Shown piece by piece: positions 1 through 64,000 of a stretch of 64,000 nt of DNA; position 1 is the first letter of the stretch, and each line of letters begins with the position of its first letter. The notes beneath the pieces were generated by a model that made no database searches, was not told the origin of the DNA, and saw only the letters and a program-made list of their open reading frames with translations. A program made the position numbers and the translations under genes. Origin of the DNA: Selaginella moellendorffii (Eukaryota; Plantae; Lycopodiophyta). Location of the stretch: contig NW_003314382.1 in the NCBI RefSeq assembly GCF_000143415.4, forward strand, positions 274,210-338,209, given 5' to 3'.

Positions 1-1282
1 CCAACGTGCGCGTCTCGCGGCGAGAGATGCGGCGACTTGAGCGTTCGCGAATCCAGGTGGGTAGCAACCAACGATGCTGGCAAGTGTTGAGAAAATCGCC
101 AAAGATCTCATGGTAGAACTCCCGACCCAGGGAGTAGAAAGTTTCGAGCTTCTCATAAATACGATCCTCGATCGTCCTCGATCGAGCGAGCGTGTCTCCT
201 GGAGATTGATAATAGATTGTTTGGCATTGATGATCGAGAGGGAAAAATAGTGAAGTTGCAGAAACGGGAAAAAGTTCATCCAAAACGCTGTGCTTTGTGT
301 TCTTCTGTCAAGTTCCATCCATTTTCTTCTATCATCCTCGAATTTCCACCATAGCTGGTACGATTCTAGGTGCGCGATGTGATAACCATTTGATGTTTTT
401 TTTTTTTTTTTCGCGAAGAACTGGTGGAGCCCTGGCTGGGGCGAAGGAGAAAATTCCTCTCTGCTCGCGCGAGCTGGCTTTGTTCTTACACTTTCCTACT
501 CGCTTGGATCCAAGCGTAGCAACGAAAGCAAAGAGGAAAAACTAGAATTTTTTTCTGGGGTCCCCACGGGAGGAGCGCTTTGATGAGAATACATCATTGC
601 CAGCATAGGCGAAACGCATTCAAAGGACTTGTTTTTCTCCCTGCTCGCGAGCTCCTCGCGAGATTATTCCCGGGGAATATGCCCGGAGGGGAATATTTCA
701 AAGCATCGGCTCGGGCACACGAAAGAAATCATGGCCCTTGCTCGCCCAAAGGCTGCCAGTGACAAGGACACAATGCAAGGATCAAGACAAGCAATACCGC
801 CCAGCTACTGGAGATATAGGACTGAAAGAGAGCTAAGTTTCTTGGGTGTTTTTTAATCTGGTACTTTTTAAAAAAAAAAAATCAAAAAAGGTATTTTTGT
901 ACTTAAAAAGGTATTTTTTTCTATGCTTTTTTTTTTCTTCTTTCTTGATGGGCGTGGGACAAGATGGAACGGCGAAAGCAAACAAGCCGACGCCTTTGTT
1001 GTTTAGGAGAGGTGTCGCTTCCATCGTCTCTGTTTTGGCCACTGCGCCCGTGGACGATGGATGATCGAGTTTTCTATGGTCCCGGCCAAGCAAGAGAAGT
1101 TAAAGCGATCGATCTCTCTAGAGAAGCGAGCGAAAAGATCTTCCTTTCTCTAGCGTGTTCCAGAGATTGGTTGCTGTGAAACTTCTAACAAAATCTAGTT
1201 TTGCCGCTAGAACTAAGCTGATCTCACTAGACAAAATGCTGTGATCGATCTAAGTACTCACAGGGCAGAGAGGCTTCGATCG

Positions 1283-1645
1283 CTAAGCTGCCACAAGAAC
1301 TGGCGCGCTCTTCTTCATGGGAGTTTTCTCCTCCTGGAAATCCTCCTGCCAAAACAATCACACTCAGCGAAGGAAGCGCAAGAACAACACACTCGAATCG
1401 ACTTACCGCGTTGTAGATCACTCTGATGTAAAGCGAACAGCTTGGGCACCTCGCAAACTCCTCGCCGATCTTGAGCTCCGCCTAGAGAGAGAGCAAGGGT
1501 AAGCAACTGGAGGCGAGGCGATCGAGCGGGCGCCGCGCCTTACCTTTGTGATCTGGAAGAGATCGCCGCAAGGGCAGGGATAGGTGTAAGCCGTGAGCGA
1601 TTCGTTCCACTCCATGTCCTCGATCTCTACATCGTCGTAAGACAT
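1283..1645 (-). CDS. DPH3: Diphthamide biosynthesis protein 3 (DPH3/KTI11, CSL zinc finger), 3 exons
   Basis: Spliced reading MSYDDVEIEDMEWNESLTAYTYPCPCGDLFQITK|AELKIGEEFARCPSCSLYIRVIYNA|EDFQEEKTPMKKSAPVLVAA*. CPCG and CPSCSL motifs; GT-AG introns. Confidence 0.95.
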
Positions 1646-1704
1646 TGCGCCAAGAACCCTAAACTTTGGGAGGAGCCCTAATTTTTGAAAAGGAGAGTGA
1701 GAAA
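1646..1704. promoter_or_regulatory. Very short head-to-head intergenic segment between DPH3 and IFT54 with telo-box-like motifs
   Basis: 59 bp between the two ATGs; contains AACCCTAAA and GCCCTAAT. Confidence 0.55.
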
Positions 1705-3585
1705 ATGGAGGCCTACTGGATGACGACGCAGCGCTTCCTCCAGCACGGGATCGATCCAATCGTGAAGCGTCCAAAGCTCACGGAGGCGCTGCTAAAGCGC
1801 CCGCCATTTCGATTCCTCCACGACATCGTCTCTGAGGTTTGCGGCATTGTCTTCTCGGTTTTTCTTTTTTCTAGTTCTTTCTTTGGAGCAATAGAATTTC
1901 TTGGTTTCCAGGTTACGCGACGCACCGGGTTTGCAGAGGGACTCTTCGCAGCCGACGAGCTTGCTCCATTGGAGCTTAAGGTACTTTCTTTTGTATTTGT
2001 TTCCTCGCATTGTTCTTTGCATTGAAACCTCGCATTGTTCTTTGTCAAAATTCTAGGACAAGGACGCTAAGTTGCGTTATCTCACGAAGATCATCAACTG
2101 CGTTGGCCTTACGCTAAATGCGAACGTTCCAGTGCGTCCAGCCAAGGTATACCTTCGTTTTTTCTTTCGTTTCTTCCATCTTGGCCTCGAGATTTCTACT
2201 TGGCTTTCGTACAGATTCTGGCTGGGCTGGAACCCGAGCAAACCAACGTCTTCTTGCAGGCCAGTGAGAACTGTTGATGCTTTGGAAAAATATACTAAAA
2301 ACAAAATTCTATGAACAGATGCTGGCTCAAGCAGCCACTACAGACAGCCAAAAAGCTGCAAAAGCTGTCTACCGCTGTTTAGCTGGAGACTTTATGCCTT
2401 CATCCGATCATAGGTACCTCCTTGTGCAATGGTTTAGCTTTTTGATCGCGAAGTTACTTGCATTGCTTTACAGTGGACTCATATCTCGTGAAAGCGCCTC
2501 CTCGAGTCAGTCTGTATCATCCGAGAAGCTAAGGAGGTCCATCTACAGTCCTTCGCCCGACGCGGCAGAGCTTTCCAACAAGACGAGGACCCAGGAAGTG
2601 GCCACACCACCACAGCCTGTGGATGCCACCAAGGTACAAGTTATCTATTCGCCTGGGGCTGTGAACGAGCAAGAAGAGGATGCTGTAGTGGAGAGCATGG
2701 CTTCCACAGAGTTGGATCTCAGCCACCAAGGTCAGCTTCTTCTTTTTGTGGTTTTCTAGTCGCTCAAGGAAGTGTTTGTTGCAGCTCCGATACAAACTGA
2801 GGTTCACGGACTTGGGCAAATTCCAGGTAGAACCAGCGGGGCTCAAACATGGATGATAAAGATGATAATGTCTGTGATTCTCCTTTTTTATTTTTCTAGC
2901 TCGATAGAAAAAGTGTCTGATATTGTTCCCGCAGATAAGAAAAGCGTCCAGGATGAGGAATTGTCTGAAGTGTATACGGAGCCAAGTGGAACCAAGGTCG
3001 AGACGGACAGCAAACGCGACGAGGTGAGAGGTATCTTTTCGTTTCTATTCCTTCGGTACCAAGTACTCGTGCGTAGAACAGTTGCAAAAGTTACGAGAAA
3101 GCATTCAAGCTCTGTGCCAAGCTATAAGTCCTCTCGGAAAGTTTATAGACTATCTACAGGTAATTCTTTGTCATTTCAATGTTACAAAGCTTCTCACACA
3201 GTTTTCCAGGAAGACGCGGAAGCTATGGCCAAGGAGTACCAGTTCTGGATTATAGAACAACAAAAGCATGGTGCGGATCTCGAAAGGGAGCGATTGTAAG
3301 TAGTGTTTTTTCGAGCTCCAGTGTCAGGCAACATTGTCACCTTGTCATAGGCGCACGGATGAAGTTATTCAAGCCGAGTCTAGGAAGATACTCGATCTGG
3401 AGGAGCAGATCAAACGCCAAGAACAGCTCAACAATATAGCGAAAGCTGAGGTGCGCTCTTTCATGCTTATCTTTTCTCTGTTCTCAAGAAACTTTTTTAT
3501 GCCACAGATACTCAAAAACGACGAAACCGCCATGGCGTTACTCCAAGCAGCTTCAACAGCCAGGAGGTTAACCAGAGAGACGTGA
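1705..3585 (+). CDS. IFT54: Intraflagellar transport protein 54 (TRAF3IP1/MIP-T3), multi-exon
   Basis: N-terminal domain KRPKLTEALLKRPPFRFLHDIVSE|VTRRTGF...YLTKIINCVG...ILAGLEPEQTNVFLQ|MLAQAA. C-terminal coiled coil LQKLRESIQALCQAISPLGKFIDYLQ|EDAEAMAKEYQFW...ILKNDE. Exons can be joined in frame using one GC-AG intron. Confidence 0.9.
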
Positions 3586-3667
3586 CAAAGTTGTTTTGTT
3601 ATAGTGAATCCATGCTTCTTTTTGTTTTTTGAGTTGACTACTGTTCTAGGCTACTACACAGTGGAAA

Positions 3668-4447
3668 ATGATCCGAAAAGGCTACGTCTCCGTGAGCGAT
3701 GGCCAGATTCACTATCGCCGAGCAGATCCGGAAGGGAATTCTCTGGGAAGTTTTCTTCTTCTCCACCAGCATCCAAGCTCATCAAAGATGTGGGAGCCCG
3801 TCATGCCATTGCTGGCAAGTCGAGGATACCAAGCAGTGGCGATAGACATACCAGGCTATGGCGAGTCCTTCCACTGCGAAGTCAGCCTCGAGACCATCGC
3901 AAGGTACGTCTTTGAAGCGATTCCCTTGCTAACTCTCTCGGAGCCAAGCATTGTCGTGGGTCATCACATTGGAGCAGCCGTAGCTATGCAGCTTGCGGTG
4001 GATTTCCCGGAGAGTGTGAAGAAGCTGGCACTGTGGGGGGTCCCGATTCTAGACGAGAGCGTGAAGAAGTTCGTGCCGGAAGCTCCAGACTTCGAGGACG
4101 AGGATCTCAAAGCCGTGATAAAGTTCTGGAAGATCAGGAACAAGGTGCCGGGAAAGCCAGGCTACAAAATGCCGCCTCACGCTCGAGCTTCGAGGCTGCT
4201 GGAGATGCTCCAGAGCAATCCCAGGGCGCGGGAGCTCCCTCTTCTTCTCAAAGTCGAGAGCTTGGTGGACAGAATCACGCAGCCGACGCTTTGCATGTGT
4301 GGCGACCACGAGCTTCTCAAAGATGCTACCATCAAAACGTCCAAAGAGTTTCGCAATGGAGAGCTTTGCTTCATCCAGGACGGTGGAATGGACGTCCAGA
4401 TCGAGCTCCCGGAAGAATTCGCGAGCGCTCTCGTCGGGTTTGCGTGA
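3668..4447 (+). CDS. Intronless alpha/beta-hydrolase-fold protein with non-canonical nucleophile elbow (GHHIG)
   Basis: 259-aa ORF: GQIHYR, LLLHQHPSSS, AIDIPGYGES, VVGHHIGAAVA, ITQPTLCMCG, PEEFASAL. Confidence 0.85.
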   Translation: MIRKGYVSVSDGQIHYRRADPEGNSLGSFLLLHQHPSSSKMWEPVMPLLASRGYQAVAIDIPGYGESFHCEVSLETIARYVFEAIPLLTLSEPSIVVGHHIGAAVAMQLAVDFPESVKKLALWGVPILDESVKKFVPEAPDFEDEDLKAVIKFWKIRNKVPGKPGYKMPPHARASRLLEMLQSNPRARELPLLLKVESLVDRITQPTLCMCGDHELLKDATIKTSKEFRNGELCFIQDGGMDVQIELPEEFASALVGFA

Positions 4448-4533
4448 AAGCTCTCGCTTTTCTTCTTTATGAATGAAAGAATCGTCTCTATGTACACACC
4501 GATCAATAGCTATGAACGAGCAGCCGCGTCGCT

Positions 4534-6606
4534 CTAGGTGGCGCAAGCGATCTCGACGTGATCGTCCTCTTTTCTCGAGACTTGCTCTCTCTGGATTGAT
4601 TTTCTATCCCTGTAGAGCGACTCGACTGCTTCCAGATACTCCACCACCACGGTGTCTGTCCATGGATTTCTAAACGGGGCGTTTTGGCCTGCGACCCAGC
4701 CAAGGTGGCCTCCTTTCGGTGTCACCACGAGCAAACAATTCCGATTCTCCTGGACAAGGAACTCGTTTGAAAAACATTGCTTTCCTTCCACGAGTAAAGC
4801 TCGTACCTTGATTGCTGCACGAGGAATGGCTCGGTTTGGAGCAATAGGATCGTTGGCAGCCTGGAATGGAAGAGTTTTACGAGATTGTCTAGAAACAAAA
4901 ATGAAAGGAACAAGACCTGGATGCAAAACAATGGGACTTTGACGTGCTCGATAGATTTCGAGCTGCTGGCATCGGCATAGTATTCATCCACTGACCTGTA
5001 GCCGAACGAAACTATGAAAGCCAAAACACACAGTTTAAGTTCAAGTTTTTACTAAGTACTCGTTACCTCGAGTTAATCCTTCGTCAAACTGTCTCACGGT
5101 TTTTGCATTGGCAGCCAGAGGAATGTTGTATTCACCACCGATCTCTTCAAACAAGGCCGCGTGCCTGCAATGCGAATTACAGACAACGACGAAGGAAACT
5201 CAACGCTCGTGTGACTTTACTTTCTAAAGATTGTCCGAAGGCTCGTTGCGAGGCTCTTGTCGTAGATGTTGTTGAAACCTTTGCGAAAGTCCTCGTCTGC
5301 AACCACAAGATCAAAAGGATTGCACAGGGACACTGCGCCACTGAGTATACAATTTTCTCCCTCCTGCCAATTACAAACCAAGTCGTGTAAACCAAGTCGG
5401 AAAGTTTGTGCTTGACGACACGAACCTGGCCGAGATAACGCACTAAAATGTTGGCCCCCAGCGACCATCCGACCGCATAGATCCTCGACTCGGGGAAACG
5501 ATACGCCACAAATCTCACGACTTGTCTCAAATCTTCTGTGAAAGAAGCTGAGTAGAACTACGAACGAAAGAGAAGAAGAATCAAATAACCACAAAGGCAT
5601 TTCGTTCCTCTTTGGTACCTTTGGAGACGTAACTGGACTGTCACTACAGCCACGGCTGTTGAATACCACCGTGTGCCATCCAATGTTTCGAACTCTTGAA
5701 ACCAAGTATTTCACGTACGAGTCATGGCTTCCTCCAGTTAGTCCTGGCTGAGGAGAGCAAAGAAGTCCGTGAGAACACGAAGAAATACGTAGCAAACTCT
5801 TGAAGAAAAAACATAGAACTCCAAGGAAAAAACTAACGAAGAACTACGTGATTCTCGAAGAAACAACGAAGAACTCTTATCGAGAACACGAAGAACGAGA
5901 AAAACTACTTGGCAAACTCTAGAAAGAACGAAGAACTACGTGGCTCTCGAAGAAACAACGAGAAAAACTACTTGGCAAGCTCGACGTGGTTCTCGAAGAA
6001 ACAACGAAGAACTCTTCTCGAGAACGATGGAAAAGAAAGAGCTCCAACCATGCAAAGCATGCAAGAAAAGAAGGAAAAAACTATAACTCTACGAGAGAGA
6101 AGTGTTCTTACCAGGAAGAGGAGAACTGGAGCATCGGATGGAAGCTTTTCTCTCCACTTGGCGGCGTCGCGATCCTCGCCCATGACCGGCCAGTCCAGCG
6201 CCACAGTGCCGCCATCGATCATCCGCAAGCACTCCCTCCGGAACCTCATCTTGGGCCGATGGCGGTATAATGCCGCGAAGACGGTCTCCACATGCCGGTT
6301 GCTGCCAATCACCGGGAACGCGCGGTACTTGCCCCTCTTCACCGTGGGCATGTTGTGGAGGATCTCGCTGCGCAGCTCCCCATCCCCGGAAACAATCTCC
6401 AGATCGTCCCTGGGCGCCATGAACAGCGTCCGCAATGGCTGCCGCCCTACGCCCCCGCGGCGCCCCCGCGAGAAAAGAACGATCGAAATCCGGGAGCCAA
6501 GGAAGGAATCCGCGGAGGAATGGAATGGTGGAGCCCTAGCGCTGCTTAGATTCCTGGGCAGCGAAGAACACGCCAGAGAAGCGAATCCCCGCGAATATGC
6601 CTCCAT
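4534..6606 (-). CDS. ABHD1/2/3-family alpha/beta hydrolase (embryogenesis-associated EMB8-like), multi-exon
   Basis: NRHVET, DGGTVALDW, PGLTGGS, VVFNSRGC, GWSLG (Ser), ANDP (Asp), GGHLGW (His); short GT-AG introns. Start taken as MEAYSRGF (transit-peptide-like). Confidence 0.9.
5765..6030. repeat. Degenerate minisatellite inside intron 1 (5748-6111) of the EMB8-like gene
   Basis: Recurring blocks CTCGAAGAAACAACG, AACGAAGAACT, AAAACTACTTGGCAA, GAGAACACGAAGAA. Confidence 0.75.
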
Positions 6607-6811
6607 CCTTCCTTCCCCTAGTGCTAGCACGCCTGGCATCAACCAAAACCAATGTACCGCGCGGCATTTATCCCCGCGGTCCATCGAGCCGCGCGGTAGT
6701 TAGTCCGTGACGCGCGGCAATTTTCTCGGACGGTAGACCGAGCCGGGCGGTATGTATTCGCGACGCGCGGCACATATAGGGTGTGACGCGCGGCATATAT
6801 CCTAGCATTAC

Positions 6812-8434
6812 ATGTGGTGGGAATGGGTCACAAGGATCAAGTCGTGCGGTAGCGATCTCCGCAAGCTCAGAGCCATCGATTCCCATCTCCGCGCGAGCCC
6901 CTTTGCGAGCGACTCCAGGATCTTGGGCCCTTTGATCGACGCGTATGGAAAATGTCGGTGTGTGGAGGATGCCCGCGCGGTGTTTGATCGGATTCCAGAG
7001 CCGGAGCCCAGCGCCAGGAAGTGTCTGTTTCAATCGTATGCGCTCAATGGGTATGCGCGAGAGGCGAAGAAGATGTTCGATTCGATGCCGGAGAGGAGTT
7101 CTTCTTGCTGGATCTCGCTGGTTCAAGCATTTACCAAGAGCGGGCATTCTAAGTTGGCGAAAGCCGCGTTTGAGAGGATGGCGTATCACAGCGTCATAGC
7201 TTCGACGGCAATGTTAGTGGCTTCCACTCAAATGGGAGACTTCCAAAACTCCAGGAGAGTTTTCGAGTTGATGCGGCTGAGAGACGTCGTGTGCTGGACT
7301 GCGCTGCTTCAAGCACATACCCGATGCGGGCATCTTGACGCCTCCTGCGAGTTCTTCGATCGAATGCCGCAGCGGAACTTCTTCTCCTGGACTGTGATGG
7401 TGAAGGCATTTGCACTAGCGAGACACATCGAACACGCGAAATCGTTCTTCGATCAAATGCCGGAGCGAGATCTCATGTGCTGGAACGTCCTACTGCTCGC
7501 ATTTGCCGAGCGGCGGCACCTTGAAGAAGCTCGCGAGATGTTCCAGCGGCTTCCACGCACTGATCTCGTCTCCTGGAACTGCCTCATCCAAGCCCTTGTC
7601 GAGTCGGGGAACCGAGCCGAGGCCCGCCACCTTTTCGACACACTCCCAGAGCACAACGTCGTCTCGTATAGCCTCCTCGTCCTGGCCCATGCACACGCAA
7701 AGGAACTCGACCAGGCCAAGGTGGTCTTCGACGCTATGCCCGAGAAGGACGTGGTTGCCAAGACGGCCATGGTACAGGCCTATGCCAAGCAAGGCCAAAT
7801 GCTGCAAGCCACGGAAGTCTTCCACACCATCCCGGTTCGCGACCGCGATGACAAATGCTCCACGACGATGGTGGTGGCGTACGCCGAGAACGGGCAGCTC
7901 CAAGAAGCCCAGGCGGTGTTTGACGAGAGCCCCCAATCGCCCAACGTGATCGGCTGGACAGCGCTGATAGCCGGGTATGCCCAAGTCGGGCATATCGACA
8001 AGGCCGTGAATCTCTTCCGGGCTATGGAGCTCGACGGCCAGGACCCCGACGAGTTTGCTCTGTCCGCCATCCTGGCCGCGTGTAGCCGAGGTGGGAAGGT
8101 CCGAGAGAGCCTCGAGAACTTCTGGTCCATGAATTATGATCGAGGGATGGAGCCGGCGCTGGAGCACTACAAGTGCATGGTGGATGTTTTAGCTCGGTCC
8201 GGGCAGCTGCGAGAGGCCGAGGATCTCATCCAGAGCATGCCAGTTCTTCCGGATCATATCACCTGGAAGACGCTCCTGGGTGGCTGCTCGACTCACGGGG
8301 ATTTGTCCCGCGGAGAGAAAGCCGCCACTGAGGTGCTTGAGCTCAACCAGAAGAAGGCCGGGACGTACGTCCTGCTCTCCAACATGCTAGCGATCAAGGA
8401 GCGGCAGCAGCGGCATCTGGAGATCATGGCATGA
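6812..8434 (+). CDS. PLS-class pentatricopeptide repeat protein with E-type C-terminus, no DYW
   Basis: 540-aa intronless ORF; repeated FDxMPERDVVxW motifs; ILAACSRGG...HYKCMVDVLARSGQL...W+TLLGGC...YVLLSN. Confidence 0.92.
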   Translation: MWWEWVTRIKSCGSDLRKLRAIDSHLRASPFASDSRILGPLIDAYGKCRCVEDARAVFDRIPEPEPSARKCLFQSYALNGYAREAKKMFDSMPERSSSCWISLVQAFTKSGHSKLAKAAFERMAYHSVIASTAMLVASTQMGDFQNSRRVFELMRLRDVVCWTALLQAHTRCGHLDASCEFFDRMPQRNFFSWTVMVKAFALARHIEHAKSFFDQMPERDLMCWNVLLLAFAERRHLEEAREMFQRLPRTDLVSWNCLIQALVESGNRAEARHLFDTLPEHNVVSYSLLVLAHAHAKELDQAKVVFDAMPEKDVVAKTAMVQAYAKQGQMLQATEVFHTIPVRDRDDKCSTTMVVAYAENGQLQEAQAVFDESPQSPNVIGWTALIAGYAQVGHIDKAVNLFRAMELDGQDPDEFALSAILAACSRGGKVRESLENFWSMNYDRGMEPALEHYKCMVDVLARSGQLREAEDLIQSMPVLPDHITWKTLLGGCSTHGDLSRGEKAATEVLELNQKKAGTYVLLSNMLAIKERQQRHLEIMA

Positions 8435-8932
8435 CAGACGCTCTTAAAAGTCCTGGCATTGGTACGAGAGGATGTTCAGATGCTCGGACTTTCAGCCAAG
8501 GATAAGATGTCCTGACCTCCTTCACGAGCTTGGAGCAGACTCCTCCGTCCACAGAGTAAAATCTTGACTCTTGGAAGCGACGAGAAAGGCACGTCTCTTC
8601 AGGCGCCTGGAACTACTTTCGTGGCGTTGCTCAGCTGCCAGAGCACTAGTAGAGAGGACTACCCCAGCACTTTGTCAAACGATTCGGGGCTTGGACCTTG
8701 CTGACGTAGAACGAGGAGATGACGCTGCAAAGCAGTGCAGCCGATCATTGTAGAGAACGAAACCAGCTCAAAAGACTCACACGGAGCACCTTATCCTTTG
8801 CTGTCCCAGGCCCGAGAACGTCACCAGTGATTGGACAGGGGCCACGAAAACAAAGTGCCTGAAGAACGACAGAGCCGGACGAAGTTAAAGTGGAAGAAAT
8901 CACAAGCACGGTTGAGCCACCATACCATACTG

Positions 8933-9893
8933 TCACTCTTTGAGCTCCCAGCCTCTTACATTGTCCCCGGGGTCGTAGTTCGTGTAGAGCTTAAACTCGT
9001 TCCCGAGCTTGTGCTTGTGAGCCGGCCTGAAGCCGCACGGCTGTACTCCCAGGAGGAAGAAAGCCCGTTCTTGCTGCACCGATCCTGAGCACCCAAATAC
9101 ACCGAATGAGCCCAGGACGCGAGTACACGAAAAGCAAAAGTCCCATCTCATGGGGGTGACGAAGCTTGCATCAAACCTGTCAACAAGAGGACTGGACTTT
9201 TCTGATGGTCCTCGGACAGGAACTGCACTGCCCGGGTGGTCTTCTCAAGGCACTCCTCGCTCTGCAAAAGAAAAAGGTTAAAGAGCAACAACGTTGAGGT
9301 GATGGTCACTCTAGCTCCATCCATTTCTGTCTCTTTTTCTCTCTCTCTCTCGCTTTTTCTTACAAGGTAGGGAGGATCAGCAGCGACGACGTAGAAACGG
9401 TGCTCGAAATGTCTAGGCAAATCCTCCGGATGGTTGTAGTCGTAGTAAGTGAAGTCACTGCCATGACGAGCGAAACGACGATCGTATTCGAAGAGATGCG
9501 CTCTAATGCCTGGATAGATCTTCTGCGCACATCGATCCAGCACAGCTGAGCGTAGAAAAACACAAAAGAGAACAAAAGAACAACAAGGAAAAAACAAACA
9601 GAGCGTTTCAATCTCCTCGAACTTCGTACCTTGAGCATCGTATAGAGCGACGGGCATGCGATGCACGCTACCGAGCGCTCTGGCGCATCGCCAATCACCC
9701 TAACGACCTCCTCGGCCACGATCCGAGCGGTAAAATCATCGTACCAGAACTGGCTCAAGCCCCAATCCTCGCCAACGCTACCCTCGCCGCCGTCGCCAGC
9801 ACCGCCGCAATCCCTCTCCCGCATGAAATCCCGCAAAGCCTCCAGCGCGTGGGCGCTGAGCGCCGGAGGAGAATCGTCCTCCACCCCCGCCAT
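8933..9893 (-). CDS. EEF1AKMT1: eEF1A lysine methyltransferase 1 (N6AMT2/Efm5 family), multi-exon
   Basis: LSAHALEALRDF, EDWGLSQFWYD, IACPSLY, LFEYDRRF, YDYNHP, ADPPYL|SEECL, LLLTG, FRPAHKHKLGNEFKLYTNY. Confidence 0.92.
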
Positions 9894-10200
9894 AAACCCT
9901 AAAATGCCCCACGCTTAGAGAATATTCCCCAATTTAAAATGGCCAGCCCTAACCCTAACCGCGGAGTTTTTATCGCATTTAGGTGGGGGTCGGCTGACGT
10001 GGACGAGGCAAGAACAACGAAGAGGGATCTCCATTCCTTCCAGGAAGAAAGACTTCTTCTTCTCTATCTCTCTCTCTCTCTCTCTCTCTCGCTCGCTCTC
10101 GCTCGCAGCTCCAATCTTCCTCCCCAATTACAATTCCGCGAGGAGGAGCAATGATCTCATAGATTTCCCCTCACTTCCTCTCTCGCGAGTCGCGCCTACC
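9894..10200. promoter_or_regulatory. Divergent promoter between EEF1AKMT1 and MAPKK with telo-boxes and a CT microsatellite
   Basis: AAACCCTAA at ~9894, CCCTAACCCTAACC at ~9947, TGACGTGG at ~9995, (CT)n at ~10068-10090. Confidence 0.55.
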
Positions 10201-11262
10201 ATGCCGGTGAAGAAGAGCCTCCGCCCAAGTCTCAAGCTCCCCATCCCAGCGCGCGACGCCGGCTTCGCCAAGCCTCCACTCCCACTCCCACTGCCGCAGC
10301 AATCCAATCCTCTCGGCAGCGCCACCAGCAGGGACGTCCTCCTCGAGGATCTGGAGCGCCTGGAGATCCTCGGCCATGGCAGCGGCGGCAAGGTCTACAA
10401 GGCGCGCCACCGCATCACCGGCACCCTCTACGCGCTCAAGATCATCCAGGAGAAGCACGACCCGGCGGTGCGCAAGCTCATCGTCCGCGAGATCGAGATC
10501 ACGCGCCGCTTCTCCGCCAGATCCCCCTACGTGGTCCAGTGCTACGGCGTCTTCGAGCGCGGCGGCGAGATCTCGCTGGTGCTCGAGTTCATGGACGGAG
10601 GTACGCTCGCCAACGTCCTGGCCGCCCGCAAGACCATCGACGAGAGGTTCCTGGCGAGAGTGACGCGCCAGGCGCTCAAGGGTCTCATGTACCTCCACGC
10701 CAACAAGATCGTCCACCGCGACATCAAGCCCTCCAATCTGCTGCTCAACCGGAAGAACGAGGTGAAGATCGCGGACTTTGGAGTGAGCACCCAGCTCGCG
10801 CACACTCTCGCCCAGTGCAACTCCTTCGTTGGAACCTGCGCCTACATGAGCCCCGAGAGATTCGACCCGGATGGTCACGGCGGCCACTACGACTCCTCCG
10901 CGGATATCTGGAGCCTCGGCCTCACGCTGCTCGAGTGCGCCATTGGCTACTTCCCCTGCGTCGCCCCCGGCCAGAAGCCCGACTGGCCGACGCTCGTCTG
11001 GGCGATTTGCCTCGGGGATCCTCCCTCGCCACCCCCGGACGCGTCGCCGGAGTTCAAGAGCTTCATCCGGAGCTGCCTCCAGAAGAATTCCTCGCAGCGC
11101 CCGTCCGCCGCCAGGCTGCTCCACCACCCTTTCCTGCTCAAGTCGGACGACGAGGTCGCGCAGCTCCGGCCCCTCATCAGCTCCTTGAGGCTGGTCTCGT
11201 CGTCCTCGACTTCGTCTTCGCAGCCCCTGGGTGTTCCTGCTCGGTTCGGCCACCCGAAGTGA
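10201..11262 (+). CDS. MAP kinase kinase, group D (MKK7/MKK9-like), intronless
   Basis: N-terminal docking-like KKSLRPSLKL; GHGSGGKVYK, HRDIKPSNLL, DFGVS; activation loop T-X5-S (TLAQCNS); GTCAYMSPERFD typical of group D. Confidence 0.92.
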   Translation: MPVKKSLRPSLKLPIPARDAGFAKPPLPLPLPQQSNPLGSATSRDVLLEDLERLEILGHGSGGKVYKARHRITGTLYALKIIQEKHDPAVRKLIVREIEITRRFSARSPYVVQCYGVFERGGEISLVLEFMDGGTLANVLAARKTIDERFLARVTRQALKGLMYLHANKIVHRDIKPSNLLLNRKNEVKIADFGVSTQLAHTLAQCNSFVGTCAYMSPERFDPDGHGGHYDSSADIWSLGLTLLECAIGYFPCVAPGQKPDWPTLVWAICLGDPPSPPPDASPEFKSFIRSCLQKNSSQRPSAARLLHHPFLLKSDDEVAQLRPLISSLRLVSSSSTSSSQPLGVPARFGHPK

Positions 11263-11378
11263 ATAAAAATCCAACCTTTACTGGTCTCGCTGGTCCTGCC
11301 GTCTCGATCCAGTATAGGAGCACTCGTCCGGATCATAACTAGCTGATAACGCTCTCGTACGTAGCTATCCATCCATCC

Positions 11379-14226
11379 TCAGTTGCTGTGTTGATCAGAG
11401 GTGGGAGTAGTTGCGCTGGATCTTTCTGGCGAGCATACCCCCTGCTGCTGCTCCGGCTCTGCGTTGTCTGACCGGGGAGTTGCGACGAGATCTTTCCCGC
11501 TTCTGCGACCAAACAACGAGTGCCCGATATGGGACGCTGTCCTCTCGGCCTGCTTCACCACACCCCTGGCCCTGTCCCTTATTCTCATTGATCGCCGGCC
11601 GGGGGAGACCTCCTGCGATTCAGCGTCGTCCAGCCCGTCACTGGCTCGCATTGAATCCTCTGCCAGCTTTGGTGTTGGAACCTGACTGTTGGTGCCAGTT
11701 TGGACGCCAGAAGGGGTGGGAGTCAAGTCGGTTCTCGCGTCGCTTGGTTTAGCAGCGGCCTTATCTGGTAAAGACAATGCTGGCGTCGAATCTTCCGGAG
11801 CTGGAGCTGGAGAAGTCACAGCAGAGTCCGTGTCGATAACTGTTCGCAGCTTCATCTGTCCTCCTTTCTCGCTGATGCTAACCAGCTCTCCGGATACGAG
11901 CTTTTTATCTCGGGGTCCACGGTGGCTCCACTTCCAGAACCTCGCCTTCCCCCCGGGTTGGCCGGATTTGTCACCCTCGCTGTCACTAGATTCGGACTCT
12001 CGCTCGAGGCTGCCACTGAAGAGAGTATTGTCTGGCAACTCAACATCTTCATCGAGCTTCCTTCCTTTTCTACCACGCCACTTCTTTTGCACTGCCTTTC
12101 CGGGCCTCATTATAGAAAATATTCCCGAGGCACTCACGCCAGTGTCAATGATTTCGTAATGATCCAAGCCAAGTGAATCAGGTAAAGATTCATCTCCATC
12201 TGTAGTCAGCCTTGTACTAGGCGATACCTCCTGCAGCAAGGTATCAACATCATGAATAAAACCACCACTATCATCGTCATCACCACAGAATTTACCACTT
12301 CGAGTTGACAATCGGGTGCTTCCTCAACCGTAATTGCGAAAGTGATGCGCCCAGTTTTTACGCCTTTAAGGGGCAAGCAAACTTCATGCCGATCGCCGCC
12401 TCTAAACTTCGCCAGTAACACGTCGCAATACCTGTTCATAAAGTAGCGCCATCAATCACACAAGCGTCTCATAATCCCAAACTAGAAATGCACAAACCCG
12501 AGATTGTCGTCCCGAAAGAGATCTTTGTCCCTCACGTGAAACATCATACGGTTTTGGATCTCCCAGCTTCTTATGGGTAAACGAAATACTTCTCTCCACT
12601 TGGGATTGAGAGTCTTCCACTTTATTGACGTTTTAAAACGATTAGTGTTCAGTACTCCTTTCACGAAAGGATCCGCCAATCCTGAACGAAAAGCAAAAAG
12701 CAAAGAAAAGGTTCAGAAATAAAATCCATGAATATTAGCTTACCATTGACATCAGCCGGTTTTAATTGTGTTGCTTCAAGGATTTCAACTACAGCAACAG
12801 CAACCGGAGGCGCGGACTCCGCTGCAAACAAGGCGATCATAAGCCTATCACACAGCTTGAATGAGGTAATTACCACTTGGAAGAGTTGCGTACTCGGATG
12901 TTGCCCAACTATTTGCAATCTTTTCGACATTTATCACCAGCATGTTTGGCTATAAAAACCAATGATCATCAAAATCAAACTCGTGCATAACCTTCTAACC
13001 TTCACGACCGAGTCCTCTAGCGCATCCATCAGCATCGTGTCCTATTCAGAACAAAGAAAAAAGCAAAAAGCTTATCACAAACAAAACAAAAGAGTGACAG
13101 ATTATCTACCAGCCAGCTTGCGATTCCAGGAAGCTCAGCCATGTCCATCCCATACGTCGAGAGCGGCCGTGCTTCGATCTGGACGTAAGGCGCACTCTCG
13201 AAGCTGATCCGGAGACGACTAACAAATGGCCATCCCCCATGAAACCTCACTCCAAGACGAACCTTCTCAAAACAAAACAAAAGTTTTCTACAAACATTCA
13301 GCCAAAAGCACCAGACAAATACCTTTCCTTCAATATGTAGCTTCGAGATATGTAACTTTGTCCAGAGCCCTCCAAGGCGCTTTCTCAGCTGAACAGAGAG
13401 CACCGCGCTCATATCATCAGCAGCCACAAATTCCATAATAGTTTCAAAGACCTGAAAGAAATACATGAAAGTTTAGGAGAAAGAAGTCTAAAAACTCGCA
13501 AGAAACATTACCACGTCGTCATCCGTCCCAGAAGGATCCAGAGCTCGCATGCCCGCAAACATGGGTGGATTTCTTCCCAGAGCAAAGCTTTGCAGTACAC
13601 CATCTTGCTGCCAGTAGAGTGGAGAAAAACGTGACCTCCTCCGAAAAAATTCAACACCAAACGAAGAACATACATACCACTGTCCAGGGCTTGTACTTGG
13701 CCAGGAAAAACGGCATGAGAGGAGCTAGAAAATCCTGAGACGCAAACTTCTCCAGGAAAACTGGCCATGCTTTTGCGACAGTCTCGTTGAGCCACCGGAC
13801 ACTCTCAAAGTCTGATAACAACTGCAGCACGCTGCTGAGCTCCAATCCGACAACACTGGATCCACCATCAATCAGCACATACCTGTTTTTGAAACGCGTG
13901 CTTTCGCTCCTCGTGGCGAATCCGCCGGAGCCACTTCTCGCGATGGCGTCTCTCAATCTAGAAATCCAAAATTCTATCTTAGAAAAAACAATTCCAAGAG
14001 CGACCAGCCAGCCACTTACGTGAAAGAGAAAGATGAAGCCAACGACAGGGACGATCGCGTAATTTATCCCCAGGAGCGAAAGAATCCACACCACAACGAG
14101 GACCAATGCGGCGTGGAGAATGAAAGGCCAATGGAGCAGCCAATGGAAAACCTGATCCATCCTCGCGCCGTCGCCGCTGCTACTATCGCCGCCGCGCGCC
14201 TCGGATTCAGCTCCTCGATCGCCCAT
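11379..14226 (-). CDS. N-terminal TM + SMP + C2 domain protein (At1g53590/NTMC2 type 6-like), multi-exon
   Basis: TM segment; SDFESVRWLN, FLAKYKPWT, MEFVAADDMSAVL, DMAELPGIASWL (SMP); VEILEATQLKPADVNG|LADPFVKG...KTLNPKW...VRDKDLFRDDNLG (C2); low-complexity tail. Start could alternatively be 14160 or 14340. Confidence 0.88.
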
Positions 14227-14409
14227 AGCTGCCGATCCTAGGGTTTCCTCCCCTGAGAATTCTTGCATCCCAAATGTCGGTGTCCCGTCTCCTTTATCCG
14301 CGACCCCAGCCGCTTTCCCCTGTTCACGATCCTCCCCCATGGGAAAACGAGTGAGAAGATCGTGCCTGGCGTTGCCACGTACAGGTTTAAGGAAGAAAAA
14401 CTTTCCAGC

Positions 14410-14457
14410 GGATATTCTCTACATTTGTCAGAGCATATTCGCAGAACAGGAATATTC
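14410..14457. promoter_or_regulatory. Cluster of three P1BS (PHR1-binding, GNATATNC) motifs
   Basis: GGATATTC 14410-14417, GCATATTC 14433-14440, GAATATTC 14450-14457, about 185-230 bp upstream of the SMP-C2 ATG at 14226. Confidence 0.6.
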
Positions 14458-14500
14458 TGTAACGGGAATCTGCTAGATTTAGACGAGAATAGCTTCCATT

Positions 14501-17308
14501 TTAAATTGCGTGTAACATGTTTGAGAGGATGACGAACTTGGCGCTCTCCCTGGGATGCAAACGCCCAAATTCTCTCGCGGCTCTGCCCGCTCTCCCCTGC
14601 TCGCTCTGGCGCTCGCAAGCGCTGAGGAAGCTCGTCCATGACGCGGCGCGAGCTTTGAGATCCTCGCTGCTCGCCAGGAACTCCTCGGCCTCCTCGATCC
14701 ACCCGGTGCGTCCCAGCAGATCCATCAAGCACAGCTTGTGCTCGATGCTCGGCTGCATCCCCTGGTCTCTCACCATTGTGCTAAACACGCTGCCAGCGGC
14801 GTCCACCAGGCCCGAGTGGCTGCAAGCCTGAAGGATGCTGGTGAGAGTAACGTCGTCGGCTTCCACGCCTTCCAAGCTCATCCGCCAGACCAGCTCCACT
14901 GCCTCGGCTCCATGGCCGTGCCGAGCGTACGCCGTGACCATCGACGTCCAGGAGATCACGCTCCTGCTCTTGATCCCCTCGAAGACGTTCCTGGATTCCA
15001 CCAAGTTGCCGCACTTCCCATACATGTCGACGAGAGCGTTCTGGACGATCAGATCCTCGGCAAAGCCACTGGCAGCGACGTCGTAGTGCAGTTCTCTTCC
15101 CCTGGAAATCTCTCCGAGGTTGGAACACGCCGCCAGGACGCTCGCGAAGGTGAGTCCGTCTGCTTTCGGCTTGGCCTCGTCCTGCTGCATCTTCTCGTAG
15201 AGCAGCAAGGCCTCCTGGCTGGATCCAGCTTGGACGTAGCCAGCTATCATCGCGTTCCAGGACACGATGTTCTTCGAGCAGAGGTTGTCAAAGTTCGTCC
15301 TGGCAGTAACCACGTCTCCACACCTGGCGTACATGTTGACGAGCGCAGTCCCTACGACTGTATCGCCTTCGAATCCCCGAGAGATAATCTGCCTGTGGAC
15401 AGTTCTTCCTTCCGGTAGAAGACCCGGAGAGGAAACCGCGCTCAAAATGCTGGCAAACGTGAAGACGTCTGCCTCAATCCCCTCCAAGTTCATCCGGCGA
15501 TAGACTTTGATGGCCTCCAGGTCTTGTCCATGCTGAGCGTGTGCTGCTATCAAGGCGCTCCAGGAGACCACGTCCCTGTCTACCGTGCCCGTAAAAACTC
15601 CCTGTGCATCCTCGAGGCTTCCACACCTTGCGTACATGGTTACGAGTGCATTGCGCACCATGGTAACCGATTCCAGTCCAGCTTCCACCGTCTTCCTGTG
15701 AATTTCCCTGCCTTCTTCAAGTGCTTCTAAACTCGCACAGGCCGTGAGAGCGGTAGCAAATGTGATGGCGTCCGGCTTCATCTTCATGCTCTTGAACAAG
15801 CTGAGAGCCTCCCTGAACTGTTCGTGAAGAACCTGTGCACCGAGAACTGCGTTCCACGAGACAATGTCTCGTCTGTCCATGCTCTCGAAAACTTTTCGTA
15901 CGTCCGCCAAGCTGCCACATTTGGAATACATGTTTAGCAGGGCATTCTGTAGAATCAAATCCGAAACCAGCGACTTACCAAGTCGTTTGTGGATAGCTCT
16001 GCCGGCATCCAGCGAGCGCAAGTTTGAGCAAGCAGAGAAAAGTGTCGAGAAGGTAAACACGTCCGGTTCTCTATCCATGACTTTGAAGAGCTCGAGAGCA
16101 GCTTGGTTACCCCCGGTTTGAACGTAGGCCGCCAGCATAGCGTTCCAAGTGACACGATTCTTCGTTTCCATCCGGTCGAAAACGTTCTTTGCGTCCGAAA
16201 TGCTGTGACACTTTGCGAACATATTCAGCAACGCAGTGCCCGTCACGACGTCAGGCTTAAAGCCCGCTGCTAGAAACCGCTCGTGGATACCCCGGCCCTG
16301 ATCCAACACTCCAACCTTAGCGCAAGCACTAAACACCGCAATGAAAGTGAAAACATCCGGGTCTATACCTTCCAAGTCCATCCGCTGAAAGAGCGTGAGT
16401 GCTAGCTTTCCATGACCCTGTTGCGTGTACGCTCCCAAGAGCGCGCTCCAGGAGCTGGAATCTCTCACCGTCATCCCGTCGAAAACTTTCCTCGCACTCT
16501 CCAGATCCTTGCACTTGCCATACATGTTCACGAGAGAATTCTGCAAAGTCAAGTTTGAGTCGAGACCCATGGAAACAATCCTTGCGTGAAGCTCCTTACC
16601 TTGGCTCAAGAGTCCCATGCTCGAACAAGCGCTGAGAACTGTGGAGAAAGTGACAGCATCCGGCTCGCTACCTTCCAGCAGCATTCGATGATAAACACAC
16701 AGAGCCTCGCGAGCGTGGCCGTGAAAGACATACCCAGAGATGATCGCGTTCCAAGACACGACGTCTTTGATCCTGATCTTCTGGAAAACTACCCATGCAT
16801 CGTCCAAGCTCCGGCACTTAGCGTACATGCTCACGAGCGCATTCTGGACGACGAGGTCGGTGTCAGCTCCACAAGCTATAATCCTAGCGTGAATCTCCTT
16901 ACCTCGATCGAGAGCTCCCATCTTAGCACAAGCGCCAAGAACCGCCGAGTACGCGAAGGCATCTGGCTCCACTCTCTCGCCGGCCATCGCGCGGAAGAAG
17001 AAATCCACCGCATCGCCGTGGCGATGGTTGCGCGTGTAGGCGCCGATCATGAGCGTCCACGAGAAGTCGTTCTTGCGCGCCATTTCTTGGAAAACCCTGG
17101 ATGCCTCATCCGTGCTGCCGCATTTCCCATACATCTGGATCAACAAATTTCCCAAGAACACATCCCTATCGAGCCCGTGGTCGCGGATCTTGGCATGGAT
17201 GCGCCGGCCATCGCTCAAGACCCTGCATTCTCGGAGAAGAGCCACTAGGGTTTCGCAATTCTTCCCGCGAGGATCCCTGACCGCCACAAAGCCGCCGCGA
17301 GCATCCAT
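14501..17308 (-). CDS. Long PLS-class PPR protein with degenerate E domain, no DYW
   Basis: Intronless ORF of ~935 aa from ATG 17308 (the track start at 17332 is GTG). Many NALVxMYxKCG / DVVSWNA / PDxxTFxxVLxACS triplets; ends FVILSNM. Confidence 0.93.
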   Translation of the reverse strand: MDARGGFVAVRDPRGKNCETLVALLRECRVLSDGRRIHAKIRDHGLDRDVFLGNLLIQMYGKCGSTDEASRVFQEMARKNDFSWTLMIGAYTRNHRHGDAVDFFFRAMAGERVEPDAFAYSAVLGACAKMGALDRGKEIHARIIACGADTDLVVQNALVSMYAKCRSLDDAWVVFQKIRIKDVVSWNAIISGYVFHGHAREALCVYHRMLLEGSEPDAVTFSTVLSACSSMGLLSQGKELHARIVSMGLDSNLTLQNSLVNMYGKCKDLESARKVFDGMTVRDSSSWSALLGAYTQQGHGKLALTLFQRMDLEGIDPDVFTFIAVFSACAKVGVLDQGRGIHERFLAAGFKPDVVTGTALLNMFAKCHSISDAKNVFDRMETKNRVTWNAMLAAYVQTGGNQAALELFKVMDREPDVFTFSTLFSACSNLRSLDAGRAIHKRLGKSLVSDLILQNALLNMYSKCGSLADVRKVFESMDRRDIVSWNAVLGAQVLHEQFREALSLFKSMKMKPDAITFATALTACASLEALEEGREIHRKTVEAGLESVTMVRNALVTMYARCGSLEDAQGVFTGTVDRDVVSWSALIAAHAQHGQDLEAIKVYRRMNLEGIEADVFTFASILSAVSSPGLLPEGRTVHRQIISRGFEGDTVVGTALVNMYARCGDVVTARTNFDNLCSKNIVSWNAMIAGYVQAGSSQEALLLYEKMQQDEAKPKADGLTFASVLAACSNLGEISRGRELHYDVAASGFAEDLIVQNALVDMYGKCGNLVESRNVFEGIKSRSVISWTSMVTAYARHGHGAEAVELVWRMSLEGVEADDVTLTSILQACSHSGLVDAAGSVFSTMVRDQGMQPSIEHKLCLMDLLGRTGWIEEAEEFLASSEDLKARAASWTSFLSACERQSEQGRAGRAAREFGRLHPRESAKFVILSNMLHAI

Positions 17309-17437
17309 TGGAGGACACCATTCGAAGATCACACAATGACAGAGTAGAATAAATCACACTGATCTTCTTTTAGGGTTCTTAGCTAAGGTGGGTAGAAAAA
17401 CAATCCGTACAACCCAACAACCTAATCCGTACGTCAA

Positions 17438-18055
17438 TCAATCAATCAAGCCGGTTTGCGCCCACACCGCGTTTCTCACTCGCCTCAAATCCCTGCCCTT
17501 GAGCGTCCTGCCCGCGCCCTCCAGAACCGAGAAGGCGACCATGGAGCTAGTGCGAATTCGCGCCGCGTCTTGCCTCGCAGCTAGCTTGTGCGGCGGAATC
17601 CACTCGTGGTTCTCCTTCTCCTCCTCGTCGGCGAGCTCCAGCTCCAGCTCGGGCGATCCCGCGCTCTTGCGCTTCTGCTGGAGGATCTTGGTCCAATCGG
17701 GCACATTGATGGGGTCGGCGCGCTGGATTGTCGATCGCCGCGAAGAATTGGGAGATGGGCTCGCAAGATTCCCATTTCCCTCCCAGTTGGCCGACATCCA
17801 CGCCCGGAACAATCGATTGCTCTCGTGCCGCCGCAATTGATCGTCCCACTGGATCTCCTCCGGGTACATCACCGCCCACACTTCCTCCTCGATCAATTCA
17901 CTGGTCGAATCCCCCGAGCCCGCAGGACTGGCGTTGAGCCCCAAGAGCTTCTCCCGCCGTGATCCCACGCACGATCCGATCTTCTTGCCGCGCTGCTCCC
18001 GGATCAAGCACGTCAGATTGCTCGAAATGCGCTCCCGCTGCCTGGAGATCATCAT
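17438..18055 (-). CDS. S40 senescence regulator (DUF584)
   Basis: PINVPDWTKIL, WIPPHKL, FSVLEGAGRTLKGRDLRRVRNAVWAQTG signature. Confidence 0.92.
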   Translation of the reverse strand: MMISRQRERISSNLTCLIREQRGKKIGSCVGSRREKLLGLNASPAGSGDSTSELIEEEVWAVMYPEEIQWDDQLRRHESNRLFRAWMSANWEGNGNLASPSPNSSRRSTIQRADPINVPDWTKILQQKRKSAGSPELELELADEEEKENHEWIPPHKLAARQDAARIRTSSMVAFSVLEGAGRTLKGRDLRRVRNAVWAQTGLID

Positions 18056-18878
18056 CTGTGCGCTCCTTGGGCGTGTGAGAATCGATCCACCCAAATCGTT
18101 TGTGTGAGGATCGCGTCTGCGTGACACAGGGAATTCAATTCGCTATCAAAACCCGCGATCCCAGTCACGTCCCCCAAGCATTCGATTGATCGATTCGATC
18201 GATCCCTAAAATTTTTCTTGCCGACAGAGAGGAGAGGGAGAGAGAGGGGTATGTGAAAGTTCTTCCTTTCCCCATTTTTATTTGCAAAGTGGAGGCTATA
18301 GCACCACGGTGACGGCATGGTGGATATTATGACGGCTGCGGGGCCAGGTGGCGTCATTTCATGGACCCCGCGCGGGAGATTCGATGCTCCGTCTGCTAGC
18401 GTAGTGGGCCCGCGCCCGTCACGTGGAGCCATGGCCAGCCATGGCCACCCCCGCCGTACATACACCGGCCAGGTGATTCGTACGCGGTGACGTGGACCAC
18501 TGGCATTTGTTTATGCTTGGCTATGGCGAAAGCCAAAAAAGTCGAGAGAGGAAGAAACGAACAAAAGCAAGTGGGCGAGGGCGATGAGACGCGATTTTAT
18601 GTCGCGAGCGAAGCGATGGGGTCCCCCAATCCAAGCCCGTATGGTGCTTTGACAATGAGAGCTCGCGATTCTTGGGCTGTGGGGGCCCTCGATCTCCATG
18701 AATTCTCATCAATTCGGCGGGGCCAGGAGAAGATTCACGCAATTCACAGTGCTGTTGGGGCCTTGTCCTTCTCGGGGGGACTAAACAATTCCATGGATCT
18801 CGCAGTGCTTTGCTCGGCCTATATTATCGACGGGGGTTTTTCAAACGGCTAGTTTGGTTTTTAGGGTTCTTGGTGGCT

Positions 18879-20905
18879 ATGGCGGCAGTGGCGATGGAGG
18901 TGGACGACGCCCCGCCGCTGGAGAGGAAGGAGGCGCGATACACTCGGAAGGTGCGTGAAATCGGTTTCGCAAGATCGCTTTCGGCATTCCTAGCTGCTGC
19001 GCCGCCCAGGATGAAGATTTCGAGCGGCGCGTCCAGCGGTACAAGGGCCAGCAGTACAGCCACCTCTATTACTGCCGGCTGCACAAGCTTCGTGGAGCTC
19101 TCAGCTCGCTCGTTCAATCCGGCTTTCCTGGTGTTCCAGGTGAGAGATTCTTTTTTCTTCTCGGATCGGCATCGCTGTTTTTTTGCTTTGTAGTTTGTCC
19201 GATCTTGGGACTGGAAGATGGGAAGCGTTGCGTTGTGATTGGAACGATCTACAAGCAGATGAAGCTCAAGCCATCTATTCTGGATGAATACGCAAAAGAG
19301 GTAACCATACTCTTTTCTTTTCTTCGTTGTCTGATACTTTCTCCTGCAGCGCTCAAAGCTTCCACTCGCAACAGCTTCTAATTTCATGCATCCAGATGAT
19401 TATTTGGTGCTAGAAGATGAGAGTGGTCGCGTGAAGCTCGTGGGCAGCGTGGTTGTGCCCTCGAATTATGTTACCGGTATGTATCTTTAGGACCAAGTGT
19501 TCGAAAAAAATCACATTTTTTGCTCGCAGGCATTGTCATTGCTGCTTGTGGAGCGGCAGGAAAGGACGGCGACTTCTTTGTACAAGAAATAATCGAGCCC
19601 GGTTTACCACCTCAGCCACCTTTGCCTTCCATCACAGGCAAGCGAGCCTGCCTATACTTGAAGTTTTGCGTCTGATCGCGTCTTTTCTCAGAGGACAAGT
19701 ATGTCGCTTTCATCTCTGGCTTGAGGATTGGTAGTGATCATTGTGATCCTTTGCAACTACAGCTCTTGGTTGATCACCTTACTGGTCATTTGGGTGACGA
19801 ACAGGTAAACGGACAACAGGAATATATCAAAATTTATGTGATCTTTATTGTTTAGGAGCAAATGTTGAGCGCTCAGGTCATTCGTCTGATAGTTGCGGGA
19901 AATTCTCTTGATATGCAATATAACTTACTCGCTGGGCAGGTTTGTCTTCCAAAAAAACATTTTATATGCTCTTGTTCACTTTGATTAGCATTTGCAGGCT
20001 ATTTCCGCCAAGGACCAAGCGAGGTTGACTGAACCAGTGAAGGAGCTCGACCTTGTGCTAACTCAAGTAAGTCCGTGCACTCGCATTTGCTACTGACATT
20101 GGGCTTGTAACAGATAGCAGCAGCAATGCCAGTTGATATTATGCCCGGAGCAAATGACCCTGCAAACTTTACTTTGCCCCAGCAGGTATGAATTGCTTGT
20201 TGATATGACCACCACAATTGAAACACTGTTCCAGTCCTTGCATAAGTGTCTTTTTCCTGGAGCTTCTGCTTACTGTACCTTTTTACCTGCGACAAATCCT
20301 CATCGATTTGAACTGGACGGTATAGAGTAAGTGTTCTCTGTTTGATATTACTGTTCAAGAATCAACAAGTTCCGTGTTTTAGCATTCAGGTTTCTCGGCA
20401 CATCTGGACAAAATGTCGATGATCTTGACAAGTACTCGGAAGCCAAAGATGTCCTCGAGCTTATGGAAAGAACACTGCGCTGGAGACATATTGCGCCTAC
20501 AGCTCCTGATACACTGGGTATGCTGTCACGCAAATTACATCGTTCACTCTGTGCTGCGAGCAGGCTGTTACCCATACACCGATAAGGATCCGTTCGTTCT
20601 GGACAGATGTCCACATGTTTACTTCTGTGGAAATCAGAGGAGCTGTATGTCTCGCTTACTTACTGGTATGTGTATCTGCTTGGCCCAGTTTCTTACCACC
20701 GACTGACTGTTTCTTCTTCCAAAAAGTTGAAGGGAAATCGGTGAGAGCCATTTCGATTCCGCGCTTTTGTGATTCGGGAACCGCCGTGCTGGTAACTTGT
20801 TCAGACCGTTTGTTTGGTTCTAACATCGATGAGCGCCAGGTGAATTTGCGGACATTGGATTACCATCTGCTTACGCTTTCCACCTCCGCACTGTTAGATG
20901 CTTGA
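18879..20905 (+). CDS. POLD2: DNA polymerase delta small subunit, multi-exon
   Basis: [58 protein letters not shown]|[55 protein letters not shown]. Confidence 0.95.
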
Positions 20906-21214
20906 GGTGGTGTAACAAGTACTCACCACCACTCTCCAGGAATCAGTGTAGAGCATGATTGCACTCGCATCTCGTGCAGGCTTGCACAGCTTTTTTCTCA
21001 TTCCGAGCCCTCAGGTACGTAGAAGTAGCATATATAACAGCACCTTGTTTTTTTTTCTTTTTCGTTATTACGTGCTTAAGGACTTGACTCTTATGGAGGC
21101 TACAGCTTTGATCCTTGCCTCCATGATACCCCGCTTTGCAAAAATTTTTCTTCTTGACAATATAATACACAAAATTAGAGCGACGTTGATCGGGAGAGAA
21201 GCTGTGACCCCATC

Positions 21215-22193
21215 CTAAGCAGCAGCAGCAGTGGTTGCCGGTGTAACTTTGGCTCGCTGGTTGTGACGAACCTGCTGAGGAACACTCCCCATCTGCTTGA
21301 GCGCCGCTGAGGTACACTTCTCTCTTCGCTCCAAACGCTCATCGTTCAAAATTTGTTGGTGTCGACATTCAGCACTGCAGAATGCTCTGTCACCTCTGCA
21401 GGCACACACACAGAAAACTCGTGTGAGCGCGAGATCTGGCTAAAAATCGAAAGGCAACGAAACAAAGCAACGAGCAAGCGAGCCAGCAGCGGTGCACGTA
21501 CTTGTACATGAAGATGTCTCGGCCGTGAGAGATGTCCCGCTTGCACTGGTAGCACGAGTCCAGGAAGCCGAGCGTGGTGAACGACGGCCGGAGCGCGCAC
21601 TTGGTGGAATTGGCCTCGAGGCAAAGGTGGAAGGTGGCGGAGTCGGCGGCATCCTTGTGCTTGCGCTGGTGAGTGTCGTGCATGTTGTAGCGAGCAGACT
21701 GATGGTAGTGGAAGTTCTTCGCAGGAGCGACGACGCCGGCCTGGGCCAAGGAGGATCGGATCACCGAAGTTGGCGAAGAAGAACCACTTAACTCGTCCTT
21801 GTCCAATGCCGCTACGATCCCCAGGCCGACCTTCCCGTGAGGAGAACAGGGCCCGAGCTCCTTGTTGCTGGGATCCGCGAGGATGCTGAGACCCGAGAAA
21901 GGCCTGGATTTCGTACCGGCGGGCGAGGGAGGCAGGGTGGTGGCCGCCGACGGAGATGGATCCTCGGTGGGCGCTGCGAAGCCGATCACCTGGTGTGGAA
22001 CAACAACATGCGGATGCTGGGGGCGCTGGAACTGGTGATCGGCCGATAGAGGGTGATCAGATCCGGCAGCCACGGCCGCTGCCACTTCTCCACCACATCC
22101 TCCTGCTGCTGCTGCTGCTGCTGCTCCTGCTCCGAGCGAGGCAACGCTCACGGTCCTCCTCATCATCAGCCTTGGGCGCTTACCAGCAGTCAT
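21215..22193 (-). CDS. FCS-like zinc finger (FLZ/DUF581) protein, 2 exons
   Basis: MTAGKRPRLMMRRT, VGLGIVAAL, FLDSCYQCKRDISHGRDIFMYK|GDRAFCSAECR; poly-Ala from a (GCT/AGC)n repeat. Confidence 0.93.
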
Positions 22194-24068
22194 GACCGCC
22201 GTGATCGATCGGAGAACCGAGGAGGAGGAAGACGAAGAAGATTTGAGCTCTCTCTACACAGAACGAGGGATCATGGTGGCTATTTGGGGGTTTCCAGGGG
22301 CGAGGCGAGAAAGGGAAGAAGAAAGGGGAAGAACAAAGAAGAAGGAAGAGCGCGCACTACCTCTCTCTCTCTCTCTCGCGCGCGCGCTCGCTCGCTCTCT
22401 CCCCTCCCGCGAGAGGCGAGGGAAGGATGGATCAATCCCACTCCCAAAAGCAAAAGCCTAGACAAGAGGAAAGAAGGAAACCAATAAAATAGATAGGTAA
22501 AGCAAACATACCAAATGAATGGAGGAGACACCGTCCAGCGGATTGGAGAGGCTGTCTGGCGTCCGCAAAGGCCCAGGCTTGAATTATTGGAGGGGTAGCT
22601 TTTTTTTTTTTGCCCTAACCGGCCCACAGGTCACTGTCTTGGATGTTTGTTTATTATTATTATTGGCGCAGGCAGCAGAAGTTACTATTATCTCGGACGG
22701 GGATTTGGTTTAGTTTTACGAGTTACTATTCTACCCACCGGGTAGAAATACTAAATTGTTTTATTTGTTTTGTTTTTGTATTTTTGGGGACCACACACGC
22801 TTTGGCTACTTACCAAACACTGTCGCACGGACGATTGACACGTCCCCGCTGTGCAAGGGGAATATCTCTGTGTGTTTTGGAGAATCTTTGATTGTGTAGC
22901 GATTTTCTCTGGCCATGTCGAACTGAACCGTAAGCTTCCGGCAGCGATCCGGCTTAGATTATCAGTGCGTAGTCCTATTTTTACAGATTTTAAGAAAAAA
23001 AGTGATATAACACAAAATGGATGTCAGAGTTTTAGATCGAAAAGTGCAAGAAATTTCTCCTTCTTTTTCCCTTGTTGCCTAGATGAAGAAGCAAAAGGTG
23101 GCGAAAGTAACAACAATGAAAAAGTGGTGAAACCAACAACAAGCAGCACTCACCAGTTCCCAATGGCATCTTTTCTAAGAATTCTATCATATCATCCTTT
23201 GCTGCTGCTCCTGTTGGCGGCATTGATCGTTTCTCCAGTTGCAACAGTTGCCAACATAGTTGTGTGACACGACCATTGTTTTTCTTTTTTCTTGGTAGTT
23301 TTTTTTTTTCAAGCCTCATGAATTGTTTGCCACGGGCCGTTTTTTGGCACCCAAGTTGCTCCCGGGAAAATATTTCAAATCCCCAGCTCCTCCGGATTCG
23401 AAAGCTTGTTTCTCTGCAAATGCCCCTGCTGTCGTCTTACACTATTGAATTGATGAAGAGATTCAATGTAATTAGAGCTTGCAGGACTTTGTAGCGTTTT
23501 GTAAGAATCGACAAGAATGACTTTGGTGTTCTCGGGCCAATTAACTCGATCGACACGTAGCTCCGATGCAGACTCTCTCTGGGAGATATTTGACGACGCG
23601 CAATAATCTTTGTCTTCCGGACTCTTGGAGGCGACTCTGGATCTCTTTCCCTTCTTCCACCTATACTTGTACTCGTGAGAAAATGACAATGCAACCAAAG
23701 AGTTTTTGGCCGCATCGAATTCAATTCAAGGAGCTGCCAAAGCAAAAAGGAGGAGCACCGCACCACAACAGTGAGTAGCAAGTCAAGGTCGTGCTCAGTT
23801 GGGCTGTTTCTCGGCCGTGTTGACCACGTCTTCCTTAGCTCAACCTTGATCCGACTATGGAATGGAAGATTCAAATTTGATTCTTGCGAGCGTCCGTTTC
23901 TAGATCCAATCGCCCAACATATTTATCGTTCCAACACAGGTTGGAACTTAGTTTTCTACAGCTTTCTTTTTTTTCCCGCGTCGGCGTCGCGGCATTGATG
24001 AAGGTTGGAGAGCGTTTGGTAAGCTTGGTCTAGCTGTCTGGGACTAAAACTTTAATGGCTTTCCAGGG

Positions 24069-24076
24069 TATATAAA
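24069..24076 (+). promoter_or_regulatory. TATA box of nsLTP gene
   Basis: TATATAAA about 130 bp upstream of ATG 24202, followed by a CT-rich leader. Confidence 0.6.
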
Positions 24077-24201
24077 CTCTCTCGCCACCAAGATCGCTCC
24101 AAAGATCATTCCTTCACAAACTCTCTTCTTTTCCAAAGCAAGTTTACCTGACATTCTCGCTTCCCGATCTCTCTCGCGCTAGACTCTAGATCTCTAAGAG
24201 A

Positions 24202-24622
24202 ATGGAGCTCTCGAAGATGGTGGCGGTGGTGGCGGTGGTGGCGCTGGCGCTCCTCGCGTCCTCGCCTCGAGCGGCGCTGGGGCAGTCGTGCGACACTAGC
24301 AAGTTCACGAATCTGCAGGCTTGCCTCCCGGCGGCCACTGGCTCGGGCTCGGTTACCTCGAGTTGCTGCTCCGCGATGATGGCCTACCGCAGCAATCCCA
24401 GCTGCCTTTGCAGTACGCTCGTCTACGCCAAATCCCAGCTTAGTAGCATCAATCTCAACAACGCTTTGGCCATTCCCAAGGCCTGCGGCTACTCGTCCTA
24501 CATCCCCTCGGGCTTCACTTGCCAAGGTACGTTTTGGATGGTTCATCTTTGAATCGTCGTCTCAATCTCAAAAGTATTGATTTTTTGCTTTGATTTGTGC
24601 AGGAATTACTGTTCCCAGGTGA
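24202..24622 (+). CDS. Non-specific lipid transfer protein (8-Cys motif, signal peptide), 2 exons (24202-24526, 24603-24622)
   Basis: Hydrophobic signal peptide; C..C..CC..CLC..C..C pattern; intron just before the end (CQ|GITVPR*). Confidence 0.9.
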
Positions 24623-25010
24623 AGACTCTCTCAAAAGGAGGAAAGCGTTCCAGAGCTTCCATCGCTTGATCTCGTTTAAGTAGATTACGTTAGCTAGAAT
24701 AAGAAACGTTCCTTGTTTTATATGAGTAATAAATATAATAATAGTACTATTATTATTTAAAGATATCTGATTATGTTTAAGAAATGGATAATATTATGAC
24801 AAATTCTAACAAGCTTAAGAACCAACATAATTCAGCTGGGGAATGCGACGCCATCGAAGATTCTCTCTTCCAACCAACACAAAGAGTAAATGGTGGTGGT
24901 CCACGAAACCATGCGGCACCTCTGGCACCACCGCCAAATGTAGCAGCGCCACCACATTTGGCAAGAGGAGAGCCACGCCGAAAGCCGCAGCACGCTCGCT
25001 ACCACCGCGA

Positions 25011-25075
25011 GGACACGTGCCGACACGGGCGCGCACGTGCTTCCTGCGTGGCACAAGCGGAGATAGCATATTCCA
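25011..25075 (+). promoter_or_regulatory. Stress/ABA cis-element cluster (two G-box/ABRE, DRE core, CGTGGC, P1BS)
   Basis: CACGTG 25014-25019 and 25034-25039, GCCGAC 25019-25024, TGCGTGGC ~25045-25052, GCATATTC ~25066-25073; TATTTAAA at ~25154. Confidence 0.5.
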
Positions 25076-25234
25076 TCCGGTGTTCCCGCTGACCGCAAGC
25101 TGACTGCCTCCCACTCGGCAGTCGCCGTCAGCCACGCTGGAAAAATATACAGGTATTTAAATCCGGGTGCCCGCGAAATCCGCAAAATTGTTTTATCGAT
25201 TCGTTGCTTGATCACATCGCGGGGAGGCAACACC

Positions 25235-25663
25235 ATGTCGATGATCGATAGCAGCGATTATCGATTCAAAGCCTTGGACAGTTTCGTGGCGCCGCGCCCG
25301 GGGGCGTGTGGAGACGACGACGACGACGTTGGGCCTCCCGATCTCGCGCCCGCCGCATCTCTCGCGCTGATCTCTTCTTCTTCCCGATTTCGCGGAGCTA
25401 GGATCACTGGAAATCATCCTGGGTCGCCTCTGATCGCCGCCGGAGCAGCAGCATTGCTGCAAGGATTCATCATCTCGGATGATTCCGAGCCAATGCCCGA
25501 GGTAAGTTCAATCGCTTCAAGCGCATCCTCTTTCTTCTCCTCTTGTTCTTCTTTAGAACGCGCAATGGATATCCTTCATCGCTTTGATGAAATTACAGTA
25601 TTAAAGCTCTGGTATCGGACTGTGCAGATCATTTATGTCAAGGCGAAGGACCCGAAGGTTTGA
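25235..25663 (+). CDS. Putative small orphan gene (~100 aa), 2 exons (25235-25501, 25628-25663)
   Basis: ACCATGT start, GC-rich exon 1, consensus donor GAG|GTAAGT, acceptor TGCAG|ATC in phase 0. No recognised domain. Confidence 0.45.
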   Translation: MSMIDSSDYRFKALDSFVAPRPGACGDDDDDVGPPDLAPAASLALISSSSRFRGARITGNHPGSPLIAAGAAALLQGFIISDDSEPMPEVSSIASSASSFFSSCSSLERAMDILHRFDEITVLKLWYRTVQIIYVKAKDPKV

Positions 25664-26577
25664 AGCGATCGAAAGAACCAAATCAATTTTGCTACTCCTG
25701 ATCTTGCCATGGAATATGCTCATCTATATGCTATACAGACATCGAAACGGTGTACCGTCAGATTATATGATATTATCGTTTCTGCTATAGCCTATGGCTT
25801 CTTGTATGTCAAGTGTTGCAGTACTGCAATTCACGAGCCACATTTTTACAACCATCAAAGAAACGAGTTGCTAAGTATGTTCTTTTATTCGCGCCAAGCA
25901 AACAAAAACGCTGGAGATCTCTCCAGTGTTTTCAGTTTCTTATTCGAGTAGAGACTCGGTAAGAAATCGCTTGGAGAGTCTTCTAAATTCGCACCTTGTC
26001 GCGTGAGATTTAGATTTTGATATCAGCGTCAATTGAAAGGCCGACTTAGATTAGAAAACAAGTGCTACTTCCCAACCGGCAAAGCACGTAGGCACACAAT
26101 TTAAAATGATAATTGTGCCAATAATGAAACATTGTTATTAAGCGCTGGTTGGAACAAGCACATGTGCCATCTACTATATGTCACCAAGTTTTTTGTAATC
26201 TTGTGTCCAATTGTCTGGTATATTGGGCATGTTTTAATCAAAAGGCCGCAGGAGGTCAGTTGTCCTGAGTGATTTGGGATGACAGCAACCACGGATTTGC
26301 AAGATGGCTAACCGTCTTGTTTCTCAGATACAAGGGGACTTGCAATTGAGGACATCTCTAGAGGCAGGAGCTGCTCAAACCGAGACAAACAAGCTCGCTG
26401 AAGTGGCACTTTCTTCTTGACTGCCCGCCTCTCGACTGTCCAGCTCAAGAGCACCTCTACAACCGTCCTGTGATTCCTTTACATCATGTTGGCCAGCCTT
26501 GCTCGGTGGCGAGCAAAGAAAAGCAACAAGAGGTCCTCTCGTCAAGACAAAATGGTGGCTCCAGCTTACATAAAAGT

Positions 26578-27047
26578 GTATGTTCAGTGAAAGAGGCTTT
26601 GGCCATATCTATATAGTGGCCAGGTTTGGTGTTCTTTCTCTCTTGCAAAAACCAGTTTTTGTTTTCTTGTTTGGTTTTTGTCTAACATGTTTCTCTCCTT
26701 GGTTGCAGATCATGGCAGTGAAGCAGCTGGAAAGAAACGGACATTCAACCCGAGATTCTTGGTGGGAGTTTGGATAATCGGTTATTGTTGTGATGGCGAT
26801 CAAAGGCTTGGTTTCTACAAGTATATGAACCTGGAAGATCAATTACACAGTTTGTATTGTTTTCTACATACAAAAAAACTGAGTAAGCCTTGCATGCAGA
26901 TGTGTTGATCCGACAAGGAACCATTGGGCTGGAATGCAATGATGAAAATAGCTTTGCAGGAGCTACCAAAATATGCATGACAAAGAAAATCCTCCTGGAT
27001 TTCACATCTTACTCAGAGAGCATTATCCCAAGCTCTCAGATTTTGGT
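26578..27047 (+). pseudogene. Degraded RLCK-VII (PBS1/PBL27-like) kinase
   Basis: Collinear fragments across frameshifts and deletions: ERGFGHIY, IMAVKQLERNG, IGYCCDGDQRL..YKYM..LEDQLH, EPLGWNAMMKIA/AGATK, HDKENPP, YPKLSDFG. Confidence 0.8.
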
Positions 27048-28028
27048 CGTGCTGTTTATAGAGTCTTGCAATGCTCATTTTAAAGCATGATACCAGTCGT
27101 TCTTTTGGAGCTCATCACTGGAAAAAAAGATATAGACAATGCACAGGGCATAATTAATTTGCATGGGTAGGTTTATATACCTTTTCTTTCCTATACAGAG
27201 GTGGCTACCAATGAAGATTAGAGGGACCAGAGCGAGGTGAATAATGTATTGCATTCATGTAGTCCCATATTCTTCAGTTGGGTATAAGTGGACTGTAAAT
27301 TCAATCTTCTACACAGATTCAAGCTTTAGTGCCAATTTGGACGACCTTTATTTTTGTCGTGGTGGAACTCAATTCAAACAAGGAGCCGAGCAAAACATTG
27401 ACTTCTGTTTGCAAAGTCAATAAAATATCATTTAAAAGGTAAAAAAAGTATACTTTGATAGGAAAGGATGATATATTTATGTGGTCAGTCAAGTGCTCCC
27501 AAGTGGACCGAGCTCGACCACACTTTCTCAGCAATAGTCATGGCTGTGAGCCACTCGCAGGTTACAGCCCTAATGTGTGCAACTGAGCTCCCTGACTGTG
27601 GCGCGCTCAGCTCCCAGCTGATGGCCATGGCGGCCAGGGATGCAGGGGTGCGGGATGGTTCTCTCCATATGTTGACAATAACAGGATCTGAATCTGCAAG
27701 ACAAAATAGAAAGTTGTCTCAATCACTAGAACATTGAACGAAAGAAACAACATTGTGCTACTAAAGATAATTTCAAAAGTTGACAAAAGCTCTTTCTTCT
27801 CTTTGTTACCAGCTCGTGATAATCTGCCATGCCTGTGTAGGCATCATACTCCTCATCGCTGGATGGCATATCCATAAGGGGAACTTCTCGTGCTAGCGGC
27901 ATCCAGAAGCATAGAGCCATCATCCCTCCTCTGACGATGTAGACATTAGAATTACCTGTGCTAATTACAAATTATAATAAATAAAATATCTGAGCGCAAA
28001 CCTAATACTAGACAGGTCTTACTGAGCC

Positions 28029-29140
28029 ATGCCATGGCGCTGGGGCGGCCATAGCGCTGCGCTGGGAAGGGAGGCTATTGCGGGTTTACTGAATGTGGTG
28101 CGTAAAAACTTTTCGGCTGCTTCCATCTCGTCTGAATCTGGCGCTCAAACTCGATGGTTTCCGGCACGTCCAGCGCTGGTTTTGGACCTCGACGACTGGC
28201 TCATCTCCAAGCGCGCGAAAAACAAGGATTTCGTGGTTACCAATCGAAATGGTTGCCACGATATCGGCATGAGGCCTGGGTTGATCCCTTTCCTCGACAA
28301 GATGGCTCCCATCTATGATCTCTACGTATTCAGCTCCGCCACAGCTATATGTTAGTGGCATCGTCCACAGTATAAATTCGAGGTTATCCTCCGGACAGAT
28401 TCTTAGGTGTTATTGCCGGGACCATTGCAAAGCTTATTTGGATCCAAGCATCGATATAACCGTGGATCTGAAAGATGGCAACAGGTCACAAGGATTGCAA
28501 GCGAAAGGTGTGGATGATGAGTATTACTGGCTGTTCCAGCAAAACAATGGCTTTGTGGTTCCTCGTTACGATGGGGAAGACGAAGAGGATCAAGTACTGG
28601 AAGGGCTTGTGCCGCTTCTCACTGCGCTGGCCAAACTGGATGACTTACTCCCGCGATGGAGGGGCTCAGGACTGGCGAGTGTAAGTTGGTTGACGGGAAG
28701 CTCAAGTTTGGAGACATTGATGAGCAAATTGTTCTGGAAGCGACGCTCCGGTTTTTCGTGAGTGATTATCTGTAGCTAGCGTCTTGTTTACACAGGTGAG
28801 GGAATGGTTCATGAACGTTTCAATTCACTGTGGACAAATTTCAAGAACTGGTATAGTGCAAAGGAGGTGGATGATCCTGAATTTAAGAAGGGAGTGATGG
28901 GACTGAAACACAATGGTGTTTTAGAATCAGAAAGCGAGGGGAAATGTGTGATAAGCGAAGCAAGCTGGGAGGTGGAGTTTCAACAGATTATTATGGAAAC
29001 GGAATACAAGACAAGAAGGAAGAGGTAAGAGATTTTGTTTTTCTTAAGAATAGCTCATAATATTGCTCTTCTTTAGCTTGAGAGAAAGGCTGAGGGAATA
29101 TCGAAGGTGTTCAAGAGTGTTTACAGATTTACAGCAAAAA
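28029..29140 (+). pseudogene. NIF/FCP1-like (TIM50-like) HAD domain gene with frameshifts
   Basis: Transit-peptide-like N-terminus, LVLDLDDWL, MRPGLIPFLDKM..YDLYVFSSA, frameshift, YCRDHC, VDDEYY..QQNNG, DEEDQVLEGLVPLLTALA. Confidence 0.7.
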
Positions 29141-29472
29141 GTATCTGCAGCATGCAAAGTCAATCATACAAAAGCATCCTATTTTATGTGTCCACATTTT
29201 TGCAATAAACTATTTTCATAAATATATATTTGTGTAAAGCTTTGCAATAAGGACCTTTCTCCTTGGTGATTGGCACAACACTAGAAGTAGTCTTGGGCTA
29301 CCTTGTTGGAGGGATTGCTTTGGAAGGGCTACCCCAATTTTACGTGAGTGCAGTGTGACTACTGTCTTGTCACTTCGTTATACACCGGTGACGGAATGGT
29401 TGATGAATGCGATGCTCATGAGATTACTATGAGTATCTTCCACATTTTGATATTCAACCTCGCCCTTGAGTG

Positions 29473-29548
29473 CCTCCCAGCTCGCTTTGCTTATCACACA
29501 ATTGCCCTCACTTTCATTGTGTTTCACTCCCATCACCCACAATTCAGG
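29473..29548 (-). repeat. Inverted copy of 28876-28972 (NIF-pseudogene 3' exon)
   Basis: Reverse complement GTGATGGGAGTGAAACACAATG..AAAGTGAGGGCAATTGTGTGATAAGCAAAGCGAGCTGGGAGG matches GTGATGGGACTGAAACACAATG..AAAGCGAGGGGAAATGTGTGATAAGCGAAGCAAGCTGGGAGG. Confidence 0.8.
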
Positions 29549-31479
29549 TCTTCCAACCGTGTTATACCTATCCCCGTATTTGATTCATATAGAAATGATA
29601 CAAGACGAGGTAAAAATTTTGTTTTCTAATCATATATTGTTTTTTAATTTTCTGCTTGAGAAAAAGTCTTTGAAGGCACTAAAAGGTGTTGAAGACTGCA
29701 GTTAGCGACTAAGAATACTGACTGTGTAGTGTTTGCATTAAAGAGAGTGCATTTCAAGGTGTTCTTGGGACATTTCAGAACATCATACCATAAAGACTAT
29801 TCGTATATATCAGTTTTACCATTTTGATTATGATACATGTTTAAAGTAAAAGTTTGTTAAGGACTTTTAGTTCCATAAAAATAGGATTTTGATTTTTTCA
29901 TAATTGCGAGAAGTTGAGGAGAAGATAAAACAACCATAATTAATGGTATAATTTATTCATGTCTCAATATTTCTCTTCAATGAAGTTTAAGAGCTGTGTC
30001 TTTGCCATTAGCAAGATCTCAATCTTAGTTGCCTTTGTCATCTCTCCACTTTTGCTGTCTAATATAAATTGATGCTCAATTAGCAATACTTAATGAAAAC
30101 CTATAATAATGAATCAAATTTACATCAAACTCTATATTATGAATGCAATATCCATCCTTAGAAGATCAATACGTTCTCTCACCCTAAACGTGCCAATTAT
30201 AATTATTTTATAAAAGTACTTTAAAGAAAATAGTTTTCCTGAAAAGTAATTTAATATAATATTTTATTTCTAAATTATTTTCAATGAAGAATTTTTTATT
30301 GTATCCAGTAAAAAAGTCTTGATTTTTTAAATAAAATAATTTAAATATTATTATTTAAATATATTAGTTTGTAGATATAAATTAGAATAGCTATCTAGCC
30401 CATCTCATTACTTCTAATATTTTTATATTAATATGCTTATCTTGTAATACAAAGCTGTAGTATATAACATTTATTTTATAAAAATAAGTAAGTATTGATT
30501 AATTTTCAATAACTTGAAAAAATATCTTTTACTATAGTGTATATAGTGCTCATTTTTTTCTGTTTTTCATGTACTTTATTTTTCTAATGGTTAGAATCTG
30601 AAATTTGATTATAACTCTGATGAATAAAATGTATTTATGCTCTATATTTTAACATATTATAGTGATAAATATGGTGGAGATACTAATATCTTCATTTATA
30701 AGTTATCACAAAATATTAAATATTCAAAATAACCCAGTTCTTTATTAAAATATATAAATTTAACAATTAATAATGAACTATATAATGTTATAACATTTGA
30801 AGGCTCTACAAAATATGAAACTACAGGATGGTTTAGTTGAATTTTGTGGTTATTCCAAGGTATTTTTAAGTATAACAAGCATATTATTATTGAGTTTTTC
30901 AATATAAAGCCATAATATTTCTTGCCTTAATCATAATAAATATAATAAATAATGTTTTTAATTATTAAAACTATCTAATAATTTTTTAAATAAATAAATT
31001 TAACTATTATTAATTTTTTTCATATAAAATTCTTTAATAGTTAAAAAATATAATCATAAAAGTATTTTATATATAAGTGAAATCCTTTTAAAATGGATTA
31101 AAAAGAAAAAGATAAGGTACTAGCAACTAATAAGACTTAAGTTGTGCTTAATATTTTTATTATTAAAACTTATGTGTATATAAATGAAACAGATAAATTA
31201 TTTTATATAAGATATTTTAGGTAATGATAAAAATTAGCCTATTATTTTCTATGTAATCAAGCTTTTATTTACCTTTCTTAATAATTATATAATTCAAAAA
31301 ATTATTGTTTTATTACATAATGAAGTTATTAGAATATGTAATCATATCCCATAGAAGTTGGAGACGACAACTCACTAAGGATTGGAGTAATAATTAATGA
31401 ATGTTGCTAAATTAATTTAAAATTTCAGTTTCATATTTTATAGAATTGTTATTTAAATATATTAAATTATATATATAAG

Positions 31480-33817
31480 GTTATTAAATATATATACTAA
31501 ATATATTACCCTATCTTGGTAATATGCTAACTATAGTACTATAACATAAAAAAAAATTTAAAATTGAAGGGGTTTAAACCCTAATTAATATATTCCAAGC
31601 ACTCACATTAATGGAGTTGAGGGGCACTGCAATTTGTCTTTGAAGGGCAAAGCTTTTTAATTATGTTTTGCTTAGTGTTTAGGATTATGTGTTTACTTTT
31701 GTTCTATCAATTGTTTTTTCTTCTTTAGATCATTTTGTTAAATTTAAGATTGTAGCAATTTTACTTATTCTTCTTTTAATTTTCATTGTATTTTCTTCTT
31801 TTCCCATGCCATGTCATTATCCATCAAAGAGTATGTTATCCAAGGTGACTATGTCCTTTTCAAACTTTTGGTGCTATGCTATGTGATCTTGTTGATGTTG
31901 TTTCAATCCTTAGTGAGTTGTCTCCAACAATATGATTATATGTTCTCAATTTCTTACCATCTTTTATTAATATGGAGTGTAATCATAACATTAATTGGAG
32001 AGTTATAGATGATGCATTCTTGATTTTGGAGAACATTTAAGGATTGAGTTTATGAGAAAACAGTATTTATGAGCTTTAGTGGATTTCTACTAACAAAGAA
32101 TTTTAATTACTTTAAGAATAAGTTTGGAGATGAGTTGGAGATTCCACATGGTAAGTGTTAATCTTTCAATCTACCATTTAATCATTTCTCTTTATCTTCT
32201 ACTCTTTCCTAACTTTTTTTAAAAAAAAACTTAAACCATATTCTCATGTTCCAATGTTTCTTCCTCATCAAAAGTATTTCTTTCTTATAGCATATTAATC
32301 ATATGACTCTTATGATTCTCATTCTAAATCTAATATTAAGTTGAGTGTTTTTTGTCCTCGTCATACTAATTTAGATGTTAAGTATATGTGTGAAGCTAAG
32401 AATCTTGCTTTAACAGAGACTTTGATCAATTTTGGTATTGACTATTTCTTTGTTCCAAGGGTTATGTCATTTTTGCTAGACTTTTAGGTTGAGTGCATAT
32501 CCTTCATTGTGAATGCTATTAAGAGCTTTTATTTTATAGTTTTTACTAAAGAGCTTTTATATTCCTTTAAGAGTTTGAACTTTTCTATTGATTTTCCCAT
32601 CTCATAAGTTAAGTGGTATGAATATCTTATTTATCTTGTAATGGTTAAAGTATTTTATAATAGAAATTCTTTTATTCTCCAAGCTTTGAGCATATTTCTA
32701 TTTTTTATGTCCCTATTTTCACTTTGCCATCTACTAATAATTCCTCGTATGATGCTTTTTTATCTAGTTTTTTTCTTCTATAATATTTCTATCTCAATTT
32801 TTTTCTTGGCTTGACACTTTAAACTCTTTTTTCTTCAAATGAGGGGGTAAAGGGGAGGGACAAGAGTTTATTTTTAATGATGGAGTTAAGACAAACAAAT
32901 GCAATATTAAAATGAGAATAAATTATATAAATTGTGAAATGAAAATGAGTATAGTGAATCCAAATGGAATATCTAACTTAATGTAGTGAAGTTGAATAGA
33001 TACAATAATGAAGTGAGGTTGAACATAAATGGTGGAATAACAATGAGTGAAAATTTTTAAATAAAATTGGTATTTCAAACATTTTTTTTCTTTCAAGAAA
33101 GGGATAAAGAGGATGTGGAGAGCAAATGGAGTGAGTTTGATTTTCTATGTGTGGCATTGGACAAAGATAAAAATTGTGAGTTTGAATTAACATAGGTTTT
33201 ATAGGTTAAAAAAAAAGAAGATATAGAGGCAAGTTCTACTAATGGTTGTGAGTCCAAGTTAATGGTGGTTTTGGAAAATGGCTAAAAGGTAAATTTAAAA
33301 ATGGGATGTATCATTTATTGCAATAGTGTTTTATAGATTAAAGTCTCTTTTTTTTTGTTCAAAGTTATGGCTTTGAGGGTGGTTCAAGCATTTAGCAATT
33401 AAATATAATGTTGTAGCTAGTTCATTAGGATTTTGTAATTGCCTAACATTTATGTTATGATTTTGGGTTTTATTTCTGTCATGGCTGTTAGCAATTACAT
33501 TAGTGGTTATATAGGAGCTTTAAGTTCTTCTAGCAGTCTATAATCACTCAGGAAAGGTTTTAGATGTTCTATCTAATTTATCATCATCACCTTTTCATCT
33601 TCTGAAGGGAAGAATGGTGTAAAGTTTATATAAACATATATATATACATACATATAAATATACATACATGTATATATGTGTATATATATATTACCCTACT
33701 TAGATAATATGGTAATTATAGCACTATAACATATAGACCATGTATTTAGAATTGATTCTGGTCCATTCATTCTTTAAACCCGAAGTGATACTATTTCCAT
33801 ATCTGAAGCACTCATAT
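31480..33817 (+). mobile_element. Heavily eroded, internally deleted LTR element
   Basis: Direct repeats TATTACCCTA..AATATG..TATAG.ACTATAACATA..TTTAAACCC..AAGCACTCA at ~31504-31607 and ~33689-33815. PBS-like TAATGGAGTTGAGGGG at 31609-31624. Purine tract GAAGGGAAGAATGG then TGTAA at ~33604-33622. Confidence 0.5.
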
Positions 33818-33958
33818 ATACTATTATTATAGTTTTATTAAATAAAATATGATTATTTAGATAAATTGATGCCATTTAATGGAAAATAACACTTAAATTC
33901 ATCTAGCAAGTAGGCTCATAGATATGCAATTTATAGAATATACATATTTTTTGTTTAC

Positions 33959-36900
33959 TTAAGTAAATTTATGTGGTAGTAGATATGGCATCGGTAGATC
34001 TGTAGATGGCATTAACTGCTCCTGATCCCTTTGTATAAAGCGTTTCAACCGCTGCACATGCACAATCTCCGGAGGATCGGCCTGTTGGACGTCATGCCAA
34101 ACCTCATAAACTTGCGGTCCAACTTGCCGTAACACCCGATATGGTCCTTTCCATTGCGCAAGGAGCCCCTTAGATAAACCACGTACCGTAAGATGGGGAA
34201 AATGGACTAACACTAAATCATTCACTTTGTACTCTGCAAGTGGACGATGATGGGAGTTGTAGCGCCGTTGTTGTCCCACTTGTACGCGGCCTAAGTGTTT
34301 GGCAGACTCTGCTCGGACAAGTGGAAGAATGCTTGTCAAATATTGATCCCATGACCTAGCATCAGGAGCTTGTGGCAATCGCGAAGGTAAACCCAGCTCC
34401 GTTGGTAATATTGGATCATGACTATATAGAAGTTTATATGGTGAAGCACTAATAGAACTTTGCACTCCTGTGACATAGGCATACCGAAGAGATGGCAAAT
34501 AACCATCCCAATCCGAATGCTGAAAGTTCACATACTTCACAATCATCCCTTTGAATGTCCGAACGAGCCGTTCCACCAGACCATCTGATTGTGGATGATA
34601 AGCACTTGTAAAAGTGTGGCGTATCCTCAACCGAGACGTCAAAACATGAAATACCTCAGCCATAAATGCAGGACCATTATCCAAAAGAATCCGCTTTAGA
34701 CAAAAATGTTGGAACACCACTCGATTGAGGAGAAAGTATCAAACAACAGTTGTAGAGGCGTTAGCAAGAGCACCAACTTCCACCCAACGAGTCAAGTAGT
34801 CAGAAGCAATAATAACATACTCATTGCCAGCAGTCGACCGTGGAAAAGGTCTTATAAGATCAAACGCCACCAACTCAAACGGACGGGAAACTGCAAGTGA
34901 CTCCAACTGTCCTTCCGCAGCACAAGGGGGAGTATTACGAGTTTGGCACCAAACGCAACTACGCACATACCGGATAACATCACGTCGCATCTCTGACCAA
35001 TAGAAAGACCTGCATAGCTTCTCGATCACACGACGATGTCCCATATGCCCACCTAGAACAGGAGAATCATGGTAGGCATGGAGAAACTGCAAAATAAAGA
35101 CAGAAAGCACCACCAGCCGTAAATGATCATCAAGATCCGTCCCCACAAAATAAAGAAGGCCATCTTCAAGGCGATATTGAGAATGTAAATGCCGAAAAGG
35201 CAAGTCATCAGCAAGTGATGCAGGATCCTCAAACGCATCTCGAAGCCTTCGAATCCACGGCTCAATCTTTTGAGCCTCGCGAACCTCATCCAGAGAAGGT
35301 AGATTTTGCTCTACGCCTTGTGGACACTGAATATCAAGTACAGCAACCGCCGATGGCACAGAATCCTCGTCTAAAAAATCCACAGATGCTGGAACAACAA
35401 GCTCATCAGAAACATGAGAAGAGAGTGGAGAAGGAAGAGGAGCTTGAGAAAGGGCATCAGCATTAGCCATAGAACTCCCTGGGCGATGAACAACATCAAA
35501 ATCATATATCTGAAGCTTTAAAACCCACCGAGCAGTACGACCAACCAGGTTCTTTCGCTTCAATAATGAAATAACGGCAGCATGGTCACCTTCAAGTAAC
35601 GTCCAAGAACCATGTAGATATGCATGAAGTTTCTCGAAACCCCAAACTGTCGCTAAACACTCCTTGTCTGTTGTGGAGTAGTTCACCTCTGCTGGTTGTA
35701 ATGTACGGCTTATATATGCAATGGGATGACACTGACCAGGCACACTTGGGCTCTTTTGCATCAACACACCTCCAAGACCAATATCAGAAGCATCAACGCA
35801 CAAAATAAAAGGTTGAGTGTAGTCAGGATATACCAAAACCGGAGGAGTCATCAACAGCTCTCTGAGATCCACAAACGCCTGCTCACAATCTGAAGACTAG
35901 ATGAAAGATGACGTTGATGACTTCAGCAACGCTCGCAACGGTGCAGTGCGATCAGAAAGATGATCCACACACTGCACCTTGCCCAGGAAGCGTTGCACAT
36001 TATTCACACACTTCGGAGTATGGAACTTTAGAACGGCTACAAGTTTGTCAGGATCAACTTGCAAACCCTCACGAGAAATACGGTACCCAAGATAAGTTGT
36101 GTCCTTGGACCCAAACACGCACTTTGACCGCTTCAGCTTTAAACCAACATCCCGTAGCCGATCCAACACTTTACACACATCACGAATGTGCTCTGCCCAC
36201 GTCCCCTCTGAGTGAATCAAGACATCATCAATGAAGTCAACAGTCACCTCTGGCATATCACAATGAACTTCGTCCATCATCCGCTAAAAAGTTGCTGGAG
36301 CATTGTTCAAACCAAACGGCATCACCAAGAACTCGTACAAACCAAACGGTGTACGAAAAGCAGTCTTAGGAATATCTTCATCGGCCATCGGTACTTGCCA
36401 ATACCCAAAAGCAAGATCTAGCTTGGTGAACCAACAGCTTCACCCTAGACGATTCAAGAGATCAGCAGTGTGAGGAAGAGGGTACACATCCGAGATCGTC
36501 ACTTCATTTAACGGACGATAGTCAATGCAAAAATGAATACTCCTATCAAGCTTCGTCACAAGATGAGGTTCACATGCCCAAGGACTCCGCGACTTCCGAA
36601 TAACACCTTTCTCCAACATCTCCTTGACGTTTGCATGTAAAATCTTGATCTCCTTAGGTGACCAACGACAAACAGAAACCTTGATTGGATGAGCATCCCC
36701 GGTTGGCAATCTTGGCCCCAGATGATAGGTCAAATTCAAAGAGATCAAAATACTCCTTCATGAGCCGGTCAACAGCTGCAACACAAAGATCATCAGAGGG
36801 ATCGGAAAAGGGAAGAGCAGAACAAGATGGAAACACAAGAGAAAATAGTGGGGAAACAAAAGTAATGGAAGCAGAGGTAGAAGTAGAGGGACGAAGAGGT

Positions 36901-37750
36901 ACGAAAGTGAGAGGAATGGATGAAACATAAGGAAGTATAAGACAAAGGGGAGAAAGTCACACTTGGCATGATTGCGCTGCAACCAATCCATACCAAGAAT
37001 GAGGTCAAAAGCTTGACTTGGCACTACCCACAAAGACTGCAACTCAAACTCGAGATCGCCCACACGCACAACTAGGTCCGCTTCATCTCGTGCACATGCA
37101 TGTGTATGGCCGTTGCCATAAAGAATGAAAACTGGATCTGCCGCATGATGCAACTGTAGATGACAACGTGTGGCAACAGGTCGAGCAATAGAAGATAAAC
37201 TCGAACCTGTATCAACCAATACGGAGAGAAGAATAGGAGACCTCTTGTTATAAAAACGAGCTTGGAAAGTAAACACTGGATGAACCGGTGCCGAGTGAAC
37301 CCCTTGATGATACTCCCGAAAGAAAGATGGAAGGGTCACTAACTTATTTGTGCAAAGTCCCTCCGTTACTCGCGTGACTCCTCGTTTCCCGGATGCACCT
37401 CGGTGTCCAAACCTTCCACCACAGCAGCACCAACAAGACGTTGCTGACGCCAAGATCTCCACCCAGGAAATGGAGGTCGCCAATCCGGAAAACGTCGACA
37501 ACGTCGATAAGTATGACCAACTTCATCACACGCCTAGCAACGAACATCACGGCCACAACCACAGCCTTGCCCTTGTCTTTAGACTCGAGTAGCAGCAGCA
37601 TCAACCTCCATTGGAACAGGACCATCACTCATAGGAAGTGGAGCTAAAGGACGTGGAACGAGAAGTGGAAGAGGCGATGTCTCATAATGTTGTGCCAAGC
37701 GAAAAGCATCGTCAAAGGTGGCAGGAGTAAGTGCATGCACAAGTACTTTG
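33959..37750 (-). mobile_element. Decayed Ty3/gypsy retrotransposon (non-chromovirus): gag remnant, PR, RT, RNase H, integrase
   Basis: VLVDTGSS and FDLILGMDWL (PR); FCIDYRPLN, FIDDVLIHS (RT); VDASDIGLGGVL, NYSTTDKEC (RH); H..GGH..C..C, DNGPAF, YHPQSDGLVER, WKGPY (IN). Many stops and frameshifts; no matching LTR pair seen. Confidence 0.93.
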
Positions 37751-39194
37751 ATATACTCAAATATCCTAATATATTCTATTATCCAATAATCTTTAATTTT
37801 GAAATTATAAATATTTTATAATTTACAAACATTTTAAAACACTAAGTATAATATCAAATTAATTTTTTTTAATAGTAAGTTTTCTAAATTTTCATTTTGC
37901 CAAGATTTTGACAATTGGAAGGAGGTGCCCAGGCCAATTTCAAGGGTTGGCCATATTCTTAAGACATTGAGGTAAGAGTTATTTTTACCTCTTGCCATCC
38001 ATTTACTGGCAGCACCAGGCCCTTCTCTTGTTGAAGGTAATAACACTAGAGGTACAACCTCCTCGGCACGCACCAAAATCTAGAGTACCTTGGTATACTT
38101 GAAACTTGGCGCCTTCTTCTTCACCACTCTCACCCATGTCAATGCTACAGCACAAAAAGGACAGTTCAAGATGGACACTTCCAAGTTCAAGATCTGGATC
38201 ATGGCATCCTCAGCTGTAACCCTTCTAAGTCCATACATCTCATTCTTCCCTCTCTTTGAATCTCTGGCACTGGTGGAAAGCCAAAATTTAGAACGAAAGA
38301 AATAACTGGATTCTTTTCTTTGGCATCTCCTAGATCGTCAATGCGACCTGTGACTGAGACAATAGTCAATTGCTTCATGCTGTCAAACAACGACGTGATT
38401 CTTTGCAAATTTCTCAGTGTTTGATTCCATCTGGAACACAATGATCTCCTGGCCAGACAGAGAATCTCGCTGGAAATCCATGTACTTGATAGCTTGTGCT
38501 CTAGAGGAAGAGAGAAAGGATTGTATGCCCTATGGACAAGGAATCCAATGTGCTTTAACTCCTAGGAGCTTGCCTCAGCCAGAGCCGTGGCTGCCATGGG
38601 CAAGAGATTTTCTGCCGATGCTATAAAAATGCCCTGCCTAGGAACTTCGGTGTCAGTCAGGGCACAAGGAGTAGGCGTAAACTTTGGAAAATTTCTAATG
38701 CATGGTTTGAATTTCCTCTCAAACAGCTGCCTCACCCACAGCACGATGTTCTAGGCTAGGCTTGCAAGCATCTTCCAAACTCCCCCAAGCTGAAGTACAT
38801 TTGGATGAGCTGCCTCCAGGTCATGGTTGAGAACTTCTTGAAAGTTAATTTCTGTTAGGGTGGGCTGCGAGGAGAGCTTTTTGATTGCTGGAGCTTGATC
38901 GCCAGATCCAGTGCCGCCATGCCAAATCTAGTGCCACTATGCCTGCAGCTCATGTGATTCCTAGTGTTAGTCACGATTCTCACACTCGGTTTTTTGTGTT
39001 GCAGTTTAGGATGGGGAGGAGGAGCATCAGACCGTGGAAGGCATGGTGTGTGCAAATCCAGATATTCCTAGAAAGCATTTACATAATTTTCATCAAGTTG
39101 AGAAACTATAGGTGAGTGTTGAGGGATCAGCAGCTGAAGAAGCAACAGCTAAGGAAGTAGCAGATATGGAGCAGTTTGAAGATTATCCAGCGTT

Positions 39195-39475
39195 AATGCA
39201 GAAAACAGGATGCAACTGGACTTCAGTTGAAACTCATGCTTTGATTGATCTGAAGAGGAGAGTATCTTGCAAGGTAGAGCCTCTCACCTCATGAGAAGTG
39301 TCAACCAGCTCCAGCTTGCTCGACAACTATTGCAGCAAAGCTTGCCAAGAAAACTGGGTGTGATGGAGATTGTTATAAGAGATATTGGGAGAACATTATG
39401 CATAGCTACAACACAGCTAAGGATTACAACCACCAGACAGGAAATGCCAATTACTTCACTCTCTTATGGAATACT
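39195..39475 (+). pseudogene. Disrupted Myb/SANT-like trihelix domain, possibly Harbinger-associated
   Basis: NWTSVETHALIDLKR, then frameshift and stop, then TIAAKLAKKTGCDGDCYKRYWENIMHSYNTAKDYNHQTGNANYF. Confidence 0.6.
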
Positions 39476-40355
39476 GTCAAGAAGCACCAGTACTGGAGCA
39501 AGATCTGTTTGATGCCATTGATGAGTTCTAGTCAAGCCATGGGGCCATTCGTACAAGAAATCTCCTTGACAAGGATGAAAGAATGCCAGAATCAAGCACA
39601 AGAGAACATGCGAATGCCATAGCACCAAAGGAAGAATATGACAAAGTTGTATCTAGGAGATTAGGCAAGTGGAGGCTCTCAATCCCTCATAACTGTTCTC
39701 ATAGAAGGCAATAGAAAAGGCTTCATCCAATGCACACTTCTTATTAGCTTTTGAGAAGGACTTTATTATTGTTCATCACTTACTTTGAGTTTGGGCCAAT
39801 GTAAGCATATTGGATTTAGCACTTCATCTATATGGTGAAACTTTTAATTATGGGATAATTACTATCGATTAGTCATATAATTTATCTCTCTTTTAATGTT
39901 CTTAATTCTATTAAAAGGGCATGATCATGTAAATAACTCTAACTGCCTATTTATAATAGTCTATCTAAACTTTACCAACAGGTTTAATTTATTTGCTCAA
40001 GAGGATTAGAGCTTTTGGTTTCTCACTCTATATCATGTATGGGTAAAGACATATAATCTTTTGGTAAATTAAGTGATTCCCATTGTAGCAAGGGTGGCTA
40101 ACTCCATTAATTATTCCTTTGTTAGTGACAATCATAAAGTGTCTGAGCGTTAATGTATATTGTGTATACAAAGAGGTAATCATTTAAGTTGGTGCAGAAT
40201 ATCCAAAAGGACTCCAATGTGTTTGATATAGTCTATAGTCACAATGTACAAGACACTCATACTTGATATCCTTACTGTTTAGTGATACTCTTTTGTTATC
40301 TAGATTATAAACATAAATACAAGCTACATTACAAGTTGATCAATATTGATGGCAT

Positions 40356-40497
40356 AAAGTGCATACTACTTAGGAACCATGAATTCAATTAGATACTAGT
40401 GTAGAAAGTGCAAAGTGCATACTACTTAGGAATCATGATCGAACCATTTCAACATAAAAGTCAATTAAATTCAAATGCATAACTACTTAGTAACCAC
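40356..40497. repeat. Degenerate ~56-60 bp tandem repeat
   Basis: AAAGTGCATACTACTTAGGAAYCATGA twice, plus a third degenerate AATGCATAACTACTTAGTAACCA. Confidence 0.6.
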
Positions 40498-41149
40498 CAG
40501 TTCAACTACAGATTCAAATACATAAAATGGATAATTCTTTGAATTTACAGTGCATAAAATACAGCCTACTTAAAACTAATTATGATGCTGACCACTAAAC
40601 AAATGCAAACTAGACTAGTTCAAGTATGACCATCTTAGTAACTAAGAAAGGCGAGATGTACTTGACTAAAAATTGGCTACTAGTTGCCTTTTGTCATCTG
40701 TTAACTTCACTACATATTACTTCCTGCCTTTTAGAGCTCATGATCCCTTGTGCTCTACAGCTTCTAATCAACAAGCTCTTGTAGCAAGGAAATTATTATG
40801 ATGGTGAGTATTTCACTTTTCTCTTGCCTACTACAACAACTAATGTAGCACAAGCTGATCATCACTGTGGACATCTTTGATCTCCTCACACGCTTTCCCA
40901 ACATTTGCCACAATTTCACGGCAGATATTGCTCTCTTGATCCAAGAATTCTATACAAATACGAATCAAGAAAAGCACAATACTCAAAACTAAGAGAGATT
41001 ACAGACATACCTTTTGAGAATCCCTCACAGCAGTGATCAAAGCAATTGCTACCTTTTTTGCCACTACTCAAAGAGTGTTTAGTGGTGGCATTCGTCCATC
41101 GGTCCTCCTCTCTTTTAGCTTTCCACTGACTAGCTGGTATAGCTCGTCA

Positions 41150-41640
41150 TAGCGGCCGCCATAGCTATGGCTTGCATTTATTTGGCTGAAGGGTCCGTGA
41201 AAACAAACGCAATGGTGTGGCTTGACGATGACGAGTTTTACTCTTCACCAACCAAACAATGGCTGGGACAGACGAGGGGGATCTTTGTGCCGCTTCTGGT
41301 CAAACGAGATGACTTTGCTCCCGCGATCGAGGGGCTCAGGACTGGCGACTGTAAGATGGTTGATGGGCAGCTCAAGTTTGGAGAGATTGATGAGGAGATT
41401 GTTTCGCATGGGCTGCTCCGATTTTAGGTGAGTCTAGCCTGATTGCCTGTAGTTTTGTTCTCACTTTGTAGACACAGGTGAGGGACACTGGTTATTGTAA
41501 TTATCAAGACCTGGTAAAATCCTGAATTTAAGAAGGGAGTGATGGGACTGAGTGTTTTAGAATCAGAAAGCAAGAGTGAGAGTTTACAGGGAAGGCTACT
41601 TGCAGTCAGCAAAGTCGATCATACAGAAACATCCTATATA
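41150..41640 (+). pseudogene. Second, more truncated copy of the NIF/TIM50-like gene 3' half
   Basis: CTCCCGCGAT.GAGGGGCTCAGGACTGGCGA.TGTAAG.TGGTTGA..GCTCAAGTTTGGAGA.ATTGATGAG and CCTGAATTTAAGAAGGGAGTGATGGGACTG are shared with 28648-28905. Confidence 0.75.
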
Positions 41641-41735
41641 ATGACGCTTTCTTGTAGAAATTTGTTTCATTTTTTAAAAGAAAGAAAATAATTTCCGGGT
41701 CGGTTTACGACTTCAGTGTCTTAAGATGTATGTAT

Positions 41736-43643
41736 CTACCTCGCAAAAACACATTTGTGTAAGCTTTGCAATAAGACGTGAGGAGCAGTGTTGGAGGGGT
41801 CCAGCTCAAAAACATGCTTTGCAGCATCCTCTCCAACACCAACATCACACTGAAGCTTGCAAGCTCCAAGGAGAGCTCCCCAAGCAACCGGACATCCTGG
41901 CAAAAAGCTTATAACCTGTTGAGCCTCTGTCAGCTGGCCAGTTCTCGCCAACATATCCACAACACAACTATAGTGCTCCCTGGCTGGATCTATCCCATAG
42001 TCAAGTTGCATGCTCCACAAACACTCAAGAGCTTGATCCATCCATCCCAAATGGCTGCAAGCGACCAACAAACTCATGAAACTTATCCGGTTTGGCCTCA
42101 CTCCATCCACTGCCATTTCTTGGAAAACTTTGAGCGATTTGACACCATCTCCGGCGTGGGAATGAGCTGTGATCAAACACGTCCACGAGATGACGTCTCT
42201 GGCCTTCATTCTCTGAAAAACCTCTATGACTTTGGATAGATCTCCTTGCTCCGCATGCACGGATAAGATTGCGTTCCAGGAGCTCAGTGTCTTCTCTGGG
42301 ATGCTCTCAAACAGAGACTCCGATCCATCCAAATCGTGAGAGCTATAAACGAGCACGGTTGACCAGCTAATTGAATCCCAAGCGGGCATTCGATCGAAGA
42401 CAGCCTTCGTTCTTTTATAATCTCCATTTTGTACCAGGACTGCCATGAGACAGTTCCAAGCTACCAGGTTCCTCTCTGGAGAATAATCAAAACATTTTTT
42501 CGCAGATTCTAGATTGCAGCTCCGGCCATGGATGGCTATTCCAAGAGTGACCGATACAACACTGTGATAAGGCATCAAACTATGGATGTAGTTTGCTTCC
42601 TTGAGATTATAGTTGTGGTCCACGAAAGCTTGGATCAATGCTGTCCAAGACGAGTGCTCCCGTCCAGTGGAAATCGACTCGAAGGCTTCCTTGGCTTTAA
42701 ACACGTCTCCACACTGCGCATAGATGCCTATCATCACACTAAAGGTGACGAGACTTTTCATTGGCATCCTTGAGAGAACTTGTAGAGAATCTCCAAAGTG
42801 ACCGCTTTGAGCATATGCCGAGACCATCACATTCCATGTTACCACACTGGCGGCTGGAACTTGGTCAAATAATCGTTTTGCTTCCTCAACACGACCATTT
42901 GATGCAAAAACTGTGATAAAAACCGTAAAAGAGATAAGGTCCCAGAATGGCATCTTCGAAAACAGTGTTCTTGCTGTATTTTCCTCCTTGTTTTGGGCAT
43001 AGACTTCAAGCATTGTGTTCCAAGTGATCACGTCTCGCTCTTCGATTTTTCTGAACAAGTCTCTTGCATCATCTATACTCAAAGACTTAAGGATGGAATT
43101 ACAAGTGATGAGATTACATCTTGGCATCTTCATGAAAATATCCGACGCCTCTTTGTGAAACCCATTGCGGGAGTACATAGAAACAATCGTATTCCAAGTG
43201 ATCATGTCCCTGGCAGCACTAGCACCGTGATCAAACAAGTGTTTTGCAGAAGCAAAGCTTCCTTCGCTAGCGAAAGCTTGAATCATCACATTGATGGTGA
43301 CGGTGTCACGTTCTCGCATCTTCGAAAACAAGCTTTTCACTTGATCAAAATGCCCAGTCTTCGCAAACGCTGAAATGGAAGTGTTCATGCAGAGTGTGCT
43401 GTGGCATGGCACTCGCTCGATCAACACCGCCACCTTTTCTACAACGCCTCTTTGCGCAAAAGCTTGCAAAATGCACGTCCATGTCAGTGCATCCCTCTTT
43501 GACGATTCAAGAAACACATGCCACGCGTCATCCAGATGCCCCGCTTGGGCATATGCTGACAGTTTTGTGTTTGTAGAGCAAACATTGCATGGGATTATCT
43601 TCCTAAAAGCCTGTCTGGCATCGTTCATACTGCCACATTGCAT
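41736..43643 (-). CDS. PLS-class PPR protein, divergent, possibly 5'-frameshifted or pseudogenising
   Basis: 635-aa intronless ORF with short PPR repeats; LLVACSHLG...HYSCVVDMLARTGQL...WGALLGAC. Begins mid-motif ((AY)MQCGS); E domain ends HVLLQSL. Confidence 0.8.
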   Translation of the reverse strand: MQCGSMNDARQAFRKIIPCNVCSTNTKLSAYAQAGHLDDAWHVFLESSKRDALTWTCILQAFAQRGVVEKVAVLIERVPCHSTLCMNTSISAFAKTGHFDQVKSLFSKMRERDTVTINVMIQAFASEGSFASAKHLFDHGASAARDMITWNTIVSMYSRNGFHKEASDIFMKMPRCNLITCNSILKSLSIDDARDLFRKIEERDVITWNTMLEVYAQNKEENTARTLFSKMPFWDLISFTVFITVFASNGRVEEAKRLFDQVPAASVVTWNVMVSAYAQSGHFGDSLQVLSRMPMKSLVTFSVMIGIYAQCGDVFKAKEAFESISTGREHSSWTALIQAFVDHNYNLKEANYIHSLMPYHSVVSVTLGIAIHGRSCNLESAKKCFDYSPERNLVAWNCLMAVLVQNGDYKRTKAVFDRMPAWDSISWSTVLVYSSHDLDGSESLFESIPEKTLSSWNAILSVHAEQGDLSKVIEVFQRMKARDVISWTCLITAHSHAGDGVKSLKVFQEMAVDGVRPNRISFMSLLVACSHLGWMDQALECLWSMQLDYGIDPAREHYSCVVDMLARTGQLTEAQQVISFLPGCPVAWGALLGACKLQCDVGVGEDAAKHVFELDPSNTAPHVLLQSLHKCVFAR

Positions 43644-43868
43644 GTAAGCTTTTCAGGCATGTCAAAGTCTTTGGAACTATTGAATTTATGGCGATTTGAC
43701 GCCAAATAGGAGCAACACGACGTTTACAATCAACGAAGGGACGAGGAAGAGGAAATCCAAGAGTTTTTTACATTACACATTCTTAAAAATCAACGCCCGA
43801 GAGAATACACAATCCTATGGTTTAACCGGGAAAAGAATTTTACAAGACGGAAAAATCGCGGGGTTACT

Positions 43869-45092
43869 CTACAAAGAGGCGGGCGGTGGTGGCGAGGAGA
43901 GATCCATTCGTGCATTGTAGACCTTGTCTAGAATATCAATCACCTTGTGCCTCGTCCCTGGGCTCACATCCCTTCTTAGCAGCAGTAGCAATTTCCCAAA
44001 CAATCCCAATCCGCCAGTCCTTTCCCTCATGGCGGCGCTACTCCTCCCACTGTCCCTACACACCGCCCACAAAATCCCCACCGCATTCGCAGTCGCGGAG
44101 TCCGACACCCTCAAAATCTTCTTCACGATCGCCGGGATCGCGAGCGCGTGATCATCGATCGCCGCCCGGCCCTCGGCGCAGCCACAGAGGAGCTCCAGCA
44201 CGATCAAAATGTGCTCCGCCACGCCGCCGCTGGTGTCCGGGAGGAGCTCCACCAGCGCCGCCACGGCGCCGGTGCGCGCCGCCCTAGCCCTGTTCCTCAG
44301 TGGCAAGCAAATGCCCAGCAATGCCCTGAGGCTGGAATTCACTAGCACCTGGTTGCCATTCCGGCGCAGAATGGCGACAAGACCATCGATCACCCCAGCC
44401 GTCGATCCGATGGCGATCTGGGCGCCTTTATCGCTGGCTAGGCCATCTAGCACCGCTATCGCGCTCATCATTCCCGGCGGGGAACCCATGCACAGAATCC
44501 ACGAGATCGAACGGAGGGGCTTGGGCGAGATTAGGGCTCTTCGCGAGTTGTAACTGGCGGGAAGATAGGCGAGGATGGCGATTGCCTCTTCAATCGGCTG
44601 GAGCCACGCCTTGTCCGGAGGATCCCTCGCGTCCTGGGGGTACGGAGCGCTGAGAACGCCGGACAGGACGGTGACGGCGCCGGCGTCGACGATGGCTCGG
44701 CTGTTCTTGGTGCTCTCCCGCGCCTTGCTCTTGAGCTTGGAGAGGGCGTCAACATTGGCAGGGTCTTTCTGGATCCTGTCTAGCAGGAGGAGGATGTGCG
44801 GCCTGTCGATCGGGCTGGTGGAGCTCCGGAAGAGATCGCTGGTGGTGGAATGGGATTCGCACCACTGATGGATGAGGCTCCGCAGCGCGTTGTTGGGCAC
44901 GAGCGAGTGATTCTGGTGGAGCGGTTGCATCGTCGCTGGGCAGCAATCCTGGCCGCGCTCGAGCCACTTGTTGATGCTGCTCCGATCGTATGTCACGCCT
45001 GTGCAAGCGGTCACGGGATCCCGCATTAATTCCAAAGAAATTGGGCAGACAAATTCGGGTGGAGGCACTGGATGAAGATCGGTTTGATCCAT
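43869..45092 (-). CDS. Plant U-box/ARM E3 ubiquitin ligase (PUB20-26/CMPG1-like), intronless
   Basis: PPEFVCPISLELMRDPVTACTGVTYDRSSINKWL...CPAT...LVPNNALRSLIHQW; LELLCGCAEGRAA; KKILRVSDSAT. Confidence 0.94.
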   Translation of the reverse strand: MDQTDLHPVPPPEFVCPISLELMRDPVTACTGVTYDRSSINKWLERGQDCCPATMQPLHQNHSLVPNNALRSLIHQWCESHSTTSDLFRSSTSPIDRPHILLLLDRIQKDPANVDALSKLKSKARESTKNSRAIVDAGAVTVLSGVLSAPYPQDARDPPDKAWLQPIEEAIAILAYLPASYNSRRALISPKPLRSISWILCMGSPPGMMSAIAVLDGLASDKGAQIAIGSTAGVIDGLVAILRRNGNQVLVNSSLRALLGICLPLRNRARAARTGAVAALVELLPDTSGGVAEHILIVLELLCGCAEGRAAIDDHALAIPAIVKKILRVSDSATANAVGILWAVCRDSGRSSAAMRERTGGLGLFGKLLLLLRRDVSPGTRHKVIDILDKVYNARMDLSSPPPPASL

Positions 45093-45443
45093 CCCAGAGC
45101 GATGATCTACGAAGGAAATACCCAGCTCGTAGGGGACTCTGTGCTACTACTATGACAATGGCTGGATTGAGTGCCTAAAAGAGAAGAGAAGCGGTACCGG
45201 GAATCCACGAATTCTTCCCTCGCTCATCACGAATTTGTCCTCGCCTGGAATGGAACAGTATCCCTCGGTCGATCGATTGGCCTGTGCGAAGAGAGAAAAG
45301 AATAGAGACGCTCGAATTTGGCAATCACGAGAAGGAAAGCTCGGCGAGCGATGGAAAGCGAGGAAGGGGTGGCACGCCAATAAAACACCGCTCTTCCCAG
45401 CCCTAAAGGGACAATGGGAAGCCGGCACGAAACAGAGGAAGTG

Positions 45444-45551
45444 TTGACGTGGAGGCCCAACACGTGTGACGATGCCGGCCGTCCATCGGGCAGATCGACG
45501 CGAGAGATGGCGGCACGTGGTGGCCTGAAACCCCCTGTTGCGTTGACGCGT
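45444..45551 (-). promoter_or_regulatory. G-box/TGACG/CGCG motif cluster upstream of the U-box gene
   Basis: TTGACGTGG, CACGTG twice, TGACG, ACGCGT within about 110 bp. Confidence 0.4.
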
Positions 45552-45739
45552 TTGCGTTCACCGACCGTAGACCGGAGCTTCGCCAATGGGGTTTCGACAG
45601 CGCATTGCCGGATAAGTACGTACGACAGCGGATATTTTACAATTCCCTTTCTCTAGAGGTTGCTTGATATTTCTTGAATACGTATTTCTTTAAAGAATTC
45701 TCCTTTTTGTTTGGTTGCTTGATAGTTGGAAAGTTTGAT

Positions 45740-48145
45740 CTATTCCAGTATAGGGTGGGCCGTGGACGATGGAAGGAATGGCTTGCATGTCATGAGCGCC
45801 GTGAGAAGCGCAAAGAAGTTGAGGAAAAAGAACACGAGGTGATCACCTGTATCATAGAAGATTAAAAATTATAGACTTCCCAGAGATCATTCTAATGTAA
45901 TCCTCTTACCTGGGAGAAGCCAAGTGTGTTGCCTTGTTTGGCACCACGCAAAGCTGAAATGCAAATCAAATTAGTCTCACGCGTGAAAGAGATTTTGCGC
46001 ATATAATACACTTACACTGAGCCACCACCCGCGGGGCCAATTGCCTTGAACAGTGACACAATGCTCAGAGAGAAACCATTGGCGGCGCCTCTTTGCGCTT
46101 GTTTCTGGACAAAGCTACTTGTTTAGTATGACTGAATGGGGCGGGATTTTCTGAGACAATCGGCTTACCACTGAATTGTTGATGAGTATGAAGGAGCCCG
46201 TGAATGTGGCTTGCTGGAATCGAGCAAAATCAGAAGTAAAATCCAGGAGGAGCTTAACTTACACCCAGAATCAACTTGGTGATCGACGCGATGAGAAGTA
46301 TCGCCCAGAGAGAGTTCCCGTGAAGTTTTGAGAAGAATGGATACGCCGTCAATATAGGAATTGCTACTAGCTGCAATGCAAGAGAATCTTTAGAGCGAAG
46401 AAAAAGGAACAAAAAAGTGGAGAGCTTACTGTTGGTACTCGTGTCAACCGGATTGGCCCGAGCCACTTTGCAAAGATAGGAAACAAAGTCAATTGGAACA
46501 AAAGCATAGACAAGCCTGTGAATAAAAAGAAAGAAGTAAACAATGACGATCCAGTCTAAGTGATAGAACGCACCGGATATTGCAAGAACTTCTCCAACAT
46601 TGGAGCTCGTGAAACCCAGTCCACCGTATGATCTTCCACTCACGGCCCACAGCGAGAAGATCTAAATATTCAGAGTGATTTTAGAAAATCTCTACGATTG
46701 TCGTGAAATGTACCTCGGTGTAAGCTATGTCGTGTAGAGACCAGAGACAGTAGACCATTGTGGAGGAAATAAATCCCCAGTTTCTAAAGATGGATTCGGA
46801 TTGCTTCTCCTTTGTATCACTCTCCACACTAATGGGATCCTTGCCTGTGTCCTCCTCATCAATTTCAAGGGAAGTGTGATCTTTATGAAGTGTTTCCTGA
46901 CCCCCAAACACAGCACAAAAGCTTTTCCGTGATCTTTTGTCCCAGAACTTGGGAAATTAAGCAACGTACCGGCAAGTAGAAGCACATAACCAGTGCTATC
47001 AATGCGAACACAAGGACGCCAAGTGCTTGCAACAAGTAAGGAAATCTCGCAAACAAGCTCCCGGATTTGAAGATGTTTGGATACTTGATCGCAGGCTGTA
47101 AGGACGAGAAAAAAAATTCACATGAGATCACGGAACTTGAGAAATTCGAGAAGTCAGTTGCCTGTGCTAGATAGCCACCCATAGCTGGTCCGATAATAAG
47201 GCCAAATCCCCACATCGTGCTAACCTGCACTAGAAACATAGAATTTCAAGGCTTTGAGAGCAAAAGTTTACGCACCATTGACATGCTTATCGTCTGATGT
47301 TGCTCGCTACAGATCTCGGAAGCGTATGCCTGTCGATAAGCACAAACGTACTTTGATTGCTTAGTCTTGAAACTTTGATAGCTCACCTTGACGGTTCCAA
47401 GCATTCCATTGAAACCTCCCAAGAGAAATCGCGTGAGCAGAGCCATCCACAAGCTCGTGCTAAGCCCAAACAAGGTGTTGAAAACCACCCTGCAAGGAGT
47501 TCAGTTATTCTTGGAAGAACTTATGTCGATCGATGCTACGCACACTGAGAGAATGCCGCAAACCATGACCTTCCTTCGACCATATCTGTCGGCTATGACG
47601 CCCCAGAGAACTCCAGTGAGCATTCGCCCAATCATCAAAGATGATCCTGGACAAGACAACAGAAAAAGAGTTAATAGATTGAGTGTGCAGGACAAGTTTT
47701 GGCATTGCTTCGTCTCCCAGATCTCCAACTCACCGATCCATCCAGCGTAATATCCAATGTCCTCTTTCCGCTTGGCAACGTGTAGATCCTCTATCTGCGA
47801 TGGAGAATCCATTAAAAAAAACTTACACAAGCGTGGCCGGTATAGTACACTACCATGAAGTAGAGGAAGGGGTAGACTACTGCGATTGGAAGCGCTGCCA
47901 TTGTTTCAAATCGAATCGAGAGAGAGAAGATTAGGTTGTGAATGGAGAGAGCTTGCTTAAATCTTACCATTGGCGAGGATCACAAATCCGAGGAGAACGA
48001 GGAGCTTGAAGGGAACTGGCGCGTTCTTGTCCCGGAGATGGGCGACTCGGCATCCCGGGCACTTGGGGTGGAGCGCGGATGCCCTGCCGCTGGAGCCTGG
48101 GCGATGCTGGTAGTGATCGAGGAGCGGCTGCTTCTCCTCCGTCAT
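45740..48145 (-). CDS. Zinc-induced facilitator-like MFS transporter (ZIFL), many short exons
   Basis: [113 protein letters not shown]; stop at 45740-45742. Confidence 0.92.
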
Positions 48146-48808
48146 AGCACCAAATCAAGAAAAACAACCAATCTGGATCCCTGAAGGAAAACTTTCAGCC
48201 ACGAGAAACTCGTGCAAGTTTGAGATTCGTACAGAACTAGAACGGAGGGGCTGCTTTGACGGGGCAAAGAATTGAGCTTGCAGTAGTAAATAGTTCGATC
48301 TTTTCTTCTACACTCAATATTGGAAGGCTAAGTTTTACATCCAAATGCTCGGTCGAATTGTCGTGTATTCATTCATGGCGATTTGTCCACTTTGGTTCCA
48401 CGGAAGGTTTTTCAACCATGTTTTTTCCGTGCGATGGTAGCCAGAGCTCTCAGAATAAATATTTTTCCCCAGAAAAAGAGGTAAATGTTCTCTCTCTTGA
48501 AATACTGTTTCTGTCATACGTAGAGTGCTTTCAGTCAGGAAAAAGGAAGCCAAAGGATTTTAGCCAAGCAGTTCTTTTAACTAAACAGATCATTTTCTTT
48601 AACTAGTACGACTTTGGGGATCTACAAAATCTCCCAAAGAATTAGAATTGATCTAACAAAGATGTTACGCCCGTCGAGCAAAACACTCTCGTGAAGCCTT
48701 TTACTCATTCAAGAGAGATTACAATAGAATAATAGACACAGTGTCCTCGTGCCTTAATATTTTAACTTTGCCTAGTCTAAGATATTCAGCTTACACGTTT
48801 GTGGCTAC

Positions 48809-48866
48809 AAATAAGACACCGGGCTTGAATTCCCAAAAATAAGACACCGGGCTTGAATTCCCAAAA
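48809..48866. repeat. Perfect 28-bp tandem duplication
   Basis: AAATAAGACACCGGGCTTGAATTCCCAA x2. Confidence 0.9.
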
Positions 48867-49220
48867 AAGTGTTGACTTGTAAAGCAAGATACCATCATGC
48901 CTTTCTTTATCTTGGTTGTCCATATCCTGGGTGCATATGAGATTAGTTTAACAAGATTATTAATTCATGATATAACAGTCATGCACTGAGATTCTTCATG
49001 AGTCAATTAAGAGATGCACTAGAATCAAATGCCCAAGTGTGTAAGTTTGAAAAATGTATTGAATATGAGAGTATATTCATTGAATAAAAGGAAGGTTTAA
49101 GTAATTTTTAATCAAATGGTGGTTTAAATTGTTATGCCCCAGTTCTTTAAGTATAGTGGGTATCCCTTTTAAAGCATAAATAATTGATTGAATAAACCTC
49201 TAGGCAATGTGCATAACCCC

Positions 49221-49525
49221 CAAAATGCCTATTAAATATTAATTTTAATATATGATGTGATTCATTTAGCTAATTAATAGAGTCAAACCCAGGACTTTTG
49301 TCAACACTTAAAATGCCTACTACATATCAATCTCAACATGTGGTATGATTCCCTTAGTTTATCAATAAAACCCAAAATATCTATTAAATATCAATCTCAA
49401 TATGACCCCATTAACACCCAAAATGCCTACTAGATATGAACATTAACAAATTCCCTTAGCCAATCAATAGAACTTAAAACGCTTATTAAATATCAATCTT
49501 AATATATAGTGTGATTTTTTTAGCC
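49221..49525. repeat. Degenerate ~50-90 bp tandem array
   Basis: About five copies of AAAATGCCTA(T/C)TA(A/C/G)ATATCAATCT(C/T)AA-like units. Confidence 0.6.
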
Positions 49526-49809
49526 CCCTTTAATACCAAATATAAACAAGAGAGTTTAGTAGTATTTAAACCCAAGAAAATTTAACCCTAAATATCCTAA
49601 GATATTTAACCAATTGGAAAAAACAAATGTGCACTTTTGTTATAAGCCCTTATCTTCTATATTTAAATCTTTATAAATCATTTATCAAGTAATGTTAATA
49701 TTATTGTAAAGATGAGTCAGTTGATCCTAGGAAATAGCAAGCTTTGATATAAAGAGGAGTAGCCATATTACTTCCTTATAGGTGAAGCATCTAAACTCTA
49801 TGGAAGATA

Positions 49810-50095
49810 CAAATTAGCACTTGGTTTGTCAAGTAATAGCATTACTATCTAGAAAATTGTTGCCTTAGCAATCTTTCCGGATGCAATATGTAAATTATGT
49901 TATTGTTGTTCCTCTTTGAGTGCATCACATATTTGAAAAAAAAAAAAAGATTCATATGCATACTTTGTAAGGACATGTGGATCTATTCAAAATGCTCAAT
50001 ATCTAAAATATCATTCAATAAAGTTGCTAAATTACTTCTTTATCCACACTAATGATGGCTTGCTTTATTACCATGAGGTGGACCTTTATATAGTT
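49810..50095 (+). mobile_element. Very eroded Ty3/gypsy RNase H-integrase linker remnant
   Basis: LA.WFVK**HYYLE resembles ARWVLKLQIYDF, and NDGLLYYHEVD resembles EDGLLYFVGTD, both from the element at 33959-37750. Confidence 0.35.
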
Positions 50096-50278
50096 AATGT
50101 CACTAATAATTTATCAACAGGTTCACAAGGATCCATCCATAAGAAACCCCCTTTTAGGGTCATGATATGCTCCTTTGTTTATGCTCCATGAATTTGTGAT
50201 AAAGCAATCCAATTTTAGTTGGAAGTCTTAGTATAATCAAAAAGATAAATATGCTACTCACCAAAGGGGTGGTCCAAA

Positions 50279-50385
50279 GTTGAGTTGAGCTCAATTCAAC
50301 AAAAGTCAATGTAAATTAATACAATTAACTAGATGTTTTATAAGCGATAGTCCAAAGTGATCTCACAAATTGAGCTCAACTCAAC
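50279..50385. repeat. Perfect 18-bp inverted repeat with 71-bp spacer
   Basis: GTTGAGTTGAGCTCAATT (50279-50296) and AATTGAGCTCAACTCAAC (50368-50385). Confidence 0.85.
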
Positions 50386-51435
50386 ATAGTCAATTGAAAT
50401 TTTTATAAAGGAAATAAATTGAAGAAATGAATGTTTTAATGAACTTTAATATATTGAAACATGTAATACCTGGGTCAAAAAGATTCTACTAGATTGAGTC
50501 TTTTAAAAAAGATAAAGTTAATAAGAACATATCGTTTCTAAGACTATATTTTTTTACTATTGACTACTATTACAGTTGTTATATTTTGATTTAAATACTT
50601 TATATTTTAACTAAGTTTATAGCTGCCATATATTTACATACTAATCCTTCATTTAAAGTTTTTTTAGGATTTTTGAGAAGATAGGAAGCAAGGAAAACAA
50701 AAAAAATTGTAAATAAGAGTTATAATGTAAAGAAATGTGAAAATATTAATTTTGTTTTACTATCATAATTTTCATATTACACTTTTAGTCTTTGTTACCC
50801 ATTGAGGAATGTAAAAACCACTATCACCATTGATAAAAATGATTATATTACTTCCAAAACAATAGTATAAAGCAAAAGAAATGAAGAAATAAACAACACA
50901 ATAAAGAGCACTAACAAATTTCCCCAAGTTCTCCCAATATTCCCCAAGTTCTACCAACATTCCACCTTCAACTTCACATAATAATTATCTTTTTACTAAA
51001 GGTGTTAGTGAAGTTGAAATAAAGCTTTCTATATATGAAATTCTAAATCTTTCTACTAGAGAGGGATTGCCTTTAGCATTGCAAGAGCAGTGCCACATGT
51101 TTCTGCAAGATCTTACTTTTAATATAGCAAGACTACTTGAAAGCATAAAACACTACTATACTTAGTACTTAATATGTTACTCTTTTTTAGATAAAACAAA
51201 TAGTTCTATGGGTCTATAAACTTTTCTTGAGCACTATAGCAATTGTATAAAGATAGGTTTAGAAAATGTGTATATATCAATTCCAGAATAAGTTACAGAC
51301 ACATACCCACTATTGCTTTATGATGAAGGACAACATTCCTTTGGGAAACACTATATTGGCTAGTGAAAAATATAAAGTTTTTAGGCCATCCTATAGTGAA
51401 TGTAAGATCTAGGATTTTTTTACTATAGTATTGTA

Positions 51436-51440
<5 letters not shown>

Positions 51441-51476
<36 letters not shown>
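51441..51476. repeat. (AT)n microsatellite
   Basis: About 18 AT units. Confidence 0.95.
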
Positions 51477-51479
<3 letters not shown>

Positions 51480-51932
51480 ATTAATTATAGGTAATATATC
51501 TTATTCTAGAGTGGAATATCCACTACAACAAACAAGGTATTAGAAGTGTAGTGTTTAGTTTAGGAATGACTAGAAAGAAAAAAATGTGTAAACTCTTTTG
51601 TCAAACTTCAAATCAACACAATAGTTATCTTGGTTTAGTGGGAACAAGTAAAGTCATTGAGAGGTTGATTTTAAAGTGCCCAATATGCCTTTTTGTCTTG
51701 GGTCAAAAATTCATTTCTATAGGTTTGAATAATTTTCTTGAGCACTACCACAAAAACAATATTATCACTTTATATATAATTGTTTATAAGTGTAAAGATC
51801 CAAATAAATCCTATAAGCTGTACTAGATTGAATCATGAGACATAGAAGGAAAGAGAGAATAAGAGGAAGAAAGAAAGAAGAAGAGAAAGAACTATGATAA
51901 AAACTTTAGATTCCATTGGATGCTTCCTTCCA

Positions 51933-52018
51933 ATTGAGGTTGCCATGTACGATGAGGTGACTATGTATAGCAGGGTTTTGCTATACATAGTCACCTCATC
52001 GTACATGGCAACCTCAAT
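51933..52018. repeat. Perfect 40-bp inverted repeat with 6-nt loop (hairpin, candidate small-RNA precursor)
   Basis: ATTGAGGTTGCCATGTACGATGAGGTGACTATGTATAGCA-GGGTTT-TGCTATACATAGTCACCTCATCGTACATGGCAACCTCAAT. Confidence 0.95.
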
Positions 52019-53152
52019 CTTTGTCTTTATTTTGTCTCTACAGATCACCTCCTAGAAAAAAGGTTCAACTTATCCCTCAGCTTTTATTGGTAAAATTGGA
52101 GTCCATTGGAAGGTCTTACATAAAAACTCAAGTTAATCCTAAGTGATCCATTGTGGTAGAGTTGGTTCCAACCCAATGAACTCAAAAATGAAGAACTCAT
52201 TATTGATGCAAGTTGTGATAAACCACCTTGACCACACGATTTGGTTGAAGCAGAGTTTGATGCTCACAAACTTGCTAAGGGAGAGGAATACTAAATGAAG
52301 TAGCAACTGTTGGGGGTCTTATATGGAGTTTTAATTCTAAACATGGAAGACATCATGAACACGAGATGATGCTAGCAACTACAACCTATAGGCCATCTCA
52401 TTCACACACTCCATAATCTCAAAAGGCTTTAAGAACTTTGGATGGAGCTTAGAAAGAGTGGTAGTGTTGAGAAAGAAACCTTTTAATAGTGGGGAGAACA
52501 CTCTCTTGTACTTTGAAATCTTGCTTAAACATATTTCTTGTGTGAACTCCCTACCCTTAGAAAATGGGGAAGAAAGGAAATATACCTCTACACTTTAGCA
52601 TCTCTTCACACCTTAGAATATTCCAATAGTAGAATATTGTAGGAAATCTTTCTCAACTCTAAGCCATCTCCTAACAGGCAACAACAAAGGAACGTACTAG
52701 TTCTGTTATGTGTGAAAGCCCACAATCAAAGTGCTGTAAAATAGACCCCAAAGTGATGCTCTATATTGGCAACTATTGCAAGGAGACAAAGAAAGGAGAA
52801 GAAAAAGAGAAAAACAAAGGAAAAATAGAAAACAGAAAATAGAGATATAAAACCAAGTAGGAGAACCACGTACTTGGACCCCAACTTAAGGCCTCCTCAC
52901 ATCTGGAAAGTGCTGCAAATATCGCTTAGTTACTCTTAAAGTTCCAAGGGAATAAAGTAATGTATTGCTTGGGAATGGTAATTGCAAGAATGATAGAAAA
53001 CAATAGTTTATCAAATGAATAGTGGAAGGTAGTGATGGCTGGTTGTAATGGAGTGATAGTGTAGGGGATTTGGCAGTCTATGAATATGGTCAAAGTGGTT
53101 GGTAGCATGTATACTTGTCACGGAAGAAGAAAAGGCTTGCATTCTTTACAAG

Positions 53153-53328
53153 TGTAGCGCATGTGATCATAGGATGAGATTTAGATATACTGTCACCGTG
53201 GATCCTTGGAACCTTGGGGGATAAATAGGGATAAAATAGCCACTAAGGGCTTTCTCATCAAGCAATTGCCCCTTTTCCAGTTGGCTTAAGGGGAGAGAGA
53301 TAAGGTGCGCTACAGTTGGTATCGGAGC
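53153..53328 (+). mobile_element. Short (162 bp) LTR followed by tRNA-iMet primer binding site
   Basis: Termini TGTAGCGCA...TGCGCTACA (53153-53314), then GT and TGGTATCGGAGC (53317-53328), one mismatch from the canonical TGGTATCAGAGC. Confidence 0.75.
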
Positions 53329-53471
53329 AAATGGTACGGGTTCGATTCCCATTAATTAGTGGCTACTTAAAAGTATAATATACCCTTGAGCAAGGTATAT
53401 TCCTACCCCTAAATTTGAAATCGTATGTATTGGGCATCCATGCGTACGTCCTTCCTCTTGTGTGGAGCATC

Positions 53472-53567
53472 CACGGATGAAGGTATCCACCGTGGGACTG
53501 CGGTACGGGTGGATGACTAGCACGGACGAAGGTATCCACCATGGGACTGCGGTACGGGTGGATGACT
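53472..53567 (+). repeat. 49-bp tandem repeat (x2) with an inverted third copy at 59124-59172
   Basis: CACGGAYGAAGGTATCCACCRTGGGACTGCGGTACGGGTGGATGACT. Confidence 0.9.
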
Positions 53568-54711
53568 GAGATTATTTCAAGCCATAACTTTTTCTTTGGA
53601 CCATCTCCAGCACTCCACTATAGTCCAAAACACTCTAACACAGTAGATAAACAAGGTGTATATAAGCTAAAAGCTTGCAAATTATCTACCACCAAAGGTG
53701 GTGAAAGCAACACCTTTTCACCAACCCGAATCTTTTTAGAAGCTTCTCCAAACTTGGCACATTACACTAGACTTCCCCAGCCATAGGATACTAGTTGTGG
53801 CATCACTCACAATGATCATGGCATCTTCTATAGTCACTAACACTTCATTTGACCACCAAATTCTTGTGAGTGCTTTCAACTGCGTTCACTACTTTAGAGA
53901 CTTTTTCTTCCATGCTTTAGGGGCTCCATAAGTTACCACACACAGTGGAGCTCCAGATTTCATCATTGCAGCACTGCTCCTCACTTTGGGCCTACATGAC
54001 ATCACACATAAGAGGGCAATATAGCTAGCTTTTGCAACATCTCTGACCTCCTTCAAGACTCTTTATAACCTTTTGGGATAATCTCAGTCATTGGGAGAAA
54101 GTTCTCCAAACTTTTTATGTTGTGAGATCTTTCTTTGTCTTCCTCTTTGTTTCTTTTTCCATCTTTCTTTCACTTTTTATATTTTGTTTCAGATGGTGTT
54201 CCTAGAATAGAGTAAGCATGAGTTTGGACTTTCACCTTGAGGCAGCATCAACTCCTCTTGTTTAGGAGCTTTGCAACTCAAAGTTCCTGGTTTTCTTCAC
54301 TTTATTTCACTTTTATTATCATCAATATCGCTGTCCACTACTCACAGTCACAATCCATTTATTTTGCTACTCACTACACCATTGTTTACCACTCACTACA
54401 GTTGCCCTATTCATATTTCTTCACTTTCCTCACCATGCACAAATGTTCTTAGGGATCCTATTATATCACCATATTCATCATAATCATATGTAGTAGATGC
54501 ATCAAGATGCCAAAATTTGACATGCCAAACTCAAGATATGATGTAAACTATCTGCAGCAAGTACAAGAAAATCCAAGACAGTTAGTAGCTGATTTGTGAG
54601 AGCCGGTTGGACCTAATACACACAAGAGACCAGGTATTACTTTGGGCTGATGTTTTACCTAATCCTTCATTCCTACAGTAGTAGAAAAAAATGATCCCAG
54701 TAGATGCTTGT

Positions 54712-55060
54712 TGTAGCGCACCTGAATTTGGAGCCGAACTCCAAGCCCGTTGCGTTACGAAACGAGGGTCCGGTACAATCCCACGAGCACTAGCTCCCCG
54801 TATCCAACACCTGCATGCAAAATGGTGTCAGACAGAGTCTGGCACGATTTTGGCATACCGGTGGCCTAACGCAAGAAGGAGGGAACTCCACCGACTAGAG
54901 CAGCGTGGAGCTTGGGCTTAGACCCAAGCCGGACGCAGAACAAGGAGCGACACAGCCTAGCGGGAGCCAAACTAATGTCTCAGATGGTCGGACATGCATT
55001 CCAACCACTATCCCTACTATACATATTGGAACCCCCCACAGCCCCCCCCCCCCCCCCCTT
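54712..55060 (-). repeat. Putative 3' LTR (54712-55040) and polypurine tract (55042-55060) of the chromovirus
   Basis: Minus strand reads AA(G)17C then TGTGGGGGG...AGGTGCGCTACA. Confidence 0.65.
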
Positions 55061-58000
55061 GAGGGACACACGCTTTGGGCTTTCACCCTAAGCCTCCCTT
55101 AGTACCCGGAGTTAGTCTCTGGGACAAGTCTGAAACTTACTAAATATGGAATGTCCTTAGATTGCGAATTTGGACATGGGACGGACACCATTGTGTTCAG
55201 GCCGATCTCTACATTCCGTAGATATGCTAAATGAGCTAATCTAAACACTTTCCATAAATAGCATTTGGGACCGAAATGAGACCAACACAAAGGGCGTGAT
55301 AGCGAGGGTGTTTGGCAGACACGGTAAGCTATCATCCGGCGACATTGAGGGACTAGTCTCAATACGCGAGGGTTCTTGCCAAGCCAGTGCAAGACAGAGC
55401 AAAAGAGAACTAACAAGCCGGGCCAAGTATGCTTGGCTAAATAGACACTTAGGAATTCCTTCCTTATGCTCATCCGGCCAAGTACAGATGCCAAGTCCAG
55501 TTTACTAACACTTGGACAAGAGGGGCCAATAAAGGGAACCAGCAGTACCGACCTCCTGCCGTCATGGCAATAAGGAAAGAGTGCCCGTAAGGACTGGTTG
55601 ACAAGTATCTTTCGATACCCGAAGTCACATTCGCGACACTCTCCCCCCCTTGGGGAAGATCGACGTCCTCGTCGATGTATACCCGAGTCTAGCAAACCGT
55701 CAAGGAAACAACTCCAAAAGTTAATGGAAAGCACACTATGTGGGAAACACACCGACTTAAATGAGTTATGGAACGACCTCTCCTCTACGTCCAAAGACGT
55801 TAAGACTCAGACACCCTCCGGCCGTCGCCGACAAGGAAATGACGAACAGAGTTAGCCACCCTTGCTGCTTCGAGTACCACTCAGCTTACAAAGGAATGAT
55901 ACATCCCTGCCCGCAGGGACATAGGGAGAAGGCCAAAGGCCCAACTGCCCCTGAGCAAGAAATCAACCCCGTCGGGAAGATTTAGACAACTATTATAAAC
56001 TGGCAGATTAAGTTGTTTACACGACCACACCCCTTTTCGAAAATGAGGCATCGAGAGAGAGGCGGGGGCTTGTGATCAGTCTATAATAGTTATCCCCATG
56101 GTTATGGATTGGACCCATGCACCGAAGTGCCGAAGTCAGCCTGCCAAAACTGACCCAAGGACGAATGAACGAGAGAAACGACATTTTGATTTATAGAAAT
56201 ATATTACTTTATTAATTTGCAAGATTGATTACAAGATTTACAAAAGCTAATCTTTATTATGATTCTCATACTCCGTGATAAGCTCACGAGCATGTGTAAG
56301 ATTACTAAGAGGCTCCCAAGTTGATTCACAAGATGGGTAACCTTTCCACTTAACTAGATACTCTCGACGTTTGGCACGCTTAAGCCAGCGTGTACCCAAA
56401 ATAGCTTCTACTTCATATTCAGGTTCACCATCCACAACTTCTGGTGGTGGACGAATCTCCGCTTGATGTGCATCATCCATAGTGTATGGAGCCAAGAGAT
56501 TGGCATGAAATACATTATGAATACTGGACATCTCCACAGGAAGATCCAACTGAGAGGATACATTACCAATGCGCCGCAACACCCGATAGGGTCCAACATA
56601 TCTCGGCAAGAGCTTCCGAGACAGAGAACCCTTAATGTTTAAGTTCCGGGAAGATAGCCACACCTGATCTCCCACTTGATAGGATACATGCCGACAATGC
56701 TGATCCTTATCACGTCGATACCTATCCTGAGCTTTGCCCATCACCTCAGTAGCTCTAGACCAACCTCAGCGTAGCTGCTCCGCATAAGTCTCAACGGCTA
56801 GGACCAACACTTCGGTCATTGGTTTCGGTAGGACAATCTGTTGAGGAACCCCACGAGCATTCCCTTGCAGCATCTCCCATGGAGAACAGCCTATAGCACT
56901 GTGAAATGTGTTGTTATAACATATTTCTGCTGTATCCAAATGCTCAACCTAGTCGTGTTGGTCCGCCGCGACATAGTACCGCAGATAATCCTCAACTTGA
57001 GCATTCACGTGTTCGGTCTGCCCATCAGTTTGAGGATGATAAGCTATACTAAACTTCAACTTGGTACCGAACAACTGGAACAGTGTGCCCCAAAACTTCC
57101 CCGTAAACCTCGAATCTCTATCCGAGATCATCTCTTCAGGAAGACCACGAACTCGCACTACTTCATGGAAAAAGAGCTTTGCTGCTTGTTTCGCATTCAC
57201 TGTTCCCATAGTTGGAATGAAGTGTGCAATCTTCGACAACCGATCCACAACCACCATCAAAGTATCATAACCCTTAGACTTCGGCAAGCAAGTGACGAAA
57301 TCAAATGTCACACTTTGAAATGGCCATGCCGGTGCTGGAATGCACTGCAACTTTCCAGCCTGCTTCTCAGCTTTGCGCTTACATTGCTGGCATATAGGGC
57401 AGGAACGGACATAGTCCGCTACATCACCTTCTATACCAGACCAGAAAAATCCTTTTTTCAACAAAGCCAGAGTCTTTCGTTGTCCACCATGTCCCGCTGC
57501 TGGAACATCATGATGTTCCCGCAAAAATAACTGCTGAAGATCCTTAGAGGGAAGATACAATCTTTCTTGCTTATAGAATATAAGCCCGTCTCGAACTGAG
57601 AAGTGAAGCTTTGCATTAGTGCAACTAGCAACTTTTGCTGCTTCACTACCAGGGCTCTGCTTCAACAACCCCGCACGGCATAAGATTGCCTTCGCCAATG
57701 GATCACTTCCATACGAAGCCCGAACGTCCTTCAACCAATCTGGACTGATTGCCGATATTGCCCGGAATTGAGCTTGACGACTCAACGCATCCGGAACAAT
57801 ATTGTCTTTACCAGGTTTATATATGATTTCAATATCATATCTGGCAAGCTTCTCTTGCCAAGCTTAGGCTGCGTAGCAAAGTAGCTTAGTGTGTTACTAT
57901 CCATATAAACCTTGGTATGTCCACCCAAGCAGTGTCTCCAGTGTTCCAAGGCCGACACTATAGCAAACATCTCTTTCTCATGCGTTGGCCATCTTCGTTG

Positions 58001-59008
58001 GGTTTCATCCAATTTCTTGGAATAGAACGCAACGGGACAACCATGTCGCCTTAGCGTAACACCAACCGCTTTGTCACAATCTTGCTGTAACACGGCACCA
58101 ATAGCATAACCAGATGCATCACAATGCACTTCGAAGGGTTTATCAAGATCTGGGATCCTGAGAACAGGAACCGTAGTCAAGATCTCCTTCAACCGTACAA
58201 AAGCACGCTGACAAGCTGGTGTCCAATGAAACGGAATATTACTCTTTGTCAACTCAGTCAACGGAAGAGCAATTCTTGCAAAATTGTGGACAAACTTGCG
58301 ATAGTATCCCGCCAAACTGAGAAAGGAACGAACATCTGATATAATGGTTGGGACTTCCCAGGACTTCACCGCTTCCACCTTCTTTGGATCAACTTTAATC
58401 ACGCCACCACCAACTATATGTCCAAGAAAGTTTACATGCAATTGACCAAAAGCGCATTTACTTTCCTTAGCATACAGTTTGTGTTCGCGCAACTTCTGAA
58501 ACACCAGCTCCAAGTGTTTCAAATGATCCTCCAACATTTTGCTGAAGACTAGAACATTGTCAATATATAGGACAACAAATGTGTCCAGATAATCTCCAAA
58601 TATTCTATCCATCATAGTGTTGAACGTTGCCGAAGCATTGCATAACCCGAACGGCATGACAAGGAACTCATAAGATCCGTACCGAGTCTTAAAGGCTGTC
58701 TTTTCCACATCCTGATCTGCCACCCGTATCTGATGATACCCGAACCACAAATCAAGTTGCGTAAAATACTTAGCCTTTAAGAGTTGGTCGAACAAGTCAT
58801 CAATGCGAGGCAAAGGATAACTGTTCTTGACCGTGATCTTGTTGAGTGCCCGATAGTCAATACACATCCTTATGGTTCCATCCTTTTTTATAACGAAAAG
58901 GACCGGTGCTCCATAAGGTGACTTGCTTGGTTGGATATGACCTTTGTCAAGAAGCTCCGTGAGTTGCTTCTTGAGTTCAACCATCTCCTTAATGTTCAAC
59001 CGGGCCAA
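54712..59008 (-). mobile_element. Chromovirus (Ty3/gypsy), 5'-truncated: RT, RNase H, integrase, chromodomain, PPT, 3' LTR
   Basis: [27 protein letters not shown] (YxDD degenerate), [45 protein letters not shown], chromodomain YEVEAIL..EYLVKWKGY..STWEP; frameshifts. Confidence 0.93.
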
Positions 59009-59020
59009 GGGGAACCAGCA

Positions 59021-59088
59021 CCTCCATTTCCAGACTCAATCTACCAATCCTGGTTCCCCTCCATTTCCGGACTCAATCTACCAATCCT
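59021..59088. repeat. 37-bp-period tandem duplication at the pol truncation point
   Basis: CCTCCATTTCC(A/G)GACTCAATCTACCAATCCT x2. Confidence 0.85.
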
Positions 59089-60169
59089 TCCATTGTGTAG
59101 ATTAGCTATTCCATGTGAGGCAACTAGTCATCCACCCGTACCACAGTCCCACGGTGGATACCTTCGTCCGTGCTCAAGTCACTGCAAATGTGCTCTCATC
59201 ATTGCTTACAACGTCATACAATAAAGTACACATGCCTTGGAGATTTCTCTATAAAGGCACAGTTAGTATAACATCATAGACTTCCTAGTGGATATCAACT
59301 CCAAGGGAGGAAGAGAAATCATGCTCCCTAACCACAAAGTCTTTCGGAAACGTGAATGCAAGTGATATTGTATCAATCTTAAGTGAAGTGGTCTCATTTG
59401 GTGGCCAAGGTTGCATCTCTACCTCATTTGGATGGGCCTTGTGCTCCACAAGCTTAAGAGCCACTATTTTTACTTGAAAATTTATGTAAATTTTGCATTT
59501 GCTAATAAAGTTGTATAGAATCTTTTGTAAGTAACCAGAGAGAACGACTTGAGAAATAATCTATAGGGTTCAAATATAAAGGGAAAGGGCCCATGAACAA
59601 GAGTGCACCTCTTTTTCCAATCAGTTAAAGGTCTTGGGATAGTTGGGGTTAAGCATCTTTGGGTTTGAATAATACTGGGCTGAGTGACTTCCCGAGAAGT
59701 CCAAATTCAGGAACTTACATCTTTGAGCCATGAAGAACTAGATCTAGCACCTCTAGCTGTGTGAGAATGTGGTGTAAAGTGTCCTTTGGTGTCCCTACAT
59801 GCATGTGCCATAGTGTGATCTACAAAGGTCTTCAATATGGCCTTGGAATACTCCTAGATCTAGAGGCCTACTTGTTGAGTGAGAGTGAAGGAGAGAATGT
59901 TTGTGGCTAAACCAGAGTTAGCAAGAGCTTCCACATTGATACCCACAATCACCACTAGAATTATGAATGCATCAAGATCAAAAGCCATTGTTGTGTTGAA
60001 AATAGAAATGGGAGCCATGTCTGAGGCTGAAGAGGGTGCCACTCTATGAAGGGCTCGCACTGACACCTCAAGCTATTGAAGCAAAGTTGGGAATTGATGA
60101 CAAAAAGTGCAAAGTGTTGTCATGATTGGACTACAATAATTAAAGATCAACTATATACATAATTAGGTC

Positions 60170-60830
60170 TACTTCATCCCACAGATATACATATATAACT
60201 ATTGTTATAAAGAATGAAGACTAATTATACTACATGATGCAAATGTAAATGACAATATTTATTAATAGGCTAAGTAAGAGAAGATAAATTTGAACACATA
60301 TCAACTAATATGTAAAGGATAATAAACAATATTTTTTTTATAAAACCAAGTTTGAAAAGTGAATAGTAGATGAATTATTGCCAAGTGAACTCCTTAATAG
60401 TACTCTTGAAAGAAGGATAAAAGGGTTACTAATTTATTTGTGTAAAGTCCCTCCACTATTATGCAACTTGTTGTTTTCCAAAAGAATCTTAGTATTAAGA
60501 CCTTCCACCACAACAACACTAAGAAGACACTGTTAACACTAAGGACTCCACCTAAGAAATGGAAGATGCCAATTTGAGAAATGCTAACAACATCAATATG
60601 TATAGCTAACCTCAACATAAATATCACTTCTCCACTTATAGTTGTATATGCTTTAGCTCCACTTCTTGTGGGAGATGCTCTTGTTTTGATAGAGATGCTG
60701 CTGTTGCTTGTATTTAAAGATAAGGATGAAGATATGGTCATGGCTATGATATTTAGTACTAAACGTGTATTATTATGTCAATTAAAGAGCATCATTAAGG
60801 GTAGCTAAGGTAAATGCATGCATAAGTCTT
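60170..60830 (-). mobile_element. AT-eroded copy of the gag-protease region of the 33959-37750 gypsy family
   Basis: Collinear with 37080-37745, e.g. AAGGGTTACTAATTTATTTGTGTAAAGTCCCTCC versus AAGGGTCACTAACTTATTTGTGCAAAGTCCCTCC. Confidence 0.85.
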
Positions 60831-61065
60831 ACAAGATCTTGACAAAGTATTGGCCACAACATGCCTAACTTGATTTGCTCTAATATATTTGCCTTTGTAC
60901 AAAGTAAAAGCTTTAAAAGAAAATATAAATTGTATAGCTAACTCAAATGGCCCTTAATAAAGACAATGCAATTACTAGAAGGTATAGTCAAAATGGTTAG
61001 TATGTCTAAATTGTTTAAATGCATGTTTAAAAATGTCTAGAAGAACTCTAATCTGCATTAGTGGT

Positions 61066-61323
<258 letters not shown>

Positions 61324-62267
61324 NNNNNNNNNNNNNNNNNNNNNNNNNNNNNNNNNNNNNNNNNNNNNNNNNNNNNNNNNNNNNNNNNNNNNNNNNNNNN
61401 NNNNNNNNNNNNNNNNNNNNNNNNNNNNNNNNNNNNNNNNNNNNNNNNNNNNNNNNNNNNNNNNNNNNNNNNNNNNNNNNNNNNNNNNNNNNNNNNNNNN
61501 NNNNNNNNNNNNNNNNNNNNNNNNNNNNNNNNNNNNNNNNNNNNNNNNNNNNNNNNNNNNNNNNNNNNNNNNNNNNNNNNNNNNNNNNNNNNNNNNNNNN
61601 NNNNNNNNNNNNNNNNNNNNNNNNNNNNNNNNNNNNNNNNNNNNNNNNNNNNNNNNNNNNNNNNNNNNNNNNNNNNNNNNNNNNNNNNNNNNNNNNNNNN
61701 NNNNNNNNNNNNNNNNNNNNNNNNNNNNNNNNNNNNNNNNNNNNNNNNNNNNNNNNNNNNNNNNNNNNNNNNNNNNNNNNNNNNNNNNNNNNNNNNNNNN
61801 NNNNNNNNNNNNNNNNNNNNNNNNNNNNNNNNNNNNNNNNNNNNNNNNNNNNNNNNNNNNNNNNNNNNNNNNNNNNNNNNNNNNNNNNNNNNNNNNNNNN
61901 NNNNNNNNNNNNNNNNNNNNNNNNNNNNNNNNNNNNNNNNNNNNNNNNNNNNNNNNNNNNNNNNNNNNNNNNNNNNNNNNNNNNNNNNNNNNNNNNNNNN
62001 NNNNNNNNNNNNNNNNNNNNNNNNNNNNNNNNNNNNNNNNNNNNNNNNNNNNNNNNNNNNNNNNNNNNNNNNNNNNNNNNNNNNNNNNNNNNNNNNNNNN
62101 NNNNNNNNNNNNNNNNNNNNNNNNNNNNNNNNNNNNNNNNNNNNNNNNNNNNNNNNNNNNNNNNNNNNNNNNNNNNNNNNNNNNNNNNNNNNNNNNNNNN
62201 NNNNNNNNNNNNNNNNNNNNNNNNNNNNNNNNNNNNNNNNNNNNNNNNNNNNNNNNNNNNNNNNNNN
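61324..62267. other. Assembly gap (N run)
   Basis: 944 N. Confidence 0.99.
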
Positions 62268-62589
62268 GAGGCTATTGATATTGTTCTGTTGGATCAAGCT
62301 TTAAGTACGTAGGAGCAGTGCTCATACTCTATGAAGTACCCATCTTAAATATGTTGTCATCATTTTTGATATAGATGAGGAAATCAATTGTGGGGGAGAT
62401 AGCTATAAAGACAAATTATACATTTAATAAGGAAGGTATAAATCTTTCAATATGCATTTTTTATCCTTTTTCTTTACTTTATATTTATTCCCTAGCTTTT
62501 ACCACCTCTATAGACTTTTAGTGTTTTTTAATCATCCTTCTCTTAGCACATCAATTATTTGTGACTTGTATGATTCTTACTTTTGGTTC

Positions 62590-63925
62590 AGTATTGAGTT
62601 GAGTGTTTTTTGTCCTCATAATAAACTGTATATTAAGCCTATGCATGAAGTATTATTTTATTTTGTTAACAAATTCTTTGATTAGTTCCTGTGTTCCAAG
62701 GGTTAAGTCATTTTTGCTATATTTTAGATTAAATATATTTCCCCAGTTATGAATGCCATTAAAAGTATTTGTATAACTATTGTTATTGAGGAGTGCTTTT
62801 GTTCTCTTAAGAGTTGGAGTTTTCCTTTGATTTTTTTATCTCAAAGAAGTTGTTTTTTACTTATCTAGTTTTGGCTCATGCATTTTATATTAGGATATAT
62901 TTTATTATTTAGCATTTTTGTTTATAGAGTCTTTGCTAACAAGAGGTTCTTTATTATCTAAAATTTGAATATATTTTTATTTTTTTATTTCCTTATTTCC
63001 TCCTTGAAAAATGAATAAAACTCTTCTTTAATACTTCTTTATTCACTCTTTTTTCTTCTATCATGTTTCTTCCTAAATTTTTCTCACTTCTCCTTTTTGT
63101 CTCAATCCTTCAACTTTTTTTCTTTTTTGGAGGGGGGGGGGGGGTAAAAAGGATGGATGGAAGTTTAACCTTAATAATGAATATAGTAGTGGAGCAAGGA
63201 TAAATTACATAAATTGTGAAATGAATTTAGGTATAAAGGGGTTGAATTAAATAGATGTGATATTGAAGTAAGGCTAAACAAAGATGGTAAAGTGAAAATG
63301 AATGTAACAAATCCAAATAAAGTTAATGCTTTAGAAGTATTTTTCTTTGAAGACGGGGCATAAGGAGGATGTAGAGAATAAACAAAGTGAGTTTAATCTC
63401 TTATGGATAGTGTTGGACGAGAAAAAAGGTTGTGAATCTAATCAAAGATGATCTATTGAGGTTTAAATATTGAAAAATATCAATCAATTAAGGCTTTTAA
63501 AGTATTTGTGTTTTTGGGTTTAAATAGTATTGGGCTAGGTGATGTCCCAAGAAGTTCAAATTCAAGAGTTTACAAATGAGAAAATATAAAGGCAAAGGTT
63601 TGGCTATAATGACATTTTATGGATTACAATGGCTTTTAAAGTTTTTTGTTTTAATTCAAAATTATAGATTCAAGGTTAGTTCAAGTATTTAATAGGTATA
63701 TAGAGTTGTAATTTATTCATCAAGATTCTGTAGTCAATTGATGCTTATAGCATGGCATTTTATTCTGTTTTTATCATAGTTATCAATAACTACATTAATG
63801 ATTCCATAGGAGCTATAGTTTTTTTGACAACTATAATCACTCATAAGAAGCTCTAAATGTTTCACCTAATTTATCCATATCATCTTTATATCTTCCAAAG
63901 AGGATAGTGTAAGGTTTATAAATAT
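62590..63925 (+). mobile_element. Second eroded copy of the LTR-element family at 32340-33630
   Basis: Shared blocks TTGAGTGTTTTTTGTCCTC, TGTTCCAAGGGTTA.GTCATTTTTGCTA, ATAAATTGTGAAATGAA, CTATAATCACTCA; both copies end purine tract + TGTAA.GTTTATA. Confidence 0.7.
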
Positions 63926-64000
63926 AAATATAAATATAAATAAATAAATAAAAAAAATAAAAAAAAATATAAAAACACACGCACATACTTTATTTATATA

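Follow-up and report, generated by a model that had tools for sequence, protein, structure and literature searches.

The solved proteins nearest in sequence to the one described here are alpha/beta-hydrolase-fold enzymes with an aspartate nucleophile, namely Alr0039, Cif-like epoxide hydrolases, fluoroacetate and haloalkane dehalogenases, and soluble epoxide hydrolase. The canonical active site of this fold is a triad of a Ser, Cys or Asp nucleophile, a His and an acid, with the nucleophile on an elbow and the His usually in the loop after strand beta8. By the geometry of the fold, an imidazole on the elbow can reach roughly the place where the loop His normally sits, and in cofactor-independent dioxygenases a His-Asp dyad works as a base, not as a nucleophile. 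The plant KAI2/D14, GID1 and MES proteins belong to the same superfamily, but they carry Ser on the elbow and are widespread in land plants. Here we describe a gene of the lycophyte Selaginella moellendorffii whose product, P0001, has His at the nucleophile position. We consider it, with a probability of roughly 0.6, to be a functional and transcribed nuclear gene that goes back to one ancient acquisition from bacteria by streptophytes followed by vertical descent, and whose product would act through a His-carboxylate dyad.

The window analyzed is a stretch of 64,000 nucleotides from S. moellendorffii (contig NW_003314382.1, positions 274,210 to 338,209), and all positions below are counted within it. 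The gene is a single uninterrupted open reading frame on the plus strand (3668-4447), which runs from ATG to TGA and encodes 259 amino acids plus the stop. The features of the locus are as follows.

3668..4447, plus strand: complete intronless coding sequence of P0001, a His-elbow protein of predicted alpha/beta-hydrolase fold (open reading frame, Pfam, AlphaFold2 model, RNA contigs)
3764..3775, plus strand: H33-Q34-H35-P36, oxyanion-loop motif with HQxP for HGxP (follows strand 27-32 in the AlphaFold2 model)
3959..3973, plus strand: G98-H99-H100-I101-G102, nucleophile elbow, where His occupies the position of the nucleophile (strand-turn-helix in the model, alignments)
4301..4312, plus strand: G212-D213-H214-E215, acid position of the beta7 loop, with E215 in the column that holds D or E in the family (follows strand 207-212)
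4379..4405, plus strand: D238-G-G-M241-D242-V-Q-I245-E246, beta8 loop (profile alignment to Cif-like 1, column counts)
3506..4748, no strand assigned: uninterrupted coverage by spliced RNA contigs, spanning the final upstream-gene exon, the entire coding sequence and the 3' end of the convergent gene
3506..3585, plus strand: final coding exon of the upstream IFT54/MIP-T3 gene, including its stop (RNA joints, open reading frame, Pfam PF10243)
4534..4748, minus strand: final coding exon of the convergent gene downstream, including its stop (open reading frame 4534..4926 on the minus strand; CT..AC joint 4748/4806)

The stop of the upstream gene ends at 3585, 82 bp before the ATG of the P0001 gene, and a match to Pfam PF10243 on the exon at 1666-1833 identified this neighbour as IFT54/MIP-T3. 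On the other side, the stop of the minus-strand gene (4534-4536) lies 86 bp from the P0001 stop; two pieces of that gene, taken at the level of open reading frames, gave no Pfam match. Both the spacing and the upstream IFT54 gene had been described in the original prediction, which was made from the DNA letters, and both were borne out. The motifs that it had singled out were likewise found, HQHP at residues 33-36, GHHIG at residues 98-102 and an odd C-terminal loop within residues 236-251 (IQDGGMDVQIELPEEF). In this beta8 loop, M241 stands at the position of the canonical catalytic His, D242 is kept, and the D245 of the family is Ile. The protein begins directly at strand beta1, level with its bacterial homologues and without N-terminal extension.

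RNA contigs from four runs of four studies were compared with the region 1600-7500. The contigs skip eight GT..AG introns of the upstream gene and seven CT..AC introns of the downstream gene, and are therefore derived from RNA. These introns are very short, which, like the presence of IFT54, fits S. moellendorffii. The region is covered in run X1 (3506-4748), run X3 (3506-4740), run X4 (3506-4650) and run X7 (two contigs). The covered region is bounded by the ends of GT..AG joints at 3506 and the starts of CT..AC joints at 4748, and no joint falls inside the open reading frame. Because 3506-4748 is one piece without a joint in these contigs, the P0001 gene is both transcribed and intronless. 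The absence of introns had been claimed beforehand, and lack of expression had been named as evidence that would count against the claims; the gene is represented in contigs of all four studies. The contigs connect the open reading frame to the last IFT54 exons, and those of one run also take in the downstream gene. With spacers of 82 and 86 bp an assembler would merge overlapping UTRs, and the joined contigs decide neither for a bicistronic RNA nor for a start site of the gene's own. In run X7, a contig lying wholly inside the open reading frame has a depth of 610, compared with 172 for the IFT54 contig, a difference that hints weakly at separate transcription. An allelic form found in one run has two replacements, A78T and F228L, besides one or two silent changes.

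Pfam placed the protein in the clan AB_hydrolase, with matches to Abhydrolase_1 (54.5 bits, cut-off 25.8), Abhydrolase_6 (36.7 bits, cut-off 26.3) and Hydrolase_4 (31.6 bits, cut-off 27). No NCBIfam model reached its cut-off and the sub-threshold matches were generic, the haloalkane dehalogenase models giving 51.4 bits against a cut-off of 241. An AlphaFold2 model was built on an alignment of 97 family sequences (pLDDT 91.9, pTM 0.91), and on this model P0001 is an alpha/beta-hydrolase-fold protein. The modelled strand 94-99, residue 100 and helix 101-112 have the geometry of a nucleophile elbow; HQHP follows strand 27-32 (beta3), GDHE follows strand 207-212 (beta7) and the DGGMD loop follows strand 231-236 (beta8), so that all four motif loops are predicted at canonical catalytic positions. 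Foldseek matched the model to haloperoxidases, aryl esterases, dehalogenases and epoxide hydrolases with TM scores of 0.75-0.84 and 16-25% identity. No solved structure with a His elbow was found in the PDB, either by the single sequence, by the 97-member profile or by Foldseek, and KAI2/D14, GID1 and MES were not among the nearest PDB matches in sequence or in fold.

In alignments by sequence and by the 97-member profile, H100 falls on the Asp nucleophile of GHDRGA and GRDIG (3qyj and 7jqx). The profile alignment also pairs the family stretch gvdvade with GHWLPDE of Cif-like 1, which puts M241 on the catalytic His. In this way, the canonical Ser/Cys/Asp-His-acid triad is missing from P0001, in which the elbow residue is His100, the loop position is Met241 and only the acid, Glu215, is present. 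Two assignments were considered and rejected. Membership in the plant MES, KAI2 or EH families does not fit a protein that has no Ser or Asp elbow and has its closest similarity elsewhere, and the epoxide hydrolase/dehalogenase group does not fit one that has GHHIG and not G-x-D-x-G, HQHP and not HGxP, and Met241 for His.

A word search with the single sequence had returned three distant relatives and given the impression of an orphan gene, which was overturned when relatives were searched exhaustively with HMMER in a collection that includes NCBI nr, UniRef and EukProt. This search yielded 8999 matches at E<=1e-3. At E<=1e-10 there were 614 (50%-identity clusters), at E<=1e-30 there were 16, and the best identity was 44%. 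The matches are overwhelmingly microbial, as the original prediction had surmised in pointing to an uncharacterised microbial family and away from plant MES, KAI2 and EH proteins. When every matched domain (192) of the best 150 of the 8999 proteins was aligned, the elbow residue was His in 155 of the 192, with the consensus G-H-H-T-G-A, and the oxyanion motif was H-Q in 92; the beta8 loop contained no His and read G-x-x-x-D-V-x-D-E-x-P. In the 97-member alignment, high conservation was found for H33 (95/97), Q34 (83/97), H100 (89/97) and D/E215 (95/97), while D242 was present in 42 of the 97 sequences and D/E245 in 75, and 76 had His or Tyr at the cap position 188. The His elbow is conserved throughout the family, thus the unusual site is a family signature and not decay in this plant. 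The rewired active site that had been predicted is real in this sense and extends to the whole family, and the simple loss of a Ser-His triad in one lineage, which had been named as a competing explanation, does not hold.

Judged from these alignments, the clade is marked by LLHQxPSS in place of HGxP, a GHHTGA elbow with His, a beta8 loop free of His, and carboxylates at D/E215, D242 and D245-E246. P0001 agrees with it in HQHPSSS (33-39), GHHIGA (98-103), M241 and E215, and departs from it at the cap His/Tyr188 and Asp245, where it has R188 and I245. The family is large, uncharacterised and mainly bacterial. Many of its bacterial members consist of a tandem duplication, about 565 amino acids long, and some are fused to 3-hydroxyacyl-CoA dehydrogenase (3HCDH), glyoxalase or OsmC/Ohr domains. 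Their public names are generic or automatic ('alpha/beta hydrolase', 'pimeloyl-ACP methyl ester carboxylesterase', 'haloalkane dehalogenase'), and our literature search found no paper on the motif or on a His elbow in this fold. Analysis of about a dozen bacterial neighbourhoods revealed catabolic and redox clusters around the His-elbow genes, with UbiD decarboxylases, FAD monooxygenases, molybdenum hydroxylases, luciferase-like monooxygenases, amidohydrolase_2, methyltransferases, solute-binding proteins and 3HCDH. In Variovorax, the His-elbow gene belongs to an operon that also encodes an octopine-DH-like protein, and the genes on either side of it specify a 3HCDH-type dehydrogenase and a zinc-ADH-type reductase. 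No partner was constant across the neighbourhoods surveyed.

The nearest relatives of P0001 (36-44% identity) are proteins of the streptophyte algae Mesotaenium, Spirogloea, Closterium and Klebsormidium. The orthologues include those of Mesotaenium endlicherianum (44%), Klebsormidium subtile and K. nitens (KFL_001610060), two genes of Spirogloea muscicola and genes of four Closterium strains. Among bacteria, the closest proteins (37-39% identity) belong to Dehalococcoidia/Chloroflexota and to Actinomycetota, the latter including Cryobacterium arcticum and Pseudonocardia. Among the best matches that were named or placed in the tree, the only eukaryotes were streptophytes; most of the best 150 are listed without an organism name. 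No other land-plant protein was among the 16 matches at E<=1e-30, and a search of 90%-identity clusters found nothing between 36% and 100% identity to P0001. The annotated proteomes of bryophytes, ferns and seed plants in nr, UniRef and EukProt appear to be without the gene, in a collection that covers taxa known from transcriptomes only incompletely. The genes of K. nitens and Closterium NIES-65 have three introns each and stand on contigs of 164 kb and 1 Mb, so these algal genes are genuine nuclear genes; the intron positions differ between Klebsormidium and Closterium and thus lend no independent weight to a single origin. P0001 and the algal proteins have several streptophyte-specific stretches in common (KKLxLWGVPIL, APD[FY] and QPTLCM.GD.E), and the zygnematophyte orthologues carry a C-terminal extension of about 100 amino acids with a basic motif at its end.

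A maximum-likelihood tree of 60 rows was calculated under LG+C20 PMSF and rooted on a second bacterial subfamily. The streptophyte part of it reads (Klebsormidium,(P0001,(Spirogloea, Mesotaenium, Closterium and three unnamed transcript-derived proteins))), in which the order of the gene tree is the accepted order of species. Support is 99/95 for P0001 with Zygnematophyceae and moderate (89/78) once Klebsormidium is added. The whole group is nested among bacterial rows of Actinomycetota and Chloroflexota type, including Pseudonocardia, Cryobacterium and Dehalococcoidia; the root and the deeper nodes are moderately supported (82-89). The eukaryotic branches are long, and some long-branch attraction may be involved. 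Constraining P0001 to group with either of the neighbouring bacterial clades lowered the log-likelihood by 11.4 and 18.0 (AU test, p = 0.029 and 0.0099).

The original prediction had proposed that this plant acquired the gene horizontally. A recent transfer directly from a bacterium to the lycophyte would agree with a compact intronless gene, with a family that is overwhelmingly bacterial and with the absence of other land plants from the matches searched, but it is very improbable in view of the sister position of P0001 to the zygnematophyte proteins, the rejection of both nearest bacterial placements by the AU tests, a best identity to bacteria (about 39%) that does not exceed the algal 44%, and the streptophyte-specific stretches. 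Absence of introns and tight spacing are no evidence of recent transfer. On the tree, any transfer from bacteria would be ancient, earlier than the split between Zygnematophyceae and land plants and probably earlier than that of Klebsormidium. Orthologues in species-tree order across green algae and land plants had been named as evidence against horizontal acquisition; such orthologues do exist in the streptophyte algae Klebsormidium, Mesotaenium, Spirogloea and Closterium, but not across the land plants of the collection. One paper on horizontal gene transfer (PMC11131428) makes no mention of this gene, and we found no relevant paper on such transfer in Selaginella or streptophytes.

Additional transfers were weighed against the same tree. 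The gene might have passed from a zygnematophyte-like alga to the lycophyte, or bacteria might have donated it separately to Klebsormidium and to the ancestor of Zygnematophyceae and plants, and the patchy distribution on land (one lineage), the moderate Klebsormidium node (89/78) and the unshared intron positions would all suit such histories. Against these histories, P0001 is sister to all sampled Zygnematophyceae and not nested inside them, and vertical descent with losses explains the tree without further events. We regard either course as improbable. One transfer followed by vertical descent and losses is the most economical history. Most likely, a single uptake from soil-type bacteria would predate the divergence of Zygnematophyceae and land plants, and probably also the branching-off of Klebsormidiophyceae. 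The gene would then have descended vertically and been lost repeatedly on land, being kept, among the land plants of the collection, in this lycophyte lineage only.

The branch leading to P0001 since the split has a length of 1.05, within the range of the algal orthologues (0.83-1.81), which argues against pseudogene-like drift. This bears on whether the locus is a decaying relic, with a frame open by chance or transcribed only within the UTRs of its neighbours. The merging of the frame with both neighbours in RNA contigs could be read in this way, as could the alteration of three family-conserved positions and the replacements A78T and F228L, accompanied by one or two silent changes, in the sole allelic variant. 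However, a frame of 780 nt has stayed open since the Zygnematophyceae split, the fold is predicted with confidence, the core motifs are kept, and the X7 contig within the frame is deeper than that of IFT54, so decay is extremely improbable.

Within streptophytes, P0001 retains H33, Q34, H99, H100, E215, D242 and E246, and is altered at cap His188 (to Arg), Asp245 (to Ile) and Arg175 (to Ser). The elbow His and the loop Asp of the swapped arrangement inferred in the original prediction, H100 and D242, are thus both in place. Of the bacterial site, the His elbow, Gln34, Glu215 and Asp242 are all preserved in P0001 and Klebsormidium. In the sister algal clade the elbow residue is Gln (Mesotaenium, Spirogloea and the unnamed members) or Glu (Closterium), and column 188 holds Ser, Thr or Ile (the last in Spirogloea). 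Column 215 is Glu in every full-length streptophyte member compared. Given the Gln and Glu elbows of the sister clade, a His general base may be dispensable, relaxed or replaced in streptophytes.

This variation among His, Gln and Glu is one reason to take seriously that the streptophyte proteins are non-catalytic, the fold serving as a module that binds a ligand or a partner, and the elbow residue merely lining the pocket. The missing canonical triad and the loss of cap His188 and Asp245 from P0001 point the same way, and the C-terminal extension of about 100 amino acids in zygnematophytes, with its basic end, suggests contacts with partners or membranes. Set against this, P0001 and Klebsormidium retain the four residues of the bacterial site listed above, and bacterial members occur in catabolic and redox clusters and are fused to 3HCDH, glyoxalase and OsmC. 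As far as the sequences can tell, a binding role for P0001 would be a serious rival to catalysis, though rather unlikely.

Under the catalytic reading that we prefer, the imidazole of His100 on the elbow would reach into the space of the usual beta8-loop His and pair with Glu215, with Asp242 or with both. The resulting dyad would act as a general base or acid on a small substrate lodged beneath the helical cap, and the anion hole would be formed by the side chain of Gln34, which replaces the Gly of HGxP, together with the backbone NH of Ile101. Catalysis would then proceed without an acyl- or alkyl-enzyme intermediate, for example by water activation, decarboxylation, tautomerisation or cofactor-free oxygenation. 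Other lyases, decarboxylases and cofactor-free oxygenases of the alpha/beta fold likewise work without such an intermediate. That the entire HQ/GHHTGA clade forms a distinct catalytic class, with an imidazole shifted from the beta8 loop to the elbow that works either as a base with a conserved carboxylate or as a nucleophile, can be put forward only tentatively, as a possibility that we rate well short of even odds.

It is the uncharacterised His-elbow clade, of which the plant gene is a relict member, that is of wider interest. It is a populous clade within one of the best-studied enzyme scaffolds, in which a conserved His takes the place of the nucleophile and the canonical His is missing. 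Its chemistry would give the alpha/beta-hydrolase fold a new active-site solution and would correct misleading automatic names, 'pimeloyl-ACP methyl ester carboxylesterase' and 'haloalkane dehalogenase' among them. If the clade is indeed a distinct catalytic class, hundreds of bacterial clusters and a relict line in streptophyte algae and one lycophyte would carry a reaction type undescribed for the fold. For plant evolution, a bacterial-type gene would have been present in the algal ancestors and lost from all land-plant lineages in the collection but one, and a gene that is intronless, bacterial-looking and restricted to one plant does not imply recent transfer.

Among known proteins, the closest outside the streptophytes are the bacterial His-elbow proteins of Dehalococcoidia (GIW07623.1), Cryobacterium arcticum (WP_110125625.1) and Pseudonocardia (WP_237192735.1), which are 33-39% identical to P0001 over the full length. 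They share with it HQxPSS, GHHxGA, D/E215 and the loop D242..E246, whereas P0001 lacks cap His188 and Asp245 and is encoded by a nuclear gene of a streptophyte clade. The Asp-nucleophile hydrolases (Cif-like 1, 7jqx; the dehalogenases; Alr0039, 3qyj) have the fold and the helical cap in common with P0001, as well as the N-terminal hairpin xHYxxxG, the first H of the oxyanion motif, the frame G-H-x-x-G and D-E-x-P after the beta8 loop. At about 20-25% identity, however, P0001 has His for their Asp and HQxP for their HGxP, and their catalytic His is Met in P0001 and variable across the His-elbow family, so that their covalent alkyl-enzyme chemistry is impossible as such in P0001. In terms of mechanism, the comparators are cofactor-independent dioxygenases (PMC10548524) and hydroxynitrile lyases (PMC3444685). 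They have the same fold as P0001 and are related to it in sequence only at the level of the superfamily. The base mechanism of the dioxygenases is of the kind proposed for P0001, but both groups keep the beta8-loop His and a Ser elbow, whereas in P0001 the His stands on the elbow itself.

The ORF encoding the plant His-elbow protein (P0001) lies between two genes, both of which are covered by RNA contigs:

window 1666-3585, + strand: IFT54/MIP-T3 (TRAF3IP1) gene, with a Pfam PF10243 match and introns seen in RNA contigs
window 4534-6684, - strand: convergent gene downstream of the ORF, identified by RNA contigs

For IFT54/MIP-T3, the Pfam PF10243 match corresponds to exon 1666-1833, and the RNA contigs revealed at least eight GT..AG introns, all very short (50-75 nt). 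As a gene for flagellar transport, it is consistent with a plant whose sperm are motile. Seven CT..AC introns were found in the downstream gene, one of which is 364 nt long. Because one of its exons encodes a G-W-S-L-G elbow (YAVGWSLGANILVRYLG), this neighbour of the His-elbow gene looks, from its sequence, like a canonical Ser alpha/beta hydrolase; a Pfam search with two ORF-level pieces of the gene obtained no match. Further along, GC content climbs from about 0.45 to 0.60-0.67 across window 6200-11200, and GC skew is strongly negative near 9600-11400.

An allelic form of the ORF was detected in one RNA run (X3), with changes at window 3899, 3901, 4339 and 4349, which comprise GCA>ACG in codon 78 (A78T), a silent change in codon 224 and TTT>CTT in codon 228 (F228L). 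In the 82-bp spacer upstream of the ORF, three runs carry a linked set of three changes (3608, 3609 and 3614).

Many of the bacterial His-elbow members (P0021, P0032, P0038, P0043, P0046, P0053 and others) consist of two domains in tandem and are about 565 aa long, and one metagenomic contig carries two multi-domain copies side by side (L019:1644-6211; 786 and 736 aa). Several multi-domain members have a degenerate elbow (Gly or Ala) in one domain and keep His in the other, a pairing that resembles a built-in pseudo-dimer. An operon was also identified in Variovorax:

L003/L004/L005:3937-7682: Variovorax operon with overlapping stops and starts

Its order is octopine-dehydrogenase-like, 3-hydroxyacyl-CoA-dehydrogenase-like (3HCDH), His-elbow hydrolase and zinc-ADH-like. 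In the family protein P0197, 3HCDH domains are fused to the hydrolase fold. Together, the operon and the fusion may indicate a functional link for that His-elbow subfamily.

In the zygnematophyte orthologues (P0006, P0007, P0008, P0225 and P0227), the residue at the nucleophile position of the elbow is Gln or Glu, and the C-terminus is extended by roughly 100 aa of low-complexity sequence, with a conserved basic motif resembling [KR]xx[FL]xx[FL]x[KR]GK at its end. This extension belongs to the zygnematophyte orthologues, whereas the plant protein and the Klebsormidium and bacterial proteins do not carry it.
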